64,000 bases of DNA from a virus. The notes beneath the pieces are model-generated. The model searched no databases. It was not told where the DNA came from and was given only the letters and a program-made list of their open reading frames with translations. The stretch is taken from the IMG/VR virus record IMGVR_UViG_3300046698_000540, positions 36,370-100,369 of that record; one strand, written 5' to 3'. Numbering within the stretch: position 1 is the first letter of the stretch; each line of letters begins with the position of its first letter. The position numbers and the translations under genes were made by a program. Of this stretch, positions 1-64,000 are shown piece by piece.

Positions 1-2
1 AC

Positions 3-2015
3 CGGCGTAGCTGTATCCAGCATTTGCCAGTCTCCGTCTGCCCCCATCGTGGTTCCGTTCAAGTCCGGAGAGCCTGCTGTTTTGGTGACTACCGAGCCGC
101 CACTCACCGAAACCGTGACTGCAAAATTCCAGGCGGGGGCCCGGGATTTGATCGTCAACGTGGTGCTCGTGTTGAAAGCGTTGTCGCACCACACCGTACC
201 AAACGCCGCATTCAGATTTGCGCGCATGGCGCTGCATACTGACTGTGGCGTTTCTCCGTACCCCACGGCATGCTGAACAAGAGTCGCCCCCACGTGAATC
301 GTGATGATGTCCCCTGGCACTACGGACGTGAACGCTATGGCGCAACTTGGATACGTGGCGTTCACCCGGCGCCTTTTGTTGTTCCAGAATACCCCCATAT
401 AGACGTCGGCCCGGCCCAGAAAGCCGAGCTTTTGCAGAACCCATGCCACCCAAAAGGGCGGTTTTTTGATGCCATGGTCGGTATCGAAGTCCAAGGCCAG
501 TCCTACATTGAAAAGCGTCCAGGGTGCATCTGGAATATCTTGCTGTACCAAAGGCCACAGGTAGTCATAGTAAAAGTAGTAACCACTCGACGCGGAATTT
601 TTCGCGAAAAGAGCTTTCAGGGTGACTACGTGTTTGCCGCCCGTCAAGCCTGTGCGCACCAGGAGCATTCCGTTCGATTCGTTGCCGGGATTCGTGTTCA
701 GGAACAGATCGTGAACCGTGGGGGTATCGCCGTCCACCGAAACCTGAAGGTGGCCGCAATTTTCCCCAAACTGAGTTCCTACCACCAGATCGTGCGTTCC
801 ATTCTTTGTATAGGTGACTACGACCTGGCGCACGTCTCCTGAGCTGGCCGGCGCGGTTCTTTTTGCGTATCCACCGCTCCACCACCCGACCGGCGCCGTT
901 TCCCAATAACCGGTGTAGATCGCATTTTTGCTCTCCTCCAGGCGGTCGTTTTCTCCAGGTCCTCCCACTTTCAAAGCCGGGGAAGATCCCGTGAGCGTGA
1001 TGTTGGAAACTGTGACTTTCCACTCCGTATCTGGTGTGAGGGGGACCGCCCCGCTACCTTCCAGGTTGGCCTCTTCATTTTCAAATCGTGGCGTGAACGC
1101 CATGGTGATCTTGCGCACGTCCGTCATGCCGGCGCTGGTGGTTACGCCATGCAGTACCACGCCTGTGTCTAAAGGGGACTGTCGGCCGATCATTGTGTTG
1201 AAGGGAAGCACAACCCGGTACACACTCGTATCGTCGCCACCCGTGAAGCGTACACCTGCGCCCTCCGTGCCATTGGTCCATGCCCATCCAGCCCAGTCAC
1301 TCGACGTGAACAGTCTATCTCTGCTGCCGTCCTTTCCAAACCCCACAAAAGTGACTACCAGAGACCCTGCCCCCGCAGATGCGGAAATCCAATTGAGCCC
1401 GGCGCCTCCGTAATCTGTTCCGTTACCCATGTAGATGGATCCGTGCGCCGCCACTCCGGTATTGATCTGCGCTGCAAACTCTTGTGCGACCTGAAGAGTT
1501 GTTGGACCTCCTACCCATGTGCTGGTGTCCACCACGTAGCGATTTTCTCTGAAGTACAAATACAGCAGGCCACTTGCTCCACTACCTGCAAACGTCATAG
1601 TGGCCGTTGCGTCCGTCTCAGCCCCAGACAATACTGTGGCATAATCGAGCAACCTGACCATCCAAGGATCCAACGTGGGGCCAAAATAAAAAATCATGGA
1701 ATCCCACGCGATCGTAGGATACAACATGCACCCCAACCTGGTGTTGCCGTCCAAAGTGTGGTCAACTTCGATGTCAAATTGAAGAGTGATACCCGACAGA
1801 TCTGTTCTCGGCAGAGGTTTGAATCTCAGGTGGTTGTAAAAGTCGTAAGCGTTGTGCCACTCCAGCACGGCGAAATCTTCCGCCCCCTGAAAAATTCCGG
1901 AAATGACGAAGCCTGTCTCTGTAGCGCTGGTAAGCGTGGTGGTCGCCGCGCGCTCGCTAAATCCCCCGAGCTGCATCGTTTTGCGCGGATCGAACAGGTG
2001 AATCGCTTCGCTCAT
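3..2015 (-). CDS. Large tail-associated/baseplate-like protein, partial (runs off window start)
   Basis: Not in the ORF track because it is open to the window edge. Hand translation from ATG at 2015 (ATGA overlap with upstream stop): MSEAIHLFDPRKTMQLGGFSERAATTTLTS...; position downstream of tail-tip genes. Confidence 0.7.
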   Translation of the reverse strand, partial: MSEAIHLFDPRKTMQLGGFSERAATTTLTSATETGFVISGIFQGAEDFAVLEWHNAYDFYNHLRFKPLPRTDLSGITLQFDIEVDHTLDGNTRLGCMLYPTIAWDSMIFYFGPTLDPWMVRLLDYATVLSGAETDATATMTFAGSGASGLLYLYFRENRYVVDTSTWVGGPTTLQVAQEFAAQINTGVAAHGSIYMGNGTDYGGAGLNWISASAGAGSLVVTFVGFGKDGSRDRLFTSSDWAGWAWTNGTEGAGVRFTGGDDTSVYRVVLPFNTMIGRQSPLDTGVVLHGVTTSAGMTDVRKITMAFTPRFENEEANLEGSGAVPLTPDTEWKVTVSNITLTGSSPALKVGGPGENDRLEESKNAIYTGYWETAPVGWWSGGYAKRTAPASSGDVRQVVVTYTKNGTHDLVVGTQFGENCGHLQVSVDGDTPTVHDLFLNTNPGNESNGMLLVRTGLTGGKHVVTLKALFAKNSASSGYYFYYDYLWPLVQQDIPDAPWTLFNVGLALDFDTDHGIKKPPFWVAWVLQKLGFLGRADVYMGVFWNNKRRRVNATYPSCAIAFTSVVPGDIITIHVGATLVQHAVGYGETPQSVCSAMRANLNAAFGTVWCDNAFNTSTTLTIKSRAPAWNFAVTVSVSGGSVVTKTAGSPDLNGTTMGADGDWQMLDTATP

Positions 2016-3259
2016 ACCACAATGGTAATAACCAGCGTGTCACCAGGAGACGTGGAGCCCACCTGGGTAACGTCCACCCCTACCAAAGTGCCGGCGGGCA
2101 TTCTCGGGAAAGGAAATTCCATGCCGTAGGGAGAATTCGTCACAGACGGATCCGTGCTCTCGGCCGCGTAGCTGTTCAAATTGCTGTCTGTGATCTCCAG
2201 CGTGTGAGGAGTGGGTGTGCCTGCCAGAACTGTCCAAGTTGTTCCATTGTCCAATGAAATGCGCACATCAATCAGAATCGGGGATCCTGTGGGGGCACTT
2301 AAAACCTCTGCGTACAGTACTCTCGGTGTGGCATCGAAATTCAACCGATATTGCGTGTCTGCATCCGTGGCTACAGCCAAAGTGCCGGGAACCCTGAACC
2401 GGATCTCTCCACCTGAGCAAGTTCGGATTCCCAAACGAGTCTGAGTGACCAGGCCGTAGTAGGGAAAATCAGAGTACCCCAACCTGTTGGCCAGGCCTGC
2501 CAGCACAAAGGCGACCATGGCATTGGGTTGAATGCAGTCGTAAATGGGGGCAATCTGATTGGTTAGATCGAAAGCGCCCGGCTGCGTCTTGAAAATGTGG
2601 TGCCCCAGCGTCAACTTGAAAAAGTTCTTGCCTATTGCGTGGGCATTCAAATAGGAACCGAACGTCGCCCGATCGGGGAGCCCTTCCCCTGGATACACCC
2701 TCTGAATATTCACCACCCCGCCTGTGATGGGGTCACCTGCACTTCCTGGACCTGTGATCTGAACCGCTTCGTATCGGCGCCAACCCGCCGGGTTGACTCC
2801 ATATGGCTGCCCGTAGCTGGGAACCAAGTCCTCATCGTTAAACACCAAAAAATCGCCGACGTGAAACTGCCAACCATCCGCGATTGCCTGTGCAGAGTAC
2901 GAAAATCCGAGATCGCTGATCGAAGCCGCTCCTACAGCATAGGGACTTTCCATACCTATCACGGCCGTTAAGGTGCCGAAATATTCCGTGGCCAGTTCAT
3001 CCACGAACACCAGCACCCCGTGGAATTCAGTGATGCCGGCCATATTGAGGTTGTCGAACACCGAGACGTCGGAAAACTCCAACTGGCCGTAGGTCACCAA
3101 CGCAGGCGTGAAGATGGGATAGCCGGGCGCATCTGTGTCCAACGTGTTATCTGGTCCCACCACCTGGATGGATTGACTGGCCGATTTTTGCCCTGGAATC
3201 CCCGTCAGGTTCACAGGAACCAACCAGTACCACCAAGTCTCCTTTGTATGGACTGCCAT
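2012..3259 (-). CDS. Minor tail protein
   Basis: Track ORF 2012..3319; likely start MAVHTKETW at 3259 after AGGA; beta-rich, C-terminal DVTQVGSTSPGDTLVITI typical of phage tail proteins. Confidence 0.65.
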   Translation of the reverse strand: MAVHTKETWWYWLVPVNLTGIPGQKSASQSIQVVGPDNTLDTDAPGYPIFTPALVTYGQLEFSDVSVFDNLNMAGITEFHGVLVFVDELATEYFGTLTAVIGMESPYAVGAASISDLGFSYSAQAIADGWQFHVGDFLVFNDEDLVPSYGQPYGVNPAGWRRYEAVQITGPGSAGDPITGGVVNIQRVYPGEGLPDRATFGSYLNAHAIGKNFFKLTLGHHIFKTQPGAFDLTNQIAPIYDCIQPNAMVAFVLAGLANRLGYSDFPYYGLVTQTRLGIRTCSGGEIRFRVPGTLAVATDADTQYRLNFDATPRVLYAEVLSAPTGSPILIDVRISLDNGTTWTVLAGTPTPHTLEITDSNLNSYAAESTDPSVTNSPYGMEFPFPRMPAGTLVGVDVTQVGSTSPGDTLVITIVV

Positions 3260-3267
3260 CTGATTTC

Positions 3268-6192
3268 CTACGTTGTGGTGCTCGAAGTCGTCGTGCTGGT
3301 CGTTGTCGTTTCCTCCCACGGATCCATGTATTGCGTGGCTGAAACCAGAGCTTGAAGCTGGCTAGGGTGCGGAAGCTGGTCCAACAACGAAATACTGGCG
3401 ATCTGATCGTACTTCAAATGAGGTTCGGCATTCGTGCTGTTGTACCCGCGTGTCACCGTGAGCGTTGCGGTACCATCGCCATGCCACACACAATTAGTGG
3501 CCAACACCTGTTCCGAGCCTACCTGATAAACACTTCGCGTTCCTATTCCTGTGACGTCGAAATCGTCCCAGGTGTTGTCCACCGTCCAAGCCGTCGCTGA
3601 AGCATCCACATCCGCGAGTAAAAATCCGCCGGCCGCCAGGTTGTTATCTGGAGTTCTGAAAATCTGAACCGCTTGCAGGAGTTTTTGCTTGCTCAGATCA
3701 CTATATGCCTGCCAGGAAAGGCGCACGCCCACACTGGGAAGCGAAACACAGGGATTTTGTGCCGCCCAAAGCAGAGCGGGCAATGGGGGATACACGAAAC
3801 CCTTTGATCCGCGGATGTACACATTGCGCGGAAATCTCGCCAGCTCAACGAAAGGATCCCCTGAAAGAATATCGTCGTACTCACTCGATCGCCAGGAGCG
3901 AACCTTGAAAGTCATGCCCCAATCGTCATTGAGCGCTTTTTCTTCGATCCTGATCCAATCTCCACCGTTAGGCATGAGCGTGTGGGCCAGGTACGTGATG
4001 TCGCCCACTTCCAGCTCATCCATGAGGAGAGTGCTGTCCAGCTCAACATTGCGAACTTGCGCCCATAATTGGGGACTGGTGCCACCCAATTCATGGCGCA
4101 GCATCCTGAGGCCGAGGCGCGCCGCCTGTTCCGTGAAGCAAGTTCCCACCAGGTTGTAGCTCTGCGCCATTTTGAACGGATAGCCATTCAATCCGATCAA
4201 CTTCTGGTAGTCGATCGAATAAACCGTCGCCATGTTCTGCTGGAAATCGAAGTCGTGATCGGCGAAGTTCAAATCCAGTTCATTATAGGAGGGCGTGGGA
4301 ATGTCCGGCTTCAAGCTGTTGTGCTTGACGTTGACGAACTCTTGAAAGGCCGGCCTTACTGTGGCATCCTGACATGCGCTGAATTGCCGGACCGCCAGTT
4401 TTCCATTGCGGAAAAATCGGAATCCGTGGCAATCCCTGAGCGCCGAATCGATCTGATCCATTGCCGGCGCCAGTTCACTGAACTGCCCAGCAAACTGGTA
4501 GCGCTGCACCGTGCTTCCGTCCAGGCCCGTGATATTGTCCGCGGCATAAGTCGCAAAATCTATGAAACTTTGAAGGTCTATGAACGTGGCGTGCGTTGCG
4601 ATCGACGTGTACTTGATGTTGAACGCTTCCAACACCATGTCCAGGATGATCCACACGGGATTGCCGCTTCCGCCGTAGATCCCGCCAACGCCATAAACTC
4701 TGCTGGTTGTGCTGCCGTACTGCCATACCCGGCGGCCTGCCGCCAGGTTGGCATAAACCGAAGGAGCCGAGCTGGCGCCTGTGCTTTTGCTGGCATCTGG
4801 GCTATTCACACCCGAGCTTGTGTCCTTCACCCGAGCAAAAAATCCGGCCCTGGAGGAAATATAAACCTGTGGGTCTCCTGGGGAATCTGTCTGAAGCATG
4901 TCCCCTTCGATCTGCGTCCACACATGAGGCTCGCCAATACGACCGGGGGATCTGCCTACTCCCTTATCGCAACCCGGCGCCGGCCAAGCCGGGGCGGGAA
5001 ATTCCCCGTTGGTAGGAAGCAGGCTGTTGACCTGGACATCTTGAATGGCCCCAATGTTCACATCTCCGCTGGCGGCCGGGGCATTTCCCAACACCCCTTC
5101 CCCAACGATGCACTCTACGGACACATAATCCGATTCTGGCCGCCATTCCAGAATCAAGGGCGTGCACGTGAATCCTGTAGCGGCGCCGGCATACACCAAG
5201 GGCACGGCCTGATCGAAGATCGTGGAAGTCTGAGAACTATAGGACGTGTAGGGGTCGCCGCCGCCAAGAAACCTGGTCAAAAAATTTCCGCCCAAATAGC
5301 CTGTGGCCCAAGAACAAACATACCTCTGACCACCATAGAACCGGGCCATTCCGCGGCCAAGGCAACCCGTAGCCGGCCCCACATAGCTCCAATATGTGGG
5401 CGAAGAATCCGGCTGGTGCTCGTTATTGGTCACCGAAGCTTGCCAAATTCCGCCATTCTGGTAAACTTGGCTTCCTGCCTGATACACCACGGAATGAAAC
5501 CATGAGGAAGGTCCGAACGTCTTGTCGCACGTCGTTAGATAGGGCCGGCCTTTATACCCCTCTGTGGAACTTATGTCGGGTCCGAAGTCGTCAGGTACGC
5601 TTGCCTCTCCGAGAACTCCCAATATTTCAGGGATGGCCACACGCGGCCCTGCGCCTGCGCCTGTGTACCCGAAGCCGGAATAGGGGCAGTACAGCCCGTC
5701 GTCGAACTGAAGATCGCAGTTCCTGCTGAATCGCCGCCGCGGAAGTGGCAAGGTCAAATCGAATAGACCGTCCTTACAGGAGAGCGAAAATGTCTGCTGA
5801 TCGTAGGGCGTTTTGTCTATGAAGCCGATCCACTCGATGCGCGTGGCGTCCGCGAGGGAACCTCCACCGGTCACCACGTCGGGCATGTAGACTTTGAACA
5901 CAACCACGCCGCGTTGGAACATGTGATCGCGCGCCGCCAATTCTAGAGTGCGATCGACGTTGGACAAAGTGAACGTGGCCGTGGAACTGGATCCTGTGAT
6001 ATTGGAACTGATGGGCCCCCACTTCACCAGGCGCGGCAAATAAAGATGCCCGCCAATACCCGTCAGATCGACCCGGCGATCGCTCATGTACCCTGTGGCG
6101 CCGTCCACCAGGGTTACCTCCAGCAGAGGTACAGGCTCCACCGTGCGCCCGCGGACGGCATTCCAATACGCGGTGCTGGGAAACGGGTTCAT
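3268..6192 (-). CDS. Tail tip/hub (host-specificity-type) protein with Thr/Ser C-terminal tail
   Basis: 974 aa, downstream of tape measure; Cys motifs (CDLQFDDGLYCPY, CDKT) like minor tail L/hub proteins; ends TTTTSTTTSSTTT. Confidence 0.75.
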   Translation of the reverse strand: MNPFPSTAYWNAVRGRTVEPVPLLEVTLVDGATGYMSDRRVDLTGIGGHLYLPRLVKWGPISSNITGSSSTATFTLSNVDRTLELAARDHMFQRGVVVFKVYMPDVVTGGGSLADATRIEWIGFIDKTPYDQQTFSLSCKDGLFDLTLPLPRRRFSRNCDLQFDDGLYCPYSGFGYTGAGAGPRVAIPEILGVLGEASVPDDFGPDISSTEGYKGRPYLTTCDKTFGPSSWFHSVVYQAGSQVYQNGGIWQASVTNNEHQPDSSPTYWSYVGPATGCLGRGMARFYGGQRYVCSWATGYLGGNFLTRFLGGGDPYTSYSSQTSTIFDQAVPLVYAGAATGFTCTPLILEWRPESDYVSVECIVGEGVLGNAPAASGDVNIGAIQDVQVNSLLPTNGEFPAPAWPAPGCDKGVGRSPGRIGEPHVWTQIEGDMLQTDSPGDPQVYISSRAGFFARVKDTSSGVNSPDASKSTGASSAPSVYANLAAGRRVWQYGSTTSRVYGVGGIYGGSGNPVWIILDMVLEAFNIKYTSIATHATFIDLQSFIDFATYAADNITGLDGSTVQRYQFAGQFSELAPAMDQIDSALRDCHGFRFFRNGKLAVRQFSACQDATVRPAFQEFVNVKHNSLKPDIPTPSYNELDLNFADHDFDFQQNMATVYSIDYQKLIGLNGYPFKMAQSYNLVGTCFTEQAARLGLRMLRHELGGTSPQLWAQVRNVELDSTLLMDELEVGDITYLAHTLMPNGGDWIRIEEKALNDDWGMTFKVRSWRSSEYDDILSGDPFVELARFPRNVYIRGSKGFVYPPLPALLWAAQNPCVSLPSVGVRLSWQAYSDLSKQKLLQAVQIFRTPDNNLAAGGFLLADVDASATAWTVDNTWDDFDVTGIGTRSVYQVGSEQVLATNCVWHGDGTATLTVTRGYNSTNAEPHLKYDQIASISLLDQLPHPSQLQALVSATQYMDPWEETTTTSTTTSSTTT

Positions 6193-6380
6193 TGCACGGA
6201 AACCTTCAGGTCGCAGAAATGAGGCGCACAGGACTTACAAAAATAATATCTGTGAAGCTCTTCACAGCATGGTAACTTTAGCATGTAGCATACCTCTGCA
6301 ACATTGTTGCAAGGTTGCATGTTCTCTCGGGTGTCCCCACAAGTTGCCTCGCATATTTGACCAGCAGGAACTTCCATCAT
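6189..6380 (-). CDS. Small Cys-rich hypothetical protein
   Basis: 63 aa, overlaps both neighbours by 4 bp, fills the gap in the tail operon. Confidence 0.45.
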   Translation of the reverse strand: MMEVPAGQICEATCGDTRENMQPCNNVAEVCYMLKLPCCEELHRYYFCKSCAPHFCDLKVSVQ

Positions 6381-6853
6381 CCGGGAAAACCTCCAATTTT
6401 CAACTGAGCTTTTCGCAACTTGTACTCGAATAGCTCCACGCTCATCTCATCCTCGTCGAACAACGCGACGTAGCGCCCGAGCGTGGCGTGTGAGGGGTGC
6501 GTCAACCTGGTGGTGGGATCGTCGCGGTAGGGGTTCGGATACGTGGACCAAGGAACCGGATCGTAGTACCAGAAGGAAACCGCCCGGCCCTGGTGGTCGT
6601 TGAAAAATTTCCAGAGAATGCCCGACCGGCTGGCGATGATATCCGTCAACTCCCCCTTCAGGACGTCGAAGCCTATCTCGAACGTGATGAGCGGCGATCC
6701 TCCAATCACGAAGCGCTGCTCGAGAATCGGAGAGAACTGGTGAACCTTGTTTTCCCATTTCCGGCCACGCTTGAAATTGTAGTCGGGATCGAACGGAAAA
6801 ACCCCGACAGGAGTGTATGCTGGAACGGGCTCGCCGAACAAAAAATCGCTCAT
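6377..6853 (-). CDS. Distal-tail-like protein (DUF2460-like)
   Basis: Likely start MSDFLFGE at 6853 (ATGA overlap); motif FFNDHQGRAVSFWYYDP resembles lambda gpM/DUF2460-type proteins. Confidence 0.65.
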   Translation of the reverse strand: MSDFLFGEPVPAYTPVGVFPFDPDYNFKRGRKWENKVHQFSPILEQRFVIGGSPLITFEIGFDVLKGELTDIIASRSGILWKFFNDHQGRAVSFWYYDPVPWSTYPNPYRDDPTTRLTHPSHATLGRYVALFDEDEMSVELFEYKLRKAQLKIGGFPG

Positions 6854-7338
6854 GTCGTTGTCGTGGTCGTGCTGCTCGTGGTGATGTTCTCCACATACAC
6901 AGGATACGCCGCATCGTTGTCGATCGAGTTGTCGATGTCCCCGATCGTAACCAACACCAGCTCCCCGGTGCGCAGCGTGGCGGCCGGGACGGAGTACCCT
7001 TGTGGATCCTCCTTGAACCGGACGTTGTACATCGTGTCGTCGTCCGGCGCGAAAAACTGGAAAGGGTAAGCGGACCCCTTCAGGGTGTCTATGAAGGTTT
7101 CCAAGGTGGCAATGTCGTTTGTCGTCCATCGGTCCATCTTGATCGTGAACTCGTACATCGCCACGATCTGGTTGGGCATCAGCTCAAACGCCTGGTCCTT
7201 GTATCTCTGCACCACGGTAACCCACTTCACCTTGCGGCTGAAGCTGTAGTCCATCTTGGTGAAGACCAGCTCAGGGCCCGGCGTTTGCGGGAGGAGCTGG
7301 TAGTTCGCAACCGAAGCAGTGGGAGCCGGACACATCAA
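6850..7338 (-). CDS. Minor tail protein with poly-Thr C-terminus
   Basis: Directly after tape measure; FIDTLKGSAYPFQF..YNVRF similar to the neighbouring distal-tail-like gene; ends ITTSSTTTTTT. Confidence 0.65.
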   Translation of the reverse strand: MMCPAPTASVANYQLLPQTPGPELVFTKMDYSFSRKVKWVTVVQRYKDQAFELMPNQIVAMYEFTIKMDRWTTNDIATLETFIDTLKGSAYPFQFFAPDDDTMYNVRFKEDPQGYSVPAATLRTGELVLVTIGDIDNSIDNDAAYPVYVENITTSSTTTTTT

Positions 7339-10300
7339 ATGCCTCCGTTCCCGAGTGCGCGCCCCATTGCCTGCCGATTCACGTTTTGCTGCGTGGCCGT
7401 GGTGACGGCGCCGGCGACGGCCCTGTTGTACGTGGCCGTGTTTTTCAAGAACCCGCTGGTGGTCAAAGTGTTCAAAGCGCCCGCGTCCAAAACTGTGGAA
7501 GCATCCACGGACACCACCATATTCTTTTCGTTGGCTTTCTGCAACTCCGTCAACTGCTGCCGAGCCAAGCCGATCATGACCTGGCCACTCTCGTTCTGGA
7601 CTTTTTGAGCGCCCCTCAAATTTTCCGCCAGGCGATCCGCAAGAAGAGTTGGCATGGAGCGCGCCTGGCTGTTCTGCTGCTGTGAGGACTCCAGCAAATT
7701 GGTATTGATCGAAGTAAGAATGCCCGCATACTGGACAGAATGCTGCCCTTCTGCGACCAGGTAGGTACTCAGGTTGTTGAACAACTGATTCATCTGCCCG
7801 GGTTGAAAACCCGCCTGTGTGCGCCGCGCCAATTGATCCGCCAACTGGTCGGCAAAATTCCGGTCGCCTTCGCTACGGGATGCCGCCAGCATGTTGATGT
7901 CCTTCACCATCTGGAACATCTGCGCGCCGGTTTTGTCGTAGGCCTGACCGGCGTACTGCATCACGCGGTTGTTCACCACCAGGTTGTCGTTGAGCTTGAT
8001 GATGTTGTCCTCCATGGCGGTCTTGGTAGACACGGGCGCTGGCGTTCCTACGGCCGTGCCTCTGGAGCCCGAAGCAGCTCCGCCACCTCCGCCCCCTGCT
8101 GCTCCCGATAGAACTCCTCCAGCAAAGCCGGCTGCCGCTGCCGCAGCGGTCCACAAAGCAGCTGCTCTATACTCCCCAGCAGCTGCTGCCGCGGTAAGAG
8201 GACTGGAAGCGTCGGCAAGCCCTGCCATGAGATGTATTCCCGCCTGCTTCAAGCAGTATTTAGAGAGCGCCTGTAACACCTCCGCGCCCATGTTCTCCAC
8301 GAACTGCGCCATGGCCTTCCCAACATTTCCGCCCGAGCCAACAGCCTTGCCTAAAGCATTGGTCGCCTGTACCGCGAGATCCATACCGGCCTTGTAGGCG
8401 CCCATCGTGGTAAGAGTGCCCTCAAACAGGTGGTTCAAGGCCTCCGCCGTCGTTTCCAATGGCTGCGTGAGATCCCGGACGGCGCCGGCATACTTTTGCC
8501 ACGTGATCGTGCCTTCCTCAAGCTTCTTGTTCAGCTCCTCAATCTGGCTCTGAACGGGAGCCAACCGAGCCGTCAGATCCTCCATGATTCCCGAAACTGC
8601 TTTCGTCGAAGCGCCATACTCCTGCGCTGTTTTTGCGGCATCCAACTGCGCTTGCCCTTTTACATCTCCGCCGACCAACCGCTGAGCTTGTGCCTGCTGC
8701 TTCGTGATCTCGGCGAGTTCTTTCTGATAGTCTAGCCACTTCTTGACCTGATCCGCGGTGAGCGTGGTATTTTTCAAGAGGTCCAGGGCTTGCACGCTCG
8801 AATCCCGTCCGGCCTTGTTCCGGGCGGCTTCTTCCGCGGTTAATTTCCCCTGAGCCACCGAAGTTTGTTCCAGAATGTCCAACTCCCGATTCCGCATCGT
8901 GAGGAGAGCGGTTTCGGTGGTGAATTGCAAATCGGCAATCTGCCGCTGCGCCGCGAGCCTCAGTTCATCCTGGCGTGCTTGAATTTCCTTATCGGCCGCC
9001 TCAACGGAGCCTGTCTGCTTGATGAGCGCGAGTCTGAGAGCCGCATCCTTTCCCAGGGCTTGCGCTTGTGCTTCCGCCAGGGAGGTAATGGCCCTCTTTT
9101 GCTGATCTACGTTTTCGAGCTGCTTCGAAGCGTTCGTATTTTGAACCTCAATCAGGTGCAGCTCCCGATTGAAACGGGCTTCATCCAAGGATGCTAGTTC
9201 TGTTGCGCGTTGCACTCGGGCCTGGAAGACGGCTGTGTCGGCCTCTTCCATTTTTTGCGCGACCTGCGCTTCCATCAGAACTTTATCGGCCGTGGTGTTG
9301 CGAATCAAGTCGATTTCGTTCTGATACCTCCTCCGGATCGCCTCTTCTTCCTGATCGTACGTTTGCCCGGTGCGCTCCGCGATCGAAGTCTGCGTAGCGA
9401 GTAAAATTTCCTGAACCTGCAAAACTGAGTCGAGGAGGGCTCGTGCATGTTCTATTGCTGCCACTTGCGCCTGCGAAGCTGCCGTGGTCAAGACCGTTTT
9501 GGCGGCCCAGGCATCCTGCATAATCACGATGGCAGTTTGCAGATCCGCGATCTTCCCCTCGTTTTTGTAGATCGTCTCTATGTCCGCGGCCGTCTTGCTG
9601 CGAGCGCCCAGCAGAGCGTTTTCCGCTTGCAACCCTTGGATGTCGTTGTTGATCTCGCGTACCTGGTTTTCGACGATCTTCTGATGCGTCGAAAGTCTCA
9701 TCTCCTGCAAAGACTGAAGGGCTTGCTGTACCCCCTCGACGACATTCTGATAGATCAAAGCGTTTTCGCCGGCCTTGGCCAAACTCGTGGCAATTTTTTC
9801 GACCTGCTGGGCCAGCAGAGCGGAAGTTTCCTGTGCAGATTGTGTTTTGGCCCCTAAAGCGGCAGTGAACTCAACAGCTTGCTGTGCAAAATCTTTCTGA
9901 TCCTGGTGGGCGCGAGCGACCATAGTCTCTGTCAGATTGAGTTCTTTCCGTCTCTGGATAACATTGGTAAGGTTTCGGTCCAAATCGGCATAAACCGTCG
10001 TGACTGCCTGTGCCGCCTGCAATGCGGCCGTCTTATCCACGTCCGTGACTTTTATGTGCGCGCGCATCAGCGCTTCGTTGGTGGAGATCGCCGACGACAG
10101 GCGCCCCAAAGCTCCTATGGTCACATTCAAATCGACGGGAACTAGCTGCACGCCACTGGCCGAGTGCTTCAAGCCTTCGATCTCCTTCTCCAAAGAAGCC
10201 ACGCCGGCCTTCAAGTTCTCTATCTGTTTGGTGGACTTTTCCGCCTCATCCCCGTAGCTGCTAAAAAGTCCTCTGCTAACCGTAGGATGCGCAAGAGGAG

Positions 10301-11900
10301 AAGCTCCGCCCGCCGCCAATTTTTGCAGCTTCTCATTACGAGCTTGTTCCGTCTCCAGAGCTTGTTTTCGCAAATCTAGGTCATGCTCAAGACCCGGTAT
10401 GGCTGCGGCTGCTTTTGCTTGCCTGTCGGCTTCTACGCTTTTTAGCCGCTCCTGGAGAGCCAGAATGTTTGTGACATGATTGCCCTCTTTGTCCAAGAGA
10501 TCGTTGATGTCTATCTTTGCTTGTTTAGCCTCCAATATACTTCGTGCTTCCGCTCCCTGGGCATTTGCAATCATGCGCTCCAAAGCGAGCTGGTTCTTTT
10601 CCTCCGTGGAAATAAAGTGGTACACGCCCAACTCGGCTTCTGTAAACTGGGACTTCCCGCTGCGAATATCTTGCAGGCGCGTCTGCAAGTCGATCATGTT
10701 CTGAACTTCTTTTTCCAGATCCTGGGTCAATGCCACGCTGCCCTGCAACTGCTGCGCCAAGGTAATCAGCGCTTTCGTTTCTCCCGCGGTGTGAATTTCC
10801 CACGCGGTAAATGCGGAAACGACCGTGAGCACCGCCATCGCCGCCAGAACATAAGGGTTCGTCGCCATGAAAACGCCTAGAGCTCTGAGCTTCAGCAATG
10901 TGGTGGCGCCTTCAAACCCGAGGACGGTCAGGCCAACGGATAGAGCTTTGACGGCCCCTAGAAAGGCCATCGTGCCTGTGATCGTGGCTACGAAAGATCC
11001 TCCCACAACATAGACCCAGGGGGGAATGCTTTTCAGAATCGCCGCCAAACCTTCAAGAGCTTTGATTCCTTGCAGCATCACCGGAACAAAACCCTGCCCG
11101 ATCTGTTCCTGGACATCCTCTACCAGTCTTGGAAGGGACGTTATGCGCTTGCCCGCGTCCTCCATGGCGGTGGTGTATGCACCCGAAACCTTCCCGGCCT
11201 CCACCAGAATCACATTGAGAATGGCTTGGCTTCTCTCCAACTGCGTAAGTGAATCCGCCGTCCGGTTTATGGACGAAGCGTATTCCTCAAAAATCGAAGG
11301 AAGGTTCTTGACGATTCCGTACTGCCGCAACTGCATCACGTAGTTCGTTTGAATCGCATCGGTCAAGGTTCCCAGGGCCTGGGAAGTATCCTCTCCGGAA
11401 ACCACGGCAAGATCCCGCGCTGCCGTCGCCAACTTGGTAGCATCCGTAAGCTGCAATTGCGACCTGATAAATTGCAGGGTGATATCGATCGATTCTTTGT
11501 GTGTGATGTTCAAAGCCCGCAAACCTGAGATTTGCGCCTGCGCCGCGCCTGTGGAATAGTTCATGGTCTGCGCCGTCAGACCCATGACCGTATTCAGCAC
11601 TTCGATTCGAGCCGCGAGAGCCGTGGACTCGACTATGGTGCTGTGGATCATCTCCTTTACACCGTGAAGAGCCTCCCCAAGCAGTTGAGTTTGGGCATAC
11701 AACTTCAACCAGCCCCCCGCGGATTTTTCCGCTTCCTGGCCGGAATCAAGAGCAGATTGACCCAGCCCCTTCAAGTCCTTGGACACATTCTGGATTGTGA
11801 CCTGGCCGGTCTTGGCGTCCACCGCAATGGTGAGCTGGATCGTGCTGCCGGGCCCGCCACTACCAGGCGGAGGGGTTGGGGTCGTTGGCGCCACCGTCAT
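7335..11900 (-). CDS. Tail tape measure protein
   Basis: 1521 aa, Ala/Gln/Glu-rich helical, hydrophobic segments, follows tail chaperone genes. Confidence 0.9.
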   Translation of the reverse strand: MTVAPTTPTPPPGSGGPGSTIQLTIAVDAKTGQVTIQNVSKDLKGLGQSALDSGQEAEKSAGGWLKLYAQTQLLGEALHGVKEMIHSTIVESTALAARIEVLNTVMGLTAQTMNYSTGAAQAQISGLRALNITHKESIDITLQFIRSQLQLTDATKLATAARDLAVVSGEDTSQALGTLTDAIQTNYVMQLRQYGIVKNLPSIFEEYASSINRTADSLTQLERSQAILNVILVEAGKVSGAYTTAMEDAGKRITSLPRLVEDVQEQIGQGFVPVMLQGIKALEGLAAILKSIPPWVYVVGGSFVATITGTMAFLGAVKALSVGLTVLGFEGATTLLKLRALGVFMATNPYVLAAMAVLTVVSAFTAWEIHTAGETKALITLAQQLQGSVALTQDLEKEVQNMIDLQTRLQDIRSGKSQFTEAELGVYHFISTEEKNQLALERMIANAQGAEARSILEAKQAKIDINDLLDKEGNHVTNILALQERLKSVEADRQAKAAAAIPGLEHDLDLRKQALETEQARNEKLQKLAAGGASPLAHPTVSRGLFSSYGDEAEKSTKQIENLKAGVASLEKEIEGLKHSASGVQLVPVDLNVTIGALGRLSSAISTNEALMRAHIKVTDVDKTAALQAAQAVTTVYADLDRNLTNVIQRRKELNLTETMVARAHQDQKDFAQQAVEFTAALGAKTQSAQETSALLAQQVEKIATSLAKAGENALIYQNVVEGVQQALQSLQEMRLSTHQKIVENQVREINNDIQGLQAENALLGARSKTAADIETIYKNEGKIADLQTAIVIMQDAWAAKTVLTTAASQAQVAAIEHARALLDSVLQVQEILLATQTSIAERTGQTYDQEEEAIRRRYQNEIDLIRNTTADKVLMEAQVAQKMEEADTAVFQARVQRATELASLDEARFNRELHLIEVQNTNASKQLENVDQQKRAITSLAEAQAQALGKDAALRLALIKQTGSVEAADKEIQARQDELRLAAQRQIADLQFTTETALLTMRNRELDILEQTSVAQGKLTAEEAARNKAGRDSSVQALDLLKNTTLTADQVKKWLDYQKELAEITKQQAQAQRLVGGDVKGQAQLDAAKTAQEYGASTKAVSGIMEDLTARLAPVQSQIEELNKKLEEGTITWQKYAGAVRDLTQPLETTAEALNHLFEGTLTTMGAYKAGMDLAVQATNALGKAVGSGGNVGKAMAQFVENMGAEVLQALSKYCLKQAGIHLMAGLADASSPLTAAAAAGEYRAAALWTAAAAAAGFAGGVLSGAAGGGGGGAASGSRGTAVGTPAPVSTKTAMEDNIIKLNDNLVVNNRVMQYAGQAYDKTGAQMFQMVKDINMLAASRSEGDRNFADQLADQLARRTQAGFQPGQMNQLFNNLSTYLVAEGQHSVQYAGILTSINTNLLESSQQQNSQARSMPTLLADRLAENLRGAQKVQNESGQVMIGLARQQLTELQKANEKNMVVSVDASTVLDAGALNTLTTSGFLKNTATYNRAVAGAVTTATQQNVNRQAMGRALGNGGI

Positions 11901-12279
11901 CCTCCTTCTTGATGGGGAAAGTAATCGAGTGCACCAGGTTCACCTTGTCGAGCACGTCGGTGTGCTGTTCCTTGGGCACATCCATGCTCTCCATTACCTG
12001 GTAAATCGCGCTGATGTTGATGCCAAGGACGGTTCCCAGACCTGCGACGATTACTTGATTCCAGCACCTGGCGTAGACTTCCCATGCCACGATATTTCCG
12101 GGCATCAGTTCCACGGCCGGGCAGTCTGCGCAGCGCTGGAACTTCGCGCTTTCCACCGCTTGGGTTTCGCCCACGGCTATGAGCTGGCTCCTGCACTGCT
12201 CGAAGATCTCCTGGCAGATTGCGCACGTTTTTGCGTATCCGCCCTGCTTCTGCCAGCGGGCGAACGCGGTCAGTTTCCC
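11860..12279 (-). CDS. Tail assembly chaperone, -1 frameshift extension (gpT-like)
   Basis: Open -1 frame (GKLTAFARW...NIVAWEVYARCWNQV...) entered at the slippery heptamer; no good start of its own. Confidence 0.75.
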   Translation of the reverse strand, partial: GKLTAFARWQKQGGYAKTCAICQEIFEQCRSQLIAVGETQAVESAKFQRCADCPAVELMPGNIVAWEVYARCWNQVIVAGLGTVLGINISAIYQVMESMDVPKEQHTDVLDKVNLVHSITFPIKKEDDGGANDPNPSAW

Positions 12280-12731
12280 AGTTCGGCGGCCTTTTTCTGC
12301 TCGTTGAAGGTATCGACCTTCTGCGTCACCGAGGCGAGCCACTGGTCGAATTCCAGGCTGTGCTCGATGAGCATTTCCTTGTTCTCGTCCGTGCAGGGAA
12401 CTTCCAAATCGCCGGCCAGGGAAGAATCCAACTTCAGAATCACCATGCTGCGCAGGACATCGATGGTGAGCCCCTTCCACTCCTGAATGACCTTGCGGGC
12501 ATAGAGCTTCCGGAACTTCAACTTGTCCATCTCCTCCTCTTCCCGGAGGGTCCGCATGTTCAGCTTCGTGGTCTTGGCGGCCTCGAACATTTTCTGCATC
12601 TGCTGCTTGCCGTAGTAGGTGACTCGCAACCAGAACGGCGTATTTTGATACTGAACCCACACGCCTTCGTTTTCGGGGCGCGCGGTGTCAATGAGATCGG
12701 CTAATCGTACAGCTTGCTGTTGATCGTTCAC
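12270..12731 (-). CDS. Tail assembly chaperone (gpG-like)
   Basis: 153 aa between tail tube and tape measure; ends at G GGA AAC TGA. Confidence 0.8.
   Translation of the reverse strand: MNDQQQAVRLADLIDTARPENEGVWVQYQNTPFWLRVTYYGKQQMQKMFEAAKTTKLNMRTLREEEEMDKLKFRKLYARKVIQEWKGLTIDVLRSMVILKLDSSLAGDLEVPCTDENKEMLIEHSLEFDQWLASVTQKVDTFNEQKKAAELGN
12273..12279 (-). other. Programmed -1 frameshift slippery site GGGAAAC
   Basis: X XXY YYZ heptamer in correct phase immediately before the chaperone stop codon. Confidence 0.8.
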
Positions 12732-12864
12732 GTGAAAAAGCCTCCTGATTCATTCTACATGGGAGGGGCGCCTATCCTGACGCCCCTCTCCCCAGGGTTC
12801 ACGCCCTGGCACGTTGCCTGGCACCGGGAAAGGATCGGCCCAGGCGCGCGGACGCGGGGTATAC

Positions 12865-14181
12865 CTACGAATGCGATACGGTCGTTGTCGAAGAAGTGAC
12901 CGTGCTCGAAGCCGCCGGCGCGAACATGAGCGCCGCCTCATCGTCGTACGACGGGCTGGCCGTGCTCTTGAACGAAATGGTGGCTGTCTTTTCGTCTTCG
13001 CCCGCCACGTTGGGGGATCCCCACTCGACCCGCGGACAGTGAATCTCGGCCAGGCGCCCGGTAGTTGCCGAACGATCCTGCATCGGGATAATCACGTAGT
13101 CCTGGTAAAGCGGATCGCGCAAAGCCTTGTACATGAAGACAGGCAAATCGCGGTAGGCAAACACCGTGATCTCGCCTTCACAGGTCCTGGCCGCCGGCCG
13201 AACCACTTCCGTGGGATAGGGCTGGTTGTCTTTCAGATCGGCGTGGTACTTGTAGTTGTTGGTGATCGTCACCCTGGCCGACTGGATGATGTACGGCGTC
13301 GTAGGCAGGCTGGCGATCGCCTTCGTGGAGATCGTGCCGCCGATGCGCATGATGCCGTACTTGCCGTACATCGGGATGCCCACTTCCGTGCCAGCGGGGA
13401 GGTACGGCGCCACGATGTCACCGCTTCCACGTGTGGCTGTGCTCGCCAGGGTGAGGATATTGTTCACGTAGTCTACCGCCGTCACTGTAGCCGTCGCTCC
13501 AAGCGCGCCTGTGGCGTATGTGATGAACTGGATCATGAACTGGTCACCAGTCTGGCTGAGGAAGAACTTGCTGGCGTTCTCCACTTTGAGAGATGTGCCT
13601 GAGCCGGAATCCGCGGCGGTTACGGCATCCGTGCCGCAGAAACCATGCCGCATGAACTCGCCGGAAAAATTCGCCTTTGCCAGGTCGTTGCCCGCGCAGT
13701 TGAACTCTCCGACATTGGTGGTGGCTCCGCAGGCGTAGTACATCATGTGGCCCACTTTGAACCACAGCGTGAAGGTGAGGGGGACGGTGCCAGCCGGTGA
13801 AACCGACTGCAACAGGTATGCCCGGCTGTTGGCGCCGAACCAGGCGGTTTGCGTGGTGTCCGCAATTTTTCCAAACAGGCTGGCCAGAATGGGGTCCAAT
13901 TCCGGAGCCGCCGGCGTTCCTGATGCGGCTACGGTTTTGATAACCGCGGGGAAACTCCACTTGCCGACGTCGAACGATCCTGGGGTTGGGTCCAACTTCG
14001 ACAAGGTGTTTCGGTATTGCGGGTCGTCAACCATCCGCATCAACTGCTGTACCGATCCGGCGCCCGCCGCGAGAATGAGATTCATGCCTGACGCATTGGG
14101 AAGCACCTGTGTGCCGGGCGTCGTTTCCAGACCGGCAAAAAGCTTGGTCTCCCGTGCTACTGCTACTACTAAGTTGTTCAA
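12865..14181 (-). CDS. Major tail tube protein
   Basis: 438 aa, position before chaperones, ETTPGT N-terminal motif; ends AASSTVTSSTTTVSHS. Confidence 0.75.
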   Translation of the reverse strand: MNNLVVAVARETKLFAGLETTPGTQVLPNASGMNLILAAGAGSVQQLMRMVDDPQYRNTLSKLDPTPGSFDVGKWSFPAVIKTVAASGTPAAPELDPILASLFGKIADTTQTAWFGANSRAYLLQSVSPAGTVPLTFTLWFKVGHMMYYACGATTNVGEFNCAGNDLAKANFSGEFMRHGFCGTDAVTAADSGSGTSLKVENASKFFLSQTGDQFMIQFITYATGALGATATVTAVDYVNNILTLASTATRGSGDIVAPYLPAGTEVGIPMYGKYGIMRIGGTISTKAIASLPTTPYIIQSARVTITNNYKYHADLKDNQPYPTEVVRPAARTCEGEITVFAYRDLPVFMYKALRDPLYQDYVIIPMQDRSATTGRLAEIHCPRVEWGSPNVAGEDEKTATISFKSTASPSYDDEAALMFAPAASSTVTSSTTTVSHS

Positions 14182-14196
14182 TGTTTTCTCCTTTCT

Positions 14197-15192
14197 TTAA
14201 CCGATCAAGAAACTTTGGATGTACATAATCTGCAAGTCCAATTCTACGTCCACCACGGGGTACTCGCAACGATCCGTGCGAATCGCCAGGATGTCCACAG
14301 TTGCCACGCGGCCCCCCAAATCGGCATTGGTGCCCAAGCAGCTCTTGAGAGCCGCCACCCAAGTATCCACCGAAGCTGTGAATGTGGCCAGGTTCGTGTC
14401 CACTGCCAGAAGCCTTGTCGTGATGAACAGGGTCTTCTTGGTGTCCATCGAACCCTGGTACTGATACGGCTCGTTCGTGTCCTTGAACCAGATGCCGGGC
14501 GTGTAACGCGCGGAAATCTGCTCTGGGGAAATGGGCCAGTTCCGCGCTTTTTCCACCCATACCAAGCTGGGAATGGCCCTGAAAGCGTTGCCCAGTGCAT
14601 TGACGATCGTCTCCCTCCAAGGCTGCGTAAAAGGACCTGAAGGAAGCGCGCTTGTTGAGTCGGTGGAAAACGCGGCCGGAAGGGTCACTGTTGTGCCGGC
14701 GCCGGAGTCCACCACCTCGATATAGTCCGCCTCGTAGAGCACGGCAAACGCCGGGCTCTCATCGTCGGTGGATGTGTCTGCTTCGAGCCGGGTAATTCTT
14801 CCGCGGCGGGAAAGGCCGCCCCAGGTGGGATCGGAGACCAGGACGGCGCGGGTATCGTCTATCAGGTCATCAAGCTGCACCACGGCGGATTTTCCCGTGC
14901 GGCCCGTGTCTTGCCGCGTGGGGACTTTAACCTCGCCGGCGACGGTCATCTGGACCGTCTGCTGCAAGATGTCGGCCAGCATATGCCGGCCGCTTTCGAC
15001 CGGATCCACCAGAAAAAGGCCGGGAAACTTGTCGTCGGAGATGCCGAACATCGAACGGTTCACGCTGCGCACAGTCGAGAGAAAGATGTGGGCGCTCCCG
15101 GAGGCGAGATTCGGGACGGGATTGCCGGCCTTGATCTTGCCCAAGGCCGTCTCCACCGCCTCAATAATCAGCGTGCGCGTTGACTTCGGCAT
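14197..15192 (-). CDS. Tail terminator/completion protein, two tandem domains
   Basis: Likely start MPKSTRTLIIEAV at 15192; two similar halves (RTLIIEAVETAL..SDPTWGGL / RETIVNALGNAF..TNADLGGR). Confidence 0.6.
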   Translation of the reverse strand: MPKSTRTLIIEAVETALGKIKAGNPVPNLASGSAHIFLSTVRSVNRSMFGISDDKFPGLFLVDPVESGRHMLADILQQTVQMTVAGEVKVPTRQDTGRTGKSAVVQLDDLIDDTRAVLVSDPTWGGLSRRGRITRLEADTSTDDESPAFAVLYEADYIEVVDSGAGTTVTLPAAFSTDSTSALPSGPFTQPWRETIVNALGNAFRAIPSLVWVEKARNWPISPEQISARYTPGIWFKDTNEPYQYQGSMDTKKTLFITTRLLAVDTNLATFTASVDTWVAALKSCLGTNADLGGRVATVDILAIRTDRCEYPVVDVELDLQIMYIQSFLIG

Positions 15193-15359
15193 TTCAACAA
15201 TTCTCTGCGCAATTCCTCTGTGGTCATTGCCCGGTCCAGGTCCACGTAATAGTGGTGACCCAAAACGGCGTCTTCCACAGCGATCGCCAAAGGGCCTCCG
15301 TTGCTCAGAGCCTTGCGGACTTCTCCGACAAGAACATATTCCGAGGAGCTGGGTTCCAC
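15168..15359 (-). CDS. Hypothetical protein
   Basis: 63 aa, GTG preceded by AGGAG. Confidence 0.5.
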   Translation of the reverse strand: MEPSSSEYVLVGEVRKALSNGGPLAIAVEDAVLGHHYYVDLDRAMTTEELRRELLKCRSQRAR

Positions 15360-15368
15360 GTGCTTCTC

Positions 15369-15731
15369 CTACATCGAACGACCGTAGCCGGCATGGCCGC
15401 CAGGAAGCGCCGCGTGACCAAGGATGTTGAAATCCTGGCCGGACTTTTTTCCTTTTCCTTTTCCATGGTGGGGGGTCCTCCATCCTCTGAATCCACCACC
15501 TTTGGCACCTGAATTGTCTCTTTCCAATTCACTGATGTGCCCCAAGTGATGCAAGGATCCCCCGTATTTGCTTTTCTGGTACACATTACCTGTGGGCTTA
15601 TGCAAAAACTGGCCGCCGGGATGACTTTTACCCTGCTGCTCAAACTCATGAGCGGGTAACATCTCGCCGCCTTTTCCGTGACCGCTACCTTGGACGTGGT
15701 ACTCGTTTAATTTACCTCTTGGAAATCCCAT
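15369..15731 (-). CDS. His/Gly/Lys-rich protein with conserved C-terminal tag (copy 1)
   Basis: Ends KSGQDFNILGHAALPGGHAGYGRSM; GGAGG RBS upstream. Confidence 0.75.
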   Translation of the reverse strand: MGFPRGKLNEYHVQGSGHGKGGEMLPAHEFEQQGKSHPGGQFLHKPTGNVYQKSKYGGSLHHLGHISELERDNSGAKGGGFRGWRTPHHGKGKGKKSGQDFNILGHAALPGGHAGYGRSM

Positions 15732-15760
15732 TTCAAACCTCCAAAACCATTGTGTCGGCC
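15711..15760. repeat. 50-bp exact direct repeat, copy 1
   Basis: tttacctcttggaaatcccatttcaaacctccaaaaccattgtgtcggcc, identical to 17164..17213. Confidence 0.95.
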
Positions 15761-15762
15761 CG

Positions 15763-16275
15763 CTAGGCCGGTCCTACTACCGTCTTCTCCGAAGCCAGAG
15801 CCTCGGCAATTCTCTTCTTCAACCTGGTCAACTCCGTCTGCACTTCCCGGTCCATTGCCACCTTGTCCACGGACTTTTTGGCGCCAGGGTGCCTCACTCG
15901 CGGCCCAAAAAACTGATCTCCGCTGGCGAACTGGAAAGCCAGCACCTTGGCATGAACCGCCTGGATAGCGTGCCTTTTGGTCCCACTCTGCAACAGCGGC
16001 CAAATTTTCGCCGCTCGTGGGTCAATGTTCCGAATCAGGATCTTCAGCTTCGCGTGCGGCTCGTCCGTCTCCACTTCGCCTTTCCACCCGGCGCGCAATT
16101 TTCCCGGCGAAGGCTGGTTGGGATCCTTCGACACCGGCGTATATTTCCGGTAGAGCTTTTCCAGGATGGCTGAGGACTCGACGGCGACACCCTTCAGCCG
16201 GGTGAACTTCAGCATGTTCTCCATCCGTTTCAGAACGGCGTCCATGCTGACCGAGATTTTGATGCCGTCGATCAT
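15763..16275 (-). CDS. HK97 gp10-like neck/tail-completion protein
   Basis: TPV..PGKLRAGW and GTKRHAI..RVRHPG motifs; position. Confidence 0.7.
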   Translation of the reverse strand: MIDGIKISVSMDAVLKRMENMLKFTRLKGVAVESSAILEKLYRKYTPVSKDPNQPSPGKLRAGWKGEVETDEPHAKLKILIRNIDPRAAKIWPLLQSGTKRHAIQAVHAKVLAFQFASGDQFFGPRVRHPGAKKSVDKVAMDREVQTELTRLKKRIAEALASEKTVVGPA

Positions 16276-16276
16276 T

Positions 16277-16801
16277 TCAAACCTGCGCGATCGCGGAAAA
16301 ATCTTTGACTGAGTTCATGGCCGCCATGGCTGCCGGCGTAATGGCGTCCGTGTTGCCGCTCCACCACCAGTCCCAGGCCATGCTGGCGCGCATCGCAGCG
16401 ATAAAAGAAAAAGCCCGCTCCTTCACCGCCGCTTCTTCCAAACCGAAGAACGGGTTGCTGTGAAGAACATCGCCGTCAAGGTTGGCGTATTCCTCCACCG
16501 ATCCGAGCAGCCAGCACCTGAACGTCTTGCATGTGGGCGGTTTTACGCCTTGAATTTCACAGGAGTGCTTGCCTTCCGTTCGGCTCAAAAAAGCGCAGCG
16601 CCCGTGAGACCTGGTGTTAAGAACCGGCAGACTACCCGGCCTGTCTTGGGCTACCTCCACAGCCTCCACTCGGAGCAAAAAATCCGCTGTGGTGTTCAGG
16701 TGATCTGCTACCTCTTCCAAGTTGGGAACAGGAACCCCGTGCGCTACGTAGCAGCAGGCTCCGCACTGCTGGCAGAGTTCTTCGGTCCAGGGGAACTTCA
16801 T
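16277..16801 (-). CDS. YkgJ-family (CxxCxxCC) Cys-cluster protein
   Basis: CQQCGACC ... CAFL ... CEIQGVKPPTCKTF. Confidence 0.75.
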   Translation of the reverse strand: MKFPWTEELCQQCGACCYVAHGVPVPNLEEVADHLNTTADFLLRVEAVEVAQDRPGSLPVLNTRSHGRCAFLSRTEGKHSCEIQGVKPPTCKTFRCWLLGSVEEYANLDGDVLHSNPFFGLEEAAVKERAFSFIAAMRASMAWDWWWSGNTDAITPAAMAAMNSVKDFSAIAQV

Positions 16802-17184
16802 CGGCCGTAACCCGCATGCCCACCGGGAAGCCCCGCATGACCCAGGATGTTGAAGTCCTGACCGGATTTGCGACCAAATGGATTGTGCCCCGGCTTGCTG
16901 TGCGATTTGCCGGGATGTTTTTTGCCAAACTTGCCATGCTTGCCACCGGCGTTATGGTCGCCTGTTACCGGATCGAAGGTGCCTCCGTTCATAACATCAT
17001 TGGTATAGTAGTGACCTAACTCACCGTGAATGGTGTACCTCTCACCCGAGGAGTTTGGCCCAAAGTACTTTTCTGCTTCCTTATGCGAACCGAATGAGGG
17101 AGTCCCCATAGGCCCGTGCTTACTACCGCGTGGGACGTGGTACAAGTACTCGTTTAATTTACCTTTACCTCTTGGAAATCCCAT
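16798..17184 (-). CDS. His/Gly/Lys-rich protein with conserved C-terminal tag (copy 2)
   Basis: Starts MGFPRGK like copy 1; ends KSGQDFNILGHAGLPGGHAGYGR. Confidence 0.75.
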   Translation of the reverse strand: MGFPRGKGKLNEYLYHVPRGSKHGPMGTPSFGSHKEAEKYFGPNSSGERYTIHGELGHYYTNDVMNGGTFDPVTGDHNAGGKHGKFGKKHPGKSHSKPGHNPFGRKSGQDFNILGHAGLPGGHAGYGR

Positions 17185-17213
17185 TTCAAACCTCCAAAAC
17201 CATTGTGTCGGCC
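17164..17213. repeat. 50-bp exact direct repeat, copy 2
   Basis: Identical to 15711..15760; covers end of 17186..18100, RBS and start of tag gene. Confidence 0.95.
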
Positions 17214-18100
17214 AGCAAGTCGATGAAGTTCTCTACCTTCAGAGAAACTGGATCGCTCATCGCGGCCAGCATGTTCCAGTTGACCGCCGCCAGGATGAAG
17301 TACCACGTCCCGGTCGGCAGCAGAGTGTACTCCATCCACAATTCGTTCTTGGCCATCTGCGCTTCCCCTGTCGAAATCCAGGGGCCTGAAACGCGCTCGA
17401 AGGCCAGCGTGTCGGAGTAATAGTCGTAGATCGTGCGGATCACCTGCCAGGTTTCAAGAGGCGCCCGTGGATTCTGCGAAGCGTAGAAGCGAAGGTATGC
17501 GAGATCGCCTGTGTCCATCCGGGCCCAGTCCAAAACCAGGCGCCCGAAAGGAACGGCGATGTTCTGGAATCCTCCTGTGTCGGCCGGCGGATTCACCCTG
17601 GCGTTCGGATAGTAGAGGTAGGAAACCGACAGGAGTTTCGGCTTCGGAGGCGGCGGCGCAATCTGCACGGGAACCTTGGCGTGAATAAGCCTACTGTCCC
17701 GGACCAGGTTGCCAATCACGATGTCCCCGCTCACATTGTCTTGTGCGGCGATGCGATCGCGCTGGTAGTCGTACTCGTCCCGCAGCTCGTTAGCGGCGGT
17801 AATGAGCATCTGTGAATTGCCCGTCTTGTCTGCGGAAAAATTCGCGCCTACGGAAACTCGGGTATCTAGAGCATATTCCAGCGCCTTATCCCGGGCGATG
17901 CGGACCTTCGCCAGCAGCAGGATGAGCTGTTCTTCCTCCACGGGAACTGTTGCCCACGTGTAAGACTTGTTGTGCTGGCGAAGGGCCTCGAACAGGGCCT
18001 CGTTCAGGAGAGCATTGTCGAAACGCCGCTCTCCCGTGAGCCAGGAGATGTCTCCAAGCTGGCCCCGCATCGTTTCCCGTAATGCTGAAATAGTGGCCAC
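17186..18100 (-). CDS. Putative head-tail adaptor
   Basis: 304 aa; N-terminus (LRETMRGQLGD...FDNALLNEAL) typical of connectors; position after capsid genes. Confidence 0.55.
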   Translation of the reverse strand: MATISALRETMRGQLGDISWLTGERRFDNALLNEALFEALRQHNKSYTWATVPVEEEQLILLLAKVRIARDKALEYALDTRVSVGANFSADKTGNSQMLITAANELRDEYDYQRDRIAAQDNVSGDIVIGNLVRDSRLIHAKVPVQIAPPPPKPKLLSVSYLYYPNARVNPPADTGGFQNIAVPFGRLVLDWARMDTGDLAYLRFYASQNPRAPLETWQVIRTIYDYYSDTLAFERVSGPWISTGEAQMAKNELWMEYTLLPTGTWYFILAAVNWNMLAAMSDPVSLKVENFIDLLADTMVLEV

Positions 18101-18112
18101 TGCACCATCCGA

Positions 18113-18709
18113 TTATTCGTAGTACGGGTAAGCCAGTTCCTCCCGTATCAAGCCGTCGCGAACACTCTTCGGCACCTCGCACACCACGTCCTTCGTGAAG
18201 TAGTAGCGGTACGGCCCAATGAACCTGCTGCCGGTGAACCTGGGCCTCACCTTCACTACCTTTTCCTCCGAAACCAGAGCCTCATCGATGGGGCCAATCT
18301 GGATCTTCGTGCGAAGGTCCGCCCTGGAAGCCGGCCCGACCGGGGGAGGAGCTTGTGTGCTTGGATCGGTGAACACCGGCTTGGGCGCCGGCGGAGGGTC
18401 GTTGTAAAGGTTGGACGTTGTCGTAAGGCCCTGCGGAGGAAGCGGGATGTCGTTTGCCCGCGCGCCTTCGGCGAGCTGATCCATAACCGAACTGTTGAAA
18501 GCGGCCGGGGGGACTTCTCCCTTGAACGGCTTGCCTTCCTCGGTCTTTCCCGTGATTTCCCGCCCTCTTACAGAGTGTGACGTATCGGGTTCAGAATTCG
18601 TGTTTCTCGTGCCAGCAGGCAGCGGAACTTCAATCATTCGTTTCGGCTGCGGAAGTTTTGTCCGCTCCGGAACTGCCTCTGGAATATCCAGCGTTGTGTT
18701 CTTTGCCAT
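18113..18709 (-). CDS. Hypothetical head-associated protein
   Basis: Likely start MAKNTT after GAGGAAAGG; Pro-rich linker plus short C-terminal domain. Confidence 0.55.
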   Translation of the reverse strand: MAKNTTLDIPEAVPERTKLPQPKRMIEVPLPAGTRNTNSEPDTSHSVRGREITGKTEEGKPFKGEVPPAAFNSSVMDQLAEGARANDIPLPPQGLTTTSNLYNDPPPAPKPVFTDPSTQAPPPVGPASRADLRTKIQIGPIDEALVSEEKVVKVRPRFTGSRFIGPYRYYFTKDVVCEVPKSVRDGLIREELAYPYYE

Positions 18710-18790
18710 GGTTTTACCTTTCCTCGTTGCAATCACCGCCCCTTTCGGGCGATACCTGATTGTACCGAAGCAGTGTTCAAGTTTGCGCTG

Positions 18791-19249
18791 TTACGCGCGG
18801 ATGCGAATGCGCACGGCCATCTGAGGCGTAGCCACTCCGCCAGCGGAATGCTCGACGGAGAAGGTCAACACATCGTTCAGTTTGGGTGGCGCCTTCGTAG
18901 CGTCCAGTGTGAGAGTGAACGGAACGTACGCAGCCTGTGACACGGAGGCCGTGGTCAGGGAAGCCAGAACATCGGTCCCTGTGCCATCGCCCTTCCGGTT
19001 ATACAGCTTGAACGTAACGTAGTTCGATCCATTTGCGGCGATCGCAGCCTGCGCAATGACCTCAACCGAATCGATCTGAATGGGATCCGCGGCGGCGCCG
19101 CTTCCCTTCAGCATTTTGTCAAGGACCGTTTCCGCATCCGTGCCCGCGGTTCCCCGCGCGGCGATGGAATACTGCTTTTCTATGAAGTTGCGAACGGCCC
19201 CCTTATCGACAGGAACCGTTCCGACATAACCGAGTGCACCTATAGGCAT
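18791..19249 (-). CDS. Putative capsid decoration protein
   Basis: 152 aa beta-rich, directly after major capsid gene, AAGGAG RBS. Confidence 0.55.
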   Translation of the reverse strand: MPIGALGYVGTVPVDKGAVRNFIEKQYSIAARGTAGTDAETVLDKMLKGSGAAADPIQIDSVEVIAQAAIAANGSNYVTFKLYNRKGDGTGTDVLASLTTASVSQAAYVPFTLTLDATKAPPKLNDVLTFSVEHSAGGVATPQMAVRIRIRA

Positions 19250-19294
19250 TTTTCTCCTTTCATTTCGACCAGACTTTGACCAAACGCCCTGGCG

Positions 19295-20236
19295 CTACGC
19301 CGACACGATCGGCAGAATGTTGTCGCCGTTGATGATCTTCGACCCCATGATCGAATACCACCCAAGCGAATGCTTGCGGCCGAAGTCCTCGACGCCGTTG
19401 TCCCGCATCTCGACCGGAAGCCCGACCGCCCATGCGTAACTGTTGTCGCCCATCAGGACCGCTTTGTACAGATTGACGGAGCCTGCGCCGGCCGTAACCA
19501 GGGTGGCATCGTAAGCCGGATCGGTGGAGAGAACCGCGCCATTGTTCATGTGCCCGGTGCCCACAAAACGAACATCGTCGAAGCGGCCGAGTTCGCCGCG
19601 GAAGAGCTGTTCGGTGGCGCCGTAAGTCGAAGCCGACACCCATTCCGGATCGCGCTTCAGGCTGGAAGCCTGATGCGGGTGAACGAAACAGGCGAAAAAG
19701 TCCCCATTGAACTTGGGAACGTTGAGGGTGTACAGACGCTCGACACCGGCGCGCAGGTCGTCGATGCGCAACGGCTGGGAAATGCTGGACAGCGGCCAGG
19801 CGCCGCCCGAGCCGATGGAGTTTGCCGATGCCATCACAGCATTGCGCAACAGCAAGTCGGTGACACGGGCGTAGTCGCGCCCCAACTGGTACGCGGCCTC
19901 GGTCAACACATCGTCGTATGCGGACTGGAGCAACAGTTCCGAAATGGCAATTGCGTTGCCATACTCGGTCACCGTTACAAAGACCTGCGAGGCGGTCATG
20001 GCCTGCGTGGTCATGTTGACGCCTTCGGTGAGGGGTCCGCCGAGCGCCAGGTTCTCGTAGATCGTGAAATAAATGGTCAGGCCGGGCTGCCGGGTCAGTT
20101 CGTCCTTGATGACGGCGAACTGCTCGAACCGCATGGCCGGAAGCGCGCGGTGCTGAATTTCGCGCGAATAGACGTTCAGAATTGCTTGCGGCAAACCGGT
20201 TACCACACCGGCTGTCGCCGTACCCGTAAGTGCCAT
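19295..20236 (-). CDS. Major capsid protein (N4-gp56-like, HK97 fold)
   Basis: EYGNAI, FVHPHQ..LKRDPEW, GELGRFDDVRFV, DFGRKHSLGWY motifs. Confidence 0.9.
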   Translation of the reverse strand: MALTGTATAGVVTGLPQAILNVYSREIQHRALPAMRFEQFAVIKDELTRQPGLTIYFTIYENLALGGPLTEGVNMTTQAMTASQVFVTVTEYGNAIAISELLLQSAYDDVLTEAAYQLGRDYARVTDLLLRNAVMASANSIGSGGAWPLSSISQPLRIDDLRAGVERLYTLNVPKFNGDFFACFVHPHQASSLKRDPEWVSASTYGATEQLFRGELGRFDDVRFVGTGHMNNGAVLSTDPAYDATLVTAGAGSVNLYKAVLMGDNSYAWAVGLPVEMRDNGVEDFGRKHSLGWYSIMGSKIINGDNILPIVSA

Positions 20237-20269
20237 TGACGTAGCTCCTTAAGCAAAGTCCTGCGCCTT

Positions 20270-21013
20270 TCAGCGCGGCTGCTTCATTGGGAGCCCTGCA
20301 TCCTGGAAAATCTTCGCTTTGATATCTTTCTTTTTCTGATCCCACTCTTGAGGGGACATGTCCCGCCAAGCTTCTAACCCGCCTGCTGTTACGGCTGCGT
20401 CACCTGAGGGTGTGCCCGGAAATACCGGTTTTGGCAGAGCTTCACGAAGTGGCGCCCCAAGTTCCTTTCTTACGCGCTCAGCTTCTCTGTCGGCGATTTC
20501 CTTGTACTTCGCCTTCGCGCGCTCGAAACTTGCCTGTAGCTCCTCGGGTGTGTTGCCGGCCACCATTTCCGGGATCAGCTCTTGTGTACTCTGGAGGAGG
20601 CCCGTGCGCTGCGCCTCAAGCCGATCTCTGCGGCGCTGCTCCTCATTTTCCTTGCGCTGATTGTCCAGCGCGTCGTCCATTGCCTTACTGAACTGGTCCG
20701 TCATGCTGGAAACCTGGCCCGTGAGGGCCGCGATTTGTTGTTCCAGCGTCTGAGCTTTCCGGCTTCCATCCTGCGCGGTCTCGAGGGCCGCGCGGGCGTC
20801 CGCCAGTTCCCGCTCCTTTTTCTGCAGGTCGGCTTTGTGACGTTCGATCTCGGGATAAAGCTTGGCCTTCTCATCCCGTCTGGCTTCTGCAAGCCTGCGT
20901 TCTACCTCTTCCGCCGAGATGCCCCCATTACCGGCTGCTGCCTGATGCGGCGGGGCTCCTGCGGGTGATCCTGGTTGTTCTCCGGCTGCTGGTGTGACCT
21001 GTGATGTTGCCAT
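20270..21013 (-). CDS. Capsid scaffolding protein
   Basis: Coiled coil; EKAKLYPEIE, LIPEMVAGNTPEELQASFERAK, DMSPQEW motifs; between portal and capsid. Confidence 0.8.
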   Translation of the reverse strand: MATSQVTPAAGEQPGSPAGAPPHQAAAGNGGISAEEVERRLAEARRDEKAKLYPEIERHKADLQKKERELADARAALETAQDGSRKAQTLEQQIAALTGQVSSMTDQFSKAMDDALDNQRKENEEQRRRDRLEAQRTGLLQSTQELIPEMVAGNTPEELQASFERAKAKYKEIADREAERVRKELGAPLREALPKPVFPGTPSGDAAVTAGGLEAWRDMSPQEWDQKKKDIKAKIFQDAGLPMKQPR

Positions 21014-21053
21014 GGTTTCCTTATCCTTCGTGAAAATTCTTCACCTAGCTGAA

Positions 21054-21239
21054 CTACGCCAGGCGGGGATCCACTGCCACCCGAACCAGGGCGTCCGGAT
21101 CGAGCGAGTTGGTGGTGGCCCGCGGAGTGGCGTCCGGGCGATACCCGGTCTTCCGCTGACTCTTGTTGGCGCCCGCTTCCACCCCGATGCCCCGTTCGTC
21201 ATTCACGCGGCCCGGCTGAGGGTTAATCGCTTTCTGCAT
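21054..21239 (-). CDS. Small hypothetical protein
   Basis: 61 aa with AAGGAGG RBS. Confidence 0.6.
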   Translation of the reverse strand: MQKAINPQPGRVNDERGIGVEAGANKSQRKTGYRPDATPRATTNSLDPDALVRVAVDPRLA

Positions 21240-21297
21240 GTTGCCTCCTTACTGTTCATACACCCTTTCGGGTCCAAAACACAACTTCATGCTACCA

Positions 21298-22872
21298 CTA
21301 CACTCCCGAGGCCTGCGCTCCTGCCTGTTTTTCGGCTTTGGCTGAGGACTCCTCGGCTGCCGCCGCCTCTGTCTTTGGCGGCTTTTTTCCGGGCGGCTTG
21401 GGACCTCCCGCACCGCCTGCTCCACCACTCACACCAGCTTCCTGAAGATTCACGGCGTGGTTCAACTGCAACTCGTTTTCTTGCTCTGTTGCCTTTTGAA
21501 GCTCTTCGTCCACTTCGTCCAAAACCTTTTGTGCGTCGCTCACATCCAACTCGGCTGGCGCGATGTCATCGTGGATCAATTCCCGCAAGATCATGGCCCG
21601 GGAAAGCAGTTTCATCTGCTGCATGACGGTCAGCTCGTTCAACCGAAGCTGCTTGTCGCGCGGCAGGGGGTCCGGCCACTTCACGCCGCTGTAGTAAGGC
21701 AGGGGACGGCCATTGGCCTTGTAGTCTCCCAAAATTTCCCGGACGCGGAGAATTTGGTAGTTCACGTACTGGATGCCCTTCGTATACGTGAGCCGCTTCT
21801 TCTTCATGTGCTCCAGGATCGGAGCGAACTGGATGGCCAGGGCAACGCCAGACGTATTCGAGATCGGAACGTCGCCCCCAAAGGCAACCTTCGGCATGGA
21901 GCCAAGCTGGAACAACGTGTCCTTCAGATTCATCAGGTACTCGCGTGCCGCCGCCAAATCGCCCTGCAGCTCCAGGTTCTCCACCCTGGCGTCCTTCGGC
22001 AGACCACTCCACACCTTACGGGCGCCTTTTTGCAGCGTGGAAGCCTTCGCGCCATAAATCACGGTCACCGGCGCCGCGTGGTAGTTGATGATGTCGCCCA
22101 AGTCGGTGGTCTTCTCGTTGAACTCCCGATTCGAGTCCACCACCTGGCCGATGTCCGACATGCCGAAAAATTCCGTGCCCACCATCAGGTTCGGAATATG
22201 CGTGAACGGAATTTCCCCCAAAAGGTTCGGCTTGGAATTGCTGATGGGCTGGCCGTCCCGCAGTTCCCAAACCTCATCCTTCGTCCAATACTGCCCCGCG
22301 ACGTAGGTCCGAACCCTGACGCGGCCGAAAGCATTGCTCACCACTTCCGATTCGGGCCACTGCACCAGCAAACCGGAAAATCCGCGGTCGGAATTTCTGA
22401 AAAAAATCGGGAAAACAAATTCGCTTGGAAAGACGGTCAACTTTACGCGATCGCCAAAGACCGCATCGTTGTCGATCCCGACGTTTACCCAACAGTCGCC
22501 TGTCACCCCTCCGACTTGGCCCATCTGGAAACCAAGCTGCCCAATGTGGTTTTTTTCCCACTCCTCGTTCAACAGGTCTTCGGCTGCCTGATAGGCGCTG
22601 CCGCGAAAATTCGCGTGGATCGTGAACTGATTGCCGAACAGATATTGCGAGTGCTTGTCCACGAAAAGCTGCACGAAGTTCGCGGTGGTCACAGGCTCGC
22701 CGGCCTCGGGAACATAGTTCCAGTGGTTGCCCTTGTAGAAGTTCCAGAGCCTGCCGTATTGCAGAATGCGGGCGGCGTTCTGATGCCAGATGTCTATTTC
22801 GTGCCCCGACGTGATCGGGTAGTCCCGGTTCACGCGATTCAGCGTGAACCTGGTCATGTCGCCCATGCTCAT
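21298..22872 (-). CDS. Portal protein (SPP1 gp6-like)
   Basis: WNFYKGNHW, GVTGDCWV, NLLGEIPFTHIPN, GMSDI, NTSGVAL motifs. Confidence 0.9.
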   Translation of the reverse strand: MSMGDMTRFTLNRVNRDYPITSGHEIDIWHQNAARILQYGRLWNFYKGNHWNYVPEAGEPVTTANFVQLFVDKHSQYLFGNQFTIHANFRGSAYQAAEDLLNEEWEKNHIGQLGFQMGQVGGVTGDCWVNVGIDNDAVFGDRVKLTVFPSEFVFPIFFRNSDRGFSGLLVQWPESEVVSNAFGRVRVRTYVAGQYWTKDEVWELRDGQPISNSKPNLLGEIPFTHIPNLMVGTEFFGMSDIGQVVDSNREFNEKTTDLGDIINYHAAPVTVIYGAKASTLQKGARKVWSGLPKDARVENLELQGDLAAAREYLMNLKDTLFQLGSMPKVAFGGDVPISNTSGVALAIQFAPILEHMKKKRLTYTKGIQYVNYQILRVREILGDYKANGRPLPYYSGVKWPDPLPRDKQLRLNELTVMQQMKLLSRAMILRELIHDDIAPAELDVSDAQKVLDEVDEELQKATEQENELQLNHAVNLQEAGVSGGAGGAGGPKPPGKKPPKTEAAAAEESSAKAEKQAGAQASGV

Positions 22873-22881
22873 ATTAGAGCC

Positions 22882-23301
22882 TCACTGTCCGTATCCTGCG
22901 TGCCCGCCTGGAAGTCCTGCGTGACCTAAGACGTTGAAATCCTGACCAGACTTGTGCGTTCTGCTCCCTCGCTCGCCTATGACAACTGGCAGTTTTGCCA
23001 TTCCCATCTCGCGTCCTATAGCCAGACGGTGGTGCCCGTCTTCTATATGGTAGTGTCCTTCACCCTCGTGGCGCAGAATGATAGGTGCCATACCGTGCTT
23101 GCGTACGTGCTCCTTGAACTTTTCCAAATAGGGGCGCTCGAATTTCTGAATGGAAGCGACCCTACCTGCATCCTGCAACTTCATCAGGTGTGCCTTGGTG
23201 GCCATAAAGCCCGAGGCACCTTGAGACTCGTGGATTGCTCGAGCAGCTCTGTGCGCTTCGCGCCGCTCGTGATCATCCCGTGCTTCTTCATCAACCGTCA
23301 T
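22882..23301 (-). CDS. ParB/sulfiredoxin-like domain protein with conserved C-terminal tag (copy 3)
   Basis: PIIL..YHIEDGHHRLA..LPVVI; ends KSGQDFNVLGHAGLPGGHAGYGQ; start via ATGA overlap. Confidence 0.75.
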   Translation of the reverse strand: MTVDEEARDDHERREAHRAARAIHESQGASGFMATKAHLMKLQDAGRVASIQKFERPYLEKFKEHVRKHGMAPIILRHEGEGHYHIEDGHHRLAIGREMGMAKLPVVIGERGSRTHKSGQDFNVLGHAGLPGGHAGYGQ

Positions 23302-24536
23302 TTCCGCACTGTCTCCGTGAGGATAGCTTGCTCGATCTGACTCCAGACCGCTTCCCATCGGTAATGCTGGCGGTAGAACGTCTTAGCCCGAAGAACGTGG
23401 TTCGACTCCATCGTGTGCACGATGATCTTCGCCATGTCCCGGAAAAAAGCCGCCTTGTCTGGCATCTCCACCTGCTGCTGGTAGCTGCCGAACGTGAAAT
23501 GCAGAGCGCTCCCTGGGCCGGCGATTTCCTGGAACATGGGCAGATTTTGGTTCAGCACCAAAAGCTGTCCACACAGAGCCGCCTCTGCGGGCGCGTATCC
23601 AAAAGATTCTGACTTCGATGGGCAAATAAAAAGGTTGCCTATCTGCATCAAATCGTGCACCACGGCCTGTGAAACTCCAACCTCAAACTCGGGATCGAAC
23701 CGGCTGGTGAAAATCACTTCCCGGTCAGTGAGCCCCTGGTCGAACGCGTGGTTGATCAGAAACTTCACGTCGGCCCGGCGCTCATCCGTGTTGCACCAAG
23801 CGTTGCAGAAAATCAGGCGCACGCTTTTTCCGTGGCGTTTCAGTTGGCCGAACAACTCGATCACTTCCTTGGCGCCTTTTGGCTCGTAGCGATCGGTGGG
23901 GATCGGGTACACCTGAATGATGTCCGCCGCCAGCACGTCGTACTCGGTCACCAAACGCTCCGCCAGATCGGTGCGGAACATGTACTCGCGGGGATCTTTT
24001 GAATGCGGAATTATCAGCACGTTCTCCTGCCAGGTCCGAAAATGTTCCGCGCATCGAATGCGGTCCTGGTGGTTCGGATAAACGAGCTTCCCGTTGGGTG
24101 GCACCCGCCAGTAATCGCGCATGCCTCCACCCGGAACGGAATGCACCCAGTGAAAATGCGGAAAAGGCCAGAACGTAGCCGCTTCCTGCATTCCCAGGTT
24201 CAGCGGCAAATTCCAGCCCGTGAATAGAATGTCGTGCGAGAACAGGGCGTTCAGATCGCCGAGGCTGCCGGCCATCCACCGGCAAGCTGCTCTGCCCACG
24301 TCGATATGCTCCATGGGCAGTTCCGAAAGGCTTTTGTAATCCTTCTTGGCCCAAACAGGCAGCCCGGCGCGGATCTCAACCCAATCCGGCGCCTCGGGCC
24401 ATTTGAAATCTTCAAGCCCAATCAATACGGGCGTGTGACCAGCGTGGTGAATCATCCGCAACTGCCCGAGCACCACAGCGGTTAAGCTGTAGTGATCCAA
24501 CATTGCGGAGAAGGCCGTCAAAAGTCCAATTTTCAT
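23298..24536 (-). CDS. Glycosyltransferase, GT-B (GT4-like)
   Basis: NLFICPSKSESFGYAPAEAALCG = E-x7-E signature. Confidence 0.8.
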   Translation of the reverse strand: MKIGLLTAFSAMLDHYSLTAVVLGQLRMIHHAGHTPVLIGLEDFKWPEAPDWVEIRAGLPVWAKKDYKSLSELPMEHIDVGRAACRWMAGSLGDLNALFSHDILFTGWNLPLNLGMQEAATFWPFPHFHWVHSVPGGGMRDYWRVPPNGKLVYPNHQDRIRCAEHFRTWQENVLIIPHSKDPREYMFRTDLAERLVTEYDVLAADIIQVYPIPTDRYEPKGAKEVIELFGQLKRHGKSVRLIFCNAWCNTDERRADVKFLINHAFDQGLTDREVIFTSRFDPEFEVGVSQAVVHDLMQIGNLFICPSKSESFGYAPAEAALCGQLLVLNQNLPMFQEIAGPGSALHFTFGSYQQQVEMPDKAAFFRDMAKIIVHTMESNHVLRAKTFYRQHYRWEAVWSQIEQAILTETVRK

Positions 24537-24605
24537 GCCTCTCCAATCGAATGCGGGCGGCGCTTTTTTGGGGCGCCGCCTACACGGAGGTTAGCAGGTT
24601 TTCGG

Positions 24606-25544
24606 TCAGATGACCGGGCCATGGTAGCTTCGCCTGCGAACCGACGACGCTACTTCTTGCTGAGGTTCCTCGACCAGCGGCCCATCTTCAACGTAGGGGC
24701 CCACCAGAGCCATCAGGATCTGGGTATTCACATTGCCCAACCCCAACAGCTCGAACAGCTTGCCGTAGTTGATCTGCCACGGCTCATTCTCCGGAACAGG
24801 ACCGCCAACAACAACGGCTTCCGGATAGCGCTCGTAAACTTCTTGCGCGAGAAGACCCACGTATACTTTCTTTTCGAGGTCGGCCTTGAAATAGAACGCG
24901 TACACGTTCAAGCCGAACACCTGTGCGATCTTGGACAGGATCTCCTTCAACCGGGCATCCGAGGTCGTGGTAGTCGTAGTGGTTGAAGTCGTAGTGGTCG
25001 AAGTCGTAGTGGTCGTGCTGGTCGAAGTGGTGCTGGAACTGGTCGTGCTCGTCAACCCGGTGAACGTGTTGACGAAAACCGCCAGCCAACTGCCGCCGCG
25101 GACATAGTTGTCAACCAGCTTTTTCGCCAGCCATTGGGAAATGTCCGGCGAAGGAATCATCGCGTATGCTCTTTCCACGATGTCCCTTTGGCGCACGATG
25201 CACGTGTAGGTGACACCGCCGATGGTCCCCGTGATCTGCACCCGGTCGTAGCCTGCCACCAGGGAGTAGCACGTCGCCTTGTTGCCAAATGTCACCGCAA
25301 CCTGCGTCGTCGAACGCGGGTGTGTGATGTTGACCGTTCGGCTTGCCACGAGATTGTTGATGAGCTGGTCCATGCGGGCCCAGTCATCCAAGAACGCTTG
25401 CGCCACGCTGGTACCCGTCAGTTCCGTGGGGTTGAAAGGCTTGGTCCATTCCATCAGATGCGAATTGCCGTCAACCGTACCCGACAAGAGCCAGGAGCCT
25501 TCGGCATCGAAAGGAACAGCCGCTGTAATAATCACTGTAGACAT
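24606..25544 (-). CDS. Virion fibre-like protein with poly-Thr tract and C-terminal self-cleaving chaperone (peptidase S74-like)
   Basis: Start MSTVIIT after GAGGAGG; ~30-aa T/S tract then SDARLK...GLLAQEV...PEAV...INYGKL. Confidence 0.75.
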   Translation of the reverse strand: MSTVIITAAVPFDAEGSWLLSGTVDGNSHLMEWTKPFNPTELTGTSVAQAFLDDWARMDQLINNLVASRTVNITHPRSTTQVAVTFGNKATCYSLVAGYDRVQITGTIGGVTYTCIVRQRDIVERAYAMIPSPDISQWLAKKLVDNYVRGGSWLAVFVNTFTGLTSTTSSSTTSTSTTTTTSTTTTSTTTTTTTSDARLKEILSKIAQVFGLNVYAFYFKADLEKKVYVGLLAQEVYERYPEAVVVGGPVPENEPWQINYGKLFELLGLGNVNTQILMALVGPYVEDGPLVEEPQQEVASSVRRRSYHGPVI

Positions 25545-25581
25545 GGTTTTCTGCTTACCTCCTCTTTTCGTCAATGAAGCG

Positions 25582-25785
25582 CTATCGTGTTTCGGTGTCC
25601 ACGCGGGTACGCTCCTGGCTCGCGCGGTTCTGATCGCCATGCCCTCCCGGAGGGGGACCTTTCCGCGGACTTCCTACTCGGGAGCCTGGAGGAACGCGGG
25701 GATTTCCGGGCGGCGTAGAAAAACCGCGGCCGGAGGTATTGTCTTGCGAGAATGCGCCCTCGCCGGGGCGCGCTTTGACTGCCAT
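25582..25785 (-). CDS. Small Pro/Gly-rich hypothetical protein
   Basis: 67 aa, GGAGG RBS, packed in operon. Confidence 0.5.
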   Translation of the reverse strand: MAVKARPGEGAFSQDNTSGRGFSTPPGNPRVPPGSRVGSPRKGPPPGGHGDQNRASQERTRVDTETR

Positions 25786-25788
25786 AGC

Positions 25789-25986
25789 TTATTCCTCCTT
25801 GGCGCCTTCGTGCTCTTCCTTGGCGGCCTGCTTGTGCTTGTGGTGCTGGGCCAGGTGGTGCTTGTGCTTCGCCGAGTGGTGCTTCTCTTCGTCCCACTCT
25901 CCCTGTTTGGCCGCTTCGTCCGCCAGGCCTTTGTGATGCTCCGCGAGCTTGCCGTGCATATCTGCTTCGTCACAATGAGAACACAT
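25789..25986 (-). CDS. Small His-rich protein
   Basis: 65 aa, GAGGAGG RBS, CxxC plus many His. Confidence 0.6.
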   Translation of the reverse strand: MCSHCDEADMHGKLAEHHKGLADEAAKQGEWDEEKHHSAKHKHHLAQHHKHKQAAKEEHEGAKEE

Positions 25987-25995
25987 GGTTCCTCC

Positions 25996-26457
25996 TCAGA
26001 AACTTCCGGTATACCCAGACAGTGGGCCGGTCAGGCTCTGCTTCGCCAGCAGGGCGAGGATCTGTGCCACTCGCTGCGTGAAGAGCGGCGTCGTCATCAG
26101 CGACCAGTCCAGGAAGCTCACCGTGCTCATGGTGATCGTGAAGGACGTGCTGTACACCGTGGCCGTGATCGACACCTGACCGTAGCCCGGATTCGTAACC
26201 GGCGATGCACCAAATGTCACCGTTGGTAAATCCGGCAGATTGGAAACCGTAACCACCTGATTCGCCAACTGCGCGATCGCCGCAAGGTAGGCCGCGATTT
26301 CGGCCAAGACCATGGCGGCCAGTTTGGACGCCGGCATGGAGATTTGATCGAGGGCCACGTTGTCTTTGGCGTACAAATAATTGGTCACCCCGCCGCCCGT
26401 TGCTTTCACGTAGAGCCGGTTCAGATCCGGGTCCACGCTGAGACTCGTTACTGTCAT
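25996..26457 (-). CDS. Putative virion protein, paralog of the 24606..25544 N-terminal region
   Basis: VTFG..GYGQVSITAT aligns with VTFG..GYDRVQITGT; AGGAG RBS. Confidence 0.55.
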   Translation of the reverse strand: MTVTSLSVDPDLNRLYVKATGGGVTNYLYAKDNVALDQISMPASKLAAMVLAEIAAYLAAIAQLANQVVTVSNLPDLPTVTFGASPVTNPGYGQVSITATVYSTSFTITMSTVSFLDWSLMTTPLFTQRVAQILALLAKQSLTGPLSGYTGSF

Positions 26458-26466
26458 AAAACGCTC

Positions 26467-26796
26467 CTATTGACTGATTTTTCCGCGCGCCTCGGCGCGG
26501 CGTTGCTGAAACTCGCTGCCCCGGTACTCTTCCCGGCCGTCGTGCATCTCGTGGGTCGCCGCCGGCGCATGGCCCGGTTCGCCAAGCACGAAGTGATCCT
26601 GGAAGGAAATAGCCGTGCCCACCTTGGCCAGACCTTGAACAGCACCTCTCACAGACCACTTGTGCGGGGTTTTATCCAGATGTCCAGGGGCTTTGTGCTT
26701 GTGCGTTTCGACCAGACCACAATCCGTGCACACCCTTGGTTCGGGGCTGCCCGTCATGAAATTTGCGAACTTTTGACCTTTGCTTCGAATGCTCAC
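26467..26796 (-). CDS. His-rich hypothetical protein
   Basis: 109 aa, CTDC motif, overlaps upstream stop. Confidence 0.55.
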   Translation of the reverse strand: MSIRSKGQKFANFMTGSPEPRVCTDCGLVETHKHKAPGHLDKTPHKWSVRGAVQGLAKVGTAISFQDHFVLGEPGHAPAATHEMHDGREEYRGSEFQQRRAEARGKISQ

Positions 26797-27092
26797 ATGG
26801 ACCTCCCGTAGCCGGCGTGCCCGCCCGGCAACGCGGCATGGCCCAGAATGTTGAAGTCTTGACCGGACCGCTCTAAACTGGATTTGGCGCCTGTTCTGGC
26901 AAACTTCAACTGGGAATGCGTTTGCCTGTGCGGGCCGAACCGCGGTTCTGCGCCGGCCTTTTTCGCCTTAGCACTCCAGTTCTTTCCGTGGTGTGCCTTC
27001 AGCATTTTCTTGTGCTCTGGGGTGGCTCGACCTTGTGCATGAGCCTCTTCCGCTTCCGTTAAAAAATCCGCTGTTCTGGACATGGCCCTCAC
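26793..27092 (-). CDS. Basic protein with conserved C-terminal tag (copy 4)
   Basis: Ends RSGQDFNILGHAALPGGHAGYGRSM. Confidence 0.75.
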   Translation of the reverse strand: MRAMSRTADFLTEAEEAHAQGRATPEHKKMLKAHHGKNWSAKAKKAGAEPRFGPHRQTHSQLKFARTGAKSSLERSGQDFNILGHAALPGGHAGYGRSM

Positions 27093-28909
27093 AATCTATG
27101 AAACGGCATTTCACGATCCGACGCAAGTCCTCGCTGGTGGCGGCCCTTGCCGGGATTCAGGAAGAAGTTGTCGTGCTCCTCGATCTCCCTGTTCTCATCG
27201 GCAACAAAGTCGCACGCCAAACAGCCAAGCATCAAGCTGGAACAGAAGTCCTTATAGGAGGTCTCGTCCCCGGCCTCCACGGCCAAATAAGCGCCACGGT
27301 AGACCTTTTGCAGATTCGTCATCTGCGAGACGAAATTGCGCTGCTTCTGGCCCTTTCGGGCTCGTTCGCTGTTGGGGTATTCGAATCGTTCGTTCTGCAG
27401 GTCCGCTAGAAGGCGTGAGTAACCGTCGTGGTTGGTCGATTGGTCCGCAATGAACCGTATCAGCTCCAGCTCGTTCGCGGCAATTTGCGCCTGGAAATAA
27501 TTCTCCAGCATATCCGCCATTGCCTCGCCGACGCCCGTGGCGTCGATCATGATCCGCTTCAATCCCCGGTAGTTGACCAAGAAGTCCCGGATCTGGCTGA
27601 ACTGCGCGACATAATCGTCGCCAGTGATCTGCAGCCAGTTCAAAACCCGCTTGTGGCACCGGAAGTCTCCTTCGCCTACATAACCACCTTTAGTGTAGTC
27701 CGGTTGCACCACCGTTACAACCGTGGAGCTTTCCGCCTTCCCAACGTCGATTCCCACATAAATCACGTTCACCGGATCGTAGGTCACCGGCGAATAATTT
27801 TTCCCCATCAGGTCGAACAGAGTGGGCTCGACGAACATGCCCCTTTCGAGAATCCAGTGGAGGCGGTACGACAGCCTGAACTCGTCGGAGTCGTACCCCA
27901 ACTCGGCCATCTTTTTCTGGATGTGAATTCGATACCACTGGTTCGCTCTCGCGGCCACTTCAAAGTCGTACTGGAAATGCAGCTTGAGGGTCTGATCTTG
28001 CTGCTTGACGTCCTCCCGAACATTCTGCTGGCACTTGTCGTAGAAGGCGGACCTGGTCATATTGCAGGTCCCGATCTGTACGAAGCTGGCGGCCGTGGAG
28101 GCTGCCATGGGCACGATCGACTTGCGCCACACGTACGCGTTGATGTCCTGCGCCTCTTCTCCAATAATCAGGTGCCAGCTTGCGCCTTCGATCTTGGCCT
28201 GGAGGGCGGAGGAATGGCATTTGGCATACGACCCATTGGGCAATTCCGCTCTGGCGGAATCTTTTTTGTCGTCCATCTCGATCCCTATTTCGTCATCCGC
28301 CAGCACTTCATGGGCGTGCTCCGAATGCAGGTAGTGCAGGATCTTGTCGAACAACAGGCCTGACTGCTCGTGGGATGGGGCGTAAATTCCGACCCAAAAG
28401 CCATTCTTGAATTTCTGAATGCGGGGATCCGCGAACACGGGCGGCGAATTTTCCTTATCCGGATTCGTAGTGATCTGCGCCAGCAGGGGAAGCATTACCA
28501 TCATGCCGTCCACGATGACGGCCACCACAGTGGATTTCCCAGACTGGCGCGAAAACAGACCCGTGACATCTTCCGAATCCGACCGCAGCACCGAAAGAAT
28601 CACGCGCTGCCCAAATTCCCGCTGGTACGCGTGAAGCTGGATGTCAGCCATCATTTCGCTGAACGCCAGAATCGCTTTAGCCAGCTTCCGGAGCTGAACC
28701 TTGGACAGGTGCTTGATCTGCTGCTGGCGCAAGTCCTCGCCGGCAAGCGCATCTCTTACCTGGCCGGAAAGTTTTTCCTCGGAACGAAGGCCCGGCTTTT
28801 CATCGGTAACTACCGTACGGGCCTCCAGGGGTGAGCGTGTAAGCGATACGTCCAGCACACGTGCGGAAAATAGCCGAACACCACGCCGGCGTCCAACAAG
28901 GAAAGCCAC
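27089..28909 (-). CDS. terL: Terminase large subunit (start uncertain)
   Basis: Walker A SRQSGKS, Walker B IIGEEAQD, nuclease VGIDVGK and IDATGVG. Confidence 0.92.
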   Translation of the reverse strand: MAFLVGRRRGVRLFSARVLDVSLTRSPLEARTVVTDEKPGLRSEEKLSGQVRDALAGEDLRQQQIKHLSKVQLRKLAKAILAFSEMMADIQLHAYQREFGQRVILSVLRSDSEDVTGLFSRQSGKSTVVAVIVDGMMVMLPLLAQITTNPDKENSPPVFADPRIQKFKNGFWVGIYAPSHEQSGLLFDKILHYLHSEHAHEVLADDEIGIEMDDKKDSARAELPNGSYAKCHSSALQAKIEGASWHLIIGEEAQDINAYVWRKSIVPMAASTAASFVQIGTCNMTRSAFYDKCQQNVREDVKQQDQTLKLHFQYDFEVAARANQWYRIHIQKKMAELGYDSDEFRLSYRLHWILERGMFVEPTLFDLMGKNYSPVTYDPVNVIYVGIDVGKAESSTVVTVVQPDYTKGGYVGEGDFRCHKRVLNWLQITGDDYVAQFSQIRDFLVNYRGLKRIMIDATGVGEAMADMLENYFQAQIAANELELIRFIADQSTNHDGYSRLLADLQNERFEYPNSERARKGQKQRNFVSQMTNLQKVYRGAYLAVEAGDETSYKDFCSSLMLGCLACDFVADENREIEEHDNFFLNPGKGRHQRGLASDREMPFHRL

Positions 28910-29355
28910 AAGTTCCAGTCTTCGTACGGCGCTGTGATCTTGAAGCCGCCCACCTGATCGAAGATGGCCCTTCGCATCAGAACGGTGACCGGGATATAAT
29001 TGGCGCCGCGGAGCCTATCCGGATCGAACCGGGAAATAGGCGGCCGCCAAGGGGCGCCTGGAGGATACCTGCAAGGAGCATATACCAAATCGGTTTTCTG
29101 CTCCTGCGCCGCCTTTACCATCCACTCGACAAACTGGTCGTCCAGCAGGTCGTCGTCATCCAGGAACACCAGCCACTCCGCGTCGGATCCTTGCACCAGA
29201 TCGTTGCGAATGAATCCGGGCCCGCGGCCTCGCGTATCTACGCCCACCAGGTGGCCTACATCAAGGTAGGTTTGGCGATGGACAGAGGCAACAGCTTCTG
29301 TCAGCAATTCCGCCCGCTCTGGAATCGTTGGCGTGATTACATCGACTTGTGGCAT
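28810..29355 (-). CDS. Glycosyltransferase family 2
   Basis: VITPT, FLDDDD, VGGF, YEDWNLW. Confidence 0.85.
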   Translation of the reverse strand: MPQVDVITPTIPERAELLTEAVASVHRQTYLDVGHLVGVDTRGRGPGFIRNDLVQGSDAEWLVFLDDDDLLDDQFVEWMVKAAQEQKTDLVYAPCRYPPGAPWRPPISRFDPDRLRGANYIPVTVLMRRAIFDQVGGFKITAPYEDWNLWLSLLDAGVVFGYFPHVCWTYRLHAHPWRPVR

Positions 29356-29423
29356 ACTGAACCCAGGAGCGTTTCTTCTTGGTTCGGCGTGGCGGCTTCT
29401 CGGCGGGGGCTGCCGCGCCGTTT

Positions 29424-29627
29424 TTATTCTTCTTCGTCGTCCTCTTCTTCGTCGTCCTCTTCTTCGTGGTGCCCAGTGGCTTTGGAATCCTGACCGGACT
29501 CCTCATCCGTGCACGCTCGACGCTGGGGCTCGAATTCCGTACCAAACTCGCTCATGGGCGCTGCGCTGTTTGCTCCCTGATCGTAGTCCTGAAAGGACGT
29601 TGTTTCCGTACCGCCTTTGCCTGCCAT
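29424..29627 (-). CDS. Small acidic protein
   Basis: MAGKGG... ending EEEDDEEEDDEEE; AAGGAG RBS. Confidence 0.55.
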   Translation of the reverse strand: MAGKGGTETTSFQDYDQGANSAAPMSEFGTEFEPQRRACTDEESGQDSKATGHHEEEDDEEEDDEEE

Positions 29628-29638
29628 AATGCTCCTTT

Positions 29639-30301
29639 TCACTCCTTTGGAAATCCCGCCGCTTTCCTGCGATTGAATAATTCCTGACCCTGCTTCCAGG
29701 ATTCCGGCGTGTTTCCGCTCGCGTAAACCTCGTCCCACTCGCCGCCATCCTGGTGCGGATGACAGTGGTGAAAATGCAAATGCCTCGCGTCTATAACGAT
29801 ACCATCCTGGCGCGCGTGTTCCGTGAACTCGTTGTCCACCCACAAGGCCTGGTATGCTGGATTTGCAATGTAGCCCAACTTCTCATAGCGGCGCCGCGAG
29901 AGAATGTAGAGGACCATCAGCCGGCGGTCATCCGCAAGGAAACCCGACGAAACCTCCACCACAAACTCCGCGTTCAGGTCGGGAATGATCTTCAGCAACT
30001 CCTCGTCCCAATTCTGAGGCGGCCGCATGTCATCGGAGTTGGCAATAAGCACCCGGCCTTGGGAGATCACCGCGGCTTCATTCCAGCCGGCGATGGCTCG
30101 TTTCTCGCCTGTGCACCAGTGAACTTTTGATAGAGCGTTCAAGAAGGGAGGCCTGCTTGGATCGAATCCCCATCGGGAATCCGCGGCCATGAGGTACTCC
30201 ACCCGGTCGGGATTTTTGCAGGAGTCCCACCAGGCCGTGTAGCTATCCTTCCACTTTCGAGGGCGCGCTGTAGCGTGGCAGATCGAAAAAATTGGCGTCA
30301 T
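29639..30301 (-). CDS. Glycosyltransferase, GT-A
   Basis: GWNEAA..GRVLIANSDDM, WVDNEFT, HFHHCHP. Confidence 0.75.
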   Translation of the reverse strand: MTPIFSICHATARPRKWKDSYTAWWDSCKNPDRVEYLMAADSRWGFDPSRPPFLNALSKVHWCTGEKRAIAGWNEAAVISQGRVLIANSDDMRPPQNWDEELLKIIPDLNAEFVVEVSSGFLADDRRLMVLYILSRRRYEKLGYIANPAYQALWVDNEFTEHARQDGIVIDARHLHFHHCHPHQDGGEWDEVYASGNTPESWKQGQELFNRRKAAGFPKE

Positions 30302-30304
30302 GCT

Positions 30305-30994
30305 TCACCTCTCGATCGACAGGATTGTTTCTTCAGTCTTTGGGATACCGTCCACGATCCACGCGGGCGGCCGAGTGAGCTTCATCCCCAGGCGCCAGGC
30401 CAGCACGGACAGTACGGTCTGATCGTGCCTGTGGCCCAGCACACGGGGATCTTGCGATGCTTGGTGCGCTTCATTAGTCCAGGGCCCTTGAAACGCCGTC
30501 TTCTCCTCAGCCAGCAGCAGAAATTCGTTCAGCAAAGCCCGAGCGCGCAAGTCTTTGAGGTTCAACCCGAAGGCCGTTCCTATTACTTGCGGGATTTTGA
30601 ATGCTGTTTCCCGATCGATCTTGAGGGGGGCCAAAGCAGAATCGCACGTCCAAGGCCCGCAAGTCCAGCAGGGAAGATCCTGCCGGCCGAACGGCAAATT
30701 TTCGCTGAACCAATACCCCTGCGACTCGATCCGGTCCCACAGAGGTTCTAATGAACGCACCGGCAGAATCGAAGCGTCTACCCAAAGCAGAGTATCACAG
30801 CCTATCCACAGGGCGTGCTTCAGAGCATGTGCCTTGAAAGCGTAGGGCACATCCTTGTGCGAAGGCGCGCCCGGCGGAAGACACCCCCGCCAGTGGGAAA
30901 TTCTTTTCTCTCCCAACTCCCGTGCGGCTTTTTGCATACGATCCTGCATGGCCAAATATCGGCCGCCCGTCGCCACGTTCACCAAAGCTCTCAC
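30305..30994 (-). CDS. Putative nucleotide-sugar transferase
   Basis: PYAFK, LLWVDAS, HRHDQTVLS motifs; GTG start overlapping upstream stop. Confidence 0.65.
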   Translation of the reverse strand: MRALVNVATGGRYLAMQDRMQKAARELGEKRISHWRGCLPPGAPSHKDVPYAFKAHALKHALWIGCDTLLWVDASILPVRSLEPLWDRIESQGYWFSENLPFGRQDLPCWTCGPWTCDSALAPLKIDRETAFKIPQVIGTAFGLNLKDLRARALLNEFLLLAEEKTAFQGPWTNEAHQASQDPRVLGHRHDQTVLSVLAWRLGMKLTRPPAWIVDGIPKTEETILSIER

Positions 30995-31623
30995 AAGACC
31001 CTCCAATACACGGGGCAATTTTCCAGCTTCATCAAATAAGGCATGACCGCTTCCCTTGCACCATCCAGCGTGAAATCGTCACAGATACACCATCCGCCGC
31101 GGCTGATCTTGGAATAAAGCCCCTCCAAGCATTCCTTGGTGGATTCGTACAAATCCCCATCCAACCTGAGAAGGGCAATTTTTCCCATGAGCGATCCAGG
31201 GATCGTCTCGCAAAACCATCCTTCGTGATACACCAGGACATCGGGGTCAACACCCCACCGCTCCATGTTCAACTCAACATTTCTGCGGGAGCATACGGAA
31301 ATTCCCGAACTGGTGACCTCCGCCTTGCCTGGCTCGCCGTAAGGTCTATGGACGGGATCATCGTTGTGCCATCTGCGATCCTTGGGGCCAGCCATAGGGA
31401 TTCCCTGGAAAGAATCGAACAAATGAACTTTTCGGCCGCGCGCTCCTGTGTCGTAGATGGCTTTGGCCATTGCGGCCGGGTGCGCGCCGGCATAGACCCC
31501 GCACTCCACCAGGTCGCCGGGAATACCTTCCACGATCAGGGCCTTGGCGATCTGGTATGTGGCCCCAACTGCCTCCGGCGCCGTAATCGCCTGCAACGCC
31601 AGTTCATCCAAGGATGCTTGCAT
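30991..31623 (-). CDS. TylF/MycF-family sugar O-methyltransferase
   Basis: GDLVECGVYAG, LFDSFQG, GWFCET, LLRLDGDLYESTK, DDF. Confidence 0.9.
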   Translation of the reverse strand: MQASLDELALQAITAPEAVGATYQIAKALIVEGIPGDLVECGVYAGAHPAAMAKAIYDTGARGRKVHLFDSFQGIPMAGPKDRRWHNDDPVHRPYGEPGKAEVTSSGISVCSRRNVELNMERWGVDPDVLVYHEGWFCETIPGSLMGKIALLRLDGDLYESTKECLEGLYSKISRGGWCICDDFTLDGAREAVMPYLMKLENCPVYWRVL

Positions 31624-31624
31624 G

Positions 31625-32308
31625 TCAACCTCCGTGCAACTTTTTGGCGTACCTCTCGCGGTTTTCCGCAAAAAAGCGATCCCGCTCTGGATGACTCGAA
31701 GCACCACCCCAATGCGACACCCATGTTCCCCGCCATCCCGCGATCCTGTGGCCTTTTTCCTCGAGTCGGCGCCACAAGTCTGTGTCCTCCCAATAGCACA
31801 TCTCAAAATCTTCGTCGTAGCCGTTCACCTGGCGCATCGCCGCCGTGCGCGCCACGTAGAACGCTCCGAACCGCCAATTTGTGCCCATCAGGTCTTGACT
31901 TTTGCCCATGCCGTAGTGCATGCAGTTCTCAAAGTGCTCTGGCATTCCAACGGCCAAGTTGTGAATCTGCATGACCTGGATAAGCATGTAAACGGAGTCT
32001 TCAACCAGCTCCGCGTCGGTGTTCATCTGGCAAAAATATTCGCCACGGGCGAGCTTCAAACCAATGTTGCAGGCTGGACCAAAGCCTATGTTTTCGGGAA
32101 GAAAAACTGTCTTCCAATCCCGTACTGATTCTTTTATAAGGTTTCCCGGTAGGGCTGCACAGGGGGAGTTGTTGTCAATCAAGAGCAGCTCATAAGGGAC
32201 TTGCACATAGTTGGCGATGGAAGCAATCGCCCTGCGGCACAGCAGCCGTGCATTCTCGTCCTTGTTCCAGATGGGCACGACTATGGTGACTTGCGGTGGT
32301 TCTCTCAT
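31625..32308 (-). CDS. Glycosyltransferase family 2
   Basis: IVVPIWN, IDNNS, NIGFGPACNIG, GYDEDF..YWEDTDL. Confidence 0.88.
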   Translation of the reverse strand: MREPPQVTIVVPIWNKDENARLLCRRAIASIANYVQVPYELLLIDNNSPCAALPGNLIKESVRDWKTVFLPENIGFGPACNIGLKLARGEYFCQMNTDAELVEDSVYMLIQVMQIHNLAVGMPEHFENCMHYGMGKSQDLMGTNWRFGAFYVARTAAMRQVNGYDEDFEMCYWEDTDLWRRLEEKGHRIAGWRGTWVSHWGGASSHPERDRFFAENRERYAKKLHGG

Positions 32309-32667
32309 ACTCCCGGGGGATACCTGCGTAGCAGCGCTTCATACTTGGTCTTCAATTCCTGCCAGGCCTTGCGCGAGACAGTGATGTCCTCAACCGGCGT
32401 CATTTCTCCACTGGCTTCGCAGGGAATAACGCCGAATACCTCGTCCCAGTTCACTGCATGGTCCAAAGGGACGGGGTGGCCCGCCTCGTCCTTCACCTGG
32501 TCCGTTTTTGTTTCCAGGTGCAAAATCACGCGGCGGGTGCGCACGTCTGAATGAATTTCCAGCAGCCGCGCTTGCGGCAACGCTTCCGGCGAAGTCCTGA
32601 CCAAGTATTCCGTGAGCATGGCGACCGGAAGGATAACCCGGCGTGCTTGCCTTTTGACGTCTTCCAT
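32305..32667 (-). CDS. Hypothetical protein
   Basis: Likely start MEDVKR after GAGGTG. Confidence 0.55.
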   Translation of the reverse strand: MEDVKRQARRVILPVAMLTEYLVRTSPEALPQARLLEIHSDVRTRRVILHLETKTDQVKDEAGHPVPLDHAVNWDEVFGVIPCEASGEMTPVEDITVSRKAWQELKTKYEALLRRYPPGV

Positions 32668-32679
32668 AAAAATCACCTC

Positions 32680-32709
32680 TTGCCAACGTAGCGCTATTAG
32701 CACTATACT
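32680..32709 (+). promoter_or_regulatory. Sigma70-like promoter for the plus-strand cassette
   Basis: TTGCCA-18 bp-TATACT; palindrome TAGCGCTA in the spacer. Confidence 0.6.
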
Positions 32710-32715
32710 CGAAGC

Positions 32716-32892
32716 GTGCCAGACAAGCAACCCACCAGCTTCCGTCTGACGGAAAACGCCCTGACACTGCTGGCCGCCCTTGCCAAGCGTGAGGGCATAG
32801 ATAAGACAGATGTTCTTGAAATCTTGATCCGTGAGCGTGCCCGCGGTTTGGGCATACCTGAACCCGAGGAGCCTTCCAGTGCAACACCCTGA
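32716..32892 (+). CDS. Ribbon-helix-helix (CopG-like) regulator, 58 aa
   Basis: Below track cutoff; hand translation MPDKQPTSFRLTENALTLLAALAKREGIDKTDVLEILIRERARGLG... Confidence 0.7.
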   Translation: MPDKQPTSFRLTENALTLLAALAKREGIDKTDVLEILIRERARGLGIPEPEEPSSATP

Positions 32893-33949
32893 CGTCCACC
32901 AGCCTTGGTCCGCCTGGAGCGAATCTCAAACGCTCCACGTGGCTGCCGCCTATTCCAATCCGTTCCGCTGGAGAACCCGGCGCGAACTTTCCAACGACTT
33001 CCGCCGACATATGGAACAATCCCCAAACGTCCAACTGCATTTCGGCGAGCTGGCTTATGGCGCCCGGCCCCACGAGGTAACTGACGCTGAAAATCCTCTG
33101 GACGTACAGTTGCGAACACAGGCGGAACTGTTCCACAAGGAAAACATCCTGAACAGGGTCATTTCCCGATTTCCCTCGAACTGGCAATATGGCGCTTACG
33201 TGGATGCCGACTTTCATTTCACCAGGCACGATTGGGCGCTCGAAGCCATTCACCAGCTTCAGCACTACGATTTCGTGCAACTGTTTTCTTCCTACGCCGA
33301 TTTGTCTGGGGATACTTATGGGACCGGACAACTACCAACAAGGGTGAACCCCAGCTTCGCTTTCAACTACATTCAGAACGGTTACAGGCTCCCGGAAGGA
33401 TATGCCAACGGAGGCTGGAGGAAGCAAGGCGTCTCTGTCAATCCCTATTATGGCGCTGCAATTGGTAAAGGCGGCCGGCGCGGTGTGGGCGCCACAGGCG
33501 GTGCCTGGGCCTTCAGACGGTCCGCTTTTGAAACGGTCGGGGGCCTGCTGGACAAATGCATCCTGGGCCATGGGGATTGGTTCATGACTTTTGGACTGGT
33601 CGGGGAAGAAGCCCCGGACATGCATATTGACGGCTATTCAGCCGACTACCGCAACACCATTTTGGCCTGGCAAAAAGAAGCGGCTAAACTCCGCAAAAAC
33701 ATAGGCTACTTGGATTGCTTTGCGCTCCACAATTTCCATGGATCCAAAATGCGCCGCGCTTATGCCAACCGCGACACCATTTTGGTCAAGCATCAATTCG
33801 CCCCAACGACGGATCTGAAACCCGACTGGCAAGGCATCTACCAGTTGAGCGGCGACAAGCCGGCGCTTCGCGATGCCGTCCGGATGTATTTCATTTCCCG
33901 AAACGAAGACGATCCCAACCTCTACGGTAAAGAGCAACCCCTGGTCTGA
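32879..33949 (+). CDS. Putative GT-A glycosyltransferase
   Basis: HKENILN, YVDADFHF (DxD), GGAWAFRR; GAGGAG RBS before GTG at 32879. Confidence 0.6.
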   Translation: MQHPDVHQPWSAWSESQTLHVAAAYSNPFRWRTRRELSNDFRRHMEQSPNVQLHFGELAYGARPHEVTDAENPLDVQLRTQAELFHKENILNRVISRFPSNWQYGAYVDADFHFTRHDWALEAIHQLQHYDFVQLFSSYADLSGDTYGTGQLPTRVNPSFAFNYIQNGYRLPEGYANGGWRKQGVSVNPYYGAAIGKGGRRGVGATGGAWAFRRSAFETVGGLLDKCILGHGDWFMTFGLVGEEAPDMHIDGYSADYRNTILAWQKEAAKLRKNIGYLDCFALHNFHGSKMRRAYANRDTILVKHQFAPTTDLKPDWQGIYQLSGDKPALRDAVRMYFISRNEDDPNLYGKEQPLV

Positions 33950-33960
33950 AAGGAACCATC

Positions 33961-34737
33961 ATGCTCATTCACAAACTTGGAAAGCAACCCCGCAGGGAAG
34001 ACCGGTTCCACCGGACCCTGCAATTCAAAAACTACCGGCTCCTGGAAGCCTTGCCCACGCCTCCCCCTGAGATCAGCTACGTAGTCAAGGTGCCCTCGTG
34101 GCCTATGCTCCTCAACGACCGGCTTGGGGATTGCGTCATCGCCGCCATGGGACATATGGTCCAACAGTGGACCTACTTTGCTTCCGGCGGCACTGCCATG
34201 CAGACCATGACGGACCAGGAAGCGCTGGCCGCCTATGAGGCGATTGGCGGCTATTACCCGCCCGACCCCTCCTCAGATCAAGGATGCAACATGCTGTCCG
34301 CGCTGAACTACTGGCGGAACCAGGGCATCCGAGTGGCTGGAAAGAACCACAAAATTGCGGGCTTCGTCGAACTCACGCCCACCCTTGCCAATCTCCGAGA
34401 AGCGGCCTGGATCTTCGGCAACGTCTTCACCGGAGTTGCGTTGCCTACGGCTGTGCAGGGCGCCGGCGATTGGACCGTTCCTGAAGGGGGCATTTACGGC
34501 GCCGCGGGGCAGCCGGGCGGTTGGGGCGGGCATTGTATTCCCGTCATGGCCGAAAGCCCTGAAACGGCAACCTGCATTACCTGGGCCGAGCGGCTGAAGA
34601 TGTCGCACAACTTCTTCACCGACTACTGCGACGAAGCCTATGCGGTCCTCAGCGAAGATTGGTTAAGCGCACAGGGCGACACGCTCACTGGATTTAACCT
34701 TGCGCAACTGCGCAAAGACATTGCGGCGCTGTCTTAA
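33961..34737 (+). CDS. Putative papain-like cysteine peptidase
   Basis: NDRLGDCVIAA (Cys), GGHCIPV (His), ITW. Confidence 0.55.
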   Translation: MLIHKLGKQPRREDRFHRTLQFKNYRLLEALPTPPPEISYVVKVPSWPMLLNDRLGDCVIAAMGHMVQQWTYFASGGTAMQTMTDQEALAAYEAIGGYYPPDPSSDQGCNMLSALNYWRNQGIRVAGKNHKIAGFVELTPTLANLREAAWIFGNVFTGVALPTAVQGAGDWTVPEGGIYGAAGQPGGWGGHCIPVMAESPETATCITWAERLKMSHNFFTDYCDEAYAVLSEDWLSAQGDTLTGFNLAQLRKDIAALS

Positions 34738-34765
34738 AAAAGCGGCCCGCGGAAAGGAGCACAAC

Positions 34766-34930
34766 ATGGTAACTCTCAGTTGGTGGGAGCAGTTCATCAT
34801 CGGAGCGGCTATCAGCTTCCTAACGATGTTGCTACCCAAGATCAAGAACCCCGTGGAACTGGCCGGCCTGCAAGCGACCATCGCGTTTCTGCAGAAGCTG
34901 CTGAACGGCAACGTGACCCTCGAAGCCTGA
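34766..34930 (+). CDS. Small membrane protein (holin-like?)
   Basis: 54 aa hydrophobic; GAAAGGAG RBS. Confidence 0.5.
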   Translation: MVTLSWWEQFIIGAAISFLTMLLPKIKNPVELAGLQATIAFLQKLLNGNVTLEA

Positions 34931-34949
34931 CCGGGCGCCGGGCGGACAT

Positions 34950-34995
34950 AAAAATAGGCCGGGTCCCAATCCTCCGAGGGCCCGGCCTATTTTTT
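34950..34995. terminator. Bidirectional intrinsic terminator
   Basis: aaaaataggccgggtcc...gggcccggcctatttttt between convergent genes. Confidence 0.85.
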
Positions 34996-35384
34996 CAGTC
35001 TTCCCACTTCACTTTGTTCTCTGCCAGCAATCTCTCTAGATCTTTCCTCGCCTGCGCTTCGGTTATGTGGATCGGCGGCCGGAGGCGCGCCGCTTCTTGA
35101 AAGGTGTGCCTACTGACCTGGAAGCCCCGAAACCCGTGCTGTAAGCCCAAGCCCACAGAAAAGATCCAGTTGCCCAGGTTCAGCAGCGTTCTCATCAGGA
35201 AATCGAACATCCACTGCGATCCCTTGTGGTAGCGGTACAACTCCCGGACCTTCCTGATGGGGCGGGGCTTATCCGGCGTGGCCTCTCCGCTGAAGAGCTT
35301 CAGCAGACCTTTCAGAGTACTCCGCGCCCGACGAAGGTCTCTCGTAACCTCGGAGCCCTGTTGCTCCGCTTCATTGTCCTTCAT
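34995..35384 (-). CDS. Hypothetical protein
   Basis: Start MKDNEA via ATGA overlap. Confidence 0.5.
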   Translation of the reverse strand: MKDNEAEQQGSEVTRDLRRARSTLKGLLKLFSGEATPDKPRPIRKVRELYRYHKGSQWMFDFLMRTLLNLGNWIFSVGLGLQHGFRGFQVSRHTFQEAARLRPPIHITEAQARKDLERLLAENKVKWED

Positions 35385-35635
35385 TTTTTCAAGTACCTCC
35401 TCTCCATCTCCTTGTTCGTGCTCATCATCAGACGGCCGCCACGATTTCGACAGTTGTGGTCCGCACAGGGAACGCACATATAGTAGCTGCGCTTGTCGCG
35501 GTCGTGGTACACTATCGCCACGGCGGGCGCTCCGCACGGAATATACAATCTACGTGACATCGGCGATGCTTCCTGGCAGCGCGCGCCTTTAGGGATTTTC
35601 TTTTCGTCTTCCACCAGCGGAATTTCCATGTTCAC
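35381..35635 (-). CDS. Small Cys-rich hypothetical protein
   Basis: 84 aa, GGAGG RBS, overlaps neighbours. Confidence 0.55.
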   Translation of the reverse strand: MNMEIPLVEDEKKIPKGARCQEASPMSRRLYIPCGAPAVAIVYHDRDKRSYYMCVPCADHNCRNRGGRLMMSTNKEMERRYLKK

Positions 35636-36081
35636 TTGCCTCCTCTACAAACCGACATCAGGTGCAGAACATGCTCCAACGGCATTACCGCGCCGCCGTC
35701 CAGTTCCACCTCCCTGCTGTACCCACACTCGTCGTATGCCCGGTGCAGATCGTCCAGCCAGGCTAGCTGCATGTCTTGCCACGTGCCCTGCCCGCCATGT
35801 TCCAGACGGCGCACACAGCCGAACGCACGGCCCGCTACGAACCAGTCGAACTCTTCTTCCGGCTGGTATGGCGCGTTGTTCAACCAGAAGAAAGTAACGG
35901 CGCCGGCATAGGCGTCGTGAATCTCCATCAACAAATGGCGCGCCAGTTCGTGATAGTCCTCAGACCCGAACAGTACACATGGATCGTTTTTCACTCGGGA
36001 TTGCCCTGGCGCGGGTTTTTTCAAGACGTCGCGGTAATGGTCGTGTGCCACACCGCGAATCCTGATTCTTTCTTTGCTCAT
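35632..36081 (-). CDS. Hypothetical protein
   Basis: Likely start MSKERI. Confidence 0.5.
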   Translation of the reverse strand: MSKERIRIRGVAHDHYRDVLKKPAPGQSRVKNDPCVLFGSEDYHELARHLLMEIHDAYAGAVTFFWLNNAPYQPEEEFDWFVAGRAFGCVRRLEHGGQGTWQDMQLAWLDDLHRAYDECGYSREVELDGGAVMPLEHVLHLMSVCRGGK

Positions 36082-36214
36082 TTTTTTCTCTTTCGCCAGG
36101 GCGGAACTTCGTTGCCCTTCGGGTACTTTTTCGCGTTCGGACATCCCTGCTCGTGACACGGGACGTTGTTGATCGCCAGGATTTCACACTGGCTGCAATA
36201 CAGTTTGCGCGTCA

Positions 36215-36433
36215 TTAGGCCAGCTCCTCTTCGTTGCAGGCTTCATATGCGCCTGGAAGGGGAACGATCGGTTCCAGGCCTTTGGCAATTCTGATTGGGT
36301 TGAATCTGTTTACGCAATTCTCACAGATCGGCTCCCTCACGTCATTGACGCGAACCGAGGGAACCTTCATCGGGTTGAACGTGAACGGTTGGCCGCACCC
36401 GATGCACGGCGCCGTTCCCAAGGCGTACCCCAT
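36215..36433 (-). CDS. Small zinc-finger-like protein
   Basis: CIGC...CENC. Confidence 0.55.
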   Translation of the reverse strand: MGYALGTAPCIGCGQPFTFNPMKVPSVRVNDVREPICENCVNRFNPIRIAKGLEPIVPLPGAYEACNEEELA

Positions 36434-36633
36434 CACGCCACCGTCATGATGAGCAGTTCTTCCGCTCCGTACACCTGTGCAGCCCCGCATACCTCGCAAG
36501 TGTACTTACGCGCGTCTGGCTCTACGCCGAAGGCTTCTGCCCCACAGGAGATACAGAACCCTCTGTTGTCGTCTTCCTGAACGGCCTCTACTATACGGTC
36601 CTGCGTGATGCTCGAATGAATGTCCTCTTGCAT
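36433..36633 (-). CDS. Small zinc-ribbon protein
   Basis: GFCISCG...VEPDARKYTCEVCG. Confidence 0.65.
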   Translation of the reverse strand: MQEDIHSSITQDRIVEAVQEDDNRGFCISCGAEAFGVEPDARKYTCEVCGAAQVYGAEELLIMTVA

Positions 36634-36809
36634 GTTCTTTTCCTTTCCTTCACTTGGGCGATTTTTTCTTTCCTCTGCGGCAGACCCACCACACGTACAG
36701 CAGGCCTCCACCGTAGACCATCAGTTGCGTGATGGCCATGGCCGGCCAGAACCACGGCGGGTCTGGCGGCAGTTTGTCGAACTCCGGCGGCAACGGAAAC
36801 ATGTTCACC

Positions 36810-37895
36810 TCACACTTTGTAATCGGAGCGCACCGACACCGACGCCCCCGCGCGGCTGAACTCGACCGAGCACTGGTTGTACGTGCCCGACTCGTACCAG
36901 CTCGTAATCTTGGGGTACGCCTCGCTGTCTCCGACCTTCAGGTAGCCCTTCGCGCGCCACGGCGGAACATGGGTCGCGGCGAAGCGCAGCGGCACAGTCC
37001 GGTAGTGGATCCGCCGCTCCGCGATGCCCTGCGGAGTCCCCGGCGCCGGCTGTGCGAAATTGAGCTGGATGAAATCCCGCCCCCACTCCGGCTCCGCGCC
37101 GGTTCCCCGGAGCTTGTGCCGCGCGAGAGCGCCGGCCAGATACTCGGCCAGCTTCCAGGTCTGTTCCTTAATGGGCATGCCGGGAAACCACTTGGCGTAC
37201 TGGTGCCGGTAGAAGTCCCTCTGCTCTTGGGGAATCAAGCCCTGCCAACCGATGTCGGTCAGCTCGCTTGGACCTGGCTGGATGCCGTAGAGATCCGTCC
37301 GCTCCAGATACAACTGGAAGACCGGCGCCAACGTGCCCGCTTGGAAGTCGTACTCCTTCGGGTCCATCAACGCGCTCTCCAGCACCGGACGCAGGAAGCG
37401 GAAGTTCAGCACGTCCACCAGGGCGAGGAAATCGCGAACATACGTCTCGCTCGACCGGAGCGCCGCGTCCCCTTCCGACTTGAAGAGGTACTTGCCGCCC
37501 ACGTCCTCGATCCGCATGTTCATCCGCAGGCCCGGCTCGTAATAGCGCCGCACGCGTCCCTGGAGGCACTGGAGAGTCTTCAACCCCATCAGCTCCGCCA
37601 CATCCACGCTCTCGCCATTGATAGGCTTCTTGCTGCCCCACGGCACCAGGAACGGGATCGGAGACCCCTCCTCGATATGCTTCCGCAGGACCGCTCGAAT
37701 CGCCACCAGGCTTTCCGGATTGGGCGCCGGTCCGAACCTCGACTGGTTCGTTCCGATGATCTCGGCTGCCACCAGCTCCAACGTCGTCGCCTTGTCACCG
37801 CGGTTCGACCCTGGAAACTCGCGCGCCAGCGCCCGCTGGATCACCTCTCCATAAGGATTGTCCAGCTCACTTACGTGAATCTTCAAATCATTCAT
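36810..37895 (-). CDS. Possible divergent isonitrile-synthase-like (PvcA/Dit1) protein
   Basis: Start MNDLKI after ribozyme RBS; IPFLVPWGSKK..DVAEL..YEPG..IED and HVPPW loosely match the family pattern. Confidence 0.45.
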   Translation of the reverse strand: MNDLKIHVSELDNPYGEVIQRALAREFPGSNRGDKATTLELVAAEIIGTNQSRFGPAPNPESLVAIRAVLRKHIEEGSPIPFLVPWGSKKPINGESVDVAELMGLKTLQCLQGRVRRYYEPGLRMNMRIEDVGGKYLFKSEGDAALRSSETYVRDFLALVDVLNFRFLRPVLESALMDPKEYDFQAGTLAPVFQLYLERTDLYGIQPGPSELTDIGWQGLIPQEQRDFYRHQYAKWFPGMPIKEQTWKLAEYLAGALARHKLRGTGAEPEWGRDFIQLNFAQPAPGTPQGIAERRIHYRTVPLRFAATHVPPWRAKGYLKVGDSEAYPKITSWYESGTYNQCSVEFSRAGASVSVRSDYKV

Positions 37896-37926
37896 CTGTT
37901 TTGTCCCGGCCTTTCTCCGGGGGCTA

Positions 37927-37980
37927 TCGCCTACACGTCTCGTGTTTCGACTCGGAGCCTCCGAATCCTCTTCAGGGCGA
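37927..37980 (-). ncRNA. Type I hammerhead ribozyme A
   Basis: UCGCC CUGAAGA G GAUUCGG-AGGCU-CCGAGUC GAAA CACG-AGA-CGUG UA^GGCGA. Confidence 0.85.
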
Positions 37981-38016
37981 AAAATTCCTGGCCGGGGCAT
38001 GGCGTCCCCGGCCAGG
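37981..38016 (-). terminator. Terminator-like hairpin upstream of ribozyme A
   Basis: 11-bp stem CCUGGCCGGGG/CCCCGGCCAGG then AAUUUUU. Confidence 0.55.
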
Positions 38017-38042
38017 CGGCGAAAGCTCACGCGTGCAGCCAA

Positions 38043-38930
38043 CTACGCCGCGGACGTGGGAGCGGAGGGAAACAAACTCTGTTGCTGTTTGGCGGGTTTG
38101 GGAGCATTCGGAATCGCCTTCCGGGATACTACCGCCTTGCGGTTCTCCTCAAAATCAGAGAGCTCGCCGGGTGTCGGCTTGCGCACCATCGCCAGCCGGC
38201 ATTTGTAAGTGCTGTCCGTGTATTCTCCGCTGTTGCTCCGGATCAGCTCCACAGTCTCCACGGCATACGCCGGATCCTCGCCCTCCTCCAGGTAGTCGGG
38301 ATTATAGGTCACCACTTTGAAGTGGCCGTCCTTCCCGATCTCCTGGACTTGCGCGAGAACCACACCGGGCGCCCAATCCCCGTCCCCCGTAACTTTGGGG
38401 TACACGAGCGCGGCCACGTCGCCTACCTTGAGGGCGGCTTTGTCCGGCGAACGCTGCGCCGAACTGGACCGGATGCCTTCGAGAGCATCCCGCTGCTCCT
38501 TATTGGGCCGTTTCACTATCACTACGCGCTCATCGTTGGCATCGATGATCTCAGTGCTGACCCCCCGGCCATTTTCGCGCCGCTTGGTCAACCTCTCCGC
38601 CACTTTCAAAGAGCCTGCACGGGGCGGTTTGTTCGGGAACAGGAACTTGATTGACGCATCGGCGCCGTCCTGAGAAACGGTCACCACTTCCGCGCCATAC
38701 ACGCCGGGAATGCGCCCCGGCTCCATCGCGTACGCGACCGTAATCAGATCGCCCGCCCGTAGCCCTTTCAGCGTTGCCAGCGCCGGCAGAGTATCTGGTG
38801 GCGGAGTGGAATCCGTCGCCACGGGAACCACCTTGGGCGGCTCCTTTTTCTTGATTACCTTCTTCCCTTCCAGAGCGCCCACCAGTTTTGTGGCGAACTC
38901 CCCTTCCGGTTTTTTCTTTGCCATGTTCAT
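38043..38930 (-). CDS. Hypothetical protein
   Basis: Start MNMAKKK after GGAAAGGA hairpin. Confidence 0.65.
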   Translation of the reverse strand: MNMAKKKPEGEFATKLVGALEGKKVIKKKEPPKVVPVATDSTPPPDTLPALATLKGLRAGDLITVAYAMEPGRIPGVYGAEVVTVSQDGADASIKFLFPNKPPRAGSLKVAERLTKRRENGRGVSTEIIDANDERVVIVKRPNKEQRDALEGIRSSSAQRSPDKAALKVGDVAALVYPKVTGDGDWAPGVVLAQVQEIGKDGHFKVVTYNPDYLEEGEDPAYAVETVELIRSNSGEYTDSTYKCRLAMVRKPTPGELSDFEENRKAVVSRKAIPNAPKPAKQQQSLFPSAPTSAA

Positions 38931-38966
38931 CAGGGGTCCTTTCCACCCCAGACTGCTGCCTTCGAA

Positions 38967-39054
38967 TCGCAGCCGTCTCTTGGGCGCGCTCGACGTGTTC
39001 CTCGCCGAGAGACTTTCGTCCGGGATGGGTCCCGCGCCCAAGACGCGGCTGCGA
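38967..39054 (-). ncRNA. Unknown multi-stem structured RNA element
   Basis: Long closing stem UCGCAGCCG..UCUUGGGCGCG / CGCGCCCAAGA..CGGCUGCGA enclosing three hairpins, one with a GAAA tetraloop. Confidence 0.55.
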
Positions 39055-39071
39055 ACCGCGCCACTACCTGC

Positions 39072-39341
39072 CTATTCCGGGCGATTCATCAGCGATCGCA
39101 GCTTGTCTGCAATCCGCCCGAACAGGTTCTTTTGTTTCCGTTGCTGCCGCTCGACCTGTTGTTGAAACCAGGGCGGCCTGTGTAGAACCGAAGTCACCTT
39201 CACTTCCTTCGGCCCTTTCTTTGTGGGGACTTCCACCGTCGCCGTGCTACGACCGGCGCCGCGGTGATGAACGGGCGCTGCCGCCCCCGCTCCCAAATTG
39301 TATCTGTTGTCTTTTCCAATCGCGAAAAAATGATGCGCCAT
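39072..39341 (-). CDS. Small basic protein
   Basis: Start MAHHFF after GAGGAGG. Confidence 0.55.
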   Translation of the reverse strand: MAHHFFAIGKDNRYNLGAGAAAPVHHRGAGRSTATVEVPTKKGPKEVKVTSVLHRPPWFQQQVERQQRKQKNLFGRIADKLRSLMNRPE

Positions 39342-40072
39342 TACACCTCCTCGAATAACCCTGCCTGACCTCCCCACGGCGCAACCTGCCGCTGTGTGGG
39401 CCTTCCTTCGTTGTAACCTCCGATTCGAGCCTTGCGCAGCCTCTCGTATTCCTCGGCTTCCTCCCGGACCCCGAGCCGGATCGCTATGCCCGATCTCTCG
39501 TTGTCCGTATCCCACCAGCCGCCAAGGCCGTCCCTTGCCATCAACACGTCTTCCGGCTCCGCCTCTTCATACTCAAAGCGGATCTTCAGCACGTTCTGCT
39601 CCGGAATTTCCAAGACCCGGCCGATATATTCGCCGGCATCATCACCTGGCCAAGGATACATGGCCACAACGATGTCTCCGAACGTGAATGGCCCTTCCTT
39701 CCGGACCGGGAAGCACTCGCGGAGGCACATAGGGCAGTAACCCTTCCCCGCGAAATACTCCAGCACCTTGACGAACCAAGGCTTTCCGCAGATATCGCAC
39801 TCTGCCGATACCTGGTTGACTTGGACAGGCGGCAACTCAATGACGGGAACCTCACCGTTCAGGTGCTGTTCCGTTCTGAGCCACAATCTCTGCCCGTGGC
39901 CGATCCCGACGCCCACGCCGTGCTCCTTAAAATGCCCCAGGCACATATTCCGCCAAGGGCCGGCCTTTGTGATGCCGTCGTACCGCGCCAACAGCCGCTG
40001 GTCGCGGTCCTTCTTGTGCTTGCAAAAATCGCAAGGGGGAAGTTTCTCTACTGTTCTTTCTTCACCGTGCAT
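39341..40072 (-). CDS. Zinc-finger domain protein
   Basis: CDFC...GPWRNMCLGHF...GVGIGHGQ, second CDIC..CPMC. Confidence 0.65.
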   Translation of the reverse strand: MHGEERTVEKLPPCDFCKHKKDRDQRLLARYDGITKAGPWRNMCLGHFKEHGVGVGIGHGQRLWLRTEQHLNGEVPVIELPPVQVNQVSAECDICGKPWFVKVLEYFAGKGYCPMCLRECFPVRKEGPFTFGDIVVAMYPWPGDDAGEYIGRVLEIPEQNVLKIRFEYEEAEPEDVLMARDGLGGWWDTDNERSGIAIRLGVREEAEEYERLRKARIGGYNEGRPTQRQVAPWGGQAGLFEEV

Positions 40073-40230
40073 GGTGGTACCTCCTCCAAGGCGACCCGAC
40101 TACGCCGCCAGATAATGCAGGAATACCCTGTCGAAAGGGCCGTATCTTTGGCGGCTTTTCTGTTTGAATACGGACCATACAACCGATCCGTTCCTTTCAC
40201 TTCCACCTCATACTCAATAGAATTGGCCAT
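40048..40230 (-). CDS. Small hypothetical protein
   Basis: Likely start MANSIEY. Confidence 0.5.
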   Translation of the reverse strand: MANSIEYEVEVKGTDRLYGPYSNRKAAKDTALSTGYSCIIWRRSRVALEEVPPCTVKKEQ

Positions 40231-40237
40231 GCCGCCC

Positions 40238-40420
40238 CTACTTTCTTCTCTTCGCCAGGCGCTGGCACTTCCCACAGGTTACCCGCTTCGGGTCCGACGT
40301 GGAAGGAAGCCTGGACTTATCTGTATCCAACAGCTCAGCCTTTGCGTAGCACGCCGGAAAGCGCATGCCTGCATTGATAAACAACCTTTGGTCCTGCAAA
40401 TGAATTTTTGCCATGTTCAC
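40238..40420 (-). CDS. Small hypothetical protein
   Basis: Follows RBS hairpin of ribozyme C. Confidence 0.6.
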   Translation of the reverse strand: MNMAKIHLQDQRLFINAGMRFPACYAKAELLDTDKSRLPSTSDPKRVTCGKCQRLAKRRK

Positions 40421-40441
40421 CGCGTCCTTTCTCCGCGAGGC

Positions 40442-40506
40442 TTTCGCCTACCTCCCTGTGCGGGAGGTTTCGAGCCGGCGCCCACCGGCCCATCTTCAGG
40501 ACGAAA
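40442..40506 (-). ncRNA. Type I hammerhead ribozyme C
   Basis: UUUCGUC CUGAAGA UG GGCCGG-UGGGCG-CCGGCU C GAAA CCUCCC-GCACA-GGGAGG UA^GGCGAAA. Confidence 0.88.
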
Positions 40507-40834
40507 TTTCCGCTCTTGTGTCTCCCAAGATCGTGATTGAGCTGTGGGTTTCCTTCCATGCAACCGCAGCCACATGAAAGCTCTTCAGCCTATCGATCTG
40601 TTGCGTGACCCAGAACGCTTGCGTTTCCAATCCTACTTGCATATACATGGTCAGCAGGATATGCGTTCCTTTCAACACCATCCCCCGATCCGCGAACCTG
40701 CCTTCTACCGCCATGGGGGGCCGCCCGGTGTGCATGATGCTGTAAACACTCACGACCCCGGCGTACCGCAAATACTCGGTCACCACGGCGCCCGGATCGG
40801 GCACCAGCATGGTGATAGCCACTCTTGTTGCCAT
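40496..40834 (-). CDS. Hypothetical protein
   Basis: Between ribozymes D and C; stop codon lies in the CUGA core of C. Confidence 0.6.
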   Translation of the reverse strand: MATRVAITMLVPDPGAVVTEYLRYAGVVSVYSIMHTGRPPMAVEGRFADRGMVLKGTHILLTMYMQVGLETQAFWVTQQIDRLKSFHVAAVAWKETHSSITILGDTRAEISS

Positions 40835-40862
40835 TTTTCAAAGGCTCCTTTCCAGCCTAGCT

Positions 40863-40929
40863 TTCGCCTATGGCGGGCCTCCCGGCCGGCCATTTCGACC
40901 TGGAGCCACCAGGTTCTCTTCGGGGCGAA
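40863..40929 (-). ncRNA. Type I hammerhead ribozyme D (CCGAAGA core)
   Basis: UUCGCC CCGAAGA GA ACCUGG-UGGCU-CCAGGU CGAAA UGGC..GCCA UA^GGCGAA. Confidence 0.8.
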
Positions 40930-41274
40930 CTACTCCGTTTCTTCCCATGGCTTTTCGCCGGGCTCCTGGTACAGGGCCAGGCCACAAGAATTATGCAAAG
41001 CTTCCCACAACCGGTCGCCGCGGGCCAGCAACTCCTCCTTGGGTTGCAACTTCTTGTGATTCCCAACAAAGCCTTGTTCCTCGGGAGTCGTTTGATCCAT
41101 TGCATCTCCTGCCTGTTCCAGCAGCTCCGCCATGTAGGTTTGCGCGTCATCCCATTCTGCGAGAGACCGGGCCGCCATCATCACCAATGACAGGCGCGCG
41201 ATCGATCTAGCCCAGGTTCTCAGCTTTACAAGCGTGATTTGGGCATTCGTCAATTCTGTTGGTATTGTTGCCAT
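40930..41274 (-). CDS. Hypothetical protein
   Basis: Between ribozymes E and D. Confidence 0.65.
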   Translation of the reverse strand: MATIPTELTNAQITLVKLRTWARSIARLSLVMMAARSLAEWDDAQTYMAELLEQAGDAMDQTTPEEQGFVGNHKKLQPKEELLARGDRLWEALHNSCGLALYQEPGEKPWEETE

Positions 41275-41300
41275 TTCAAAGCTCCTTTCCAGCTTGGCTT

Positions 41301-41359
41301 TCGCCTACCGGCTGTAGAGGCCGGTTTCATCCGGGCGCCGCCCGAACTCTTCAGGACGA
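41301..41359 (-). ncRNA. Type I hammerhead ribozyme E
   Basis: UCGUC CUGAAGA G UUCGGG-CGGCG-CCCGGA U GAAA CCGGC-CUCUACA-GCCGG UA^GGCGA. Confidence 0.88.
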
Positions 41360-41827
41360 TTACAAGGTGTCCGCAGCGTTTCCTTCAGGATCATCTCCAG
41401 CGAAAAACGCTCTCTGGCCCTCCAGTTTCGCCAGAGTCTTCCGCTGTTCCTCCACTTCGATCCCAACACCCTGCTTGCCGTACAGCCAAGCAATCACCAG
41501 TTCCAACGATGCGTCCTCGTAACACATCTCCTGGTGGTTCACCGGCACGGCATAGAACCTGCTGGCCCCCACTTTGTACACCATGCCGATCCCCTGCTCG
41601 CCTGGATGTAGACGCACCTCGTAGCAGGGCGCCAGTAGCAGGTTTATGCCGTGATACCTGGCGGGGATTGCCAACAGGCGATTTTGCATCTGCTTTTCCG
41701 CCCGTGCCAGTTCCTCGGATTCCAACTGCGCTTCGTTTCGTTTTGCCATTGCTTTCTCACTCCTGTCCAAATATGCCAGCAGATCGGTCCGATTCCGTTC
41801 GCAATGATCTTCAAATTCGACCATCAT
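41360..41827 (-). CDS. Hypothetical protein
   Basis: Between ribozymes F and E. Confidence 0.65.
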   Translation of the reverse strand: MMVEFEDHCERNRTDLLAYLDRSEKAMAKRNEAQLESEELARAEKQMQNRLLAIPARYHGINLLLAPCYEVRLHPGEQGIGMVYKVGASRFYAVPVNHQEMCYEDASLELVIAWLYGKQGVGIEVEEQRKTLAKLEGQRAFFAGDDPEGNAADTL

Positions 41828-41858
41828 AATCTTTTAGCCGGTCCTTTCCACCGGAGCT

Positions 41859-41918
41859 TTCGCCGACCGCCTTGTCTGGCGGTTTCGTCCCTGCGCTACA
41901 GGAACTCATCGGGGCGAA
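41859..41918 (-). ncRNA. Type I hammerhead ribozyme F (CCGAUGA core)
   Basis: UUCGCC CCGAUGA G UUCCUG-UAGCG-CAGGGA C GAAA CCGCC-AGACAA-GGCGG UC^GGCGAA. Confidence 0.82.
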
Positions 41919-42109
41919 TTTCTTTCCTCTTCATTTTCCCGGAGAGCCTTGTCGAATTCACTATTGCGTTTAGCTCTCTCGGAGGTAGCTTCTCGCCAAA
42001 CATGCCTGTCAGTTTGCGAGGCATTTGGATGCTCAAGACTATCCAGGATTGCAAACGCAATAACGAAGACAAAAAGCCCAAGCCAGCAGAGTTTCATTTC
42101 ACGTTTCAT
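41906..42109 (-). CDS. Small membrane-anchored protein
   Basis: MKREMKLCWLGLFVFVIAFAIL; stop codon lies in the core of ribozyme F. Confidence 0.6.
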   Translation of the reverse strand: MKREMKLCWLGLFVFVIAFAILDSLEHPNASQTDRHVWREATSERAKRNSEFDKALRENEEERNSPR

Positions 42110-42132
42110 AAGAGCTCCTTTCAAGCCCAGCT

Positions 42133-42194
42133 TTCGCCTATCCCCCTGAGCGGGGGATTTCGGCCGGAAGCCATCCGGCCATCATCGGGGCGAA
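42133..42194 (-). ncRNA. Type I hammerhead ribozyme G (CCGAUGA core)
   Basis: UUCGCC CCGAUGA U GGCCGGA-UGGCU-UCCGGCC GAAA UCCCCC-GCUCA-GGGGGA UA^GGCGAA. Confidence 0.82.
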
Positions 42195-42581
42195 CTACCA
42201 TTCCAGGTTGTTGAGCGCCGCCAGTACCATAACCTCGACCGGGGTCAACGCCACCACAAAGACGTCCACCACGATAGCGCCCTGGAGCGCTTCGTGATGC
42301 TGGCCGCCGATCGCGTGTTCCTTCAGCGGTTCCACCAGATCCTCCAGGCGGATTTTTTCCTGGACGGGAAGACGATTCCTGGTATCCTTCACCAGCGCCT
42401 GACCCGTGCCCAATCCCAATCGGCAGCCCAGGCCGTCGAAATGCACCTGGCACAGGTTTGCCCAGCACATGCCGCCCCATCCGGGGAGCTTCGCGCTGTA
42501 CAACGCCGGCGTCTGTTGATCCTCCGCCCTGCACACATCGCAGTCCGGACGCTCTCTCACCATCACTTTATTGTTTGCCAT
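42195..42581 (-). CDS. Zinc-finger domain protein
   Basis: CDVC...WANLCQVHF...LGLGTGQ, same domain as 39341..40072. Confidence 0.65.
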   Translation of the reverse strand: MANNKVMVRERPDCDVCRAEDQQTPALYSAKLPGWGGMCWANLCQVHFDGLGCRLGLGTGQALVKDTRNRLPVQEKIRLEDLVEPLKEHAIGGQHHEALQGAIVVDVFVVALTPVEVMVLAALNNLEW

Positions 42582-42614
42582 GTTCGTTTGATTCGGCTCC
42601 TTTCCAGCCGGGCT

Positions 42615-42681
42615 TTCGCCTATGCCCCCTACTTCTTGGGGGCATTTCGCTTCCGCGCCACGGAAGCCTCTTCAGGGCGAA
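42615..42681 (-). ncRNA. Type I hammerhead ribozyme H
   Basis: UUCGCC CUGAAGA G GCUUCCG-UGGCG-CGGAAGC GAAA UGCCCCC-8nt-GGGGGCA UA^GGCGAA. Confidence 0.9.
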
Positions 42682-42778
42682 GATTCTCTCTGCGCGCCCA
42701 AAAAAATCCGGCCACGCAGGAGCACTACCTGGGCACCACACCGGCATGTGGCCGATGTCCCGCATACGCAGGGCCGGA

Positions 42779-43009
42779 TCATGCCGCGTTCTCGAAATGG
42801 AACCGCTCGCTGCGGCTGTAGCCCGGCCGCGGATTCCTGACCGTCCACGAGCCGTCCGCCTTCTCGCGCAACATCGTGCGCAGCTTCGAAGGCCCTGACT
42901 GAACCCCAATGCTCAGGGCCCCGGTCGTAGTGGCGAAGGTGTTGAACTCCACTCCCATCGCGCGCAACATGTTCCGCAGAATTCTGTTCTGTCTCTGTAG
43001 TCTTTTCAT
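42779..43009 (-). CDS. Hypothetical protein
   Basis: Between ribozymes I and H. Confidence 0.6.
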   Translation of the reverse strand: MKRLQRQNRILRNMLRAMGVEFNTFATTTGALSIGVQSGPSKLRTMLREKADGSWTVRNPRPGYSRSERFHFENAA

Positions 43010-43043
43010 ATTCGTGTTTGTCTCATCCTTTCCATGAGGGCTT

Positions 43044-43111
43044 TCGCCTAACGGCCCGCCTCCTTTTCGGGCCGTTTTCGGGGAGTTGCCGACTCCCCAT
43101 CTTCAGGGCGA
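43044..43111 (-). ncRNA. Type I hammerhead ribozyme I
   Basis: UCGCC CUGAAGA U GGGGAGU-CGGCA-ACUCCCC GAAA ACGGCCCG-9nt-CGGGCCGU UA^GGCGA. Confidence 0.88.
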
Positions 43112-43891
43112 TTACGCGGCGGCCGACTGCTTCTCCGTGGCCGCTTCCCACTTCGCGTACACTTCCTCCCACGCGGCGTCCGCGCCAATTTCCTTGGCCT
43201 TCACCCGCGCTTCCTCCACCAGCTTCACGTGCGCCGGTTTCATCGACGACTTCCAGGTCGCCTCCGCCTTCTTCCGATCGCCCGCGGCCGCCAGCAACCC
43301 TTCCAGGTCCTTGGCGCCGTAGAACTCGATCGCGCCGTTGCCCAGCGGATCCGTGCACTCGACCGCGATCGGCGTCTTCTTCGCCGTCGTGCGCAGCCCA
43401 ACCACCGTGAACTCGTACGGGTACTGGGGATCCAGGTCGTCGTCCGGGTCGGGCACGTGATACTTACGCCCGAGCCATTCCGGATTCACACCCTCGAAGT
43501 CCTTCGCCCGCTCGATCCACAGCGTCTGCATCGAGGGAACCGGCGCGCCGGCTTCGTTCCGGTACACCAGGTCCACGGCCACATACGGCGCCGTAACCGC
43601 GAAGTCCTCGACCGCCACCTGACGGCTGCCGAGCGCCTGCTCCACGATCTTCTCGAAGTCTCCGTCCGCGATTCCCAGGTCCACCGAGAACCCAAGACTC
43701 ACGTACCCGGAGTCCGTCGCGTCGTCCGATTCCTCGACCTTCACCGAGACTTTCGCCCGCGCTACCAGAGTTTCCAGTTTTGCGAGGATCTCGGATCGAA
43801 TGGCGGCCGTCGTCGCTTCGTCGAACTTCACCGGCACGAATTGCGATTTTTCCGCGACTGCAACTGCTTCTTTTCTGTTCTTGTTTGCCAT
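43112..43891 (-). CDS. Hypothetical acidic protein
   Basis: 259 aa between ribozymes J and I; strongly G/C-ending codons. Confidence 0.7.
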   Translation of the reverse strand: MANKNRKEAVAVAEKSQFVPVKFDEATTAAIRSEILAKLETLVARAKVSVKVEESDDATDSGYVSLGFSVDLGIADGDFEKIVEQALGSRQVAVEDFAVTAPYVAVDLVYRNEAGAPVPSMQTLWIERAKDFEGVNPEWLGRKYHVPDPDDDLDPQYPYEFTVVGLRTTAKKTPIAVECTDPLGNGAIEFYGAKDLEGLLAAAGDRKKAEATWKSSMKPAHVKLVEEARVKAKEIGADAAWEEVYAKWEAATEKQSAAA

Positions 43892-43924
43892 AACGTTTGT
43901 AAACCCGTCCTTTCCACGGGGGCT

Positions 43925-43981
43925 TTCGCCGACGCCTCACGGCGTTTCGACCTGGCGCCACCAGGCCTTCATCGGGGCGAA
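43925..43981 (-). ncRNA. Type I hammerhead ribozyme J (CCGAUGA core)
   Basis: UUCGCC CCGAUGA A GGCCUGG-UGGCG-CCAGGUC GAAA CGCC-GUGA-GGCG UC^GGCGAA. Confidence 0.82.
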
Positions 43982-44383
43982 CTACTCTACGCTTGTGTGA
44001 ATCCGGTTGCACCGGCAGCCTGGGGAATCGCAGAACTCGCTTTCCGCGTCCGCTTCGCTCACCAGGTCCTTGAACTGAAGCGGCTCCGATTCCAGATCCT
44101 CGTCGTACACCGAGGCCACCTGGGCCATGGACGTTCTTGCATCCTCGGCCGCGCCTGGCAGCGAGTCGTACCCTGCGTCGGTCAGTTCGTTGATCCTGGT
44201 TTCGATCAACCCGTTTGGCCCCACCGGATCCATTTCTTCGGAAGTGCATCCCGTTTCCGGATCCGTCTCTTCGCGCAAAAAGTCCGCGGCCAAGACCTCA
44301 TCCTGCATTGCCTCCCGGCAGTCCTCGCAGGGCTCTTCCAAATGCTGGCAATCTTCGCAACGAACTACTATTCCTTTTGCCAT
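43982..44383 (-). CDS. Acidic Cys-motif protein
   Basis: Start MAKGIV; CEDC..CEDC and C-terminal Cys cluster; between ribozymes K and J. Confidence 0.65.
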   Translation of the reverse strand: MAKGIVVRCEDCQHLEEPCEDCREAMQDEVLAADFLREETDPETGCTSEEMDPVGPNGLIETRINELTDAGYDSLPGAAEDARTSMAQVASVYDEDLESEPLQFKDLVSEADAESEFCDSPGCRCNRIHTSVE

Positions 44384-44414
44384 ATCGTTCAACCAGGTCC
44401 TTTCCACCTGAGCT

Positions 44415-44480
44415 TTCGCCTATTCATGCCGTCTGGACATAAATTTCGGCCGGGCGCTGCCCAGCCATCTTCAGGACGAA
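44415..44480 (-). ncRNA. Type I hammerhead ribozyme K
   Basis: UUCGUC CUGAAGA U GGCUGGG-CAGCG-CCCGGCC GAAA UUUAUGUC-CAGAC-GGCAUGAA UA^GGCGAA. Confidence 0.88.
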
Positions 44481-45038
44481 TTGTATTTTCCCACCACACT
44501 TCCCGCGGGGTTATGAGGCCCGCGGGTTCGCTTTGAATTCGACTCTCCAGTTTGCTTCCCAGTCCGAACGTTGCCCAAGTTGGGCGCCCCCGTCAGGGGA
44601 CCGTGTTACACCAGGCCAATTCGCCGCATCGTAAATCCCAGGGGCAAGCTCGTTCTGCCCAAAAATGTCACGACGATCTTCGCCGGGGACGTTTGCGGGG
44701 ACATGGTGATTCGACCGGGTAGCGAATGTCATCTGAGAAAGGAAAGGTATTAAAATGACATCCGTCGCCGGAGCCGTTTTCCGTATTCAATTGTCAAATA
44801 TCGCTTGGGTGCCTTCCCCGATCGGGAGCGGTTGGAGGGATTGTGCTGTGGCGGGAGTGGCCAGGGCTTTTGAGTCGTCGCGGCTTTTCACCAGCACCGA
44901 AATGCTGTGCACCTTGATAGGTAACGCCGAAACTTCCACCTCACCGAAGTGAGGACCGTTTCTGCCACCCGGTAGCACCGCCCCCGAAAGGGTCGGCCCC
45001 GGTTTGGTTCCCCCTTGTGAGGGGAGGGGTATGATTTA

Positions 45039-45067
45039 AGTATAGTATATCGTTGGGTATTTGTAAA
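45039..45067 (-). promoter_or_regulatory. Strong sigma70-like early promoter
   Basis: TTTACA-17 bp-TATACT; near-identical copy at 49759..49787. Confidence 0.85.
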
Positions 45068-45081
45068 GGGGTGTAAGTGTA

Positions 45082-45132
45082 TGAAAACAAAGGAGATGTT
45101 ATTATTGGTTGTAACCTATTGAAAACAAAGGA
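45082..45132. repeat. 13-bp direct repeat TGAAAACAAAGGA x2 upstream of the promoter
   Basis: Copies at 45082..45094 and 45120..45132 in an AT-rich patch. Confidence 0.7.
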
Positions 45133-45966
45133 AATATAGTTGTGGTTGGGGGGTATTGATTAAATTGATGGTGGAAGGGTGTTTTGGGGTCTCTCGCTTA
45201 TCCCTGCCTTTTTTGAATCCATGCTTTCCTTCGTGGCACGCTCACGTGTGAGTGTCTCCTGTCCATACCATTCCCATGCCGGCTCTTAATGCGGGGGGTG
45301 TGATTCCCACCATAGACCCACCTGAGGAAGCCCAAATAAAAGTCCGCGGCCGGGCGCACCCATCCGGCCTGCCGAATCGTAGCGAGCCTAACGCGCGCTG
45401 AGCCTACGCATTGCTTTTCTATACGCGGCGGGGGCTTGATGCATGGCCAGGGCGTAGGGGGTGTGATAGGACGCCTGAGGAGCAAAGACAGAGGGGTAGG
45501 ACAGGGCTTAGCAGGGGAAGAAGGGGCAGCGTGGCATATGGGAAGCGGGCTGACGATAGGGGATATGCGGGGGGGTACTGGGTAGAGGGGGTATAACAAG
45601 CATCTCAAGGGAGAACACAGGAAGGGAAGGAAAGGCTTTCCAGGCGGCATTTTTTCAGGGGATCTGGTATACAGAGGGCCTGTCGGGGGAGGGGGGAACA
45701 AAGGGCTCTTGGGCGCGGATTTTTTCGAGGAGAAAAAGGCCCTTTACGAAACACTTCCCCTCGGGGGTTGTGGTGGGGGTCTTGGTGGGGTCTTGGTACG
45801 GTAGGGGCTATCGGAGCACTTTGGGGAAAGCTGGTAGGTTACCCTTCTCCTTCAGGCGGCCTTTTTTCGGGGGGTCTCCAGGCACTGGAGTGTTCTTCGC
45901 AAAGGAGGCCGATCGGGAGGGCCTAAGTACCATATTGCTGGCGCCGGCCAACCGAAGCTGGCCAAT

Positions 45967-46491
45967 CTAACCGTGCCTGAACAACGCTATAGCAGTACCC
46001 AACAAGCTGCAGAGCACCGCGATGAGGGCCAATGCGAAAGCCCAATTGGCGCTCGACTGAGATGCTTTGCCTGCCAACTCCGAGCGAGATTCCCTTAGAA
46101 AGCGAAGATCGTTTTCCACCAGTTGCTTATAGGCGTCGTGTTCCACGCGTGTATAGCAGTTGGCGGCCGTCCTCACCTGGTCTTCTTTGATGGCTTCCAC
46201 CTCCGAAGACATCAGCTTCTGGAAAGCGGCATGTTCTTGCTTGGTGAAGAACTGTGCTGCCTGGTCCTTGAGCGAGGACCTGAACTCGTTCATGGTCTCC
46301 AGGCGCTTCCCCATCTCGTCCCGGAACTGATCGGTGAATCTCTCCAGTAGCCCCTGTTCGCGAAGGTGCGCCTGCCAGCGCTCGTTCTCCAGTTCCTTAC
46401 AGCCCTGCACCTCTCTCTTGAGCACCACCAAAGCCGCAGAGTTCGCACTGAGTATATCGTCCTGCTCTTGCATTGAGAGAGGCTTAGCCAT
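45967..46491 (-). CDS. Coiled-coil protein with C-terminal membrane helix
   Basis: 174 aa ending WAFALALIAVLCSLLGTAIALF. Confidence 0.65.
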   Translation of the reverse strand: MAKPLSMQEQDDILSANSAALVVLKREVQGCKELENERWQAHLREQGLLERFTDQFRDEMGKRLETMNEFRSSLKDQAAQFFTKQEHAAFQKLMSSEVEAIKEDQVRTAANCYTRVEHDAYKQLVENDLRFLRESRSELAGKASQSSANWAFALALIAVLCSLLGTAIALFRHG

Positions 46492-46495
46492 ACTC

Positions 46496-47092
46496 TTAGT
46501 TTATGCTTGAAAGCAACCCTTCTGGCGGGGGATTTTTTGCCAAATACTTCTGGATCGGGTAAAGACCGTAGGGCTTCATCTCGACGAATACCCGGCCGAG
46601 GCGTTGCTCTAACCGGTACACTTCGTGGAAGAACTCCCCTCGGCTTATGCGCATTTGCTGGCAGCAAAGCTTCCAAGGGGCGCCTTGAAGGAAATGCAAA
46701 CGGAACACATGCGCTGGTATGGAAGTCAACCTATTTACGGCGATTTTTTCAAAGTCGATCGCGAAGTCTATTTCTTCGTGCCTGATATTCGACCACTGGA
46801 AGCTCACAGCATGCTGCCATTGGTAAAAGCACTTCCGGAACACTCCCCGGAAAACACAGTTGCAAAGGATGGGGTGCCCAAATCCGTAGCCCGCAAAGAC
46901 TACACCCAAACCTTCACACTTCATGCACATGCCATCGGCAAGAGACGCCAAAGAACCGCGCTTGAAAGTACCCAGGCGAATCGCCTCATCCCGTGCGGCA
47001 CACACCTGGGTTTTGCGCTGTTCCTGCTCTTTTTGATAGGCCGGAACAGAGCGCGAAAACCGATTCAAAAGTCTGGTTTCAGGAATGCTCAA
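46496..47092 (-). CDS. Putative transcription regulator (Zn-finger + sigma-region-4-like HTH)
   Basis: CMKCEG..CNCVFR and VFRLHFLQGAPWKLCCQQMRISRGEFFHEVYRLEQRLGR; recalled as resembling Acidobacteriota phage-region proteins. Confidence 0.55.
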   Translation of the reverse strand: MSIPETRLLNRFSRSVPAYQKEQEQRKTQVCAARDEAIRLGTFKRGSLASLADGMCMKCEGLGVVFAGYGFGHPILCNCVFRGVFRKCFYQWQHAVSFQWSNIRHEEIDFAIDFEKIAVNRLTSIPAHVFRLHFLQGAPWKLCCQQMRISRGEFFHEVYRLEQRLGRVFVEMKPYGLYPIQKYLAKNPPPEGLLSSIN

Positions 47093-47098
47093 AGCTCA

Positions 47099-47581
47099 TT
47101 ATATGGCAGGCAGGGGTGAATCGTACGCCTTCTCGCACCAGGACGTCACCGGGATGAGAACCAGGCACCGGCGGCGGGCTTCATTGAAGAGCTTGCGGTA
47201 GGGTGGGTAGTTGACCAGGAACTCTTCGGGCGATTTTTTCCGCAGGGCAGCCGCTTCCCGATCGGCGGCATCGTAGGAACGCATTGCGTTCTGCTCGACC
47301 TGAACAATTCGCGCCGCCTGGAGGAGATCGGCATGGCGCTCGACGTACAGGATGGAGTTGAGTAGTTGGGAATCTTTCATGCTCCGAACACGGATTTTTT
47401 TTCCGTCTCGGGATTCCCACACCATGTTGCAGGGGCCTGGCATCCTCTCTTTGCGCGGCCGTTTATTTGCCACTGCTCCACTCATAGGCTCATCCCCATC
47501 ATCGTCCTCGCGCGGCTCTACGTCAAAGAAACCGCCTAGAGCCATTGCGTCTTCGGTCGCCATTTCAGCATATTCGCCCAT
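47099..47581 (-). CDS. Hypothetical phage protein
   Basis: WESRDGKKIRVRSMKDSQLLNSI motif common in phages. Confidence 0.6.
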   Translation of the reverse strand: MGEYAEMATEDAMALGGFFDVEPREDDDGDEPMSGAVANKRPRKERMPGPCNMVWESRDGKKIRVRSMKDSQLLNSILYVERHADLLQAARIVQVEQNAMRSYDAADREAAALRKKSPEEFLVNYPPYRKLFNEARRRCLVLIPVTSWCEKAYDSPLPAI

Positions 47582-47585
47582 AACC

Positions 47586-47852
47586 TCATCTCCTCATGAA
47601 CTCGAAAAGCTGCTGCCCTGTTTGCGCGATCGCGCCCGCCACGATTGCCTTGGCTCTCTTCGCTGGCGTCAGATCATAATGGGGAAGCGAGGGATGCTCT
47701 TGGAACCAGGCTTTCCGTAAGCCGATTTTTTTCGCCATAGCGTGCAGCTCTTCCGGACTGTCGGCGTACATGTGGCAGGAAGGCTTGAGCCTGAAACACC
47801 GCGGTGCGTGGCTGCCACCCCACACCCTTAGAGGATCAACGTAAACGCTCAA
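47586..47852 (-). CDS. DUF4031-like protein
   Basis: VYVD..CHMYADS.EELHAMA..IGL...WFQ...HYDLT. Confidence 0.8.
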   Translation of the reverse strand: MSVYVDPLRVWGGSHAPRCFRLKPSCHMYADSPEELHAMAKKIGLRKAWFQEHPSLPHYDLTPAKRAKAIVAGAIAQTGQQLFEFMRR

Positions 47853-48049
47853 GAGTCGAACCCTCCGTGCTCCTCAAGGATGGCATCGATCAGCTTGGAA
47901 GCATCTCCGATGTTTAGCTCCCTCCAATGAGCGCCTGGAAAACCTGTGATCTCCTCAGCCATGTCGTCCAGGTCCGTTTCCTCGAGATCGTGCTTATCGG
48001 ACAGCTTCTCGATGTAATCCTGCTGCGCCCGCGTCATTGGTTTGGGCAT
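47849..48049 (-). CDS. Small hypothetical protein
   Basis: MTRAQQDYIEKL...DASKLIDAI. Confidence 0.6.
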   Translation of the reverse strand: MPKPMTRAQQDYIEKLSDKHDLEETDLDDMAEEITGFPGAHWRELNIGDASKLIDAILEEHGGFDS

Positions 48050-48297
48050 GCTCTTCTCCCCGATCGGCGAATCTCGATCTTGAGCTTCTCCAATTGGCCT
48101 GAGTAGCGAATCAGTTTCCTCTCCAACAGCCGGATTTTTTCCAGGTGGTTTTCGATGTAGCCCCGAAGAGCGTACACCCGCTTGCTCAGATAAATTCGGC
48201 GGCGCCGGAGAGGATCAGCCCGTTTCGTGTATTCCTTGGCTTGCTGGATCGCCCGCTCCCGAGCAGCTTGGTTGTTCCTGTAGCAGGCTTTGGTCAT
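48034..48297 (-). CDS. Small basic coiled-coil protein
   Basis: Start MTKACY after GGAG. Confidence 0.5.
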   Translation of the reverse strand: MTKACYRNNQAARERAIQQAKEYTKRADPLRRRRIYLSKRVYALRGYIENHLEKIRLLERKLIRYSGQLEKLKIEIRRSGRRACPNQ

Positions 48298-48835
48298 CTT
48301 CTCCGTCCTCAACTTCGCATTCGACTACCATGTGGTCCACCTGGTCGATCATGTGCTCCATTGCTTCCGCACCGGAAATTTCCGGGAGCGGCTTATCCCC
48401 ATCCAGTTCCAAAATCATGGACATGGATTTCATAAGGTCCATAAATGCTTCGACCTTCATGGGAGTTCTGGCCTTACACCCATGGCCGCAATCCAGGGTC
48501 AAAATAGGGTGGCCAAACATCCGGCAGACCAGCGGCCGATCCTCGTAGATGGAACAGCGCCCATCCCTCAGGAACTCGCAAGGCTTGTTCAAGCCCAAAG
48601 TGGGCATCATCACCTGTTCATTGAGCCCATGAATGGCCGGCAGCAGGACAGCATTGTGCTTCTCAATCAGGTAAAGGGCCTCCACGGGCATGACCGGAAC
48701 GTTTGCGCAATCTTTCTGGCAAAGCCCCTTGCAATGGATATGTGGAACCATTCTCCACAGGCGCTTCATGTTGAAGATCTGCTGCCGGGTGAGCTTTCGA
48801 TGGGAGACTATTCGTAGGGCTTTCACTGTGTTCAC
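48215..48835 (-). CDS. YkgJ-family Cys-cluster protein
   Basis: CKGLCQKDC ... CEFL..GRCSIYEDRPLVCRMF. Confidence 0.8.
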   Translation of the reverse strand: MNTVKALRIVSHRKLTRQQIFNMKRLWRMVPHIHCKGLCQKDCANVPVMPVEALYLIEKHNAVLLPAIHGLNEQVMMPTLGLNKPCEFLRDGRCSIYEDRPLVCRMFGHPILTLDCGHGCKARTPMKVEAFMDLMKSMSMILELDGDKPLPEISGAEAMEHMIDQVDHMVVECEVEDGEDDQSLLQEQPSCSGAGDPASQGIHETG

Positions 48836-48933
48836 CTGAAAAATCCCCGCGGCCAGGTCGCGGGACTCTGTGCCCTGCCTTTCGCTAAAGCTCTGTGCCC
48901 TGCGATTGACTTTGACCCGGCCGCCGAGAACTT

Positions 48934-49209
48934 TTATGCGCTCTTCCGGAGCGCGGACAACTCCTCCACGCGGCGCCTGAAGTCGGCTGACGCCTCCTTG
49001 AAGCTCGCCGTTTGCAGGCTGTGTTTCGTAGGATCGCCCGTGAGAAGTCGCGCCTGACGGACATCGTACACGAAATACGTCCTCTTCCGGCTGCCGTCCT
49101 CAAGGATATCCATTTGCAGAAACATCCAAACGCCTTTCGCCGACTGCTTCACGAGGCTGCTGGCCGAATCTTTCACCGCTACGCTGCGGAGCCGCCTGAT
49201 TTTACTCAT
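48934..49209 (-). CDS. Hypothetical protein
   Basis: 91 aa, overlaps upstream gene. Confidence 0.55.
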   Translation of the reverse strand: MSKIRRLRSVAVKDSASSLVKQSAKGVWMFLQMDILEDGSRKRTYFVYDVRQARLLTGDPTKHSLQTASFKEASADFRRRVEELSALRKSA

Positions 49210-49645
49210 ACTCCGTTTCGGTGTCCTCCGTCTCTTCCGCTTCCTCCAGCTCCTCTTCCGATCTGGACGAAGCCGCGGCCAATCCCGCCGCCCGCCATTT
49301 TTTCAGAACGGCGAGGGGGATGGGGCATGTTTTCACCTCGGACACGGCGACGTTGTAGGTGACGTCGATTCCAGTTTCCAGGTTAACTTCTTCCTCCTCG
49401 GGGGCTTCGCCGTTGGCGTAGACGAACTGCATAATCAACCGGGGGCCCTCCAGAGTGTCCACGAACCCATGATAAGGGCCGAAGTTGAACTCTTCGTGTT
49501 CCAACGCAAGTTCCTTGGTCCGTTCCTCGCTGTAAACCAGCGTGAGGGAATCCCCCTTCTTGAGGTTCGCCGGCAGCTTCAGAAACCACTTCTTCTCTGG
49601 TGGGTCTTTTTTCGGCTCTTCTTTTTTGGCGGCTTTTCTTGGCAT
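49202..49645 (-). CDS. Hypothetical protein
   Basis: AAGGAG RBS; first gene after promoter at 49787. Confidence 0.65.
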   Translation of the reverse strand: MPRKAAKKEEPKKDPPEKKWFLKLPANLKKGDSLTLVYSEERTKELALEHEEFNFGPYHGFVDTLEGPRLIMQFVYANGEAPEEEEVNLETGIDVTYNVAVSEVKTCPIPLAVLKKWRAAGLAAASSRSEEELEEAEETEDTETEYE

Positions 49646-49758
49646 TTCTTCTCCTTTTCAGATTCGAAGGGCCAGGACACTCGCCCCGGCCCTTTGCATC
49701 GGACATTCTCAAGTCATCAATTGTGCCCACCTCAGTTTGAGATGGGAAGGTATGATTA

Positions 49759-49787
49759 AGTATAGTATATCTAGAGCTTTTTGTAAA
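49759..49787 (-). promoter_or_regulatory. Sigma70-like promoter, twin of 45039..45067
   Basis: TTTACA-17 bp-TATACT with shared GATATACTATACTTAA..TCATACC. Confidence 0.85.
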
Positions 49788-49793
49788 GGGAGA

Positions 49794-50378
49794 CTATTCA
49801 GACGTAACCGGCTGAACGTCCACAGTGAGAGATTGCTTGGGAGTCCTCTTCCGCGGCCCTAGCGCAGCCAGAATCGCAGAGACAGCACCACCCTTAGCCT
49901 TGATCTCCAGTTCCTCCGTCTTGGGCGCCATGAACTCGTTGAATTCGTAGACCATGGCAGTCAACCTTTCCATTTCGAAAGAAAGGTTGCGGTCCAAAAC
50001 GCCGCCGTCCAACTGCTCCTGATAGAGCGCCTGTGTGACACGATTCGTTTGCGCAATCAGCACGACGCGCACCGCGGACACCAGATCGGCCGTGCTCGAG
50101 AACGTATTGGTCAGAACGAAATAGCAGGACTTGCCTTCCTGAAAGAAACCGCAACGATCCTGCACATAGCAGTTGTCGCACTGCATGGGCCGCCCGATCA
50201 TGGCCTCCCTGCTGATGGACTCTTGAACCCTGGCGGGATTTGCAGTTACAGGCGCAATTTGCACCAGGGCGGCTTTTTCCTCTGGAGTCTTGAGGGTGAG
50301 ATTCTGCACCGAACTCTGCCGACGTTGCTGGCGCGCTTCCTCCTTCGCCTCGGCTTGAGCTGCGACGATCTTCTTCAT
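49794..50378 (-). CDS. Cys-cluster protein coupled to the DpdA-like gene
   Basis: Start MKKIVA via ATGA overlap; CDNCYVQDRCGFFQEGKSC. Confidence 0.6.
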   Translation of the reverse strand: MKKIVAAQAEAKEEARQQRRQSSVQNLTLKTPEEKAALVQIAPVTANPARVQESISREAMIGRPMQCDNCYVQDRCGFFQEGKSCYFVLTNTFSSTADLVSAVRVVLIAQTNRVTQALYQEQLDGGVLDRNLSFEMERLTAMVYEFNEFMAPKTEELEIKAKGGAVSAILAALGPRKRTPKQSLTVDVQPVTSE

Positions 50379-51448
50379 GCCCTTCCCTGTTTCAGAATAT
50401 CCGCTCCTGGAGATCGCTGCAAGAGATCCGCGGTATCCCAGTCCGTGGGCGGCCCCAAAGACCCCAAAGGCGCCCCATTCAATTCCTTGGTCCAGTAGTC
50501 CTTGTTGGGCACTGTTCCCAGGAAATGAGCGTACTGGATCCAAGCCAAAAGGTTCATGGCATCGACCTCAGCGGGGTCTTCCTTTTCAATCTTCGCCCAA
50601 TCCAGCCCGAACTTCTCGTACATGGACTTGTACCGCTTCCGGACCTCTTTTCGTTCGTGTTGAAAAAACCGCAAGCGGCCGTTCTGAAAAATCATGGTGT
50701 TGCCGTACTTGGACCCCATCAACCATGACGTGGAATCAACCGAGTAGAGCGGGAACCTGCGCAACCAGTCGGGCTTCGTGCCAGCGAACCCGTGGATGTA
50801 TGTCCCTGTTTTTCGCGCCTCGTTGACGTAGGGGAACCACTGATGCTCCTTAACGTCCTCACCACCTGGTAGCGCGAGATAGCGGTACGTTTGGCACTGA
50901 TCCTTCCAGCCTTTCCACTCGCGCACGGAATGCCAGGACACCAGAACGGTTACGCCAGCGCTCATGATGCGCTCTCGCCAATACGCGATCGGCGGCGCCG
51001 TGTAGCCTTTGGAGCCATCCAGGCGGGCGCCCCTGCGGGAATCCCACCACTCTTCCAAGGCACCCCTCCAACTGCCTGCACCGCGCCAGATTTCCTCGAA
51101 CGCTAGAACGTAGTCCACGTCCATTTCCGCACAGGAAAAAAGGCGGCTCCGGTGTTTGTTCAGGAACAGCACGTAGCTCTCCACGTATCGTTCCATTAAA
51201 TCCCACCACTTCGCCGGCTCCTGACGCGCCAGCTTCAGGTGCGTTTCCATGAAGGTGAACGCTCCCGAGTCCACCATGTAGCAGACGTCCCGCGGCGTGG
51301 TGTCGTAGAGAAGCTGGTCTTGCTTCGCGGGCGACTTGGTGCGCAGGTAGTAGAACGACATCAGGCGGTAGCGCACCTTCAACCGGTTCATAACCGGATA
51401 GGCTTTGTTGCCTTCTTCGGCACCCGCGAAAAAGATTTTGACCGGCAT
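50375..51448 (-). CDS. TGT/DpdA-like 7-deazaguanine DNA transglycosylase
   Basis: MVDSGAFTF, EMDVD, VSWH, IHGFAG, YSVDSTSW; adjacent to queC. Confidence 0.75.
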   Translation of the reverse strand: MPVKIFFAGAEEGNKAYPVMNRLKVRYRLMSFYYLRTKSPAKQDQLLYDTTPRDVCYMVDSGAFTFMETHLKLARQEPAKWWDLMERYVESYVLFLNKHRSRLFSCAEMDVDYVLAFEEIWRGAGSWRGALEEWWDSRRGARLDGSKGYTAPPIAYWRERIMSAGVTVLVSWHSVREWKGWKDQCQTYRYLALPGGEDVKEHQWFPYVNEARKTGTYIHGFAGTKPDWLRRFPLYSVDSTSWLMGSKYGNTMIFQNGRLRFFQHERKEVRKRYKSMYEKFGLDWAKIEKEDPAEVDAMNLLAWIQYAHFLGTVPNKDYWTKELNGAPLGSLGPPTDWDTADLLQRSPGADILKQGRA

Positions 51449-52188
51449 TACAGAGCAGGGTCTTTGATGCCCACTTCCGCGAATCCTTTGATCCTGATGA
51501 GGCAGGAATCACATCGGCCGCAAGGAATGTACATCCGCTTGTTGCCCGGCTGAGCTTCATCCTGGACATCTTGAGGATCGTAGCAACTCCAGGTCAACTC
51601 CAAAGGCGCCCGCCGGCGAATTGCCTCTTGAATGATCTGAACCTTGGTCAGGTGCACCAGGGGCGCATGAATTTCAATGGTGCCCGTCTTTTCAACCCCA
51701 ACCTTGGTCCCCAGGTCAAAAACCTTTTGCATGGCCGCGAAATATTCCGGCCTGCAGTCAGGGTAGCCTGAATAGTCCAGGGCATTCCAGCCGCCGAAGA
51801 CCGCCTCGGCCCCTACAGCCTCCGCCAGGCTCATAGCGAAGGCCAGGAACACGGTGTTGCGCGCCGGCACATAGGTAACCGGGATACCCTCGCTCATCGT
51901 CTCCACGGGCCTGTCTTTGGGCACAGCGATGCCACTGGTGAGAGCAGAACCGCCCCAAAGCCTCAAGTCTATGGTCTGGATGTAGTGGCAGAACCTTCCC
52001 AGGGGGCTTTTTTCGCCATAATGCCTCACAATGGCCTTGGCCCTCTCCAGCTCGATGGCGTGGCGCTGCCCATATTGAAAGGACAGGACATCCACGTGCT
52101 CCGCCGCCTCGGCCGCGATCGCCAGGGCCGTTGTGGAATCCAGCCCGCCGCTCAAAAGCGCTACTGCCTTGTGATATTCGTAGTTCAT
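51448..52188 (-). CDS. queC: 7-cyano-7-deazaguanine (preQ0) synthase
   Basis: SGGLDS, YGQRH, TYVPARN, SGYPDCR, TWSCY, CGRCDSC. Confidence 0.97.
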   Translation of the reverse strand: MNYEYHKAVALLSGGLDSTTALAIAAEAAEHVDVLSFQYGQRHAIELERAKAIVRHYGEKSPLGRFCHYIQTIDLRLWGGSALTSGIAVPKDRPVETMSEGIPVTYVPARNTVFLAFAMSLAEAVGAEAVFGGWNALDYSGYPDCRPEYFAAMQKVFDLGTKVGVEKTGTIEIHAPLVHLTKVQIIQEAIRRRAPLELTWSCYDPQDVQDEAQPGNKRMYIPCGRCDSCLIRIKGFAEVGIKDPAL

Positions 52189-52221
52189 CTTCGTTGTTCT
52201 CCTTCGGTGTACGATATTCTT

Positions 52222-52683
52222 ATGAGTCGTGCAACAGCTTCACCAGCAGCAAAGACCCCCAAAGGGGGCCTTTCCTTGCTCCAATGTATCAGAAACGACG
52301 CCCATGTTTCCTTGAAGATCCGCCTCCGAGCCTTCGAGTTCACCTGGAATTGCCCTTCCGTCCAGCAACCAGACTTCGGCGTGGTCGAGATCGAATACAC
52401 ACCTGGCAAGCGCATAGTCGAGACCAAGAGCCTGAAGTTCTACCTTCAGAAGTATCGCTACCTGAACGCCTTCAACGAAGAACTGTCTGTTCGGATTCTG
52501 AACGATTTTGTCTATTACGTCCGACCTTTGGATGTTCGCGTGACAATGCGACAGAACTCCCGCGGCGGCATTGAAACGACCTGCGAAGCGTCCTGGAGGG
52601 ACGGGGATCCGTTCAGCTACACCCCGAAGCGGACTTTTCAGGGAGGCTGGGCAATGCTTCCTCCGGGGCCGCCGGAAGCTTGA
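52222..52683 (+). CDS. queF: preQ0 nitrile reductase (preQ1 synthase)
   Basis: EFTWNCP..QPDFG (catalytic Cys/Asp), QueF motif ETKSLKFYL, RGGI. Confidence 0.85.
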   Translation: MSRATASPAAKTPKGGLSLLQCIRNDAHVSLKIRLRAFEFTWNCPSVQQPDFGVVEIEYTPGKRIVETKSLKFYLQKYRYLNAFNEELSVRILNDFVYYVRPLDVRVTMRQNSRGGIETTCEASWRDGDPFSYTPKRTFQGGWAMLPPGPPEA

Positions 52684-53647
52684 GCGCGGCCGGCAATTCC
52701 TCTTCATGAAGGGTGAACACCTTTCCGGCCGCGATGAACGGCGGAAGTGGTATTGAGTCCAACCCCTTCGTGGAATCGTAGCCTGGCACCTCGGGGTACA
52801 CGGCCATTTGATACGTAGTGGACAATGTGGGATCGGGCTCATACAGCCGCTTGTAGTGGTTGTTTCCCATCATCATGCTGAACAACCGAACAGATGGGTC
52901 TTCCACCGCGTCCTTGACGGCGTGCGTCAACAGCAGAGATCCCACACCGGGCGCCCGCTCGTGATCGAGCAGTGTGATCATGAAAAACCGGCGCGCGTGA
53001 AGGGTGACTGTGAGTAAAGCTGCTACGTCCCAACCTTCTGGAGAGACTACCACAGTGAACAACGGATGCAATTCTTCCGTTTGGGCTACAGCCGTCATGA
53101 TCGCGGGCCACCTGCGAATAAGGCACGGGCAAGAGTACTCACCGCCATAGTCCTTCCAAATGGACTCGGACAGATGCTGAACTTGAGCGAGCATTAGCGT
53201 GCGAAAGGGTTGTGACAAAGCATAGTCTGGACCTTCGTAGCGACTCTGGTACCCCCATTTTTCCAACTCCACCAGGTTCTGCTTGATACGTTTGCGGTGC
53301 TTTCCCGAACGCAAAGTCAGCCACTTTTCCCAATCGTTCTCGCCCACCTGCAGATTGTTGGCGCCCTCGCACAAGGCGACCCGGCTCAAATTTGGATCTG
53401 ATGCTAGACCGTCGATGCCATTGAGAATGTACGTCTTGCCCGATCGAATCAAGTAATCCAGAAACGCGGGGCCGTTCGTTACTCTCCAGTCGAACACCAC
53501 ATCCCCAAACAACTCGAAGGCGCCCTCTTCGTAGCTGGAAGGCACCAAATGCAAAGTGTCATCCGTTGTTCGAACGACTTGAGGAATTTCCCCGCACAAG
53601 GCGGCCGCGCGCTCCAACATCTTGAGGCTATCGGAAGGAACCATCAT
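52613..53647 (-). CDS. GNAT-fold acyl/aminoacyl transferase
   Basis: WLTLRSGKHRKRIK, PGVGSLLL..AV, MMGNNHYKR. Confidence 0.65.
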   Translation of the reverse strand: MMVPSDSLKMLERAAALCGEIPQVVRTTDDTLHLVPSSYEEGAFELFGDVVFDWRVTNGPAFLDYLIRSGKTYILNGIDGLASDPNLSRVALCEGANNLQVGENDWEKWLTLRSGKHRKRIKQNLVELEKWGYQSRYEGPDYALSQPFRTLMLAQVQHLSESIWKDYGGEYSCPCLIRRWPAIMTAVAQTEELHPLFTVVVSPEGWDVAALLTVTLHARRFFMITLLDHERAPGVGSLLLTHAVKDAVEDPSVRLFSMMMGNNHYKRLYEPDPTLSTTYQMAVYPEVPGYDSTKGLDSIPLPPFIAAGKVFTLHEEELPAALKLPAAPEEALPSLPEKSASGCS

Positions 53648-55098
53648 AGGGGCTGCATCTCCGGAGTCAATGAACTTGCAGGAAATAACCCTTTCTCCAC
53701 CCCCTGCCTATAAAGTTCCGGTAAGTGATCGCCTACGTCGTTCCTCCATGTGTTACCCAAAAGCCAGTAGTTCTCCAAGGGCTGATATGCGTAAGCCTGC
53801 GCCTCACGTGGAGTGGCGCCAAATCCCACCACCACAAACTGCCGTTCATTATATTGTGTGAGAAACACGTTGGCCTTAGGATCCCAGCCGGCCAGGACCT
53901 GGCGAACTTTTGCCTGGCTAGGAATTGCCTGTGGAAACTGAAACTCAATCTCGTGTGTGAGACCGCGAGAACAAATCTCGTAGGCGTTCTCCTTGCCGCC
54001 CACCAGCTCGTCCAAGAGTGGGTAGCCGTAGCTGAACACCGCCACACCCACACCATGGCAGAAACGAAAAGCGTCCTGAAATATCGTTGTATCCTCAGGG
54101 GGCCCGGCCAGCTTAAACAGAGCCTCACCGAAGTTGAAACTGTCCTTCATCATGGCGTGCATGACTTCACCTGTGGGGATACCAAACCGAGTGGTGAACT
54201 CCAGGAACGTGATGCTCCCGTCTTCGTAGTTCACCACGGTGTTGATGTCTATTAGGCCACAACACTTGCCGCGAAACAAGGGCTCCATCTGGCGGAAAAT
54301 TTTCCAGATGCGGCTGTTCTCTTCCGTCAAGCCATAGTGAAAAAACAAAGGCGTGCCCACTTCTCCCGTGAGCACCGATCCGCGGTCACCGTCCTGCGCC
54401 CCTTTGTGTTCAATGCACGAATACAGAGGCTCAACGAACTTGTGGCCGTTGAAAAATGCCCCCCAACAGACTTCCTGGCCAGGCGCGAATTCTTCGATCA
54501 GGGCGCCTCCCAATCCCGTCTCGATGTCCCACCAGGCGTTGGGCTTTTCGAGCATGGATGCCGCTTGTCCGCAATCGTGCACTACGATAGTGCGATTCCT
54601 CGCCGTAGCGGGGCTCGTACTGATCTGCTTGATGACGCAAGGCTTGGTGCGCTTCCTCAGATGCCTTTGCAACTCCTTGGCTTCTTGAAAAATGCGCGTC
54701 TCCGGGATCCGAATCTCGCTGACCTTCTGAAGTTCTGTCTTACCGAAGTGCCTGAAATCCTCCAAAGCATAAACACTGGAGGAATAACCGATCGTCCGCC
54801 GGCCTTCGGCTGTCAGAGCCTCGTAGCCGAACTGAAACCCTGGCGTGATGATGTACAGGTCGCAATCTGCAGCCATGAGCGATTCGAAACCGGGATGAGG
54901 ATGAAAGCGGGCATGCAGTGTTTCGACATCTCGAACTTTGGGATATAACAACCGCTCCTGGTGAGCTTCCACAGGATCCTTCGTAACGTGGTCATTGAAG
55001 GCAACACCGGGAACCCACAGGTGTACGTCATGCCCTTCGTCCATCAGCCGACCCTGAAGAGAAAGCATTCCGTCGTCGTCAACAATTCCGATCTTCAT
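53644..55098 (-). CDS. ATP-grasp amine ligase, divergent PurD-like
   Basis: LEDFRHFGK, LIEEFAPGQEV, EHK...GSVLTGEVGT, DIN, FLEFTTRFGIP, WRNDVG. Confidence 0.75.
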   Translation of the reverse strand: MKIGIVDDDGMLSLQGRLMDEGHDVHLWVPGVAFNDHVTKDPVEAHQERLLYPKVRDVETLHARFHPHPGFESLMAADCDLYIITPGFQFGYEALTAEGRRTIGYSSSVYALEDFRHFGKTELQKVSEIRIPETRIFQEAKELQRHLRKRTKPCVIKQISTSPATARNRTIVVHDCGQAASMLEKPNAWWDIETGLGGALIEEFAPGQEVCWGAFFNGHKFVEPLYSCIEHKGAQDGDRGSVLTGEVGTPLFFHYGLTEENSRIWKIFRQMEPLFRGKCCGLIDINTVVNYEDGSITFLEFTTRFGIPTGEVMHAMMKDSFNFGEALFKLAGPPEDTTIFQDAFRFCHGVGVAVFSYGYPLLDELVGGKENAYEICSRGLTHEIEFQFPQAIPSQAKVRQVLAGWDPKANVFLTQYNERQFVVVGFGATPREAQAYAYQPLENYWLLGNTWRNDVGDHLPELYRQGVEKGLFPASSLTPEMQPL

Positions 55099-55121
55099 AG
55101 CTTTGTGACCTGCTCTTTCTT

Positions 55122-55694
55122 TTACGACTTTTCTTGAATGACCGAGGAAAAGGACAGGGAATCCAGAGCTTTTCTGACCGCATCTTTGCAGTCTTCCAGC
55201 TCGCCAACTTCAGAACGCGTGTAGGCTTCCAAAAAGCCGCGCACATAACTGATATTGGTGGGCACCAGCTTTTCAGCCCTTCTCTTGACTTCCTGAGGCG
55301 AAATACAACTGGCTAAAACATTGCTCCGCGGATTTCTGTCGCCCGCCACCCATCGCTCCACATCCTGATAGAGACCGCACGTCCACTCGCGGCAAAATTC
55401 CGGTCGGGCGCCGTACACTCGACAGGAAACTATGCCGTCCACAGCTTCCAACGCTGGACAGTGCCCGGACTGCAAATCGAAATAGTACTCGGAGTCCTCG
55501 GGCCTCTCCACAAGATCTTCAAACCTGTACAACACCCCGATCTGCACCAAATCCGTCTTGCATGCCTTCTCCAGACGAGTGACGTCGGCCTTGGACAGGA
55601 TGGAAACTGGAAGAAAACAGCAGGCGCCGCATTGTTGGCACAATCCCCCATCGTGCAACCAGGTCAACAGTGCTTGTTTCATGTCTTGGCTCAT
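55122..55694 (-). CDS. YkgJ-family Cys-cluster protein
   Basis: Start MSQDMK via ATGA overlap; CQQCGACC..CPAL..CRVYGARPEFCREW. Confidence 0.8.
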   Translation of the reverse strand: MSQDMKQALLTWLHDGGLCQQCGACCFLPVSILSKADVTRLEKACKTDLVQIGVLYRFEDLVERPEDSEYYFDLQSGHCPALEAVDGIVSCRVYGARPEFCREWTCGLYQDVERWVAGDRNPRSNVLASCISPQEVKRRAEKLVPTNISYVRGFLEAYTRSEVGELEDCKDAVRKALDSLSFSSVIQEKS

Positions 55695-56329
55695 AAAAGT
55701 GTCACCGAAAATAATTCGTCTTCCAGGCAATTTTGAAGCTTCTGAATCAGATCCTGCAAATCTAAAACCAAGGAACTCTTGCTCCAATATATGGCCGGGC
55801 CCAACGCAGTTTCCTGGTCCGTGTTGAAGTTCAGCACGATCGCCGTGCCCCCAATCCTCCGGCATTGCCAGGCCAGCCACAATGGGTCCACAAACGTTAT
55901 CGCCTGTGGATCCACTTCCGCCTGTAGGCCAGAATGCGGAGTCGAAAGGTACGCCCGCTCTGAGAACGCTCTCCAAATGTACTGCAATTGGAGCAGCAGT
56001 TCCGGAAGCGTGAAATACATGAGCGTAGCCGACGTAAACAAAAAGGGCTTCGGCGGAAGTGGAAACGGAGGATCACGCAAATCCAACTGAAAGCACCGCG
56101 GATTGTTTTTCTGAGGATACAGGTCGTATCCGTATCCTACATACCCGTGCTTCTCCAGGTACTCAAGATACAGGGAGTGCCTGCTGCAACCCCATTCCAA
56201 AAATTCCTTTCCGAGCCGCTTCGGAAAAAGGATTGGCAAGCACTTGGCAATGTGCTTGTCCCACATGGGGGAAAGATCAGGATCAGCAGTCACATCTGAA
56301 ATAATACGTCGGCCTTTTTTATCTTCCAT
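55691..56329 (-). CDS. Putative class I SAM-dependent methyltransferase
   Basis: FLEWGCS (motif I-like), YGYDL, TSATLMYF. Confidence 0.55.
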   Translation of the reverse strand: MEDKKGRRIISDVTADPDLSPMWDKHIAKCLPILFPKRLGKEFLEWGCSRHSLYLEYLEKHGYVGYGYDLYPQKNNPRCFQLDLRDPPFPLPPKPFLFTSATLMYFTLPELLLQLQYIWRAFSERAYLSTPHSGLQAEVDPQAITFVDPLWLAWQCRRIGGTAIVLNFNTDQETALGPAIYWSKSSLVLDLQDLIQKLQNCLEDELFSVTLL

Positions 56330-56429
56330 GTCATCCGCGCATCCCCATCAAAGCATCTGATGAGTATCTTCGTAAAATCTCGATACACCAGGCAACCAAG
56401 TCTTTCACCTTTTGACCGGGAGGATTAGT

Positions 56430-56951
56430 CTAGCCCCTTAGGCCCATCAAAGCAAGCATCTCATCTTTGTCTAGAGACTGGTTGCGTGCCTCCAGGATCT
56501 TCGACGTGATTGTGCTCGTCCGGACCGCTCGAACACCCCGACAGCTCATGCAAGAGTGGCGAGCCTTGGCCACCACCATGACGCCGTGTGGCTCCAGCTC
56601 CTGGAAGAGGTACTCCGCAACCTGCGTGACCAGATGCTCCTGAAGCTGCGGCCGGCCGGCAAAGTAATGAACCACTCGGGGGATCTTGGATAGGCCCGCC
56701 AGCCATTCCTTCGGATGGTAGCCCACATGCATCACACCTTCAAACGGAAGATGATGATGTTCGCATAAACTGGCGAACTCGATATCTGTCTCCACCACGT
56801 ACTGATCGTATTCCTTGCGGCGAAATTTCGCGACGGGCGGAGGCCCGCCGTTGAAAGAACAGAACTCGTTGGCAAACATCTTGGACACGCGCATAGGCGT
56901 GTCTTTCGTCTCCTCATTGATTGGAAGACCCAACGCCTTCATGAACGCCAA
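56430..56951 (-). CDS. folE: GTP cyclohydrolase I (start uncertain)
   Basis: DTPMRV, SLCEHHHLPF, GLSKIPR, QLQEHL, HSCMSCRGV. Confidence 0.95.
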   Translation of the reverse strand: MAFMKALGLPINEETKDTPMRVSKMFANEFCSFNGGPPPVAKFRRKEYDQYVVETDIEFASLCEHHHLPFEGVMHVGYHPKEWLAGLSKIPRVVHYFAGRPQLQEHLVTQVAEYLFQELEPHGVMVVAKARHSCMSCRGVRAVRTSTITSKILEARNQSLDKDEMLALMGLRG

Positions 56952-57087
56952 GTAGTGTTTAGCCGCGACCTGAATCGAGTCTAAAATTTCAACCTCTCGC
57001 CTTTTATTTTACATCGTCATTGCGCCAACCCGGACATGACAGCTTTCATTCGCCTGCACATCTGGAGTCCCGCGCTCTCGCCATCGC

Positions 57088-60000
57088 TCATTGAATCACC
57101 GATATCAGAGCCTTCCCCTTAGCGCAGAATGGCACAGCCCCAATCGTTTCGCCATCGTGCCCGGCACACCAAAGAGCCGGATTCGTCGGCGTATACCCCA
57201 CGAACACCCAGTTGTGCAGCGCGTCGATGATGCTGCACGCGACGCAGCCAATGGCGCCATCGGCGATTGTGGTCTGCGCCGCGACTCCCTGGCGTAGCTG
57301 GTAGAGAGATGTGGGCTCCCAGTACGTGCGCCAGTTCTCGCCTCGGGTACTACTCGGAACCCATCCACCTAGATGAAAATAGAACCTTGCCGACCCTGGC
57401 TCGGTCGTGGTGTCCGACGACGAATGTGCCAGGATGCAGCGGTAGTTCACGTACAAGCCACCGTAGAACCAGGAGATCGGGTTGACTACCGTATCCCCGA
57501 CATTGTACGTCCCGTGGCTCGAACTCCACGCCGGGTAAGAGCGATGTCCCAGGTAGTAGTAATCGAAGAGCATGAGGTTCCGGTTGGAGTCTACGAAGCG
57601 TGCATTCTGGCTGAGATCGTGCGCCCCAACAGTCGTCCCCCCCGTATCCGGCCCGGTGCTGAATTTGGCACAATACTGATTCGCCTGATTCTGGTACGCA
57701 TAATTGCAGCTTGTCACCAAGTTCCAGCCGTCGTTATAGTCCAAGTTCGCTGGCGATCCCACATCAGTCACCGCTCCGGCCCCCATGGAATCTAGAAACT
57801 TGACGCCGAGCGACGATCCCCCCATGTCACCGCCCGGATTGTACCCTGCCGGAACCGATGCTAGACCCCAGATAAGATTCGAGCGAAAAGACGCTAGTTG
57901 ACCCGCACTCGCCTCGTTTGTCTCAGTGTCAACGGCTCCGTCTGTGCTTCCAGAAGTGCCAATGCTATTGTGATCCACGGTCCAAGTTCCATCATTGGTT
58001 CCTCCATACAGAAAGGTCACTATCGGAGCCGATGCAAACCCACTGGCACTCACTACCGTAATTGAATGAGTAAGGGAGCGGCTGGTCTGAACTCCGTTAG
58101 CCATGATCCAGTTTGCATCTCCGTAACCAGTGTCGCCGCCCACGTCCAAGGCCATCCCGTCATAGGTGGTGCTGGGAAATGCACCAAACCCGTGCATATT
58201 GTTGCAATCTCCGTCCACGTAGTAGTAGAGATTGCTGATGCTCCCCATGGTGCCGGGTTCCTGCGCATCACAACTTGGGAAGCGATAAAAGTTCCGCGTG
58301 AAACTGGCCCATGGGTCCGCGTATCCGCCATTGATGTGATAGCCGCTCCCCATGTAGTTCCCCGTGATGGCGATGCCGGAGGCTCCCTGGTTGTTCTGAA
58401 AGGACGATGCGAACACATTTCCCACAGCCTCTCGCACTCCGGTAGTCACGGCGCTGGTCCCGTTGATGGAGATGTCCGCGGATCCGGTCGGCGCGCTGTG
58501 GACGTTGTAATCGTGCCGCACCGTGCTCGTGGGAGATGGATTGACGTAAATCTCAGAGGTGTTCGTGAAGGTCGAATGCTGAACGTCGTAACTCCCAAGC
58601 GCGCCGGATGTGCCCACCGTGATAGAGCCAAACAGCGCGTCCCCCAGATTGGAGAAATCGGTATACGTCGCGATGACGCTGCAACAGTAATAGTTTGCCG
58701 AGATCGCGTTGAAAAAGCCGTTTCCTCCGCCCGCCTGGGACGTAACGGTAAAGTGTTGGCTCGGCGTCCCCTCCGCGTGGAACGCCCGAAATCCGTTGTA
58801 CCCCTTCGCGCTGAAAGAATAGCGGGTGTCTGTTGGATCGGCAGCCCCCGAGGAATCGAACTTGAGCGTCCCGCCGGGATCGCCGATGATGCTGTCCAAC
58901 ACATAGGACGGGTCGTTGCTGTACTGGATGCTTCCGCGCGCGGTCACCGTCGATGAAATATGGAGCAAGCCGGTGATCTTAAGGTCCAGGGCAGGGGTGC
59001 CTCCCCCGCCAACGAACTGCACCGTCCCCGATCCGCTTCCACCGCCCGACCCGGTGAATGAAACAGTGGGAAGGGCGGCATCCACGTAAGCGCCCGTGCT
59101 GGTCAGCGTGAAAGTGGCCACGTTCCCTCCCGAGATTGTGCAATCCCCATGCGGCCCGTATCCTCCATACTGATTGCCTCCGGCGAACGTGGCCGTGCAG
59201 TTTCCACTGAATCCGCCAGCCGGCAGCCCGGTGACGCCGTAGACATAGCCGAACGTGGGCAGCCCGTAGTTCCCGACGATCCAAGGTTGATCGGCAGTCA
59301 GAGTGAACCCGTCTGGGATGGCGATGTAATCGGAGGACGGCACGTAGCCGTTAGCCGTGCATCCGCTGCCGGACCAGTTGGAGTGGGTGGTATCGGCGGC
59401 AATCGCGGAGAGGGAGCAGGTGCCGCTGTGGCACGCCGCCCCCACGCCTCCGTCCACGAGCGTGCAGGTCGGTGTGGAAGGGGGTGGCGCACTGACGGTG
59501 ATCATCATTGGCGCAGGGTCATTTGCGCCGAAATTGTTTGTCAGCGAGATGCTTTTCGCCCCCGTAGAACCACCCGTGAACGTGTATGTGAAACTCGTAC
59601 CCGCCGCGGGCGTCACCGTCAGAGGATTGCCCGACGTGCCGCTGGTGAAAGTGTCCCCCGCCCCACCATCCGATAGCGTGACCGTGTTTGTTGAGCCGTC
59701 GAACGCTACCGAGTTGTCCACTTCACAACTCGCAGATGGAGTCGCCGTATAAGAACTGCTTGGGCAACTCGCGTTCCAGCTCAGTGTGCTCAATGCTGGC
59801 ACTTGGAGCGAGATCGCTGACATCGCCACGAAAGTGTACCCCGTCGTGTACGTGTCCACAATGGAGCTTGCAGGCGTGGTGCTGTACGAGTCCCCAATCC
59901 ACAGATTGCCCGCCCCGTTACAGCTAATCAGCGTCTGGGAATCGGTGCAGGGATTGTGCGGCATGTAGATGCATGCGAATGTCCTGTCACTTGCCGTACT

Positions 60001-60456
60001 TGGAATCGTCAGGCTGGGGTTTGTGGCTGCCCCTGTGATCGGTGTGGGCCAATCCGAACGATAGGGGGAGATCTGATTCACGCCGCTGAAACTTGTGATC
60101 TGCCCGTATATTTCGTGGTTTGAGCTGTTTGTCACGACCAAATTCTGTGGACCCGTGGGAGGATTTGGCAAAAGATAAATCCCGGAAAACGATCCCTCGC
60201 CACCGTCAAGTGCCCCACCAGCGGCAAGAACCATCGGCTGTCCACCGTATGTCGCCGTGATGCCGCTTGCTCCTACAGTTGTTAAAGCCCCAACACATGC
60301 GACCGCGACCACGTTGGAGTGGCCCGTCGAAATGGTCTGCGAGAGAGTCAAAGTGCCGCTCTGGACATTGCCGAACGAGTTGGACACGTCAAGTGGCGTG
60401 ACCTGCCCCCACGCCGAAGCGCAGGACAGCAGAAGGAAAGGAATCAAACGCGTCAT
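57088..60456 (-). CDS. Large secreted beta-rich surface protein
   Basis: Signal peptide MTRLIPFLLLSCASAWG; Gly/Ser/Thr/Asn-rich; small carbohydrate-binding-like module (W....YNVGDTV...YRCILAHSS) near the end. Confidence 0.65.
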   Translation of the reverse strand: MTRLIPFLLLSCASAWGQVTPLDVSNSFGNVQSGTLTLSQTISTGHSNVVAVACVGALTTVGASGITATYGGQPMVLAAGGALDGGEGSFSGIYLLPNPPTGPQNLVVTNSSNHEIYGQITSFSGVNQISPYRSDWPTPITGAATNPSLTIPSTASDRTFACIYMPHNPCTDSQTLISCNGAGNLWIGDSYSTTPASSIVDTYTTGYTFVAMSAISLQVPALSTLSWNASCPSSSYTATPSASCEVDNSVAFDGSTNTVTLSDGGAGDTFTSGTSGNPLTVTPAAGTSFTYTFTGGSTGAKSISLTNNFGANDPAPMMITVSAPPPSTPTCTLVDGGVGAACHSGTCSLSAIAADTTHSNWSGSGCTANGYVPSSDYIAIPDGFTLTADQPWIVGNYGLPTFGYVYGVTGLPAGGFSGNCTATFAGGNQYGGYGPHGDCTISGGNVATFTLTSTGAYVDAALPTVSFTGSGGGSGSGTVQFVGGGGTPALDLKITGLLHISSTVTARGSIQYSNDPSYVLDSIIGDPGGTLKFDSSGAADPTDTRYSFSAKGYNGFRAFHAEGTPSQHFTVTSQAGGGNGFFNAISANYYCCSVIATYTDFSNLGDALFGSITVGTSGALGSYDVQHSTFTNTSEIYVNPSPTSTVRHDYNVHSAPTGSADISINGTSAVTTGVREAVGNVFASSFQNNQGASGIAITGNYMGSGYHINGGYADPWASFTRNFYRFPSCDAQEPGTMGSISNLYYYVDGDCNNMHGFGAFPSTTYDGMALDVGGDTGYGDANWIMANGVQTSRSLTHSITVVSASGFASAPIVTFLYGGTNDGTWTVDHNSIGTSGSTDGAVDTETNEASAGQLASFRSNLIWGLASVPAGYNPGGDMGGSSLGVKFLDSMGAGAVTDVGSPANLDYNDGWNLVTSCNYAYQNQANQYCAKFSTGPDTGGTTVGAHDLSQNARFVDSNRNLMLFDYYYLGHRSYPAWSSSHGTYNVGDTVVNPISWFYGGLYVNYRCILAHSSSDTTTEPGSARFYFHLGGWVPSSTRGENWRTYWEPTSLYQLRQGVAAQTTIADGAIGCVACSIIDALHNWVFVGYTPTNPALWCAGHDGETIGAVPFCAKGKALISVIQ

Positions 60457-63400
60457 ATCTGCCCCTGTACGTAGAAGCTTACTGCCGACAACTGAAAATC
60501 ATCCCCAGGCGTCATCCCCGTCGTGTCCACACGGAGCTTGATCGTCGCGCGATTGGCGGCCGCACAGGCTGGCAGAGTCTGCGTCCCAGCGCCCGGCGTG
60601 ATGGTTCCGCTGGTCACGGTCTGGTACCCGGAGGCATTGTTGGTGATCGCTAAAGGGGCCGTCAATTCCGTGTATGAGGGCGAGTCGGGCCGCGCCGTGG
60701 TTCCGCTGCACGCAAGGCTAATGTAGACATTCGCTGCGTGCGTCGAGTCACAGTTTGCGGGATCGCACATCGAGAAGATCGTGTATGATATTACACCGTT
60801 CGCGGGATATGCGGGCGGCATTCGCCACGAACCATACCAGTAGTAGGTTGACTGAGCCGCCGGGAAGTCGAGGACGGCCAAATCACCGCTGGCATTGAGC
60901 TTCGCGGCCGGCGCACTGGTGGCAGGGATATTGCCCGCAAACACCGGAACGCCGCCGTAATCGACGCCTTGGAACACGTAGTTCCAGGTGCGTAGAGTTG
61001 GCATGGCGCTGCGCACCGCTTTTTCACTTGGGATGCTGGTGTCGGCCCCTTGAGAGCCTATAGTGGTCACAAGAGTAAGAGGAGTTCCGAAACCACCCGA
61101 TCCATTGCTCGTGAGAGGCTGGCCGTTGGTGCCGTTGGTGCTACTCGTGCCATTCCCAGTCGCCAGACTCGCCGGGACATACTGAGACCCGGACGCATTC
61201 CAAACCAGAGCTTGGCCGTCGGCCGGAGCGGTGGAAGCCACGGCGCGCCCCTGGATTCCAGCCACCGTGGTTGCGCCGCTTCCGGCGGCCTTGGTGACGT
61301 CTCCCGTTAAGGCCGGGGTATTTGCGGCTGGGACATGCGCCGAGGAGTCGAGCGGCGCATACCCGTTCGCCTGCCCCTTGTTTGCGACGTTCTCGGCCGT
61401 ATACCCCAGCGAGCCGGAGCCCGCCGGCAGCCAGCCGGAGGCGAGCTTGCCGTCGGCTCCGGCTTTCGGGATGGCGTTCGCCGCCGGCGTGGCGGTCGCG
61501 ATCTCGTCGCTGCCGCCGTTCTGGTGAGACGCGGCGTGCGGAGACGGGGTGAACGCGGAAGGTTTGCCGGTCAGCGCGGCCCAAGTGACAGCGGCTAGCG
61601 CCCGTGCGTTTGTATAGTAAAGGTTCCCGCCTTCGGTAACCTGATCGGTGGTGTAGTCCCCGACCCGTGGCACAACCGCTCCCTGCCGTCCAAAAACGGA
61701 CAGCACCGATCCCGAAGCCGTACTAGGCAATGGCGTCATGAGGCGAAACTGCGTCCCGTCGTACCAGGTGTCGTAAAGCTCCCCCCCCACGATATCCGTC
61801 GCAGCGGGGTCGCTGACTCCATCGCGTAACCTGAGGGGCACAGCTCCCAGTGTGTCTATATTCAGGGTCGTCGGGCCCCCTGTCCCGTTCACGTCGGGTT
61901 TCCAATGCAGCGTCATACCGGCTAAGTACGCCCCTAGCGTAGGAGTGAGGGAACATTGGTAAGTAACGGGAGATCCGGTGGCTGAAGCGCACAACAACGC
62001 ACGGCCGGTTTGTTCTCCCGGCTGGGTCTCGACGACTGATGTGTCCAGGGCCCAGAGGATATCGATCTCCGAGCCCGTATCCGACATCAACGACAGCAGT
62101 CCAGGCCCCGTCGTGAAGTTCGCCTTTGACCTCGATCCGACCACCGTGCCGTCGCTTGCGACGGTGAGGTTGGCGCCCTGCGCGGACCAGGTATTTGCCG
62201 CCGTGCAGCCGTAGACGTTGTTCCCAGCCGGCGCGTCGGTCGCGAAGTACGCTTCTCCCACCTGGCAGGTAGCCGGCAGGGCGGCGGTCAGTCCCGATTT
62301 CATGGGCAATGTATGCGCCGCCCCGCTCATGTCCTCGGTGCCGGCGGTCACGGTGTTGTTCCCATCGGTCCGCATGGCCGTCGCCGGAAGCTGCGATGGC
62401 GCCAGCGTCCCGGAAATCTGGGAGAAGGCGTAGTCCCCGTTTTGCGCCGCGACCGCGCCACTTCGCCCGTAGATCGAAGTCACCGGAGACGCGGGCAGAG
62501 TCTTCGGCTCCCACTGCCTCGCAACATTGTTCCACCCCAGGTACTGCTGGTCGGCCGGCTGCGCTGTCGATACCTGCCGGCCCTGGAGTTTCACCACGCT
62601 CAAATGCGGGAAAGTCCCGTAGAGGTCTGTATCCGCCTGCGTCGAGGTGGTCACACAAGTCGGGCAGTCCAGTGCGCCCGCAAGAAAGGTCACCACGCCA
62701 GGGAAACTGAAGGCCCCCTGCGCCCGGGTGTTCGTGAAGTACAGGTTGCCGCTCTCGATTACCTGAGCGGTCGTATAATCTCCGGCATGGGCCGCGACCA
62801 AGCCCGTCCGGCCGAACACGCTCGCGACGGATCCGCTGGGAGGGTTCCCGCTCTGGCTTTGCATCTGCATCGCGAGTCCTCCGTACGTCACCATCACCCA
62901 CTGGCCGACCTTGATATCGCCTGGGTCCAACTGCTGGCTGCCTTGTTTTAAGACCTGTTTCGCGCCCAGTCCGTTGAAGTTGATGGTCACCGAGCCGGTA
63001 TTGGCGGTGTTGGCCTGGAACCAGTAAGTGGTTCCCTGCGTATAAGCGCTAATTGGCGGTGCCAGGTTGCAGGCATAGGCGTTGATCGCTCCCGTGTCCT
63101 GACATGAGAAAACGGCGCTCAATTGGTCGGCGTTGGCCGGCGACGCCGTTCCCATTCCGCTGCGATAAGGAACGCCGTTGGCCCCGGAATCGGCTAATGC
63201 CCCCACGGCGGCCGCTGTCGGCTGCGAAGTATGGGCGACGCCCGCGGGGGAGATATAATCCACCCATTGATTGAGCGTCGGTCCGGAGGAAGTCTTCACT
63301 GCCGCAAAGACGTCGCCGTTCGCGTCGCTGCACTTGAGCGTGCCGGCGGTGGAATCGTACGAGCAGTTCTGGCTGGAAATGCCCCCCTGCAGGGACCATG

Positions 63401-63623
63401 TATTGGCCGCCGTGCAGGCATACAGGTTAGCCCCCGCCGGAGCGTCAGTCTTGAAAAACATCTCTCCCACCGTGCACGAACCCGGCAGCGCCGTGCCGGT
63501 CTTGACGGGCTTCGTGGCGGTAGCCGCCGTGAAATCCACGCTTTTCGCCTGCGTCCGAAGATCCACCTGGGTTTGCGCCGCGGCAGTGAGCACCACAAAA
63601 GCCGCCAACAACATTCTGAACAT
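60453..63623 (-). CDS. Secreted repeat protein with tail-fibre-like modules
   Basis: Start MFRMLLAAFVVLTAAAQ after GGAGG; repeats LP..C.VGE.FF.TDAPAG.N.Y.CTAANTWS x2 and V.SVFGR.G.V....GDY x3. Confidence 0.7.
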   Translation of the reverse strand: MFRMLLAAFVVLTAAAQTQVDLRTQAKSVDFTAATATKPVKTGTALPGSCTVGEMFFKTDAPAGANLYACTAANTWSLQGGISSQNCSYDSTAGTLKCSDANGDVFAAVKTSSGPTLNQWVDYISPAGVAHTSQPTAAAVGALADSGANGVPYRSGMGTASPANADQLSAVFSCQDTGAINAYACNLAPPISAYTQGTTYWFQANTANTGSVTINFNGLGAKQVLKQGSQQLDPGDIKVGQWVMVTYGGLAMQMQSQSGNPPSGSVASVFGRTGLVAAHAGDYTTAQVIESGNLYFTNTRAQGAFSFPGVVTFLAGALDCPTCVTTSTQADTDLYGTFPHLSVVKLQGRQVSTAQPADQQYLGWNNVARQWEPKTLPASPVTSIYGRSGAVAAQNGDYAFSQISGTLAPSQLPATAMRTDGNNTVTAGTEDMSGAAHTLPMKSGLTAALPATCQVGEAYFATDAPAGNNVYGCTAANTWSAQGANLTVASDGTVVGSRSKANFTTGPGLLSLMSDTGSEIDILWALDTSVVETQPGEQTGRALLCASATGSPVTYQCSLTPTLGAYLAGMTLHWKPDVNGTGGPTTLNIDTLGAVPLRLRDGVSDPAATDIVGGELYDTWYDGTQFRLMTPLPSTASGSVLSVFGRQGAVVPRVGDYTTDQVTEGGNLYYTNARALAAVTWAALTGKPSAFTPSPHAASHQNGGSDEIATATPAANAIPKAGADGKLASGWLPAGSGSLGYTAENVANKGQANGYAPLDSSAHVPAANTPALTGDVTKAAGSGATTVAGIQGRAVASTAPADGQALVWNASGSQYVPASLATGNGTSSTNGTNGQPLTSNGSGGFGTPLTLVTTIGSQGADTSIPSEKAVRSAMPTLRTWNYVFQGVDYGGVPVFAGNIPATSAPAAKLNASGDLAVLDFPAAQSTYYWYGSWRMPPAYPANGVISYTIFSMCDPANCDSTHAANVYISLACSGTTARPDSPSYTELTAPLAITNNASGYQTVTSGTITPGAGTQTLPACAAANRATIKLRVDTTGMTPGDDFQLSAVSFYVQGQI

Positions 63624-64000
63624 TCGATCGCCTCCACCTTCAACTTGAGGATGGCATAGAGGGGGGCTTGAGTCCGAAATTGGCGGAGGCAAGTGGTGGG
63701 AAGGAAAGGGGTTGTTTTTGAAAAAAGGTGTGACTGATAAAGGTTTCATCAGATTCGCGGCCGAAAAAGCTGGACGGAGGAGGAGGTGCTGGAGACCGCG
63801 AATGTGATGAAACCGGGCAGTGAACTAAACCTTGAACTTTACGACTTGAGAGTCTGCATGGTCCTCGATTCGGTCTAGCGGGAGTTTACTGCGAAGGGCC
63901 GGAACAAAAGTATAAGTAGTTGTTTTCGGAATGGGTTGCGAGCCGGCGGTGGTATTACCCACGCGGGGTAATACGGAGGTGTTCCAGCCCCAGCGTTTTG

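Follow-up and report, generated by a model that had tools for sequence, protein, structure and literature searches.

The early region of this phage, whose record holds an SPP1-type portal gene, carries an array of exactly ten type I hammerhead units, each fused to a hairpin that bears a ribosome-binding site, in a RiboJ-like arrangement that is new. The units emerged from a combined regular-expression and folding pass over the minus strand of the window (the entire 64,000-nt stretch analysed here) and lie, together with genes on the same strand, within 6.6 kb. Judging from this layout, the early-gene array probably chops one long transcript into single-gene messages. As a joint reading, we consider it likely that the ten units are genuine type I hammerheads of a subclass that is widespread in prokaryotic viruses, and that they process the early transcript.

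Layout of the array and its genes

Each unit consists, in this order, of (U)UCGYC, CYGAWGA, the stem II hairpin, GAAA, the stem III hairpin, a base H and GGCGA(A/U), the last strand reading GGCGAU in unit 10. A strict descriptor matched five times in the window, compared with no match in 100 dinucleotide shuffles. All units are encoded on the same strand as the genes, each preceded by a stop codon and followed by a ribosome site, and seven of the nine upstream stop codons abut the ribozyme or lie inside it; the stop codon of ORF5, for instance, is U7-G8-A9 of the unit 6 core, and that of ORF8 is U4-G5-A6 of the unit 9 core. Every unit is followed by a covarying hairpin of 5 bp with GGAAAGG in its loop, which places the ribosome-binding site 29-39 nt before the AUG. 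For comparison, we use a relative, G001, whose proteins are 40-60% identical, and two strain contigs, L262 and L214, which are 95-98% identical to the window.

In the following, all features are on the minus strand, and the coordinates of each unit include its ribosome-site hairpin. Unit 1 (44392-44481; CUGAAGA, predicted cut 44421|44420 after AUA; 84.6 bits) precedes ORF1 (43982-44383; 133 aa, no family match), and unit 2 (43902-43982; CCGAUGA with C4, cut 43931|43930, GUC; 85.8 bits) precedes ORF2 (43112-43891; 259 aa, no family match). Behind unit 3 (43020-43113; CUGAAGA, cut 43049|43048, UUA; 81.2 bits) lies ORF3 (42779-43009; 76 aa), which is 41% identical to a G001 homologue that also stands behind a hammerhead. 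Unit 4 (42592-42682; CUGAAGA, cut 42621|42620, AUA; 89.9 bits) is followed by ORF4 (42195-42581; 128 aa), which has an N-terminal Cys-rich domain (phrog_23287), and unit 5 (42110-42195; CCGAUGA with C4, cut 42139|42138, AUA; 92.8 bits) by ORF5 (41906-42109; 67 aa, hydrophobic N-terminus), a cassette that is absent as a whole from strain L262. Then come unit 6 (41836-41919; CCGAUGA with C4, cut 41865|41864, GUC; 83.7 bits) with ORF6 (41360-41827; 155 aa), unit 7 (41277-41361; CUGAAGA, cut 41306|41305, GUA; 82.8 bits) with ORF7 (40930-41274; 114 aa), and unit 8 (40840-40930; CCGAAGA with C4, cut 40869|40868, AUA; 85.4 bits) with ORF8 (40496-40834; 112 aa).

Unit 9 (40419-40506; CUGAAGA, cut 40449|40448, GUA; 79.1 bits) heads a block of five ORFs that has no internal hammerhead (38043-40414): ORF9 (40414-40238), ORF10 (40230-40048), ORF11 (40072-39341; phrog_23287, 60% identical to its G001 homologue), ORF12 (39341-39072) and ORF13 (38930-38043; 52% identical to its G001 homologue). 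ORF13 is preceded by a ribosome-site hairpin without a hammerhead (38931-38974), recognized by its fold and a partial model match of 16.6 bits. Unit 10 (37903-37982; CUGAAGA, cut 37932|37931, GUA; 80.4 bits) closes the array; the first gene behind it is ORF14 (36810-37895; 361 aa), and the genes downstream of ORF14 are tightly packed and free of hammerheads. A covariance model that we derived from the ten units detected no further copies in the virus record of 100 kb.

The predicted cuts are spaced by 490, 882, 428, 482, 274, 559, 437, 420 and 2517 nt, with one ORF in each of the first eight fragments and five in the last, so that, as in clustered prophage hammerheads, several coding-strand units flank single genes or short blocks. 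The initial annotation had proposed ten type I hammerheads at these places, along with the same cut positions and a series of eight single-ORF fragments and one five-ORF fragment of ~2.5 kb, all of which our computation reproduced.

Folding, covariation and relatives of the units

In the catalytic core, C3, G5, A6, G8, A9, G12, A13, A14, the A15.1-U16.1 pair and H17 fit in all ten units. U4 is present in six of them, which match the hammerhead core at every position, and the other four (units 2, 5, 6 and 8) deviate by a C at position 4 alone. In eight units, A9 and stem II are separated by one additional base. Folded by itself, every unit adopts the three-way junction as its lowest-energy structure, with stem I open and stems II and III closed by loops, i.e. 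the type I topology, in which the body of the ribozyme stays attached to the 5' product after the cut.

An alignment of the ten copies has 97% of its cells paired, compared with 75% in shuffles, and contains 14 pairs with changes on both sides (six of seven in stem II, two of three scored in stem III and five of five in the downstream hairpin). This covariation bears out the earlier claim that stems II and III differ between copies and nevertheless remain paired. In contrast to the drifting stems II and III, stem I has the same sequence in every one of the ten copies and is therefore uninformative for covariation within the array. Compensatory changes support the three-helix fold both in the array and in a set of 103 distinct related units, drawn from contigs of viruses, genomes and metagenomes, where 91% of the cells are paired, compared with 71% in shuffles.

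A search of related phages, which the initial annotation had suggested, recovered six units on the coding strand of G001 as well as units shared with L262 and L214. In G001, the stems are wholly different in sequence yet paired, and the downstream hairpin is the same. The shared units of the two strains differ from those of the window only in structure-neutral ways: at N7, at the additional base that follows A9, through G-U pairs changed to G-C, through compensatory pairs and through an insertion in loop III.

The initial annotation had also proposed a search with Rfam hammerhead models, and here the outcome was negative: RF00163, RF00008, RF02275-7 and RF03152 gave no match at the gathering threshold. 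The best match was that of RAGATH-1-hammerhead (RF03152) to unit 6, with 23.6 bits (E=2) against a cut-off of 56.3, and RF00163 and RF02275 matched none of the ten units. With the ten-unit covariance model, by contrast, we found more than 100 distinct related units in public contigs. We read the miss as a limit of the models, so that a widespread hammerhead subclass is effectively invisible to current Rfam.

As far as can be judged from the sequences, this subclass is characterized by a stem I of UCGYC/GGCGA and by a predicted pseudoknot of 3-4 bp, in which RGC(U) of loop II pairs with AGCY, a tail located immediately 3' of stem I. That stem I is invariant across contigs is in part a consequence of the search pattern used. 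The predicted pseudoknot is paired in all ten units of the array; across the 103-unit set, its variable pair is G-C in 72 cases, A-U in 13, G-U in 13 and other in 4, and this pair lay outside the search model with which the related units were gathered. The units thereby have a predicted counterpart of the tertiary contact of fast natural hammerheads; pseudoknots of this sort are known to enable fast cleavage when Mg2+ is low (PMC3088659). Likewise, AUA and GUA triplets are found in active natural hammerheads (PMC1636495).

Alternatively, the folds could be hammerhead-derived but largely non-cleaving, and serve as RNA punctuation, be it as 3'-end or RNase barriers, as intergenic translational insulators or as sites for a protein that recognizes stem I and the loop, both of which are constant; relaxed catalysis would then show in the C4 units and in the additional base that follows A9. 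In line with this, U4C occurs in four of ten units here, in four of six in G001 and in about 20-26% of the related units, and is reported to 'considerably decrease[] activity in vitro' (PMC3088659). The absence of an Rfam match at threshold points in the same direction, as does folding with 80 nt of flank on each side: in all ten units, the 6-bp stem I is then lost from the lowest-energy structure and replaced by a GGC-GAAA-GCY mini-hairpin, with stems II and III persisting. However, the other catalytic bases are invariant in the array and nearly so among 115 related units (G5, A6, G8, G12, A13 and A14 in 114-115 of them), which is more than a mere hairpin pair would require, and the covarying pseudoknot speaks for fast cleavage. 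Moreover, the U4C variant occurs naturally in a viroid, where it still supports infectivity and is sufficient in vivo, and the C4 units remain unchanged between strains (unit 2 is identical in L262, unit 8 in L214). We thus regard non-cleaving punctuation as very improbable and favor self-cleaving hammerheads. Since four of ten units carry the U4C core, which is reported to be less active in vitro, cleavage may be graded rather than uniform, and these four may be slower cutters.

Proposed transcript processing and possible cassette exchange

The best minus-strand consensus match in the region is a sigma-70-like promoter, TTTACA-17-TATACT (45039-45067; 10/12), of which the -35 element, spacer, -10 element and start region are nearly identical in G001. 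It is followed by a structured leader of ~0.55 kb (44482-45031; fold z-score -2.4) with a conserved hairpin at ~44764-44722, which is kept in strain L262 and, with a compensatory U-A to C-G change, in G001. The loop of this hairpin holds CCUUUCCUUUC, a sequence complementary to GGAAAGG in each of the eleven hairpin loops, and we see a small chance that the leader that unit 1 would release (~610 nt) regulates the full set of cassettes in trans. According to the initial annotation, a single promoter drives a single transcript. Conservation in the relative supports the promoter, but an unbroken transcript was overstated: a canonical terminator-like hairpin (37987-38016; 11 bp, 10 of them G-C), whose U run enters stem I of unit 10, lies just before this unit, and a terminator is located between leader and array in G001. 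Not all units need therefore share one transcript.

In the mechanism that we propose, the early genes and units would be transcribed together from the conserved promoter, and each unit would fold once its last strand (GGCGAA) has left the polymerase and cut after its NUH triplet. The polycistronic RNA would thereby be converted into the ~610-nt leader, eight single-gene mRNAs, one five-gene mRNA and a downstream message. A released mRNA would start with a 5'-OH on GGCGAAAGCY, followed by the 5-bp hairpin with its GGAAAGG loop, and end in the folded body of the next ribozyme with a 2',3'-cyclic phosphate. Irrespective of its neighbors, each early gene would hence obtain structured ends and the same standard 5' UTR, and such insulation would, by analogy, be a natural counterpart of the synthetic RiboJ insulator. 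The analysis shows the sequence anatomy, the covariation and the conservation in relatives, and we infer self-cleavage, its completeness and its effects on stability and translation.

Strain comparison also revealed a second, new feature of the locus: where strains differ by the gain or loss of a cassette, GGCGAAAGCY stands at either end of it. These are the first bases of the predicted cleavage product. Relative to each other, L262 has an extra cassette of 740 nt and the window an extra one of 274 nt (ORF5), both flanked on each side by GGCGAAAGCC or GGCGAAAGCU. Furthermore, unit HHx of L262 is a chimera with a stem II like that of unit 8 and a stem III like that of unit 3, unit 10 as a whole is a precise insertion relative to L214, and L214 has a unit ahead of a gene that has none in the window. 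Between the window and G001, the gene content between the units differs, although the units persist.

These differences are what one would expect if the units mainly marked exchangeable cassettes, i.e. if phages gained, lost and shuffled modules made up of a ribosome-site hairpin, an ORF and the body of the following ribozyme. The shared GGCGAAAGCY would serve as the site of recombination; exchange at the level of RNA is a more speculative route. The selected feature would then chiefly be the invariant junction, and self-cleavage might be present without being the main point. Consistent with this, stem I does not drift among the ten copies as stems II and III do, so that the two ends of an excised RNA could pair with each other again, which would allow circularization or ligation. 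Yet, recombination at any repeat of 10-16 nt would yield the same boundaries without being the purpose of the units, a recombination site would need far less conservation than the core and the covarying stems display, and the search pattern contributes to the invariance of stem I across contigs. Circular or spliced products were looked for by Perreault et al. and none were seen (PMC3088659), and the virus record has no RtcB or RNA ligase gene. Concerning circles, the pseudoknot fits in cis everywhere, whereas the pairing between an RNA's own 5' end and the next loop II is mismatched (C opposite A) at one of two junctions of the L043 array. Cassette exchange as the main role of the units hence appears unlikely to us. 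We likewise see only a small chance that the RNA piece between neighboring ribozymes (GGCGAAAGCY ... NUH) is also a unit of genetic exchange within or between phage genomes, in which case the invariant stem I would let any cassette end fit any ribozyme, via RNA ligation or circularization or via junction-targeted recombination.

Comparison with known systems

The purpose of bacterial and phage hammerheads is considered an open question (2019 review, PMC6765202). For transcript processing, which we favor here, this locus provides a clean test bed, as a single operon contains ten members of one subclass, among them both U4 and C4 natural variants, the promoter is conserved, all products would share a standard 5' UTR, and both a sister strain and a more distant relative are at hand for comparison. 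Three questions can be addressed directly with it: does processing by ribozymes make the stability and translation of an early gene independent of its neighbors, are the U4C units slow by design, and do the ribozyme junctions underlie the cassette-like mosaicism seen in the early regions of phages? The unit is also a ready-made natural insulator part for synthetic biology.

The closest precedent was described by Perreault et al. in 2011 (PMC3088659), who found multiple hammerheads flanking individual prophage genes, proposed a processing into single-gene mRNAs, and demonstrated that arrays of two to three units cleave in vitro and in E. coli; their cases include the ardA triple of Agrobacterium tumefaciens and pairs in Clostridium scindens and Azorhizobium caulinodans. 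The initial annotation knew of no described array with such one-ribozyme-per-gene regularity, but the idea itself dates from that study, and the array is an unusually large and regular example of this arrangement. Both systems have coding-strand hammerheads between phage genes, a pseudoknot in the stem I/II region and a proposed role in transcript cutting. They differ in that the array has ten units rather than the two or three that were tested, with one before each of the first nine cassettes, an invariant stem I, a covarying ribosome-site hairpin fused to each unit and U4C in four of ten cores, and in that the differences between its strains consist of entire cassettes whose borders coincide with the boundary of the cleavage product.

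With the RAGATH-1 hammerhead (RF03152) and Hammerhead_1 (RF00163), the units share the catalytic core and the three-stem junction. In the haloviruses HF1 and HF2, a transcript 5' end was mapped to within 3 nt of the cleavage site of HHphage (PMC3088659); unlike the array, this is a single unit with a variant core and high-salt dependence in an archaeal virus. Viroid and retrozyme hammerheads, which yield circular RNAs, likewise bound units that are released with 5'-OH and 2',3'-cyclic phosphate ends, and the U4C and AUA/GUA variants of the array are known from viroids, but the array sits in protein-coding phage mRNAs and offers no evidence of circles or a ligase. Finally, synthetic insulators of the RiboJ type combine a hammerhead with a 23-nt hairpin and normalize the 5' UTR (PMC7536230): the hammerhead strips the upstream RNA, and the hairpin standardizes the 5' UTR ahead of the ribosome site. 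This resemblance lies in the working mode and not in the family, as the units described here are natural, of type I with a pseudoknot, hold the ribosome site in the hairpin loop and are repeated ten times in a single operon.

Architecture and fold of the ten units

The record is a linear viral sequence of 100,369 bp, about 80% complete, of which the window is the last 64 kb; it includes an SPP1-type portal gene and carries nearly all of its genes on the minus strand. With a combined regular-expression and fold pass, we found exactly ten units of one design on this strand, from 44481 to 37903. Each starts with the 5' strand of stem I, (U)UCGYC, the core CYGAWGA, usually one additional base and a stem II hairpin of 7–8 bp, and continues with GAAA, a stem III hairpin of 4–9 bp, an unpaired A or C and the 3' strand of stem I, GGCGA(A/U). 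The recomputed positions of the ten predicted cut sites are identical to those of the initial annotation, and its one-gene partition is reproduced as well: the fragments of 490, 882, 428, 482, 274, 559, 437 and 420 nt contain one ORF each (ORF1–ORF8), the 2517-nt fragment five (ORF9–ORF13). The upstream ORFs finish at the ribozyme, five of them with a stop codon 0–1 nt 5' of stem I, while the stop codons of ORF8 and ORF5 are formed by core positions, namely U4-G5-A6 of unit 9 and U7-G8-A9 of unit 6.

The proposed hammerhead core is borne out in every unit: C3, G5, A6, G8, A9, G12–A14, A15.1–U16.1 and H17 are right in all ten. The only departures are C4, in units 2, 5, 6 and 8, and an additional base 3' of A9, present in eight units. 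The identity of position 7 showed no association with C4. Stems II and III had been described as divergent in sequence yet paired, and they show both-side changes in six of seven (stem II) and two of three scored pairs (stem III). Across the ten copies, 97% of cells are paired, compared with 75% in shuffles, and pairing falls to 45% when the partner is slid by one column; a strict descriptor has five matches in the window and none in 100 dinucleotide shuffles. Rfam searches of the units, at the gathering threshold and at E≤10, gave no usable match, nor did single-family searches with RF00163 and RF02275.

For every unit folded alone, the three-way junction is the lowest-energy structure. When 80 nt of flanking sequence is included at both ends, stems II and III are retained in the lowest-energy fold of all ten units, and stem I gives way in all of them to a small GGC-GAAA-GCY hairpin beside the ribosome-site hairpin. 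Stem I is weak, a caveat for the ribozyme fold; these models also hint that, once released, the 5' end might refold as a hairpin at the terminus and so promote product release. The constancy of stem I, which across contigs is in part a product of the DNA pattern that fetched the relatives, could be explained by a triple demand on ten bases, as part of stem I, pseudoknot and product hairpin.

The pseudoknot would join loop II, which always has RGC, to the four bases 3' of stem I, AGCY. The R-Y pair is G-C in six units of the array, A-U in two and G-U in two; across relatives, the counts are 72, 13 and 13, with four other combinations, and a hand count of 41 units contained no A-C. Because the search model did not include this pairing, the alignment is unbiased towards it. 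Pseudoknots of this type are the known device that makes natural hammerheads fast at low Mg2+ (PMC3088659). Directly 3' of AGCY follows a 5-bp hairpin with the constant loop GGAAAGG, whose stem covaries fully, with both-side changes in all five pairs among the ten copies. The loop and the next base form the ribosome-binding site, and the AUG lies 29–39 nt from the predicted cut. An eleventh copy of the hairpin, without a ribozyme, precedes ORF13.

A widespread subclass

Searches with a covariance model built on the ten units (R1) revealed no further units in the record and many outside it. The initial annotation had pointed to related phages as a place to look for the array, and a distant relative, the 27.7-kb virus contig G001, has six units on the coding strand (2472–6761; spacings 344–1917 nt). 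Its proteins are 41–60% identical to ORF3, ORF11 and ORF13, and it retains the ribosome-site hairpin, which other lineages of the subclass lack; the stems of corresponding units have no sequence in common with those of the window and are still paired. The metagenome contigs L262 (seven units) and L214 (three units), both from JGI sample Ga0182027, represent a strain 95–98% identical to the window, and all differences inside common units are structure-neutral (changes at N7 or the extra base, G-U replaced by G-C, compensatory pairs, and 32 nt inserted into loop III), with U4C (C for U at core position 4) kept between strains.

Beyond these, the subclass counts more than 100 units in contigs from viruses, genomes (several phyla) and metagenomes, mostly singly or in groups of 2–4, although array sizes are underestimated there because most contigs are short. 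We aligned 115 units from the window, IMG/VR, GTDB and metagenome loci; among 103 distinct units, 91% of cells are paired, compared with 71% in shuffles. C4 is found in about 20–26% of subclass units, in at least five unrelated contigs. The units form a widespread type I subclass with stem I UCGYC/GGCGA, an AAGCY tail and RGC in loop II, and the window's members go undetected by the Rfam hammerhead models. Among the contigs that R1 accepts are ones labelled Spirochaetia/Treponema, Bryobacterales, Chloroflexi and Rhizobiaceae.

Other searches were less productive. A DNA pattern derived from the ribosome-site hairpin yielded four chance loci, none matching the model, and a second pattern yielded more than 113 mostly chance loci, with real units at 2 of 80 tested. 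Using ORF11 as the sole query, we found no related loci, and a two-sequence alignment returned G001 and nothing else. ORF4 (42195–42581, minus strand) and ORF11 (39341–40072, minus strand) have a common N-terminal Cys-rich domain (phrog_23287, no assigned function) and form a duplicated early-gene module within the array.

Cassettes, leader and neighbouring elements

Between the window and L262, cassette differences are bounded on both sides by GGCGAAAGCY. After unit 4, L262 has an extra cassette of 740 nt (about 1444–2184 on its minus strand). It consists of a new hairpin, an ORF of 216 aa, which once more uses U4-G5-A6 as stop codon, and a ribozyme that is a chimera of a unit 8-like stem II and a unit 3-like stem III. 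This mosaic suggests recombination inside conserved core segments. The 216-aa protein has a signal-peptide-like N-terminus and no counterpart in the window. Conversely, the window has the additional 274-nt ORF5 cassette; relative to L214, unit 10 and its hairpin constitute a precise insertion, and a gene preceded by a unit in L214 is without one in the window. Since the cassette boundaries are GGCGAAAGCY, the unit of DNA exchange is the predicted RNA cleavage fragment.

An RNA-level route of exchange is a long shot. RtcB (PF01139) and an RNA ligase (PF09414), sought in support of circularisation, are absent from the 80%-complete record. Circles would need the tail of one unit (AGCY) to pair with loop II of the next; all window junctions are compatible with this and hence uninformative, and another array contig (L043) has one C-A mismatch in such pairings and perfect pairing in cis. 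Pseudoknot pairing favours cis over the trans pairing required for circles. The plain reading of cassette exchange is recombination at the common 10–16 nt.

The early promoter (45067–45039) is almost identical in G001 in its -35 box, spacer, -10 box and start region. Two copies of a 13-nt direct repeat, TCCTTTGTTTTCA, lie immediately 5' of this -35 box at a distance of 48 nt from each other (45120–45132 and 45072–45084, minus strand); the repeat may be an operator or activator site. The leader (44482–45031, minus strand, ~0.55 kb) is structured (z -2.4) and without a convincing gene; the observation extends to L161 (1366–2015). It includes a hairpin (about 44764–44722, minus strand) whose 18-nt loop contains CCUUUCCUUUC, which is complementary to the GGAAAGG loops that precede each early gene; L262 has kept this hairpin, and so has G001, where a compensatory change replaces U-A by C-G. 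While the G001 leader ends in an intrinsic terminator, that of the window would be cut off by unit 1; it may be a regulatory RNA in its own right. Immediately 5' of unit 10, a hairpin with a U run resembles a terminator, so read-through may be partial there. A candidate terminator before unit 4 (about 42790–42695) was dropped, as the fold places its U run inside a hairpin.

Before ORF13 lies a very stable element of 107 nt (38961–39067, minus strand; z -3.66), which is flanked by GGCAG direct repeats and is an insertion relative to L214, the 97%-identical strain contig that lacks it. Possibly it is a small RNA element, mobile or inserted; we rejected it as a second ribozyme or dead hammerhead, as it has no CUGANGA core, U16.1 or Rfam match. 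At the end of ORF12 (39086–39096, minus strand), CUGAUGA occurs, with GGAAUAGGCAG (GAAAUAGGCAG in L214) a short way 3' of it. The stretch resembles the remains of a collapsed hammerhead in which stems II and III are missing, and is probably a relic or a coincidence.

Proposed processing and known systems

We infer as the most likely mechanism that transcription would begin at the early promoter and that each unit would then cut co-transcriptionally. The products would be a leader RNA of ~610 nt, eight mRNAs with a single gene each, one mRNA with five genes, and a downstream message, all starting with a uniform 5'-OH leader and ending in structured RNA. Cleavage may be slower in the four U4C units: this variant is reported to lower activity considerably in vitro, yet to leave enough in vivo for a viroid (PMC3088659). 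Active natural hammerheads include AUA and GUA triplets (PMC1636495).

In function, the units would resemble RiboJ, a synthetic insulator in which a hammerhead and a hairpin normalise 5' UTRs (PMC7536230). Among natural systems, prophage genes or short gene blocks are often flanked by multiple hammerheads, and cleavage was shown for arrays of two (C. scindens, A. caulinodans) and of three (A. tumefaciens, also in E. coli) (Perreault et al. 2011, PMC3088659); their purpose was still listed as open in a 2019 review (PMC6765202). The novelty that the initial annotation saw in the array holds in part: our literature searches found no paper on arrays larger than those of two and three, but clustered prophage hammerheads have been known since 2011 (PMC3088659). 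What is new, we think, are the ten units, each fused to a ribosome-site hairpin, and the cassette differences between strains, delimited on both sides by GGCGAAAGCY. The array is of a kind already known, and a large and very regular member of it.

What the first reader, a model, noticed from the sequence alone, without database searches (positions are those of the whole stretch)
40430..44480. Covarying loop II / 3'-tail pseudoknot suggests selection for fast cleavage
Seen: loop II contains GGC where the sequence after stem I reads AAAGCC (C, E, H, I, J; A has AUAGCC), and AGC in the two copies followed by AAAGCUC (F: UAGCG, K: CAGCG); D and G use UGGCU against AGCUA/AGCUG with wobbles. Established: natural hammerheads use a stem I-loop II tertiary contact for activity at physiological Mg2+. 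Inference: compensatory change among paralogs means these are maintained catalysts, not decayed repeats.
Basis: partly seen in the sequence, partly recalled or inferred. Interest (0 to 1): 0.75.

Follow-up and report, generated by a model that had tools for sequence, protein, structure and literature searches.

The report
Known-type pseudoknot in ten phage hammerheads
Ten self-cleaving hammerhead RNAs in a phage genome each carry a short extra pairing between one hairpin loop and the sequence just after the ribozyme; the pairing is real, but it is the tertiary contact already described for hammerheads in 2011, so this is a new example and not a new mechanism.

Summary
The sequence facts in the finding are all correct. 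The window is part of a 100-kb IMG/VR tailed-phage record. It holds exactly ten type I hammerheads, all on the minus strand, each directly upstream of a small gene of unknown function.

- **Pairing in the window:** in all ten, loop II carries RGC and the tail after stem I (GGCGA-A/U-A) carries GCY. The variable pair is G-C in six copies, A-U in two (F, K) and G-U in two (D, G).
- **Ten copies alone:** the covariation is not beyond chance (Fisher p = 0.13; 54 of 500 shuffles reach the score).
- **Wider family:** in 70 distinct phage hammerheads of the same family the pair is G-C 51, A-U 6, G-U 4, A-C 0 (p = 4e-6; 0 of 500 shuffles). Relatives with quite different pseudoknot sequences (UGGUU/AACCA, GGGC/GCCC, UGGUU/AACUA) also keep the pairing.
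- **"Maintained catalysts":** supported, but mainly by compensatory changes in stems II and III and by an intact core.
- **"Selection for fast cleavage":** untested. Six copies have only 3 pseudoknot pairs, and four carry C at core position 4.
- **Prior knowledge:** pseudoknotted type I hammerheads and multi-hammerhead arrays in prophages were described by Perreault et al. 2011.
- **New aside:** the same tail GCY can also pair with the first three bases of the cleavage product, forming a 5'-terminal GGC-GAAA-GCY hairpin.

The parts
37926..37981 (-). Hammerhead A (type I), core CUGAAGA. Loop II GGC at 37957-37959, tail GCC at 37922-37924. Cleavage between 37932 and 37931. 4-bp pseudoknot GGCU/AGCC.
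40443..40505 (-). Hammerhead C, core CUGAAGA. Loop II GGC at 40480-40482 (loop UGGGCG), tail GCC at 40439-40441. Cleavage between 40449 and 40448.
40863..40929 (-). Hammerhead D, core CCGAAGA (C at position 4). Loop UGGCU (GGC at 40905-40907), tail AGCUA (GCU at 40859-40861). 5-bp pseudoknot with one G-U. Cleavage between 40869 and 40868.
41300..41360 (-). Hammerhead E, core CUGAAGA. Loop GGC at 41337-41339, tail GCC at 41296-41298. Cleavage between 41306 and 41305.
41859..41918 (-). Hammerhead F, core CCGAUGA (C4). Loop UAGCG (AGC at 41895-41897), tail GCU at 41855-41857, giving the A-U compensatory pair. H17 = C. Cleavage between 41865 and 41864.
42133..42194 (-). Hammerhead G, core CCGAUGA (C4). 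Loop UGGCU (GGC at 42170-42172), tail AGCUG (GCU at 42129-42131). 5-bp pseudoknot with two G-U. Cleavage between 42139 and 42138.
42615..42681 (-). Hammerhead H, core CUGAAGA. Loop GGC at 42657-42659, tail GCC at 42611-42613. Cleavage between 42621 and 42620.
43043..43112 (-). Hammerhead I, core CUGAAGA. Loop CGGCA (GGC at 43088-43090), tail GCC at 43039-43041. Cleavage between 43049 and 43048.
43925..43981 (-). Hammerhead J, core CCGAUGA (C4). Loop GGC at 43957-43959, tail GCC at 43921-43923. H17 = C. Cleavage between 43931 and 43930.
44415..44480 (-). Hammerhead K, core CUGAAGA. Loop CAGCG (AGC at 44456-44458), tail GCU at 44411-44413, giving the A-U compensatory pair. Cleavage between 44421 and 44420.

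Best explanation
The ten elements are functional type I hammerhead ribozymes of a widespread phage family. The family consensus is stem I UCGCC/GGCGA, loop II UGGCU and tail AGCCA.

In the uncleaved transcript, the three to five bases that follow stem I on its 3' side pair with loop II. This pseudoknot extends stem I and holds stems I and II side by side. That arrangement is the tertiary contact a hammerhead needs to cleave quickly at cellular Mg2+.

Cleavage after U-A or U-C then releases each downstream gene on an RNA that begins GGCGAAAGCY, followed by a hairpin carrying the Shine-Dalgarno sequence.

**Shown here:** the sequences, the three-stem fold, the complementarity in all ten copies, and covariation of the pseudoknot across the family.

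**Inferred:** that the pseudoknot forms in vivo, that it sets the cleavage rate, and that the RNAs are in fact cut.
For: - Exactly ten model hits in the virus record, E 2e-16 to 1e-13.
- Hammerhead fold with 96.7% of cells paired, 14 of 21 pairs changed on both sides, 0 of 500 shuffles.
- Pseudoknot core pairs form in 10 of 10 copies.
- In 70 distinct family members the variable pair is G-C 51, A-U 6, G-U 4, U-A 1, unpaired 1, with 0 of 500 shuffles reaching the score. Fisher p = 3.8e-6.
- Three phages (the window, L010, L072) each hold both GGC/GCC and AGC/GCU paralogs.
- Relatives carry other pseudoknot sequences: L099 UGGUU/AACCA, L036 CGGCU/AGCCG, L095 GGCA/UGCC; L114 GGGC/GCCC, L116 UGGUU/AACUA, L087 GGCC/GGCC.
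- The model alignment did not include the pseudoknot, so it was not fitted to it.
- Published experiments show that pseudoknots in hammerheads, including type I, are needed for speed at 0.5 mM Mg2+ and that compensatory mutants rescue activity (PMC3088659; PMC10187678).
Against: - Among the ten copies alone the covariation is not significant.
- Six copies have only 3 pseudoknot pairs. Their loop flanks can close stem II into a triloop, as RNAfold predicts.
- Four copies have C at core position 4. From memory of minimal-hammerhead mutagenesis (Ruffner et al. 1990, not checked here), this lowers activity.
- The tail GCY can also pair with the first GGC of stem I's 3' strand. RNAfold prefers that hairpin to stem I in copies C, E and H.
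- No cleavage data exist for this phage.
Confidence: 0.8

Rival explanations
1. Dual-use tail (switch). GCY pairs with loop II before cleavage. After cleavage and strand release it pairs with the first three bases of the product. This forms a 5'-terminal GGC-GAAA-GCY tetraloop hairpin that directly abuts the Shine-Dalgarno hairpin. The refolding would make cleavage irreversible and give each mRNA a structured, 5'-OH-capped end. This extends the main explanation and does not replace it.
For: - In the free 3' products the hairpin is the predicted minimum-energy fold in 9 of 10 window copies and 6 of 6 copies of the relative G001. Pair probabilities are 0.7-1.0, and there are zero bases between it and the SD hairpin.
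- In the precursor it competes with stem I in C, E and H.
- G-U is tolerated in both pairings (D, G).
Against: - The evidence is thermodynamic prediction only.
- In the wider family the 'loop' base varies between A and U (GAAA versus GAUA), and some members have an extra base.
- L114, L116 and L087 keep the pseudoknot but cannot form such a hairpin. L099:604 breaks the hairpin but keeps the pseudoknot.
- GGC/GCC may recur simply because stem I and loop II are both G+C-rich.
Confidence: 0.25
2. No functional pseudoknot in this phage. Loop II RGC and tail GCY are each inherited or conserved for other reasons: the tail as part of the mRNA leader or 5' hairpin, the loop as a stable triloop closed by U-G or C-G. 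Their complementarity would be a family relic that no longer matters here.
For: - Window-only statistics are non-significant.
- Six loops are predicted as closed triloops.
- The pseudoknot is trimmed to 3 bp, below the family norm.
Against: - 10 of 10 copies, and 6 of 6 in the relative G001, keep the pairing although stems II and III have diverged completely.
- A in the loop occurs only with U in the tail: 2 of 2 here, 6 of 6 in the family, and A-C never.
Confidence: 0.1
3. Some or all copies are inactive or very slow relics, especially the four with CCGANGA. In that case the array is not a set of efficient processing sites.
For: U4 is normally invariant, yet 4 of 10 copies deviate. Rfam hammerhead models do not reach threshold on any copy.
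Against: - The C4 copies keep perfect stems, the pseudoknot (both 5-bp pseudoknots are in C4 copies) and all other core bases.
- C4 recurs in 4 of 6 hammerheads of the relative G001 and in 5 of 60 other family members, which argues it is tolerated.
- Rfam also misses the canonical family members.
Confidence: 0.1

Closest known systems
Pseudoknotted type I hammerheads (Perreault et al. 2011, PMC3088659: Yarrowia lipolytica, mouse-gut metagenome, human C10orf118; re-engineered in PMC10187678)
   Same: - Stem I is open.
- Loop II pairs with the single strand next to stem I.
- The pseudoknot replaces the loop-loop contact.
- In those papers it was shown to be needed at about 0.5 mM Mg2+, with compensatory rescue.
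   Different: - Here stem II is long (7-8 bp).
- The pseudoknot is only 3 bp in six of ten copies.
- Four copies have C4.
- No activity was measured here.
Multiple hammerheads flanking genes in prophages (Agrobacterium tumefaciens, Clostridium scindens, Azorhizobium caulinodans; PMC3088659)
   Same: Several hammerheads lie between single genes or short gene blocks of a phage transcript. The genes are of varied or unknown function.
   Different: - There are ten in 6.6 kb, against the tested arrangements of three.
- All ten share one standard leader: GGCGAAAGCY plus an SD hairpin.
[quoted passage not shown]
   Same: The same role: holding stems I and II parallel so the core is pre-organised (established knowledge; PMC3088659 introduction).
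   Different: Here the contact is made of Watson-Crick pairs with a 3' tail, not of non-canonical loop contacts.
RiboJ-type synthetic insulators (hammerhead plus downstream hairpin before the RBS; Lou et al. 2012, cited from memory, not checked here)
   Same: A ribozyme cuts off upstream RNA, and a hairpin follows before the ribosome-binding site.
   Different: This is a natural, repeated element. The SD lies in the hairpin loop. A second 5'-terminal hairpin is predicted.
Rfam hammerhead models (Hammerhead_1, Hammerhead_3, Hammerhead_II, HH9, HH10, RAGATH-1-hammerhead)
   Same: The same catalytic core and three-way junction.
   Different: - No copy reaches a gathering score.
- The only hit is RAGATH-1-hammerhead on copy F, at 23.6 bits against a 56.3-bit threshold.
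- Canonical members of this phage family are missed too.

Membership tests
Hammerhead ribozyme, type I | Three helices around one junction, stems II and III closed by loops, stem I open | tested here: met
   RNAalifold and pair counts on the ten copies give 96.7% of cells paired, 14 of 21 pairs changed on both sides, and 0 of 500 shuffles. Single-sequence minimum-energy folds recover the fold in 7 of 10 copies.
Hammerhead ribozyme, type I | Core C3, G5, A6, G8, A9, G12, A13, A14, the A15.1-U16.1 pair, and H17 not G | tested here: met
   All ten copies carry these bases. H17 is A in eight copies and C in F and J.
Hammerhead ribozyme, type I | U at core position 4 | tested here: not met
   Six copies have U. 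D, F, G and J have C (CCGANGA). The same variant occurs in 4 of 6 hammerheads of the relative G001 and in 5 of 60 other family members.
Hammerhead ribozyme, type I | Self-cleavage 3' of H17 | not testable with these tools
   Needs in vitro transcription or RNA end mapping.
Hammerhead ribozyme, type I | Reaches the gathering score of an Rfam hammerhead model | tested here: not met
   There are 0 hits at gathering score. At E <= 10 the only hit is RAGATH-1-hammerhead on copy F, at 23.6 of 56.3 bits. The models also miss canonical relatives, so this reflects model coverage.
Pseudoknotted hammerhead (Perreault 2011) | Complementarity between loop II and the strand adjoining stem I | tested here: met
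   All ten copies have at least 3 contiguous pairs in one register. A and C have 4; D and G have 5.
Pseudoknotted hammerhead (Perreault 2011) | Covariation supporting the pseudoknot | tested here: met
   - Family of 70 distinct sequences: 0 of 500 shuffles, Fisher p = 3.8e-6.
- Alternative pseudoknot sequences occur in L099, L114, L116 and L087.
- The window's ten copies alone are inconclusive: 54 of 500 shuffles, p = 0.13.
Pseudoknotted hammerhead (Perreault 2011) | Pseudoknot required for fast cleavage at physiological Mg2+ | not testable with these tools
   Needs kinetics of disrupt-and-rescue mutants.

The most novel reading that the evidence does not exclude
The tail trinucleotide GCY is a two-state element. 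Before cleavage it forms the loop II pseudoknot. That keeps it from pairing with the first GGC of stem I's 3' strand, and so favours the active fold. After cleavage it snaps onto that GGC and forms a 5'-terminal GNRA hairpin stacked on the SD hairpin. This would block religation and give every gene of the array the same nuclease-resistant, 5'-OH leader. Graded pseudoknot length (3 to 5 bp) and U4/C4 cores could then set different processing rates for different genes.
Probability: 0.2. Interest if true: 0.55.

Novelty: new member of a known kind. Interest (0 to 1): 0.3.

Why it matters
- It confirms that an unannotated phage contig holds ten intact hammerheads that Rfam-based annotation misses.
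- It gives a clean natural set of ten paralogs, plus six in a relative, that differ in pseudoknot length and in core position 4. That makes a ready-made series for testing how tertiary contacts and a U4C core tune cleavage.
- It does not change what is known about how hammerheads work.

Tried and rejected
- **Rfam.** Scans at gathering score and at E <= 10 gave no usable hit.
- **Window-only covariation.** Fixed register and free register were both non-significant, so the claim cannot rest on the ten paralogs.
- **Host search.** A leader-specific pattern scan of 185,579 prokaryote genomes gave 107 stretches. The 80 listed held no hammerhead by the model, so they are chance matches and no host clue emerged.
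- **Gene function.** Pfam and PHROGs on the ten flanked genes gave nothing except phrog_23287, of unknown function, for 42195-42581.
- **Hairpin-only explanation of tail conservation.** Rejected as sufficient, because L099:604, L114, L116 and L087 keep the pseudoknot without hairpin potential.
- **Sixth stem I pair and GNRA constraint across the family.** The alignment shows no consistent covariation.
- **Pseudoknot length versus C4.** Both 5-bp pseudoknots are in C4 copies here, but the pattern does not hold in G001.
- **A paper on a natural core variant (PMC7151607).** It concerns A6C, not U4C.
Full report
**What the DNA is.** The window is bases 36370-100369 of a single 100,369-bp linear IMG/VR virus record, estimated at about 80% complete. 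It encodes an SPP1-type portal protein, so it is a tailed phage. Almost all long reading frames, and all the elements discussed here, lie on the minus strand.

**The elements.**
- Reading the minus strand shows ten units with one plan:
  - stem I 5' strand (U)UCGYC;
  - core CYGANGA;
  - a 7-8-bp stem II with a 3-6-nt loop;
  - GAAA;
  - a variable stem III;
  - U-A or U-C;
  - stem I 3' strand GGCGA(A/U);
  - the tail A-G-C-Y;
  - a 5-bp hairpin whose loop is GGAAAGG (Shine-Dalgarno);
  - and a start codon, often ATGGCAA.
- This is a type I hammerhead.
Copy A lies at 37926-37981, outside the stated range. 'B' (about 38930-39064) has the SD hairpin but no hammerhead core.
- Rfam does not detect any copy at gathering score. 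With permissive settings the only hit is RAGATH-1-hammerhead on copy F, at 23.6 bits against a 56.3-bit threshold.
- A covariance model built here from 61 family members, without the pseudoknot (R1), finds exactly ten matches in the whole record, with E from 2e-16 to 1e-13.

**Are they maintained ribozymes?**
- Among the ten paralogs 96.7% of cells in stems I-III and the SD hairpin are paired.
- 14 of 21 pairs have changes on both sides.
- No shuffle of 500 reaches any cell-based measure, and sliding the partners by one column drops pairing to about 40%.
- All core positions are invariant except position 4, which is C in D, F, G and J.
- This is the main evidence against 'decayed repeats'.

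**The pseudoknot in the window.** Every statement in the finding is correct.

| Copies | Loop II | Tail | Pseudoknot |
|---|---|---|---|
| A | AGGCU | AUAGCC | 4 bp |
| C | UGGGCG | AAAGCC | 4 bp (one G-U) |
| E, H, I, J | GGC | AAAGCC | 3 bp |
| F, K | UAGCG, CAGCG | AAAGCUC | 3 bp, with the A-U pair |
| D, G | UGGCU | AGCUA, AGCUG | 5 bp with wobbles |

- In a fixed register the two inner pairs are invariant. The third is G-C 6, A-U 2, G-U 2, with no mismatch.
- The statistics on ten copies are weak. 54 of 500 shuffles reach the covariation score. Fisher's test on loop A/G against tail U/C gives p = 0.13. A free-register helix score equals its permuted value (3.45 against 3.43, p = 0.52).
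- On the window alone the covariation is therefore suggestive only.

**The pseudoknot in the family.**
- A degenerate pattern that fixes only stem I and the core, not loop II or the tail, was scanned over IMG/VR. It returned many single and multiple hammerheads of the same build.
- Aligning model hits from 100 sources gave 78 sequences, 70 of them distinct. The pseudoknot was not part of the model, so the alignment is not fitted to it.
- On this alignment the variable pair is G-C 51, A-U 6, G-U 4, U-A 1, unpaired 1.
- For the pseudoknot helix alone, 0 of 500 shuffles reach the observed fraction paired, the number of double changes or the covariation score.
- Fisher p is 3.8e-6 overall and 6e-5 without the window's copies. 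A-C never occurs.
- Three phages (this one, L010 and L072) each hold both GGC/GCC and AGC/GCU paralogs.
- Every pseudoknot position shows a compensatory example somewhere: L099:604 UGGUU/AACCA, L036 CGGCU/AGCCG, L095:3961 GGCA/UGCC.
- Hammerheads in the same loci with other stem I sequences carry quite different pseudoknots in the same place: L114 GGGC/GCCC, L116 UGGUU/AACUA, L087 GGCC/GGCC, L107 GCGGG/UCCGC.
- The free-register score for the family is 3.76 against 3.51 +/- 0.06 when permuted, with 0 of 2000 permutations as high.
- The pseudoknot is therefore real and selected. The family norm is 4-5 bp (UGGCU/AGCCA).

**A close relative.**
- IMG/VR record IMGVR_UViG_3300041809_001829 (27.7 kb, a fragment) has six hammerheads with the same leader and SD hairpin. 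It also has homologues of three of the window's proteins, at 41-60% identity.
- All six keep the loop II/tail pairing (3-5 bp), and four of the six have C4.

**Known or new?**
- Perreault et al. 2011 (PMC3088659) reported pseudoknots between stems I and II in about 40% of hammerheads of all three types.
- They showed that shortening or mutating the pseudoknot cuts the rate 20- to more than 100-fold at 0.5 mM Mg2+, and that compensatory mutation restores it.
- They also described several hammerheads flanking single genes in prophages, with cleavage in vitro and in E. coli.
- Najeh et al. [quoted passage not shown] - The finding is thus a new instance of a known contact in a known kind of arrangement.

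- In six of ten copies (C, E, F, H, J, K) the loop ends in G, and its first base is U or C. The flanks can therefore close stem II and leave a 3- or 4-nt loop, which is what RNAfold predicts. In these copies the pseudoknot cannot extend beyond 3 bp, or 4 in C. A loop-final G is rare in the family.
- Four copies have C4.
- Whether these units are fast, slow or graded is open.

**A second partner for the tail.**
- RNAfold on the full units replaces stem I by a local hairpin GGC-GAAA-GCC in copies C, E and H, and in the centroid structures of A and I.
- For the free 3' cleavage products the predicted fold is a 5'-terminal hairpin GGC-GAAA-GCY directly abutting the SD hairpin. This holds in 9 of 10 window copies and 6 of 6 copies in the relative, with pair probabilities of 0.7-1.0.
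- The tail is thus complementary both to loop II and to the first three bases of the product.
- This cannot by itself explain the data. It puts no constraint on loop II, and L099:604, L114, L116 and L087 keep the pseudoknot without it.
- It does suggest a switch: pseudoknot before cleavage, 5' hairpin after. I rate that at about 0.2-0.25. It rests on prediction only.

**Context.**
- A promoter-like site (TTTACA-17-TATACT) lies at 45067-45039 on the minus strand, upstream of copy K.
- A strong terminator-like hairpin (38016-37987) sits immediately 5' of copy A.
- By eye, a long hairpin followed by a run of seven T lies between gene I and hammerhead H, at about 42700-42775.
- The ten downstream genes have no Pfam match. 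One has a PHROG of unknown function.
- A leader-specific scan of prokaryote genomes gave only chance matches, so the host is unknown.

**Verdict.**
- Observation: correct.
- Pseudoknot: real.
- 'Maintained catalysts': supported, mostly by other evidence.
- 'Selected for fast cleavage': untested and somewhat doubtful for this phage's trimmed pseudoknots.
- Mechanism: already known.

Noticed in passing
window 40863-40929, 41859-41918, 42133-42194, 43925-43981 (-): Four of ten hammerheads have C in place of the normally invariant U4 (CCGANGA). The same variant is in 4 of 6 hammerheads of the relative G001 (L164) and in 5 of 60 other family members (L022, L032, L065, L093, L094). I did not find U4C among the natural core variants discussed in PMC3088659 section 8.
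   Followed up: partly
window: first 10 nt of each 3' product, e.g. 43921-43930, 42611-42620 (-): The product 5' end GGCGAAAGCY is predicted to fold into a 3-bp GAAA-tetraloop hairpin flush with the SD hairpin. This holds in 9 of 10 copies here and 6 of 6 in G001. In the precursor the hairpin competes with stem I in copies C, E and H.
   Followed up: partly
window 38930-39064 (-): The slot before ORF 38043-38930 holds a structured RNA with the standard SD hairpin but no hammerhead core and no Rfam ribozyme match at E <= 10. The relative G001 conserves only its last hairpin and the SD hairpin (alignment A5).
   Followed up: partly
window 37987-38016 (-) and about 42700-42775 (-): Terminator-like hairpins with T runs lie inside the array. 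One is immediately 5' of hammerhead A, and its T run forms part of stem I's 5' flank. One lies between gene I and hammerhead H.
   Followed up: no
window 45039-45067 (-): A sigma-70-like promoter match (TTTACA, 17 nt, TATACT; 10 of 12) lies about 560 nt upstream of the first hammerhead K.
   Followed up: no
L068:1870-1925 and 2315-2370; L045:1404-1456; L072:1318-1377 and 1810-1867: Phage loci that carry this hammerhead family also carry twister-P5 ribozymes within a few hundred bases. These were Rfam hits above gathering score. The window itself has none.
   Followed up: no
L045, L072, L013, L108, L044, L033, L010, L155, L099, L068: Rfam 15 hammerhead models miss every canonical member of this type I pseudoknotted phage family at gathering score. 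The only hammerhead hit was an unrelated Hammerhead_3 in L010. A dedicated model would be needed for annotation.
   Followed up: partly
window loops of C, E, H, J (e.g. 42656-42659, 43956-43959) (-): Loop II in four copies reads GGCG, identical to the first four bases of stem I's 3' strand. After cleavage it could therefore pair with the freed CGCC or CGUC of stem I's 5' strand on the upstream product. This is speculative.
   Followed up: no

Follow-up and report, generated by a model that had tools for sequence, protein, structure and literature searches.

What does a phage gain from interspersing the genes of an operon with self-cleaving ribozymes? The purpose of such arrays has been a question since 2011, and the locus described here, which resides in a window of 64,000 nucleotides (the whole stretch of DNA that was analysed), is a clean and dense test case in that it unites ten ribozymes, eight one-gene units, cores with U and cores with C at position 4, and a leader that possibly switches its fold after the cut. 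Our analysis indicates that this hammerhead array belongs to a leftward-transcribed early operon in an uncultivated phage of the tailed kind and probably gives rise to linear mRNAs, mostly with a single gene. Most likely, a single long transcript is divided by the ribozymes into individual linear mRNAs with protected ends.

Ten type I hammerheads were identified on the minus strand, nine with cleavage sites running from position 44420 to 40448 and a tenth at 37931 (Table 1). Positions 44420 and 40448, between which an earlier note on this DNA had placed the ribozyme-flanked units, are indeed the bases immediately 3' of the HH9 and HH1 cleavage sites; HH0 lies outside that span. A search for the exact pattern (core, GAAA and GGCGAAAG) returned five matches with none expected in shuffled sequences, and nine copies were obtained when C was permitted at core position 4. 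When the copies were used to build a covariance model, exactly ten hits were obtained in the whole 100-kb record (E-values 1e-16 to 1e-20), all of them within positions 37922-44480 of the window, and the rest of the record is devoid of copies. Each copy consists of the 5' strand of stem I, (U/A)UCGYC, the core C[U/C]GANGA, the stem II hairpin and GAAA, followed by the stem III hairpin, H17 (A or C), the cleavage site and GGCGA(A/U)AGCY. The full hammerhead core (C3 U4 G5 A6 N7 G8 A9, G12 A13 A14) is present in six of the ten copies, and four carry C at position 4 (U4C) in an otherwise intact core; the remaining core positions are invariant, and the required A15.1-U16.1 pair and an H17 other than G were found in the copies.

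RNAalifold, unaided, recovered the three-stem hammerhead with 12 pairs showing compensatory changes among the ten copies. The same ribozyme occurs in about 30 other phage contigs, located 20-40 nt upstream of a ribosome-binding site and ATG, and among 49 distinct family members 92% of the cells are paired, a value that falls to 28-43% in slid controls. Stems II and III exhibit heavy covariation, the observed values being reached in none of 500 shuffles, and stem I is paired in every copy and nearly invariant in sequence. At the pseudoknot between loop II (RGC) and the tail (GCY), the pair counts across the 49 members were GC 31, GU 9, AU 7 and other 1, and all copies with AGC in loop II (7/7) have a U in the tail. 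The pseudoknot thus covaries and would provide the tertiary contact between stems I and II that is expected of the hammerhead class. None of the copies reached the gathering threshold of the Rfam hammerhead models (RF00163, RF00008, RF02276, RF03152 and others), and the best score was that of one copy only, with RAGATH-1-hammerhead at 23.6 bits (threshold 56.3). Together with the deviation of four cores at position 4, this might be taken to mean that the copies are inactive relics or a structured intergenic repeat resembling a hammerhead. Such a reading appears extremely unlikely, as the other core positions do not vary, the three stems and the pseudoknot have been kept by compensatory changes across 49 distinct sequences, and the placement relative to stop codon and ATG is constant: the ribozyme is located between a stop and the leader of the next gene, with the stop codon abutting stem I in five units and residing inside the core in two, and with 29-39 nt from the cleavage site to the ATG.

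Table 1. Ribozyme modules, genes and transcription signals of the operon (window coordinates).
Feature	Coordinates	Strand	Description
Promoter candidate	45039..45067	-	sigma-70-like, TTTACA-17-TATACT, ~560 nt upstream of HH9
HH9 module	44384..44480	-	hammerhead 44411-44480; core CUGAAGA; loop II AGC; cleavage before G44420; leader extends to ATG at 44383
u9	43982..44383	-	133-aa ORFan; stop TAG directly adjoins HH8 stem I; no match in Pfam or PHROG
HH8 module	43892..43981	-	core CCGAUGA (U4C); cleavage before G43930
u8	43112..43891	-	259-aa ORFan
HH7 module	43010..43112	-	core CUGAAGA; stem I 5 bp (AUCGCC); cleavage before G43048
u7	42779..43009	-	76 aa
Terminator-like element	42700..42779	-	GC-rich inverted repeats, then seven U; just upstream of HH6
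HH6 module	42582..42681	-	core CUGAAGA; cleavage before G42620
u6	42195..42581	-	128 aa; N-terminal Cys-rich domain matches phrog_23287
HH5 module	42110..42194	-	core CCGAUGA (U4C); cleavage before G42138
u5	41906..42109	-	67 aa; hydrophobic N-terminus; stop UGA lies within the HH4 core (CCGAUGA)
HH4 module	41828..41918	-	core CCGAUGA (U4C); loop II AGC with tail AGCU; cleavage before G41864
u4	41360..41827	-	155-aa ORFan; metagenome protein homologues at 70-95% identity
HH3 module	41275..41360	-	core CUGAAGA; stem I 5 bp (AUCGUC); cleavage before G41305
u3	40930..41274	-	114-aa ORFan
HH2 module	40835..40929	-	core CCGAAGA (U4C); cleavage before G40868
u2	40496..40834	-	112 aa; stop UGA lies within the HH1 core (CUGAAGA)
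HH1 module	40415..40505	-	core CUGAAGA; cleavage before G40448
u1	40238..40414	-	58 aa
Terminator-like hairpin	37980..38016	-	intrinsic-terminator-like; 11 bp, 10 G-C, then AAUUUUU
HH0 module	37896..37981	-	tenth hammerhead; core CUGAAGA; tail GGCGAUAGCC; cleavage before G37931

Downstream of u1, a 243-aa gene (39341-40072) and then a 332-aa gene (38043-39041) follow with no ribozyme in between, both of them conserved in a syntenic relative. The promoter-like site near 45050, which is part of a block 94% identical to this relative, probably drives the operon. The terminator-like element upstream of HH6 is non-canonical and was not called in a scan for consensus terminators, and the U run of the hairpin at 37980-38016 extends into stem I of HH0.

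With regard to processing into linear mRNAs, we propose that each ribozyme, occupying the space from a small ORFan gene's stop codon to the following gene's leader, would fold during transcription, with a stem I of 5-7 bp, stems II and III as hairpins, and a 3-bp pseudoknot connecting loop II with the tail; judging from the conserved core and the covariation, the cut would occur after H17. The upstream piece would terminate in a compact ribozyme bearing a 2',3'-cyclic phosphate, and the downstream piece would begin with 5'-OH-GGCGAAAGCY, a start predicted to snap into a GNRA-type mini-hairpin abutting a 5-bp hairpin. The products would be linear, mostly single-gene mRNAs, and every gene would gain standardised, structured and probably nuclease-resistant ends, whatever its neighbours. 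We infer cleavage, end chemistry and stability in the phage from the sequence. In three arrays of this kind, Perreault et al. 2011 (PMC3088659) observed efficient cleavage at every ribozyme, and they proposed that single-gene mRNAs are released by this processing, an idea repeated in a 2019 review.

According to the same study, U4C considerably lowers activity in vitro, and since four of the ten cores carry this change, some sites may cut slowly. Thus, it might be speculated that processing is graded or regulated, with U4C cores cutting more slowly and some junctions staying joined for longer, which would set the amounts or the timing of neighbouring genes; this would be a refinement of the linear-mRNA explanation. 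U4C is found in 12 of the 49 distinct family members and in several lineages, and these copies are as well paired as those with U4 (92% of cells) and so are still under selection. Moreover, U4C is functional in a viroid despite its lower activity in vitro, and Perreault et al. (PMC3088659) raised the possibility of regulation for slower phage variants. However, tertiary contacts may compensate for U4C fully, and the U4C copies follow no obvious pattern by gene type or position, so that graded processing appears rather unlikely to us.

A different outcome is suggested by the ends of the excised units. The earlier note had pointed out that the 5' end of each unit, GGCGAA, complements an arm of the ribozyme that closes the same unit at the 3' side and that the two ends can rebuild a hammerhead; the complementarity is present in all eight units (UUCGYC in six, AUCGYC with 5 bp in two), and, the stem I arms being identical, the ends are able to do so. 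From this, the note had concluded that the early genes could exist as circular mRNAs. After double cleavage, the 5'-OH GGCGAAAGCY would pair with loop II and the arm of stem I in the unit's own 3' ribozyme, and either a host RtcB-type ligase or a reversal of hammerhead cleavage may seal the nick, yielding exonuclease-resistant circular mRNAs. As stem I and tail are uniform, any ribozyme body might even dock any processed 5' end, resulting in circular or in spliced and shuffled messages in early infection, joined by the same routes. In agreement with such a role, one stem I sequence is shared by the ten copies and six of the relative while stems II and III covary freely, and the unit tails fit loop II of the downstream ribozyme in every unit, with no A-C clash. 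When whole units were folded, the end pairing was part of the minimum-energy structure in four of eight, with a probability of 0.11-0.94, and where absent from the best structure it cost at most 1.4 kcal/mol. Tandem hammerheads do yield circles in retrozymes and viroid-like RNAs (PMC5680766, PMC7761336).

Nevertheless, circular early mRNAs appear very unlikely, and spliced or shuffled messages are equally improbable. Identical stem I and tail sequences are found in the single-copy ribozymes of seven complete phage genomes, where there is no second cut. The end-to-end complementarity arises because one stem I is common to all copies, and is not evidence of circles. In addition, the leader is predicted to form a 5'-terminal GGC(GAAA)GCY hairpin with another hairpin adjacent to it in 15 of 16 copies (window and relative), the terminal G1:Y10 pair having a probability of 0.79-1.00 in 14 of the 16. 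This mini-hairpin would sequester G1-C3 and the GCY tail, so that the bases required for end pairing would be hidden after cleavage; in whole-unit folding it is similar in energy to the end pairing, and on thermodynamics alone the ends could thus still re-associate. The second leader hairpin has 5 bp and a purine-rich GGAAAGG loop 7-16 nt before the AUG that looks like a ribosome-binding site; in about half of the copies its distance of 14-16 nt is long for a Shine-Dalgarno sequence. The position of the stops counts against circles as well: given the footprint of the ribosome on mRNA, a ribosome terminating at a stop that abuts or overlaps the ribozyme would unwind stem I and the core. In hammerheads with short stems, furthermore, the internal equilibrium favours cleavage. 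The units do not appear rod-like, their circular folds having z-scores of -0.3 to -4.9 and 61-66% of bases paired, to which the ribozyme and leader hairpins contribute much. The phage record, at 80% completeness, gave no match to RtcB (PF01139), although the host may supply such an enzyme. Perreault et al. (PMC3088659) had already proposed that arrays of this type give circular or spliced RNAs and had sought them, but did not detect any (their data not shown). Single-copy ribozymes, leader refolding, stop placement, the absence of RtcB from the contig and the undetected circles of 2011 leave this part of the earlier proposal unsupported. If found, such circles would constitute the first case of circular mRNAs generated by ribozymes in a DNA phage, which the present evidence makes unlikely.

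At the DNA level, the ribozyme-flanked genes had also been considered as possible exchangeable cassettes, a view that fixed gene content across relatives would contradict. The content is not fixed: the one syntenic relative found (G001), with flanks of 65-80% nucleotide identity and conserved proteins that are 53-60% identical, keeps five modules in the homologous stretch, but only two or three genes between modules are shared. Seven genes of the window and three of the relative are without counterpart, u7 is 41% identical to G_c1, and u8 matches the 250-aa gene at the same position (G_b) weakly (31% over 55 aa). Modules W9 and Gd match each other best in both directions (62%) but precede unrelated proteins at different positions in the order, and the 3' part of W8 (HH8) with its leader has a 32-nt exact run in common with module Gb, the adjoining genes being almost without similarity. 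The N-terminal domain of u6, in turn, is a paralogue of the downstream 243-aa gene. It might therefore be hypothesized that, besides its role in RNA, the module of about 100 nt formed by ribozyme and leader mediates recombination, leading to gain, loss, duplication or relocation of single genes, for which the promoter/stem-loop (PeSL) cassettes of T4-type phages provide a precedent (PMC2839356, PMC4122927). However, exact matches between two modules of the genome span 17 nt at most (median 11 nt), which is short for homologous recombination, and near-identical contigs of another family member display identical ribozyme spacing. With one diverged relative, fast ORFan turnover and purifying selection on the ribozymes would give the same picture. 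Thus, the persistence of the modules between mostly different genes stands, whereas exchange through the modules is possible but doubtful.

Arrays of hammerheads in phages have been known since 2011; fresher features of the present one are U4C in four of ten copies, the leader predicted to refold and a terminator-like hairpin running into a ribozyme. As in the arrays of Perreault et al. 2011 (PMC3088659), several hammerheads per operon reside between genes of varying identity, pseudoknots serve as the tertiary contact between stems I and II, and core variants are tolerated. The array of the window differs in its higher density, with ten type I copies and eight one-gene units within 6.6 kb, in the four U4C copies, in a leader predicted to begin with a GNRA mini-hairpin and to continue with a hairpin whose loop is purine-rich, and in the fusion of one ribozyme to the U-tract of a putative terminator, and the Rfam 15 models miss the subfamily. 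Retrozymes and viroid-like RNAs (PMC5680766, PMC7761336) similarly possess two hammerheads on the same strand, are excised with 5'-OH and 2',3'-cyclic phosphate ends, and have ends that can rebuild the ribozyme; they are, however, non-coding or replicating and highly self-paired RNAs whose circles have been observed, whereas the window units are ordinary translated ORFs of a dsDNA phage that appear to lack rod-like folding. In PeSL cassettes (PMC2839356, PMC4122927), as here, small ORFan genes of a hypervariable early region are flanked by a recurring regulatory motif and relatives differ by whole genes between motifs, but PeSLs are DNA or transcription signals with longer identity, while the repeat of the window is a ribozyme with diverged stems and exact matches of at most 17 nt.

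If the processing model is true, the array would represent a natural plug-and-play expression cassette that supplies each acquired gene with defined 5' and 3' ends, and would be relevant to phage gene regulation and to synthetic insulators alike. In insulators of the RiboJ type, which derive from a satellite RNA ribozyme, the hammerhead removes the upstream context and a hairpin after the cut organises the 5' UTR before the ribosome-binding site. The array similarly combines a self-cleaving hammerhead with a predicted hairpin just after the cut; unlike RiboJ, its ribozymes occur naturally, recur ahead of each gene, and belong to type I, with a pseudoknot. By analogy, the array would be a natural counterpart to these engineered ribozyme insulators.

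The ribozyme array and the complementarity between the ends of its units are real. Ten copies of one element lie on the minus strand (designated HH0 to HH9, Table). An exact-pattern search retrieved five of them with none expected, and nine were found when C was permitted at core position 4. A covariance model trained on all ten copies and run across the whole phage genome recovered exactly those ten, with E-values of 1e-16 to 1e-20. At the gathering thresholds of Rfam 15 no copy is recognised, and in E-value mode Rfam returns a single weak match to RAGATH-1-hammerhead and nothing else. The source record is a 100,369-bp IMG/VR virus with an estimated completeness of 80%, the minus-strand genes of which include an SPP1-type portal, capsid proteins and glycosyltransferases; the identity of the portal to that of any cultured phage is 34% or less.

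Table. Positions of the array, its surroundings and genes mentioned in the text
Feature	Position	Strand	Remark
606-aa ORF	27089-28909		no Pfam match
Ten hammerhead copies	37922-44480	-	
Tenth hammerhead (HH0)	37922-37981	-	tail GGCGAUAGCC
Canonical intrinsic-terminator hairpin	38016-37987 (to 37980 with the U run)	-	11 bp; U run, then HH0
Conserved downstream 243-aa gene	39341-40072	-	
u4	41360-41827	-	
u6 N-terminal domain	42366-42587	-	paralogous to G_e1 of G001 (L017 4930-5715)
Upstream non-coding block	44730-44797	-	83% identical to G001
Upstream non-coding block	45024-45071	-	94% identical to G001
Promoter-like site	45067-45039	-	TTTACA-17-TATACT, within the 94% block
C-rich stretch	45100-45960	-	about 0.9 kb; no convincing ORF

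In every copy, a stop codon is followed, in the 5' to 3' direction of the minus strand, by (U/A)UCGYC as the arm of stem I and C[U/C]GANGA as the core. The hairpin of stem II (7-8 bp) comes next, in many copies with one additional base 3' of A9, and then GAAA, the hairpin of stem III (4-8 bp), a U, H17 (eight times A, twice C) and the predicted cut site. Immediately 3' of the cut follow GGCGA(A/U)AGCY and a 5-bp leader hairpin with a covarying stem and the loop GGAAAGG or a near variant, and the ATG is located 29-39 nt 3' of the predicted cut. The element is a type I hammerhead. Its three stems were predicted by RNAalifold unaided, with compensatory changes at 12 pairs among the ten copies, and loop II (RGC) is able to pair with the tail (GCY) in a pseudoknot. 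A family alignment of 61 hits, 49 of them distinct, was drawn from the window phage, its relative G001 (IMGVR_UViG_3300041809_001829, 27.7 kb) and about 30 other phage contigs. Here, 92% of the cells are paired, against only 28-43% in slid controls, and the observed covariation was reached by none of 500 shuffles; the variable pseudoknot pair is GC in 31 cases, GU in nine, AU in seven and other in one. Stems II and III covary, and stem I is without covariation in the window lineage. Family members were successfully found with the stem I-anchored pattern, but its hits are chosen by that very stem I, and how little stem I varies in alignment A2 is therefore partly an effect of ascertainment; the unbiased sample of its variability is solely the 16 copies of the window and G001. 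Another phage lineage (L137 1204-4045; L148; L165; L026) carries a three-copy array of the same subfamily in which stem I varies between copies (UCCGCC/GGCGGA versus CUCGCC/GGCGAA), and thus a uniform stem I per array is not universal. C replaces U at core position 4 (U4C) in four of the ten window copies, in four of the six copies of G001 and in 12 of the 49 family sequences, the pairing of which, at 92%, equals that of the U4 copies. According to Perreault et al., a U4C variant performs poorly in vitro but suffices for a viroid in vivo (PMC3088659).

G001 is the sole syntenic relative found. It was the only genuine member among 16 loci obtained in a scan of viral contigs with the tail and hairpin loop; a looser core pattern yielded chance matches only among the matches listed, and all 119 matches of a metagenome scan arose by chance, with no hammerhead among them. 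Six true family members emerged from a genome scan, from Treponema, Spirochaetia and Dehalococcoidia MAGs and one further locus, and none of these is a close relative. The members on MAG contigs (L311, L330, L335, L364, L336) have the tail GGCGAAAGC and a loop II of GGC, and some MAG-contig members of the subfamily bear a different conserved leader hairpin. Protein-anchored searches (u8, the 243-aa gene, a u4 alignment) provided no additional viral relatives, and a search with the 606-aa ORF returned just one 7-kb fragment.

The positions 40448 and 44420, between which the earlier note placed gene-sized units that might circularise, are exactly the first bases 3' of the predicted HH1 and HH9 cuts. 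All eight units would begin with GGCGAA and end in a ribozyme carrying the arm UUCGYC in six cases and AUCGYC in two. This complementarity arises because all copies share one stem I. When the processed units were folded as naked RNA, the end pairing, with a probability between 0.11 and 0.94, was part of the minimum-energy fold in four of eight, and where absent from the best structure it costs no more than 1.4 kcal/mol. For the tails of the units, pairing with loop II of the ribozyme downstream is possible as well. The further proposal that each unit could exist as a circular mRNA is left without support by several points taken together. Identical stem I and tail sequences are present, as a single copy each time, in seven phage genomes rated 100% complete, in which a circle could not arise, and this sequence therefore needs no partner ribozyme; these genomes were found by the stem I-anchored pattern and are uninformative on family-wide stem I variability. 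The stop codon adjoins stem I in five units and falls within the core in two, so that in a translated unit the ribozyme at the 3' end would be unwound by the terminating ribosome, the footprint size of which is well established. Circular folds of the units, with z-scores of -0.3 to -4.9 and 61-66% of the bases paired, are predicted not to be rod-like, and no RtcB gene is present on the phage contig, which is 80% complete. In prophages, where hammerheads flank single genes and every site was cleaved in three arrays, spliced or circular products were raised as a possibility and neither was detected (data not shown there; Perreault et al. 2011, PMC3088659); a search of the supplements of that paper for the tail motif gave no match. 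Circular mRNAs are, thus, possible but unsupported.

Refolding of the released leader also speaks against circularisation, and it is predicted for 15 of the 16 copies of the window and G001. Bases 1-10 would form a GGC(GAAA)GCY mini-hairpin directly adjoining the leader hairpin, the terminal G1:Y10 pair having a probability of 0.79-1.00 in 14 of 16 copies. The mini-hairpin occupies the same bases that are required by stem I and the pseudoknot, and its formation would therefore favour product release and leave a fully paired mRNA 5' end. As covariation cannot test invariant bases, we infer that the ten leader bases serving three pairings could explain the missing stem I covariation in the window lineage. 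The family variant GGCGGAAGCC retains the stem I pairing by a compensating U-to-C change, and also a GNRA loop.

At the distal end of the array, the U run of the intrinsic terminator becomes the 5' strand of HH0 stem I. In G001, too, a U run lies 5' of the sixth ribozyme, and HH6 of the window follows a U7 element that is less canonical. With the terminator directly upstream of a ribozyme, read-through transcripts would be cut just past the terminator. Upstream of the array, the two short non-coding blocks (G001 side, L017 1363-1701) are well above the surrounding sequence in identity. The 5' leader RNA 3' of the promoter-like site has no excess structure (z = 0.03), and within the C-rich stretch upstream of this site the GC skew switches sign.

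The earlier note had also suggested that the units act as exchangeable cassettes, a hypothesis that requires gene content to vary among relatives. This is the case in the comparison with G001, the flanking genes of which share 65-80% nucleotide identity with the window and which has six hammerheads of the same kind. In the homologous stretch, nine modules (ribozyme plus leader) and nine genes in the window face five modules and six genes in G001. Counterparts are limited to u7/G_c1, at 41% identity, and u8/G_b, a weak match (31% over 55 aa); u6 is paralogous in its N-terminus to the conserved downstream 243-aa gene, and the remaining genes have no counterpart. Among the modules, W8 with Gb and W1 with Ge form reciprocal best matches at corresponding positions, and W8 and Gb have an exact run of 32 nt in common while the adjoining genes are almost without similarity. 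W9/Gd are also reciprocal best matches, but their order positions differ and the proteins that follow are unrelated; homology of u9 and G_d was accordingly rejected, module and first codons being common to both. Gene content thus varies while modules are kept; on the other side, exact identity among modules within the genome is short (9-17 nt, median 11 nt), and with a single relative whose conserved proteins are only 53-60% identical, module exchange cannot be told from an ordinary turnover of ORFans together with selection acting on the ribozymes. Cassette exchange is, therefore, plausible and partly supported. The pattern of gene content resembles the shuffling bounded by PeSLs in T4-type phages (PMC2839356, PMC4122927).

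Most cassette genes start with ATGGCAA (Met-Ala-Lys/Asn/Thr/Arg; u9, u8, u6, u3, u2 and u1 in the window, G_a to G_e2 in L017), and thus the conserved module seems to reach into the first codons. None of the nine cassette proteins has a Pfam match, and u6 alone matches a PHROG (phrog_23287, function unknown) through an N-terminal domain of about 70 aa with the motif PDCDxC...WANxCxxHF. This domain is paralogous to the N-terminus of the 243-aa gene and to G_e1 of G001, which looks like a domain duplication inside the early region. Homologues of u4 share 70-95% identity with it; the metagenome protein P0001 is 95% identical to u4 and bears a 26-aa Cys-rich, zinc-ribbon-like insertion (CPSC...CEVC) near its C-terminus; a very close relative of the phage is therefore present in ENA data.

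Most likely, the array would cut the early operon co-transcriptionally into linear mRNAs of one gene each, the ends of which are structured and standardised. Such arrays have been in the literature since 2011; the new details are the frequent occurrence of U4C cores, a leader predicted to switch its fold after cleavage, the fusion of terminator and ribozyme, and a subfamily missed by Rfam.
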